A stretch of DNA of 20,000 bases from Chiloscyllium plagiosum (Eukaryota): the NCBI RefSeq assembly GCF_004010195.1, contig NC_057752.1:13159467-13179466 (forward strand), in the 5' to 3' direction. Positions 1 to 20,000 of this stretch are shown here, piece by piece; the stretch's first letter is position 1, and each line of letters opens with the position of its first letter. Both the position numbers and the translations under genes were made by a program. The notes below the pieces were generated by a model. That model did no database searches. It saw only the letters and a program-made list of their open reading frames with translations, and was not told the DNA's origin.

Positions 1-109
1 TAAATTTGGCACCTGTGTAAAACAAGGGGGCATGTATGGCAAAACGACAAAACCAAGCTCAAATTACCTAACTAAAAACCTGCTTCCCCTTCCTGTTCAT
101 GAAAAGGAA

Positions 110-510
110 CTATAAAAGGATCACTGGAGCTGAAACATTAAATCTGATTTCTCTCCACAGATGCTGCCAGACCTGATTAGATTAAATTAGATTTCCTACA
201 GTGTGGAAACAGGCCGTTCGGCCCAACCAGTCCACGCCGACCCTCCGAAGAGTAATGCACCCAGACCGATTTCCCTCTGACTAATGCACCTAACACTACG
301 GGCAATTTAGCATTGCCAATTCACCCTGACCTGCACATCTTTGGACAGTACAAGGAAACCGGAGCACCCAGGGGACACCCATGCAGACATGGGGAGAATG
401 TCTGTTTGGAGTTTGCACAGCTGCCAGAGGCTTGAATCGAACCTGGGACCCTGGTGTTGTGATACAGCAGTGCTAACAACTAAGCTTTTCCAGCAATTTC
501 TGTTTTTGTT
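110..510 (+). mobile_element. Degenerate hammerhead-bearing Penelope-like short repeat (110-174 and 486-510), split by a SINE
   Basis: ggatcactggagctGAAAcattaaatctgatttctctccacagatgctgccagacctg (to ~175) resumes as ttttccagcaatttctgtttttgtt (486-510). Matches the copies at 11226, 15920 and 16752. The CTGAnGA box is decayed. Confidence 0.7.
176..485 (-). mobile_element. HE1-type tRNA-derived SINE (V-SINE superfamily), slightly 5'-truncated
   Basis: Reverse-complement match to the + copy at 3090-3396, with a B-box-like GTTCGATTC on the minus strand (~434-442), a CR1-like tail and terminal (AATCT)n-like repeats at 176-195. Confidence 0.88.
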
Positions 511-1179
511 GCTATAGACTTAGGGACTCAGTGAAAACAAAGCAGATGGTCAGTGACCCAGGTCTTGACAGGGGGCATTGAATTGGAGGTGGTGCACGTG
601 AAACATAAATGCCAGCATTCACCAACTGGGCCAAACAGTCTGTTTCTGTGGTGTAACTTCTTTGTTCAATAGATAAAAAAAAATTGGATATTGCTATTGG
701 ACACATGCTTAATGGGTTTGTATGCTATGCCCATTTCAGCACAGTGATTGCACGGAAAGAGGTCAGCAACGTCTGTACGGTTCTATTGAGCATCTGCCAT
801 TTTAGTGCAGGCCTGAAGTATGTGAGTTGTTGTGTAATTGCTACATCAGCAGACCAAGGAATGCCACAATATACCCTCATCAGGTTTGGTTCACAAATGC
901 CTCAAACTTGCATGACAGTACAAATCCAAAGATACGCGTTTAAAAGTTCACCCAGTCATCAGGAAGGGCTATTTGCTCATGTTTAAAAACGAGCTAAACA
1001 TTTCACAGGGTTTGTAGACGGACATTGCCACTCCTTGCCTTAACTGTTTAATCCCATATTCTGACAATTTGCCGCTCCAGTCAACACACTGCTCCCCCTC
1101 AGGAGTTATATTCTTGCACAAGTTGGCATCCTCGTGACCCATGAGAATAAAGATTTCAATGTGATTTTGGTTTCTGAAA

Positions 1180-1265
1180 CAACCTTTTCCAGGATATTAT
1201 AACACACCTCTGGGACTTAAACCCAGACCTTCTGGCTTAGAGACAGAGTCACTACCACACAAGAC
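1180..1265 (-). mobile_element. Short degenerate tRNA-derived SINE head
   Basis: Minus strand reads gtcttgtgtggtagtgactctgtctctaagccagaaggtctgggtttaagtccca, with an A-box-like and B-box-like arrangement. Confidence 0.4.
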
Positions 1266-1411
1266 TTCAACTTCACACTATCTTTTGTTAAATCAGACAG
1301 TGCTGTTTCCTCAGGCAACACTCATGATCAACCATATTCTTATACTACCACCTAGAGGAAATAACATAAAAATGACTTGTGAAGAAGTTATCTTCCCATG
1401 AATGGAAGCTT

Positions 1412-1585
1412 ACTCTCAGACAGTACATTCCAGACCCTAACCCCTCATGTGAACCTGCCTCCCCCCCACCACACTCTCAGGCACGACCTTCCAGACTGTA
1501 ACCTCTCGTGTGAACCTCCCTACCTTCCCCTCCCCACCCCCCACACTCAGGCAGTGCATTCCAGAGCCTAACCACTTGAGTGAGC
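1412..1585. repeat. Three-copy tandem repeat (period ~61-70 bp) with C-rich spacers
   Basis: Unit actctcaggcagtgcattccagaccctaacc..gtgtgaacctccc starts at 1412, 1473 and 1543. It resembles the CR1 segment ctctggcagctcattcca seen at ~11502. Confidence 0.8.
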
Positions 1586-1645
1586 TTAGAGGTTTATAAA
1601 ATCATGAGGGGCATAGATAAGGTGAATAGCAAGTATGTTTCCCCC
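1586..1645 (+). mobile_element. Tiny CR1 ORF2 fragment
   Basis: gaggtttataaaatcatgaggggcatagataaggtgaat translates as EVYKIMRGIDKVN, matching EVYKIKGGMDRIN in ORF 11593..12084. Confidence 0.75.
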
Positions 1646-2147
1646 CACCACCACCACCAACGTACCATCTCAAAATGCTATCTGATATTCATTTTTCACC
1701 GTTACGCTATTATGATTTAACTCCTGTTAACTAATGTAACATATATCCACTAGAGACATTTATCAAACAATTTGTACCAATTTATTTGTCTCTTGTTATC
1801 TTTAAATGTTCATTTCCAAGCAATGATATCTAACTTTCTAGAGTTGAACTGAACTATGAAGTGTGGCTCAGTAAAAACCACACTGAAGAGCAGAAACTTG
1901 CACTGTTCATATAATTGATCATGTACAATTTTTATAATCAAACAATCGATTGGTTTAACATTCCAGTTTCCATAAAAACTGCTCCTTGGCCAAGTTGCAG
2001 CTTTGAAAAGGTTCAATACTATTTTCCAATCACATAAGCCACTGCATCAGCTCTCAACGAACATGCAGCAGTTTCGACTTGAAATTCTCTGCACCCAGAA
2101 TCATTACCTTAAATAGTTACAAGAGTATTTTAGTTACAAGACGAGTA

Positions 2148-2492
2148 GGGGCAAGGTGATGGCCTGGTGATATTCTTGCTAGACTGTTAATCCAGAAATC
2201 CAGGTAATATTCTGGGGACCTGGGTTCAAATCCCACCAGAGCAGATAATGGAAGTTGAATTCAATTAAAAAAAAAAAACTGGAATTAAAAGTCTAACAAA
2301 TCACCATAAATTAATTGTTGGAAAAACCCATCTGGTTCACCAATGCCTTTTAGGGAAGGAAACTGCCATCCTTACCTGGTCTGGCCTACATGTGACTCCA
2401 GACCCATAGCAATGAGGTTGACTCTTAGCTGCCCTCTAGGATGGACACGAAAAGCTGGTGTAGCCAACGATGCCCACATTCCATGAATGAAC
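2148..2492 (+). mobile_element. Second family of tRNA-derived SINE, near full length
   Basis: A-box-like TGGCCTGGTGA (2160) and B-box GGTTCAAATCC (2223). The body contains aaaacccatctggttcac..tagggaaggaaactgcc. The tail ggatgg..gatgcccacattccatgaatgaa is shared with the LINE end at 10515-10556. Confidence 0.8.
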
Positions 2493-3089
2493 AGAAAGCG
2501 AAGGAATAAAAGTCAGTACGGACACATCAAGTATAAAGTTTACTTGAAGCATTACCAACTGCTAATACCCAATCAATGCATTCAGATTAAACAGAACTAG
2601 GATAAGGCAGCACAATGGAGCAACATGTGTGAATTTGATATTATTTAGTGGGTAGAGCTGGACACACAGTAGTCAAGGTGCTATTTGACCTGGTCGAGGA
2701 CATTATTGACACTCTAGCTGTGGTGCAACAGATGGATGGACCAGAGAGGCACAACTACACTGTAGGTTTTTTTTTGTGTGTGGGGAGCCTCTTAAACATA
2801 GTGAGCATTGCTCAAAGTCAGCAGCTTACTGAATCCAGACTAGCATCGAGGTAATGAACATTTTGCAAAGCTAGTTGTTTAAGGTCAGCAAATGATTATA
2901 AATTCAAGTTGCATTTTGTGGAGTTGAATAGAATGAAGGAGCTTGGGATGAAAAAAAGTTGCTCAGGGAAAAGCAAGGCTCTTCCTCAAAACAGGATCTC
3001 AGTTTGCAACTCTTCCCTAGTTGACAAAATCTAACATTGATTGTAGTGAAACGTATGTTCAGCTGTCCATTACCCCCTCCCCTTTAAAC

Positions 3090-3396
3090 AGCAGCACAGT
3101 GGCTCAGTGATTAGCACTACTGCCTTACAGCACCAGGGTCCCAAGTTCAATTCCAGCCTCAGGCAACTGTCTGTGTGGGTTTCCTCTCACAACTCAAAGA
3201 TGTGCAGGTTAGGGTGAATTGGCCATGCTAAATTGCCCATGGGTGTTTAGGGAAGTGTAGGTTAGGTGCATTAGTCAGGGGGAAATTTAGGATAATAGGG
3301 TAGGGGAATGAGTCTGGGTGGGTTACTCTTCAGAAGGTCAGTGTGGACTTGTTGGGCTGAATGCCCTGTTTCCACACTGTAGGGAATCTACGATCT
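3090..3396 (+). mobile_element. HE1-type tRNA-derived SINE with internal deletion
   Basis: A box TGGCTCAGTGA (3100-3110) and B box GTTCAATTCC (3145-3154), plus a CR1-like tail (ggacttgttgggctgaatgccctgtttccacactgtagggaatct). Lacks a central block that is present in the 176-485 copy. Confidence 0.9.
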
Positions 3397-3439
3397 TAAG
3401 AGGCTTCACTTCATACACAAAATGCCTCAAAACACCCTC

Positions 3440-4197
3440 AATATTCATTTTAGAAGCAAAAACAAGGCAGCAGATTACTACCTGAATGGGTGTACATTGG
3501 GAGAGGGGTGCATGCATTGGGATCTGGGTGTCCGTATGCACCAGGCGCTGGAAGGTAGGCATGCAGGTGCAGCCGGCAGTAAAGGCGGCCAATGGGATGG
3601 TGACTTTCATTGCCAGAGATTTAGAGTACAGCAGCAAAGATGCATTATCACAGTCATACAGGGCCTAGAATATTGTGCACAGTTTTGGTCTCCTGTTCTG
3701 AGAAAGGATGCCTCTTGGTCTCCAGGGAGTGCAGTGAAGGTTGCCCAGGCTGACTCCAGGGATGGTGGGACTGATGTATGTGGAGAGATTGTCTAGGTTA
3801 GGATTGTTTGCACTGGAGGAGTTCAGATGAATGAGCAGGGATCTCAGACTTAAAATTCTAACAGTACTAGACCAGGTAGCTGCAGGGAGGATGTTCCTGA
3901 TGGTGAGTGTGTCCAGAACCAGGGGTCACAGTCTGAGGATTCAGGGTAGACCATTTAGGACAGAGATGAGGAGACATTTCTTCAGCCAAAGAGTGGGGAG
4001 CCTGTGGAATTCATTGATGCCAAAACATTGAACGCATTCAAGAGGTAGCTAGATTTAGGACTTGGGGTGAATGGGGTCAAAGGTTATGGGGAGAAAGCAG
4101 GATTAGGCTATTGAGTTGGACAATCAGCCCTGATCGTGATGAATAGCAGAGTAGGCTCGAAGGGCCGAATGGCCTCCTCCTGCTGCTATGTTTCTAT
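3440..4197 (+). mobile_element. CR1-clade LINE 3' fragment (decayed ORF2 C-terminus and 3' UTR)
   Basis: Frameshifted peptides LEYCAQFWSP, SRTRGHSLRIQGRPFRTEMRRHFFSQRVGSLWNSL. Typical end gggccgaatggcctcctcctgctgctatgtttctat. Confidence 0.9.
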
Positions 4198-4214
4198 TAC
4201 AGAAAACCAAGCCA

Positions 4215-6588
4215 ACACAAGGCATTAACCACCATCTTTATTGATGGTTCTGAAGACTGCACGTTTACAGCAAAGTGAAATTTCACAGTAAACATTAAAA
4301 CTTTCTTATAAAACAAACAGTACAGAACATTAAGACTTATAAAAAAATCACTGAATTTCCATGCTATCAAACTACAATCTGAGTGCTCCCAAAAATACAA
4401 TAGCCTTTTAAAACCTATATATTATATTACTAAATTATTGCAGTCAGTAGCGTGGATGAGAGAGTGATATCCATAATAACCTGGGTCATTGTCAGTCACA
4501 ATAGCACACCACTGGGGTATACAGAAACTGAATCAGATGCAACTCACGCTCAATGACACTTGAATATTTAGGAACAACTATCATCCAATTTGACTCTCAT
4601 AAATGGAGATGAAGGCCTTTAACACAATAAATCAGTTTAAAAAACGTTGGTCCAGTATTGGTCAAAAATGAGAAAAATGGTACATGCCTCACGAAGAGCA
4701 TCATTCCAGTTCAGAGGCACCTTCAGTACTCTCATAACAAAAACCATTATACACCAAAGGCCCAATCAGATCAATCCCATGCTGAAAAGCAAGCAGACAG
4801 TTTACTTACACACAAATGGACCATGCACCATTGCAAGTGATTTAACACTCTACAGTGCTCTTCATCTTTAACAGGTAAATATAGAAGACCAGCAGGGAAG
4901 AGTGCGTAAATGTCATGTTTTTGGTGGTGGTGGTGGTGAAAGCACACACGAGCCTCACTCTTGACAGTTCTCTCTCAATCAGAAACAGTGCAATAATTTA
5001 AAAACAGCCAAGTATTTTCATTCCCCTCTAAGGATCAGCTTTGGGATCTTTCTGGATGGGCAACATATGACGGGTAAAAGACTCCCTCACTCTCGAATAT
5101 CTTCGAACAAATTCTTAAATCAGCAAGTCCAGCTTAAAAAAAAAACTAGAAAGTTCACGAAAAGGAATACATTAAACGTGACCCACCTTGCCAATTGATT
5201 GGAAGTAACCGCTGAACCATGTCAACCTGAAACCTATGATCAGTCCTAACCAGTGACAGAAAACTGCAGTAATATTCATATTGAATTAGATTGGGCACTC
5301 CGTGAATTCCAAGCCTCCGGTATCACAACAACTTATAAACTTGTTGAAGTCCAGGGGTTAAAAAGAGCGATCAAATATTGACTTGCTTGCCTATTGTGGC
5401 AGGAATGTTCTTGGAACTTAAAACAAACCTTAATCTCACAATATCTGGCCACCAATTAGCAACAGGATGTAAAAAATAGAATTTAAAACGTATTTAAAAT
5501 AAAACTGTTGGAATATCATTAATAAACCTTACAAGGTCTTAACTAAGAGACTGGATTAGTGATTAACATTTGGGGTGACATCTTATTGAAAACCTTTAAG
5601 TAGGGAAAACAAACCACTTCACCAACCATAGGAATTTCACCCCTAGCTTCCCTTTCCACAAACTACCTCAGCATTTTCAACTTAACAGGCTCAGTATTCA
5701 GGACGGGAATCAAAAATAAAACCATAGTTGTCACAAATCAACAGCAAATGGTTTAACACCACATCATAAGCAAGCTACATGCAATATTTCAACAGGACAT
5801 TTCCTTGAATGGTCCATGGCACTCTGCATTAGTCATTGCTGATTGCTGCTGAACATTAATGAAACACAACCTATTGGCTCAAAGATCTTCAGGACAACAG
5901 TTTAAGGTTATGTACCACAGGTTCTAATATACGGAGAGGACTAAAAAAGGAGACCTGTATTTCAGCAACTTTAATAATCATTCATACTACAACAAAAAAC
6001 TATACTCGCTGGATTAAAGTGACTCAACTCAATGAAACTGTGGGAATTAATGGAGAGATTTCCTTCAGGGAAGTGCTTTTGTAAGCTGCTACATCTCAAA
6101 ATTTAAATCAGCTCTCAGCAAACAATGCTGGAGTGGTCCCCGTATTGATATTAACACACTATTTTTCAAAATACCTTGAACTGAAGACACGGTAGCATGC
6201 CAAGATGATCAAGCTGCGCTATAGTGAAAAGGTTGGGTGCGCAATAGGTATTGCAAACGTGAAAAGGAAGGATTCACTCTGTGTGCTTCTACAGAAGGAT
6301 TCTATGCTTAGAGTTCTGTGAGCTTATCTGGAATGGTTTTTCTTAAAACGATTGTCATGCTGCTAAAGAGTCATCTTTAGACTGACAGCTATGTACATAT
6401 TGCTAAATTGGGAAGCATTTTTTTTTTAGTAAAGTCAGACTGTTGCTACTCGGTTAGAATCTGGGCAGCAGTGTATTTGGGTAGGCATCCCTCTGTCGTT
6501 TATTAGTGCTGAGTGGACCATACCCTTCTGCCAGCTTCAGCGAACAAGCATGGAAGACAACGTTACTGTCTCAGCTGCCACTAGGAGA
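4215..6588 (-). other. Putative 3' UTR of the GORASP2-like gene (~2.4 kb)
   Basis: Follows the TAG at 6591-6589. It is the longest stretch in the window with no recognisable transposon, is U-rich on the minus strand and ends at a canonical poly(A) context. The lower boundary is approximate. Confidence 0.6.
4237..4242 (-). terminator. Likely distal poly(A) signal (AATAAA) of the GORASP2-like gene
   Basis: Minus strand reads ...gaaccatcAATAAAgatggtggttaatgccttgtgttggcttggttttctgt. There is a downstream GU/U-rich element and upstream TGTA motifs, and the site lies at the end of a 2.4 kb repeat-free stretch. Confidence 0.65.
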
Positions 6589-6800
6589 CTATTCCTGAGC
6601 TACTGCAGGTGCAGGATCTGAGACCTGGCTCCACTGAGAGGGAAAAGATGCTGTAATACTCTGTGATGTAGTCGAGGGGCTGGGAGAAAACGCTGGCACT
6701 GCAGAGAAAGCTGGAAGCACAGTACTGCTGGCAGGATCAGCTGGAGGCAGGTTCGAGAGGATCTGATGTGAGGCAGGGCTGCTGGGTGACAAGAGGGAAC
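6589..6800 (-). CDS. GORASP2: Terminal coding exon of GRASP55/GORASP2-like gene (Ser/Pro-rich tail)
   Basis: Acceptor gttaatttggactcttcctttccag|GT. 212 nt, phase 1, reading (G)SLLSPSSPASHQILSNLPPADPASST...PAVAQE*. In frame with the upstream exons and resembles the recalled human GRASP55 segment SSAASSGELLSSLPPTSNAPSDPATTT. Confidence 0.72.
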
Positions 6801-7011
6801 CTGGAAAGGAAGAGTCCAAATTAACATCACACAGTAACAGAGAGAGGAGGTCACAGCTTGCCATGCAACTAGTACACATCGCAATGGTTTCTATGATTTT
6901 AGCAGAAACAAACCACTTCATTCATTCCAATAGATTAACCTTTGTCACAAACCAATGGCTTAATACGTACACAAATTGGATCGGGAAAGAAGGGCATTTG
7001 GTCTAACCAGT

Positions 7012-7720
7012 CCACGACCACACGACACAAGCAGAAGTAGCCCATTAAGCCCATCGAGTCTGCTCCATCTGTCAATGGGATCATGGCTGGTCTGATCATC
7101 CCCAACTCCACTTTCCTGCCTTTTCCCCATCACCCCTCCATTCCCCTTCCTGATTAAACATCTCTCTGTCTCAGCCTTGAATATACTCACTGACCCAGCC
7201 CCGACAGCCCTCTGTGGGAAAGAATTCCACAGACTCACTCCCCTCTGAGGGAAGAAATTCCTCCTCATCTCTGTCTGCAATGGGTGACCCCTTATTCTGA
7301 AATTGTATCCTCTGGTCCTAGACACTCTCCCACAAGGGGAGAGCAATCTTTCCACATCTCCCTTCTCAAGTCCCCTCAGAATCTTGTAGAGTCAGTTCTG
7401 CTTTAACGTAATGGTTCCATTCTCTCACAACCCCATGTTATATGAAAATTGTGTAATAGCAGCACCATTTAACCAACGGGGCTGGAATCACATTATGACC
7501 AATATATGCTTCAAAAGTTCACGCTTTAGAAACACTGCCCCAAATTCGTCAATTGCGTGACAGCAAATTCATCTTAACGAAACACGCATGTTATAGCAGA
7601 ATAACCTGCCGGTTTCAATAAGGTCACCTCTCAGTCTTCTACACCCCAGTGAGTACAGGCCCAACCAACTCAACCTCTCCTCATGAGGGTCCCTCCATAC
7701 CCAGGATCAGTCAAGCGAAC
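7012..7720 (-). mobile_element. CR1-clade LINE 3' fragment (7012-7388 and 7611-7720) interrupted by a MITE
   Basis: ORF 6960..7355 contains SRTRGYNFRIRGHPLQTEMRRNFFPQRGVSLWNSFPQRAV. The CR1 sequence resumes after the insert (gtttcaataaggtcacctctc). Confidence 0.88.
7389..7608. mobile_element. MITE (~220 bp), probably Tc1/mariner (pogo/Tigger-like)
   Basis: Imperfect terminal inverted repeats gagtcagTTCTGCTtTAACg (7389-7408) and tGTTAtAGCAGAAtaacctg (7589-7608). Preceded by TA, with no ORF, and cleanly splits a CR1. Confidence 0.7.
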
Positions 7721-8329
7721 AACTTTATGTACAACTCTTTAACAAAAAAAACAAACACTGTATTAAGTCTTTCTACTTTGTCTAAGAAAAAACAATTTGA
7801 CACTTTGCTGCATTCTGCAAAGAATGTTCTGGCCTTTGCTTTATGCACGTGCCAGTACTTCCCCCAAAACAATGACGGACGTTACGACCACAGGCTCTGA
7901 TATGGCACTTTTAAACACCGAATACATGGCAGAGTTCAATGACAAAAAAAAAAGAGTACAGCCAAGGAAGGAAATATTAGGGAGGGGGATGACAGCTGGG
8001 TTTGGAAGAAGGATCATTACTGCAGATGGTCTTGCTGCAACAGAATAGACAAGGCTGGAACCACCGACAGGTGATCTCACCGAGTTCGGACGTGGTGCAG
8101 AGGACTTGGCAGAGAACAAGGTGGTCAACCTGGATATCACCTCTTTTTGCTCAAGTCAGTACCAAGAATGTGGGTTGTGGCCCTGGTCTTGGTGCATGCA
8201 ATTTCAACCGCACTGGGAGGTTCAAACAGAATTACGGCAGAGAAATGTACAGGGAGAACAAAAGAGAGGATAACTTAATAGATTCAAACGATCCAAGTTT
8301 GCAGACCATGTATTCTCACCTGGATCTGT

Positions 8330-9040
8330 AAGCTGCGGGTGCACATCAAGTAGCTGCAAAAGACTAATACAGGTTAAGCACATGGGTGGGTAACAAAAGT
8401 GGTGGACCGAGTCTGGTGTGGGGGAAGTGAGAGGTTATTCACTTCAAACAAGCGTAGAAGAGCAGAGTATTTTTTAAAAGGCACATTGACCTTTAGTCAC
8501 AAGGGAAAATCGAGTAAGGAATAAAAGTCTTGCTACAATTTGATGGGGCTTTGGTGAGACCACACAGCAGTATGCACAAATTTGACCTTCATATTTAAAG
8601 AAAAGATATACTTGCATTAGAAGTCACAAAAGTTTCACTAGATCAGTCCCTGGGATGACAGAATTGCCCTATTACAAGAGACTGAGTAAACTTGGTCGAT
8701 ATTCTCTGGGTGTTTAGAAGAGGGATGATTTCATTCTGGCACTCACTCATTCAGAATTGCCTCAACAGGGTTGACACAGAAATCATTTTCCTGACTGCAG
8801 AATCCAGAACATGGGGGCACACTTTCTCAGGAGCAATCATTTCTGATGGAGAGGAGCAGGAATTTCTTCAGAGAGTGAATTTTTACAGTTCTCGGTCATA
8901 GAGGGTTGGGGATTGAACTCTATTGAAGGCAGTTTTGGTTTCTCAGGGAAAGCGGAGTTTGAGACCCAAGCCAGCCACAATCACACTGAATGACACAGCA
9001 GGACCTCAGGCTGTGTGGCCTATTCCTGTTCCTAATTCTT
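8330..9040 (+). mobile_element. Old CR1 3' fragment
   Basis: Decayed CR1 landmarks gaggttattcactt, ggctttggtgagaccacac, AESRTWGH and the end tggcctattcctgttcctaattcttat. Confidence 0.8.
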
Positions 9041-9089
9041 ATATTCTACAACAGAGGAGGAGAGCTTCTTTTCCAGGGAGAAGGTGATA

Positions 9090-9790
9090 ACAGCAGCTTA
9101 GAGTTTTGAGGTACTGTTCTAGAAAAGGCATGCAGGAGCAAAGACCTGGGGGTGGGTATGTGCATGAATCACTAAAGTGACAGAACAGGTAGAGAGCTGT
9201 TAATAAAGCATACTGTAGACCAGGCTTTATAAATAGAGACATAGGGTACAGATGCAAGATCTCAGCAGGAGTATGGTATATAGTCTGGGTACCACACAAT
9301 AGGAGGAATGTGAACGCAATGATAACAGCAGGTTTACGAGAATCATTCCAGGCACGAGACACTTCAGTTATAAAGAAGGATTGGAGAAACTGGGATGGAT
9401 TTCCTTGGAGAGAAGACGACCAAGGGGTGATTTGTTAGTAGTTTAGAAAATCACCCAAGTCCACAAAAGGAGTCTGGACAAAACACACAGGGAGAAACCG
9501 TTCCCAGTCATACATGGATTGAGAACCAGAGGGAACAGCTCTATAGCATTTTGCCTAAAAGCAGCAAATACAAGAGGAGAAAAACCTTCCTTTTTTTTTT
9601 ACAAAAAAGAGCAAATAGGGCCTGGAAACATGGCGGAGGTAGCTTCAATTGAGGCATTCAAGAGGGGCATTGGATGGTCAGTTAAAATCATCCAATGTGC
9701 AGGATTACAGGAAAAAGACAGGAGATTGGCACAAGGTTAAAATGTAACAAGATCAGCTGAAAGGCCTCCTGATGCACCATAACAATTTGG
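9090..9790 (+). mobile_element. Old CR1 3' fragment (different subfamily)
   Basis: gtgcatgaatcactaaagtg, ctttataaatagagacatagggtaca, RTRG motif, and the end gctgaaaggcctcctgatgcaccataac. Boundaries approximate. Confidence 0.7.
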
Positions 9791-10509
9791 AGATTCTGTG
9801 AAAACCCGACCAGGAACTGAATCGGTTTAAAAAAGGACTTTTCCTTTCAGCAGGAGTCAAATGGTTTGCCCACAAGTAAAGCTGCTCAAGATATACTCCT
9901 CTTGCTCACCTCAGGCATTGGTTCATTAAAGAAAACCCATGGAACCTGGAAGTACTTACATACCCAAGTAAAAAAGCTGTTCAGAAGAGGCCTAAACCTC
10001 AAACATCTTAATAATTTTAAAAAAATTACAGGGGGAACTTCAGACTCGTACATCATCAAGCCCTTGCGCCCATCACACCACAACCCAAATTCAAGGTCAA
10101 AGTGAATTCGTTTGCAGGATTACTGCCTCTAGAAGAGAGGCCAGATATCATAAATCCAAGCTGACAAGGCTTATCTCCAAAAGGTGCATTAACAGCCAGC
10201 AGCATGTGGTCTTTCAGAGCTGATTTAGAAGACATGCCTAAAGTACAACAGTTTCTCAAGGAAAAACAAAGCCAAATACAGTAACTCCTGCTGAGAGCAT
10301 ATAGTATTCATTATTAATCAGTGTTGTAGCTAGTAGAGTGCTTCAACTTGACATTCAGTAAACCCCAAGATAAATGTAATGGACACAACGAGCTCAATAC
10401 AACAGAAAACAGCTCACTGAATAAACTACTGACAGCAAGCTAGGAGGCAACAGAACAAACACAAGTTATGCATCTTCTCAGGATAACATACGTGAGTACT
10501 TATTTGCCC

Positions 10510-11222
10510 TCAGAATTTGGATGTCACTGACTAGGCTAGTATTTACTGCCCATCCGCACCTGTCCACAAGAAACATAGAAAATAGGGGCAAGAGTAAGCC
10601 ATTCGGCCCTCCGAGTGTGCAGCACCATTCAATACAATGGCTGATAATGCAACCTCTCCCCTTAATCCCTTTAGTCACAAGGGCCATGTCAGCTCCCTCT
10701 TGAATCTAATGAAGTGGCCCCAGCAGCTTCCTGTGGAAGAATTCCACAGGTTCACAACTCTCTGGAGGGAAGACGCTCTTCCTTATCCCAGTCCTCAATG
10801 GCTTTCCTCTTATTCTTAAGGCTGTGATGGTGAGCCACCTTCTCAAACTACTGCAGTCAATAGTGGGGAATGAACACCCACAATGCCCTGAGGGAGGGAG
10901 CTCCAGGATATTGACCCAGTGACACTGAAGGAACAGCGATATATTTCCCAGTCAGGATGGTGTGGGGCAGCTTGCAGTGGGGTGGTGCTCCTATATATGC
11001 CAGACCACTCGATGTTAGAGATCGCTCATTTGCAAGGAACTGCAGAAGGAAGCTTGGCAAGTGGGTACGTCTTGTAGATGGTACACAGTGCTGTCATTGT
11101 GCGCTGGTGCAATAGGAGATGAACGTTTAAGGTGTTAGATCAAGCAGGCTTTGTCAGAGAAAGTGTCAAGCGAGTATTCAGTTACATTCCCAATTTGTGC
11201 CTTGAAGATGGTGGACAGACTT
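10510..11222 (-). mobile_element. 3' fragment of a second LINE family (CR1/L2 group), split by a younger CR1 (pieces ~10510-10560 and ~10822-11222)
   Basis: Tail ggatgggcagtaaatactagcctagtcagtgacatccaa on the minus strand resembles the SINE tail at 2439-2490. The upstream body (gatatatttcccagtcaggatgg, cttgtagatggtacacagtgctg) is a recognisable shark LINE 3' region. Confidence 0.65.
10563..10820 (-). mobile_element. CR1 3'-end fragment nested in another LINE
   Basis: aaacatagaaaataggggcaagagtaagccattcggccc (reverse of the CR1 end) and gaattccacaggttcacaactctctgg, homologous to 7222-7250. Confidence 0.82.
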
Positions 11223-11225
11223 CTC

Positions 11226-11317
11226 GGGTCATTGGACTAGAAACATGAATTCTGCTTTCTCTCCACAGGTGCTGCCAGACCTACCGATTTGCTCCAGAAA
11301 TTTGTTTTTGTTCAGAT
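11226..11317 (+). mobile_element. Truncated hammerhead-type Penelope-like short repeat
   Basis: gggtcattggactaGAAAcatgaattctgctttctctccacaggtgctgccagacc...tttgtttttgtt. A stem II remnant and GAAA are present but the CTGAnGA box is absent. Confidence 0.7.
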
Positions 11318-11319
11318 AA

Positions 11320-12071
11320 AGTCAAGAGATGTACAGCATAGAAACAAACCTTCGGTCCAACCTGTCCATGCTGACCAGATATCCTAAATTAATCTAGTCC
11401 CATTTGCCAGCACCCAGCCTATATCCCTCTAAACCCTTCCTATGCATATACCCATCCAGGTGCATTTTAAATGTTGTAATTGTACCAGCCTCCACCACTT
11501 CCTCTGGCAGCTCATTCCATACACGCACCACCCTCTGAGTGAAAAAGTTCCCCCTCAGATCTCTTTTATATCTTTCCCCTCTCACCTTAAACCTATGCCC
11601 TTCTAGTTCTAGGCTCCCCGACCCTGGAGAAAATACTTTGTCTATTTATCCTATCCATGCCCCCCTTGATTTTATAAACCTCTATGAGGTCACCCCTCAG
11701 CCTTCGATGTTCCAGGGAAAACAGCCCCAGCCTGTTCAGCCTCTCCCTATAGCTCAAATCCTCCAACCCTGGCAACATCCTTGTAAATCTTTTATGAACC
11801 CTTTCAAGTTTCACAACATCTTTGCGATAGGAAGGAGACCAGAATTGCACGCAATATTCCAACAGTGGCCTAACCAATGTCCTGTACAGCTGCAGCATGA
11901 CCTCCCAACCCCTGTACTCAATACTCTGACCAATAAAGGAAAGTATACCAAAAGCCTCCTTCACTATCCTATCTACCTGCGACTCCACTTTCAAGGAGCT
12001 ATGAACCTGCACTCCAAGGTCTCTTTGTTCAGCAACACTTTCTGGGACCTTACCAGCGAGTGTAAAAGTCT
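11320..12071 (-). mobile_element. Young HER1/CR1 LINE 3' fragment (ORF2 C-terminus and 3' UTR)
   Basis: ORFs 11593..12084 (RDLGVQVHSSLK..LYRTLVRPLLEYCVQFWSP..RLRGDLIEVYKI) and 11394..11585 (LRGNFFTQRVVRVWNELP), separated by one frameshift. Confidence 0.95.
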
Positions 12072-12099
12072 TCGGCATCCACAACTCTTAGTCTTTTTA

Positions 12100-12798
12100 G
12101 ACCAATGACAAAGGCCTTTGCCAATCATAACTGTGATTGGTTCTCGGGTAGGTTGGAGCTGTGAACAAGACAGCGGGAAGCTAAGTGACCGTAACCAGCA
12201 CCACAGCTCTCAGTTCTCTGCAGTACAGCCACGCCTTAAATCAGAGGAAAACCAGTTCATTGCTCCTTCAACTGTTGTTGCGATGTGACTTCAAATTCCT
12301 AAGGTCAGAGATCTTTCAGAAGTGAGCCAGCCACCCTGTGCCTCTTGCAAACCAGTGGCAGAATCTGGAGAAGGATGCAGCATTCTGACCAGCCCAAGAA
12401 TCGTAATAATGATCTCAGTAACCCCTGTGAACAGGTACCACTGAACTGCATTCCCAGTTTTTCCCTCTGTCCATAACCTATATTTATTTTCCTAATTCCC
12501 CCAGTGAGTGTGCATTTGTCGAAGTAAAAGGGCAGCTTATAAAGAAATTATAGTGTCAATGAGTAGAGCTGTATTCTGATGGTTCATAACTGCTGACTTG
12601 TAGCTCGTCTTCAATTATTTATTTGTAATAAACCACAATTCTTGTTGTTAAGTACAGAAACCTGGCCCGTGTTATCAACCTGGGTCTGAAAAAAATCAGG
12701 TAAATTGAATAATGTGGAGTGTGTACTTATTTTAAAATGTTTAACTTTTGTGACAACTTATTGGCTTTGCTGCCTACTACCTTAGAAAGTCATAACCA
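12100..12798 (+). mobile_element. Possible solo-LTR-like repeat remnant
   Basis: Non-coding block with AATAAA (~12627) followed by cttgttgttaagtacagaaacctgg and ending gtcataac, an architecture resembling fish solo LTRs. No TSD or 5' TG end was confirmed. Confidence 0.3.
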
Positions 12799-13051
12799 TC
12801 TCCTTCTACAAGATGCAGTGTTGGTAAACGTGATTTTTTTTTTTGCTAGGTCAATTCTTCAGCATCACAATTAGAAGGCAGCCATTCACAAAATCAAAAT
12901 AGTCTGTTCAAAACCTTTAAAGGAGAAATGAAGTGATCCACTCTGGTTGAACTACATTTGGAGAGATCAATATCTCTCACGTAAAAATTCTACTCCACTC
13001 CCATAACGCAAACGTCATACAACACACAATAACACACAAATACAAATTTAC

Positions 13052-13177
13052 CTGTGGATGTGGTCGCAGGATTCCCCCCTAATCCTGGCAGAGACCCCAC
13101 AGCAAGATTGGGGAAAGCCACATTTAGATTTGGAAAGTTGGGGAGATTGGTAAAGGCAGGTGGTGCGGTTATCAGAC
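13052..13177 (-). CDS. GORASP2: Internal coding exon of GRASP55/GORASP2-like gene
   Basis: Acceptor cttcatttccttcag|GT and donor ACAG|gtaaat. 126 nt, phase 1-1, reading (G)LITAPPAFTNLPNFPNLNVAFPNLAVGSLPGLGGNPATTST(G). Similar to recalled GRASP55 GLMPLPAGLPNLPNLNLNLP. Confidence 0.8.
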
Positions 13178-14121
13178 CTGAAGGAAATGAAGTGCACAGA
13201 ACCATCATGTAGAATTGTCAATAACTGCAAGGAGGAAATGCTCAAAATGTGTTATATTTGGATAACCACATGCACAACAGTAACAATTCCAACAGGTTCA
13301 GACTGTATTCTTACCACTTAGCTGCCTTCCAGCTTAGCTTTGGACCAGGTTAGGGAGACTCGATCTCCTGTTGGGAAAGCCTCCCATATATTCTACAGTG
13401 GTGGTGGGGGTTTTAGGCAAACTACAGAGTTGCAGCCATTTGGAAGAGATAATGTGCGTTACAAAATTCAGGCTGGAGAAAACTGGGCCCAGATGATTCC
13501 AGACCCCGTTCTGCGGGGGTCCAGTTTGGAGTGCAATTACTACTCGCTTGAGATATCAGAGACCTAACATAGCCTCTAAAACAACAGAACGGGAACTTGG
13601 CTAGGAGGAGGAGAATGAGGAGCAGCTTAGTTGTTGAAATCCAAGTAGAAAAACACAACATGCAGTTACATTAAAAATCATAGCACAGGAACGAACAGAT
13701 GTGCAAAGCTTCTTCAAAGGAAATCAGAGTGTGGCCAAAACTGGGACCTACATATTCCAAGTACTTGGCTATGGAGTAACTGTGATAACAAAGGGGGAGT
13801 TAAAGGTGTTAGTGAGAAAAGGACTGCAGCCTAGAACTCCAAGCTATGGAATGGGTCCAGTGGAGCTATGAGAGACATGGAGTTGCAGGAAATATGGGCA
13901 TGGATTTGGGAGACGCCAGCACATTCAGATTGCAAGTGGAGCAGAAGCTTGCAAAAACAGAGATGCCAAGGATTTTTTTTGCTTTTTTTTTGAGGGGGTT
14001 AACGAGAGCAGATTTGATAGAGGAAGGAGGGAAAGACCATTAAGAGGAGAGAACATAACAATAGTCAGCTAGCATGGGGACAAAGGAGGGAAGTCAGATC
14101 ATTTTGTGGGAAATCGGGCTG

Positions 14122-14872
14122 AAAGGGAATGGAGTATAAAGATAGGGAGGTCTTGCTAAAAACCAAACAAGGCACTAGTCAGACCACAGCCTGAATACTG
14201 TGAACAGGTTTGGAGCCCCTCAGCTAAGGAAAGACAGACATTGAAGGTTCACTGGGTTAATTCCAAAATGCGAGACGATGCATTTTGGAAGATCCAATTC
14301 AACAGCAAACTATACAGTAAGTCCTGGGGAAAATTGATGGACAGATCTGGGTGTTCAGGTTCATTGTTCCCTGAAAGTGGCAACACAGGTCAGTAGAGTG
14401 GTCAAGCATGCTTTCCTTCATCAGACGGGGTATTGAGTACAAGGGTTGGCAGGTCATGTTACAGTTGTATAGGACTTTGGTTCAGCCACAGGTGAAATAC
14501 TGCGTACAGTTCTGGTCGCCACATTACCAAAAGGATGTGGATGCTTTGGAGAGGGTGCAGAGGAGGGTCACCAGGATGTTGCCTGGTATGGAGGGGGCTG
14601 GCTATGAAGAGAGGTTGAGTAGATTAGGATTATTTTCATTCGAAAGGAGGTGGTTGAGGGGGGGACCTGATTGCAGTCTACAAAATCATGAGAGGTACAG
14701 ACAGGGTGGATAGCAAGGAGCTCAAAAATAGATTAGATTAGTTGTTGGAAAGAGAGGAAATATGGTGTAACGGGAACAGAGTAGATCCATGGGATTAGGA
14801 ATACTGCCCACGAAGATAAACACCACATTAAAAGGAGGCCAAAAACCCATTTCCATATTGTGATTGCTATGT
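14122..14872 (+). mobile_element. Composite CR1 fragments: younger piece ~14263-14721 inside or abutting an older copy
   Basis: ORF 14408..14713 reads MLSFIRRGIEYKGWQVMLQLYRTLVQPQVKYCVQFWSPHYQKDVDALERVQRR. The same ORF2 region appears, more decayed, at 14122-14262, and a decayed 3' end lies at ~14722-14872. Confidence 0.85.
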
Positions 14873-15266
14873 AGCTCTACATAAGTAGTTAAAAGACAAA
14901 AATGAATAACGTACTAAAAAGTGTAAACCATCGCCCATTTTGCATTGCCTCCTCGGGTGACCTTCTACGTCCCGCATTTCTTTGTATTTCTTAACCCTTT
15001 TACTGAACAAACACTAGGTTAATAGAGGGATAAGGGAATTCCTTTGACATAGCAAGGATTGACAGAGGGGGGCATGGTGAGGACAAAGGCATAATTTTAC
15101 ACCTCTTGGTAGTAGTTGATCACAAAGTGTTTAAACAAATAAGCAGCTTAACAAACATGTACAGAATATACCAAATAACTGATAATCACAAATTCATTGC
15201 TGCCATGGGGAGGGTGCACAACAAAAGTCTGTTCAAAGTCCACATGTACCATTGGACTGGGCATAC

Positions 15267-15356
15267 CTGGCACAGTAGTGGTGATGGCTGCATTGGCTAA
15301 TGACACAGTGAAAGGTTCATTCAAGGGGGCTGGGAACAATGAAAGACCTGCAGAAC
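15267..15356 (-). CDS. GORASP2: Internal coding exon of GRASP55/GORASP2-like gene
   Basis: Branch and acceptor ctctaactcttgttttcag|GT, donor CCAG|gtatgc. 90 nt, phase 1-1, reading (G)SAGLSLFPAPLNEPFTVSLANAAITTTVP(G). Similar to recalled GRASP55 GVPTVPLLPPQVNQSLTSVPPMNPATTLPG. Confidence 0.78.
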
Positions 15357-15877
15357 CTGAAAACAAGAGTTAGAGTTTACTGTAAAAGGACATTTTAAAA
15401 AATCGGAAGTGTAACATTACAGTTTCACTGGATTATCCTCAGCAGAATACAAATAAAGTATTGGTGTAGAAAGAATGAGATGCTGAAACTTTCTTTTGAT
15501 ATTTAAACTCAAGAAAAAAAAAAGTCTTCTATACCATTTCCGAGCATAGAAAGCAAGTTAAACAACTGCACTCCGTCATCCTACTCCTCAATTTCCATTT
15601 GGAACATGAAGTATTGGTGACAGATGACAATTGGCGAAAAGAAATTGCTAAAATGGAGGAATGTGAGGAGAGAGAGTGTTACTGTTTGCATACCTATCAT
15701 CCAAGCTGTGCATGCATACTCAGCTTCCTCAGTCACACACAGTAACATGGCGAAGCCAGTTCTGTGATCAACCACTTTGTATTTGTACATCACCCTGCAA
15801 TATCACATGTCTTGTACTATTGTTTGAGAAGTTTTAGAAGAGCTGGCTAGAGACATGGTTAAAAGGTGAAAGAGTCA

Positions 15878-16005
15878 AATAAAAACAAAATACTGCAGGT
15901 GCTAGGAACCGGAGAGTTGCTGCCAAAGAGTCATACCAGACTCCAAATGTTAACACGGTTTCTCTCTCCAGAGATGCTGCCAGACGTGCTGAGATTTTTT
16001 CCAGG
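15878..16005 (+). mobile_element. Hammerhead-type Penelope-like short repeat with inverted 5' piece; core decayed
   Basis: Inverted tail piece aaataaaaacaaaatactgcaggtgct, then CTGccaa-a-GAGTC-atacca-GACTC-cAAA-tgttaac (15920-15954) and the family tail. Stem II is intact but both catalytic boxes are mutated. Confidence 0.75.
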
Positions 16006-16189
16006 AAAGGGTTAAAACCTGACAGGGGGTAGAAACAGAGAGGCTTGGTGAGAGATTACTCCATGAAGAAAACGGACAACTGATCGCCATGCACCAGGAG
16101 GCCAACAGCAAAAAACAACAAGTCCATAAGACAAGAAAACTGGGACATAGTAATAGAAAAAGCTGCAGAGACAGGTTAGGGTAAGAGTC

Positions 16190-16560
16190 TGGCAAGTTGT
16201 AAATGGAGCCCAACATAGGGCAAGGGGCCAATGGAATTCAGCAAGTGTAGAGGGTGATAGGCAATAGGCAAGGAAGTCTTTCAAGGAGACAGACTGCAGC
16301 TTTGGATGAATTGGTGTTCGTATACAGTGAAGGTCATGGGGACTGAAGTTTAAGTCACAATGCAATGAAAAGCAGAGGTGAGAAGGTGTAAGCAAGAGAG
16401 GTACAAGCGATGGCAGTCAAGGGTGCAGAGGTAGAGCTATGCAGTCTTAAACAATGGGTGAGATATAGTTTTGAGGCTTGACCCAGAGCACTTGAACAGG
16501 ATGGAGATTGAGATAGAGATCGGGGGAAAAAAAAAGGTATGAATTTCCAGTGGAAACTAA
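16190..16560 (-). mobile_element. Possible old L2-like LINE remnant
   Basis: Purine-rich + strand with decayed motifs resembling shark L2 sequence. A similar block lies at ~13590-14120. Recognition is weak. Confidence 0.3.
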
Positions 16561-16751
16561 GTAAGGTGCATTTGGATGTTCTCATTATGTAAATGTTGTG
16601 TTAGGTCAGCAGCCCGACAAGAAAGACAACAATGAAAGCCAGAGTGGCAGGACAGCGAGTGAGAGCGACAGAGACAGACGAGTTGTCGAAGTAAAAACAC
16701 TCCAGTGTGTGGAAGTCTACATAAAACATCTTTTGTATATGTTTTAATTGT

Positions 16752-16847
16752 AAGCAAAGTGCTGGAGAAACTCAGCAGATCTGGCAGCATCTGTGGAAGG
16801 GAAAAAAACAGTTAACATTTCGAGTCCAGTGAGCCTTCTTCAGAACC
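16752..16847 (-). mobile_element. Hammerhead-type Penelope-like short repeat
   Basis: Reverse orientation of the family tail (gtgctggagaaactcagcagatctggcagcatctgtgg) joined to the ribozyme motif. Confidence 0.82.
16809..16847 (-). ncRNA. Minimal type I hammerhead ribozyme motif
   Basis: GGTT-CTGAAGA-A-GGCTC-actg-GACTC-GAAA-TG-TT-AACT. Both catalytic boxes are intact, stem I is GGUU/AACU, and stem II has one G-U and one mismatch. Confidence 0.6.
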
Positions 16848-17200
16848 AAAAGCAAGGTGAGAAATGGTGGCGATTGCGAATACCCCTTTCCAAATGAAGC
16901 AACCTCTGGGACAGTCTGGGACCTTCCCCTCGTCAGAGAGATGCCTGAAGATTTATTTGAGCATCACGTGAATCTTAAATCAAACCATGATCTAACTTTA
17001 AACATGAACAGTGAATTTAAAAACCCACTTGGCTAAAAGCAGCAATTTCCAAATATTGGGCATTAACATCTGATTCTAGTCACTATAAACTGAAAGTGAC
17101 TGAAGCAGTAATAGCTGATAACCTGACAACAGAAATAACACCCAACTCCTACCACAACTGCAGTTGCATCTGTCTTAGCAATAAACACTGAGTTTATATT

Positions 17201-17367
17201 AAAAAAAACAGAAAATGCTCAAAATTATTAGCATGCCTGTTTTTCTCTCTCTAAAGATGCTGCCAGAGTTAACATTTCAGGTCTGTAACCTATTGTGGTA
17301 AGTGGTTACAGACCCTAAACATTAACGATTATTCTTGCAACAGCATCCACAATATTTTCTGTCTTTG
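17201..17367. mobile_element. Head-to-head inverted pair of the hammerhead-type repeat, decayed
   Basis: 23-nt arms 17268-17290 and 17304-17326 are reverse complements (19/23), with family tails facing outward. Confidence 0.72.
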
Positions 17368-17769
17368 CTACAATAAGCCAGAGTCATTGGAGATGAGGAG
17401 GTCCATCATTTTCAATTTAATTTAGTCGCAATCCTAAAGCTATGGAAGGCAAAAGGGCACAAGCAGTACCACAGAGAAACAGTCTGAAGATATCGCTGAC
17501 TTATGCAGCCACAAGAACATAAAAGCTCTTTGTAGTCCAGGGACTAGATGGTTCAAGGTTGAACCTCTAGGGAAGAGCTCAAACTGCTGTTAGATAGACT
17601 TTCATAAGACTCCGACAAGAAATACGTTTAACTGGATATTGAGCAAAGCCAGGTCAGGTACAGCAAGGATTAGAAGATGACATTGAGCAATGAAATGTAA
17701 TAAATAGAAACAATTCTCCCATCATCCCAACTTAAAACATAAAAACGGAATAACTGGAGGCTGATATTA

Positions 17770-17863
17770 GAGTCAGAGATATACAGCATGGAAACAGACC
17801 CTTCGGTCCAACTCATCCATGCTGACCAAATATCCCAATCTAATCTAGTCCCACCTGCCAGCA
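17770..17863 (-). mobile_element. HER1/CR1 extreme 3' tail fragment
   Basis: Closely matches 11320-11412 (tacagcatggaaacagacccttcggtccaac..ccatgctgacca..aatctagtccca). Confidence 0.9.
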
Positions 17864-17959
17864 CGTGTTGCTGCTGATCCCAATTTCTCTTGCGAGCTGC
17901 AGTAAAATTAGGTGCCTTCTGTACATGGCTCAACAACGCATGGAGCTAGATCAAAGGCA

Positions 17960-18084
17960 AACATTGAATGATGGAGAAACTCTGCACAGTTGGCAGCATC
18001 CATTAAGACAGAAGCAGAGTTAATGTTTCGAGCCCGGTATGACTCCTCAGAACTAGATCTAGTTGCCTGCATTTTTGTTTTGTT
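17960..18084 (-). mobile_element. Hammerhead-type Penelope-like short repeat with palindromic junction
   Basis: Minus strand reads AGTT-CTGAG-GAGTC-ataccg-GGCTC-GAAA-CA-TT-AACT, a core 3 nt shorter than the 16809 copy. Perfect palindrome aactagatctagtt at 18051-18064. Confidence 0.75.
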
Positions 18085-18479
18085 GATAAGCGAGATGGTA
18101 CTAGTCACGGACTAAGGCCCATGATACAAGTCAGGAAACCGACAGATGGCAGAACAGACAGTTTGGAGGGCTTACAAAAGCCAGAATTAGAGAAAGGAGG
18201 TAATGCAGTGACTCATGAGAAGCAATTTTCTCAATAAGCAGCAACAGTAGATATTAGAAGACCATGTACTATTTTTCATTGGTGCACAGAAGTAGTCAAC
18301 AGTTGTAGGTAGAACAACAGTAAAAAAGCAGAGGATGAAGTGGACCATGGTGCAGAGATTATAACCTCACTAATTTTAGAGTTATTCACTCAATATCCGT
18401 TTTTATAATGGAAACTGTTTTGCATAAACTCAGTGCAACTGCACATTGCCAGTGACAGCACTGCAGGATACAATTGGAG

Positions 18480-18615
18480 GAGAAAGTGAGGACTGCAGAT
18501 GCTGGAGATCAGAGCTGAAAATGTGTTGCTGGAAAAGCGCAGCAGGTCAGGCAGCATCCAGGGAACAGGAGAATCGATGTTTCGGGCATAAGCCCTTCTT
18601 CAGGATTCCTGAAGA
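18480..18615 (-). mobile_element. 136-bp hammerhead-bearing retroposed element with 16-bp target-site duplication
   Basis: Flanked by identical caggatacaattggag at 18464-18479 and 18616-18631. Contains the ribozyme motif and the family tail ggatgctgcctgacctgctgcgcttttccagca. Confidence 0.92.
18571..18608 (-). ncRNA. Minimal type I hammerhead ribozyme motif (Penelope-like-element type)
   Basis: GAATC-CTGAAGA-A-GGGC-ttat-GCCC-GAAA-CA-TC-GATTC. Perfect 5-bp stem I and 4-bp stem II, both catalytic boxes intact, AUC triplet, vestigial stem III. Confidence 0.75.
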
Positions 18616-19258
18616 CAGGATACAATTGGAGCCTGATAAGGTTAATGGAGGCAGCTTCCATGATAAATTCTTCATAAAGCCAAATGCAGAGTTGACAGTG
18701 AGTGCAAACGGATAGAAGATTCACATTAGAAACGTTAGAGCTGTTGAACCAAGTGTGCAGTGTGAAAGAGAAAGTCAAGCATCAGGGAGACTGCTTTAAC
18801 TGAGCAGACGTAGGAACTGTGTTTGAGGATCTGATCAGCCAGAGACAAAAGGATGTTAAAATGGATGAAGGAGTCAAAAAGGAGAGAGGAAGGAGCGGTT
18901 GATTGACCAGAGAGATGATAAGCTCACTTTGAGGAATTAAAAAAAAAAAACACATTTTGATAGCTTTACTGAAGCAACTGTTTTTTTTTGCTAAAACCGG
19001 ATTCATCCACTGCAATGCAAGGGGTCTGAAGATTGAACAAACAGAAGGAGGTGACCTGGAGGAACTGACTCAGCAAAGGAACACGAGTAACGACAACATG
19101 TAGGAGCAGCCCTGATGATAAAGAACTCCAAAGGACAATTTCATGTTTTATTATATGCATGACAAAATCTTCAACATGCAGAAAATTACTTAGCAGGCTG
19201 TAAATGACCGCATTAAAAAATTAATTCAAGGAACGTGAGCATAGCTGGCTGAGCAGGC

Positions 19259-19400
19259 ACGAGAGTGAGGGAGCGAGAGCGAGAGCGAGAGCGAGAGCGA
19301 GAGAGAGCGAGAGAGAGAGCAAGAGCAAGCACAGGCTCTCTCTCTCCGCGCGAGAGAGAATGTGTGAGACAGAGTGAGAGCGCGAGAGAGCGCCCGAGAG
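19259..19400. repeat. (GAGAGC)n/(GA)n microsatellite and GA-rich low-complexity tract
   Basis: gagcgagagcgagagcgagagcgagagcgagagagagc..., with an inverted CT tract at 19336-19346. Confidence 0.95.
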
Positions 19401-19419
19401 AACCAACTCCAGGAAGGTT

Positions 19420-20000
19420 GGATATACCCATTTCAAACACGTATGCTGTTTTGGATAACGTAGGGGGTGATGGATTCTCAGGGGAACGTAGCACAAACAG
19501 CCAAGTTTCTGGTATTGAGACTGGCTCTAATGAATCAAGGGAACGTCAGGTTCCATGAGATCAATTGTGTTATGGGATTCTCTAGTCCGAGGTACAGACA
19601 GACGTTTCTGTGGCCAGCAGAGAAAAAGCAGACTGGTGTGTTGTTTCCCTGGTGCCAGGATCAAGGATGTCTTGGAGAAGGTGCAGAAGTTCTCATGGGG
19701 GAAGAGGGGCCAGCAGGAGGTCATTGTCCACATTGGAACCAATGACCATAGGAAGGGATAAGGTTGAGATTCTAAAGGGAGATTACAGAGAGTTAGGCAG
19801 GAATTTAAAAAGGAGGTCCTCAAGGGTAGTAATATCTGGATTACTCCCAGTGCTACGAGGTAGTGAGGGCAGGAATAGGAGGATAGAGCAGATGAATGCA
19901 TGGCTGAGGAGCTGGGAAATGGGAGAAGGATTCACATTTTTGGATCATTGGAATCTCTTGGGGTAGAAGTGACCTGTACAAGAAGGATGGATTGCACCTA
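19420..20000 (+). mobile_element. CR1 LINE ORF1 region (SGNH/GDSL esterase domain), frameshifted; continues beyond the window
   Basis: Motifs in order: PISNTYAVL, IVLWDSLVR (GDS block, G to W at 19573-19575), CFPGARI, VIVHIGTND (19735-19746), VVISGLLP, and DGLHL (19986-20000). They are spread across several frames. Confidence 0.92.

Follow-up and report, generated by a model that had tools for sequence, protein, structure and literature searches.

A hammerhead-bearing insertion near a GORASP2-like gene of Chiloscyllium plagiosum is probably a truncated copy of a Penelope-like element

A short insertion that carries a hammerhead ribozyme motif lies on the exon-bearing strand of a GORASP2-like gene in a 20,000-nucleotide stretch of the Chiloscyllium plagiosum genome (the whole stretch analyzed, hereafter the window). 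What kind of element is it, how was it copied into place, and does its ribozyme act on the host transcript? An initial annotation of the window had described a self-contained ribozyme retroelement of 136 bp with a perfect 16-bp target-site duplication. The insert and its duplication are borne out by exact 16-mers: CAGGATACAATTGGAG is identical at 18464-18479 and 18616-18631, the match does not extend beyond 16 bp, and the 136 nt between the two copies (18480-18615) form the insert, which reads on the minus strand. Among the 13 exact 16-mer pairs within 500 nt of each other in the window, 12 belong to a (GAGAGC)n run and the remaining one is this duplication. The evidence supports a genuine retro-insertion with a 16-bp duplication, bounded as follows.

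18464..18479, unstranded: target-site duplication, copy at the element's 3' end; exact 16-mer
18480..18615, minus strand: whole 136-bp insert; defined by the 16-mer pair and by junction-crossing contigs in sequencing runs X1 and X2
18616..18631, unstranded: target-site duplication, copy at the element's 5' end; exact 16-mer, at which the alignment of one contig from run X15 begins (exactly 18616)

The ribozyme boxes stand as first read on the minus strand, including the extra A and the predicted cleavage at 18576/18575. GAATC (18608-18604) is followed by CUGAAGA (18603-18597), the extra A (18596), GGGC-UUAU-GCCC (18595-18584), GAAA (18583-18580), CA and UC, the predicted cut, and GAUUC (18575-18571). 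All core boxes (CUGANGA and GAAA) and the UH at the cut site are present, and stem II comprises 4 bp (GC GC GC CG) with G10.1-C11.1 and one extra base between positions 9 and 10.1. In the window a minimal-hammerhead descriptor has a single match. Over 200 first-order Markov simulations the mean was 0.02 matches, and when both stems had to measure 4 bp or more, none of the 200 produced a match. The Rfam scan that the initial annotation had put forward as a check gave no match at E<=1; the motif contains no helix III loop 3, and the blank probably reflects a limit of the Rfam models for motifs that lack helix III.

18576..18603, minus strand: minimal type I hammerhead core, with CUGAAGA, the extra A, stem II, GAAA, the vestigial helix III ACAU and UC
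18604..18608, minus strand: 5' strand of stem I as first read; in our parse 18606-18608 would come from an inverted arm
18606..18615, minus strand: inverted arm of 9-10 nt, reverse complement of the start of the direct arm; forms a palindrome with 18597-18605
18480..18575, minus strand: 3' strand of stem I (18575-18571) and a tail of ~90 nt with a predicted hairpin and a conserved GATGCTGCC-type block

These motif features support a hammerhead of the minimal Penelope type. Like the minimal hammerheads of metazoan Penelope-like elements (PMC4209133), it combines CUGANGA and GAAA with an extra base at 9/10.1, G10.1-C11.1 and no loop 3; further likenesses are a majority ACGU, thousands of solo copies and stems that vary between subfamilies. 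It differs from them in that the insert has lost the palindromic ACGU and that its stem I is partly a junction product.

To place the insert within its repeat family, we used alignments of four of 24 public runs (X1, X2, X15 and X21) to positions 18100-19000 (901 bp) at 88% likeness. X1, X2 and X15 are DNA runs, the last from another organism, a sister species; X21 is an RNA run. The aligned contigs numbered 56,579 in X1 (whole run), 77,505 in X2 (84% read) and 49,324 in X15 (82% read). Summed depth reached 6-21 million on the insert versus 9-13 on its flanks, that is, 0.8-2.3 million times the flank depth – figures that are not copy numbers. They do show a very large family: the insert is a single copy of a shark repeat that is very abundant.

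The family has a fixed 3' end. Among the ends listed, loose contig ends at 18477, 18478 and 18479 number 191, 748 and 398 in X1 and 321, 1396 and 853 in X2, and beyond these positions the contigs diverge into unrelated AT-rich DNA, with an agreement of 0.33-0.35 in the DNA runs. This pile and the unrelated continuations place the 3' end sharply at 18477-18479, as expected from the defined ends claimed initially, with an overlap of ~2 nt with the duplication. The last 2 nt of 18464-18479 indeed match the 3' terminus of the family, likely as priming microhomology. The insert has no poly(A) or simple-repeat tail (18480-18575 examined).

The 5' end is less simple. Loose ends also pile strongly at 18605 (among the ends listed), but the sequence behind this position shares its first 6 letters among the four runs and its first 13 between X1 and X21, so part of the family continues upstream. 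Exact head-to-tail joints from 18605 to 18477, 129 nt apart, were found in 4, 25 and 7 contigs of the three DNA runs and, among the joints listed, in two organisms. Positions 18597-18615 of the insert form a 19-bp palindrome with 9-bp arms centered on 18606, which the first reading overlooked. The direct copy ends 2-3 nt upstream of the core, and the other 9-10 nt duplicate the core in inverted orientation.

These observations revise two of the initial claims. At 18606 most of the family carries an A (plus strand), which makes up 58-83% of the depth reaching that position in the four runs, and the family's sequence continues beyond 18605 in part of its copies. Because the family base at 18606 differs and sequence is shared beyond 18605, the 5-bp stem I would be a junction product: of the five bases in the seemingly perfect GAAUC strand, three come from the inverted arm. 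Judged from these bases, the subfamily's usual stem I appears to be another than the one seen in the insert. Nor does the description as a self-contained 136-bp unit hold, since its 5' 9-10 bases are an inverted core duplicate and part of the family extends upstream. All three DNA runs contain joints to the opposite strand that end at 18594-18609 (among the joints listed), which makes 5' inversions a family trait.

Six older relatives of the insert lie in the same window and differ from it in their stem I and stem II sequences.

16760..16850, minus strand: older relative A; intact core, stem I GGTT/AACT, damaged stem II
17948..18064, minus strand: older relative B; shortened core, stem I AGTT/AACT, stem II GAGTC/GGCTC
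15910..16007, plus strand: older relative C; decayed core, stem II GAGTC/GACTC
17230-17300, minus strand: further older hammerhead-plus-tail relative
11210-11307 and 110-178, plus strand: two further older hammerhead-plus-tail relatives

In relatives A and B the first stem I pair is altered on both strands (U-A versus C-G), and B and C carry another stem II; the 5' strand of the insert's own subfamily differs from the insert at 18606. Relative B has its own perfect 14-bp 5' palindrome (18051-18064), which immediately precedes the core, just where the main insert has its palindrome. No duplications of at least 8 bp were found around older copies A, B and D. At positions 15.2/16.2, four of the seven aligned window copies carry CA and three carry TG, the two products of CG decay, so all seven fit CpG decay. 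In the public runs, the change 18578 T>C, which gives ACGU, accounts for 70%, 69%, 62% and 77% of the family depth. The family majority thus carries the palindromic ACGU at 15.2-16.2 and, with G in 62-77% of family depth, the idea that the ACAU of the insert is derived from ACGU is upheld.

Taken together, we read the insert as a copy of an abundant repeat that represents the 5'-truncated end-piece of an endonuclease (EN)-bearing Penelope-like element, copied from uncut RNA and with an inert hammerhead – a reading to which we assign a probability of about three in four. The assignment to Penelope is made because of architecture and motif. A Penelope-type integration could have proceeded as follows. 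An RT/GIY-YIG protein would bind the RNA downstream of the hammerhead, with the target nicked at points 16 bp apart. The plus-strand end at 18479, with its 2-nt match to the RNA, would prime cDNA ~120 nt past the core, and synthesis would pass through the uncut ribozyme and halt 2-3 nt upstream of the core. The 9-10-nt inverted arm would be added by self-priming or as a second short cDNA from the other nick, repair would then create the duplication around the insert, and CpG decay would afterwards convert ACGU to ACAU. If so, the insert is a clean specimen of Penelope integration, with an exact duplication, a 2-nt priming match, an uncut template and a tiny inverted arm.

Several steps have counterparts in characterized elements. 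For the anole element Poseidon, uncut RNA is reported as the main template, with ribozyme cleavage not needed, and the protein nicks and extends both strands (PMC11167929). RT there starts 111-118 nt after a start codon at the hammerhead, and the cut falls 26 nt after that codon (PMC11167929); in the shark family the corresponding distances, counted from the A of the core triplet, are 121-123 nt to the 3' end and 25 nt to the predicted cut. Rotifer Penelope copies have 5' palindromes of 18 and 38 bp and duplications of 8-10 bp, read as self-priming (PMC3846280), inverted 5'-truncated arms are described as general among Penelope-like elements (PMC8557442), and minimal hammerheads of animals are mostly solo, which has been ascribed to truncated elements (PMC4209133). 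Heavy 5' truncation, an inverted arm, a junction palindrome and a duplication (PMC3846280, PMC8557442, PMC11167929), together with a fixed 3' end (121-123 versus 111-118 nt) and uncut RNA as template (PMC11167929), are likenesses between the insert and EN-bearing Penelope/Poseidon elements as those sources portray them. Unlike them, the insert has an inverted arm of just 9-10 nt, no coding part and a duplication that, at 16 bp, exceeds the 8-10 bp of the rotifer copies (PMC3846280). An internal promoter has been described in the terminal repeat of Penelope (PMC2377424), and by analogy such a promoter might explain why 5' ends cluster near the ribozyme.

Searches for coding or wider relatives returned little. 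Pfam gave no RT or GIY-YIG match in 62 of the 203 window frames of at least 45 aa (those ending after 14,500), nor in 13 picked window frames. The open 40-aa frame of the tail had no relatives among 1.84 billion proteins (phmmer), and a search of this frame as a protein start yielded one candidate and none scoring. The initial view that the unit was mobilized in trans holds only in the plain sense that the insert codes for nothing. Pattern scans for the family gave 0 matches in viral contigs and 0 in prokaryote genomes; two metagenome matches (L001 and L002) had no hammerhead or tail context and were set aside as chance in GC-rich DNA. While this kind of element is already well described, the literature searched contained no account of this shark family, which closed supplements or repeat databases may list; the searched files among the supplements of PMC8557442 and PMC4209133 held no shark entry.

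An unlikely, though serious, alternative is that the insert belongs to a dedicated non-autonomous mini-element of ~129 nt (retrozyme- or SINE-like) with its own source loci, re-inserted in trans by a Penelope enzyme. Short or tandem copies would then be transcribed and possibly cut and circularized as dimers, and the insert would be a monomer plus an inverted arm. The sharp 3' end and the strong pile of loose ends at 18605, the 129-nt head-to-tail joints in all three DNA runs, the very high abundance and the retention of ACGU by the majority all favor such an element; clustering at both ends and head-to-tail joints fit it as well as they fit a Penelope end-piece. Non-LTR retrozymes have moreover been proposed to derive from Penelope terminal repeats and are reported from the one chondrichthyan tested (10.64898/2026.07.22.740005). 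They resemble the insert in being short and non-coding with a type I hammerhead and a long duplication (PMC7229834; 10.64898/2026.07.22.740005), and rare head-to-tail units exist in its family. Retrozymes are, however, reported to occur as tandem units, whereas this locus holds a monomer with a minimal rather than canonical hammerhead (PMC7229834; 10.64898/2026.07.22.740005).

Other observations weigh against a mini-element. Tandem joints are few next to the tens of thousands of contigs, the family extends upstream of 18605 in part of its copies, and the insert starts upstream of the predicted cut and not at it. It contains no exact Pol III A or B box (judged by the usual consensus), no tRNA gene and no SINE-type tail. 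As a weak test, no pile of read ends was seen among 2,567 RNA reads of X21, a poly(A) single-cell library of which 2% was read; X21 depth is zero on the near flanks of the insert, so these reads come from other family copies. Of nine Xenopus dimers, only one is reported to have cleaved in vitro (10.64898/2026.07.22.740005).

A bolder form of this idea, which we hold to be more doubtful still, is a self-propagating 129-nt hammerhead mini-element with ~10^5 copies, whose RNA would start just upstream of the ribozyme or be a circle released from head-to-tail dimers by cleavage, and in which the inverted arm acts as an off switch. Were the mini-element real, it would be the smallest kind of Penelope parasite in bamboo-shark-like genomes, and an inverted arm added on landing would, as an off switch, spare host transcripts. 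If the short copies formed their own lineage with their own RNA, they would represent a very small and very successful ribozyme-bearing parasite and offer a handle on why Penelope-like elements keep hammerheads.

We return to the preferred reading, a truncated Penelope-like copy, to consider its host. A frame in the window matches GORASP2-like proteins of C. plagiosum (P0001) and Cetorhinus maximus, and residues 267-408 of P0001 map by tblastn to three minus-strand exons at near 100% identity.

15265..15357, minus strand: GORASP2-like exon nearest downstream of the insert (tblastn of P0001); its acceptor lies ~3.1 kb from the insert
13178-about 13050, minus strand: GORASP2-like exon (tblastn of P0001)
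6801-6592, minus strand: GORASP2-like exon (tblastn of P0001)

Residues 1-266 of P0001 were not found in the window to the right of 15357, and the best match among upstream exon candidates in 15358-20000 (E 0.11) was not credible. The insert had been placed in an intron of this gene, in sense orientation. The shared strand with the exons is observed; the intronic placement follows from the absence of an upstream exon in the window and is likely. Penelope-like elements are reported to be plentiful in whale shark introns (10.1101/443036). Within the last GORASP2-like intron, positions 7767-8273 (plus strand) hold two adjacent protein-like frames in antisense, with no Pfam match above cut-off – possibly a processed pseudogene.

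Could the hammerhead, by itself or together with the older hammerhead 1.76 kb away on the same strand, cut or destabilize the GORASP2-like pre-mRNA? The orientation and the complete core would permit it, and fold predictions point to the inverted arm as the obstacle. Hairpin pairs had probabilities of 0.87-1.0 in the insert alone, where stem I reached at most 0.001, and of 0.78-0.89 with 100-200 nt of flank, where stem I reached at most 0.08; the hammerhead fold carried penalties of +4.5 kcal/mol (insert alone) and +1.6 kcal/mol (with flanks). When the outer inverted arm was removed, stem I formed at 0.97-0.98. The stability of the whole-insert fold was unremarkable (z -1.8). The arm is thus very likely, on these predictions, to lock the hammerhead core in a hairpin. 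As the penalty with flanks is just 1.6 kcal/mol, the hairpin counts for less than the broken helix III in the case for an inert ribozyme: ACAU is not palindromic, and the helix III of a self-dimer would have two mismatches. The ACAU of the insert (18577-18580, minus strand) does pair fully with the AUGU of relative A (16815-16818, minus strand), but we rejected a cis heterodimer of the two, in which the crossed stem I helices fail at the first pair or rest on G-U pairs. Monomers of the minimal class are reported to show no cleavage and dimers to cut weakly (PMC4209133; PMC6765202). A lone monomer with no self-pairing helix III and its core in a hairpin is predicted not to cut, and we predict that the hammerhead is inactive in the host pre-mRNA. 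The copy is also probably young and absent from the sister species, and we regard cutting of the pre-mRNA as highly improbable. This single locus matters little in itself, as a likely inert and ordinary intronic repeat.

Mobilization of the unit by a LINE (CR1/L2-type) enzyme, with the hammerhead a passenger, is the least probable reading: 16 bp falls within the range of LINE duplications and LINE-like fragments are common in the window (judged by their translations), but the insert lacks a poly(A) or short-repeat 3' tail, and head-to-head 5' palindromes that duplicate the same bases, with a minimal hammerhead, are traits described for Penelope.

The window contains other repeats. By translation, LINE-like 3' fragments, presumably of CR1/L2 type, occur at 11394-12087 (minus strand), 14375-14713 (plus strand), 3338-3925 and 6960-7391; those that were scanned had no Pfam match. 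At 19253-19966 (plus strand), the (GAGAGC)n run gives way to broken frames whose weak match to a GDSL esterase (E 0.0034) falls below cut-off; we take them to resemble a CR1-type ORF1. A 52-nt repeat occurs in three copies at 1412-1594, with spacings of 61 and 70 nt.

The insertion was initially described as recent, and the sister species makes this likely. Long contigs in X1 and X2 span both insert junctions, palindrome included, and both same-species runs therefore carry the insert. X15, whose flanks are ~5% diverged (41 of 774 positions), has one contig that aligns up to 18479 with 3 spare letters and another that begins at 18616 with 11 spare letters; with a single 16-mer between them, the two would overlap by 30 letters. 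Neighboring contigs of a 31-letter word graph share 30 letters. No direct joint skipping the insert was seen among the joints listed; the contig ends fit an empty orthologous site, which we infer for the sister species. Whether the insert is present or absent could serve as a marker between close species.
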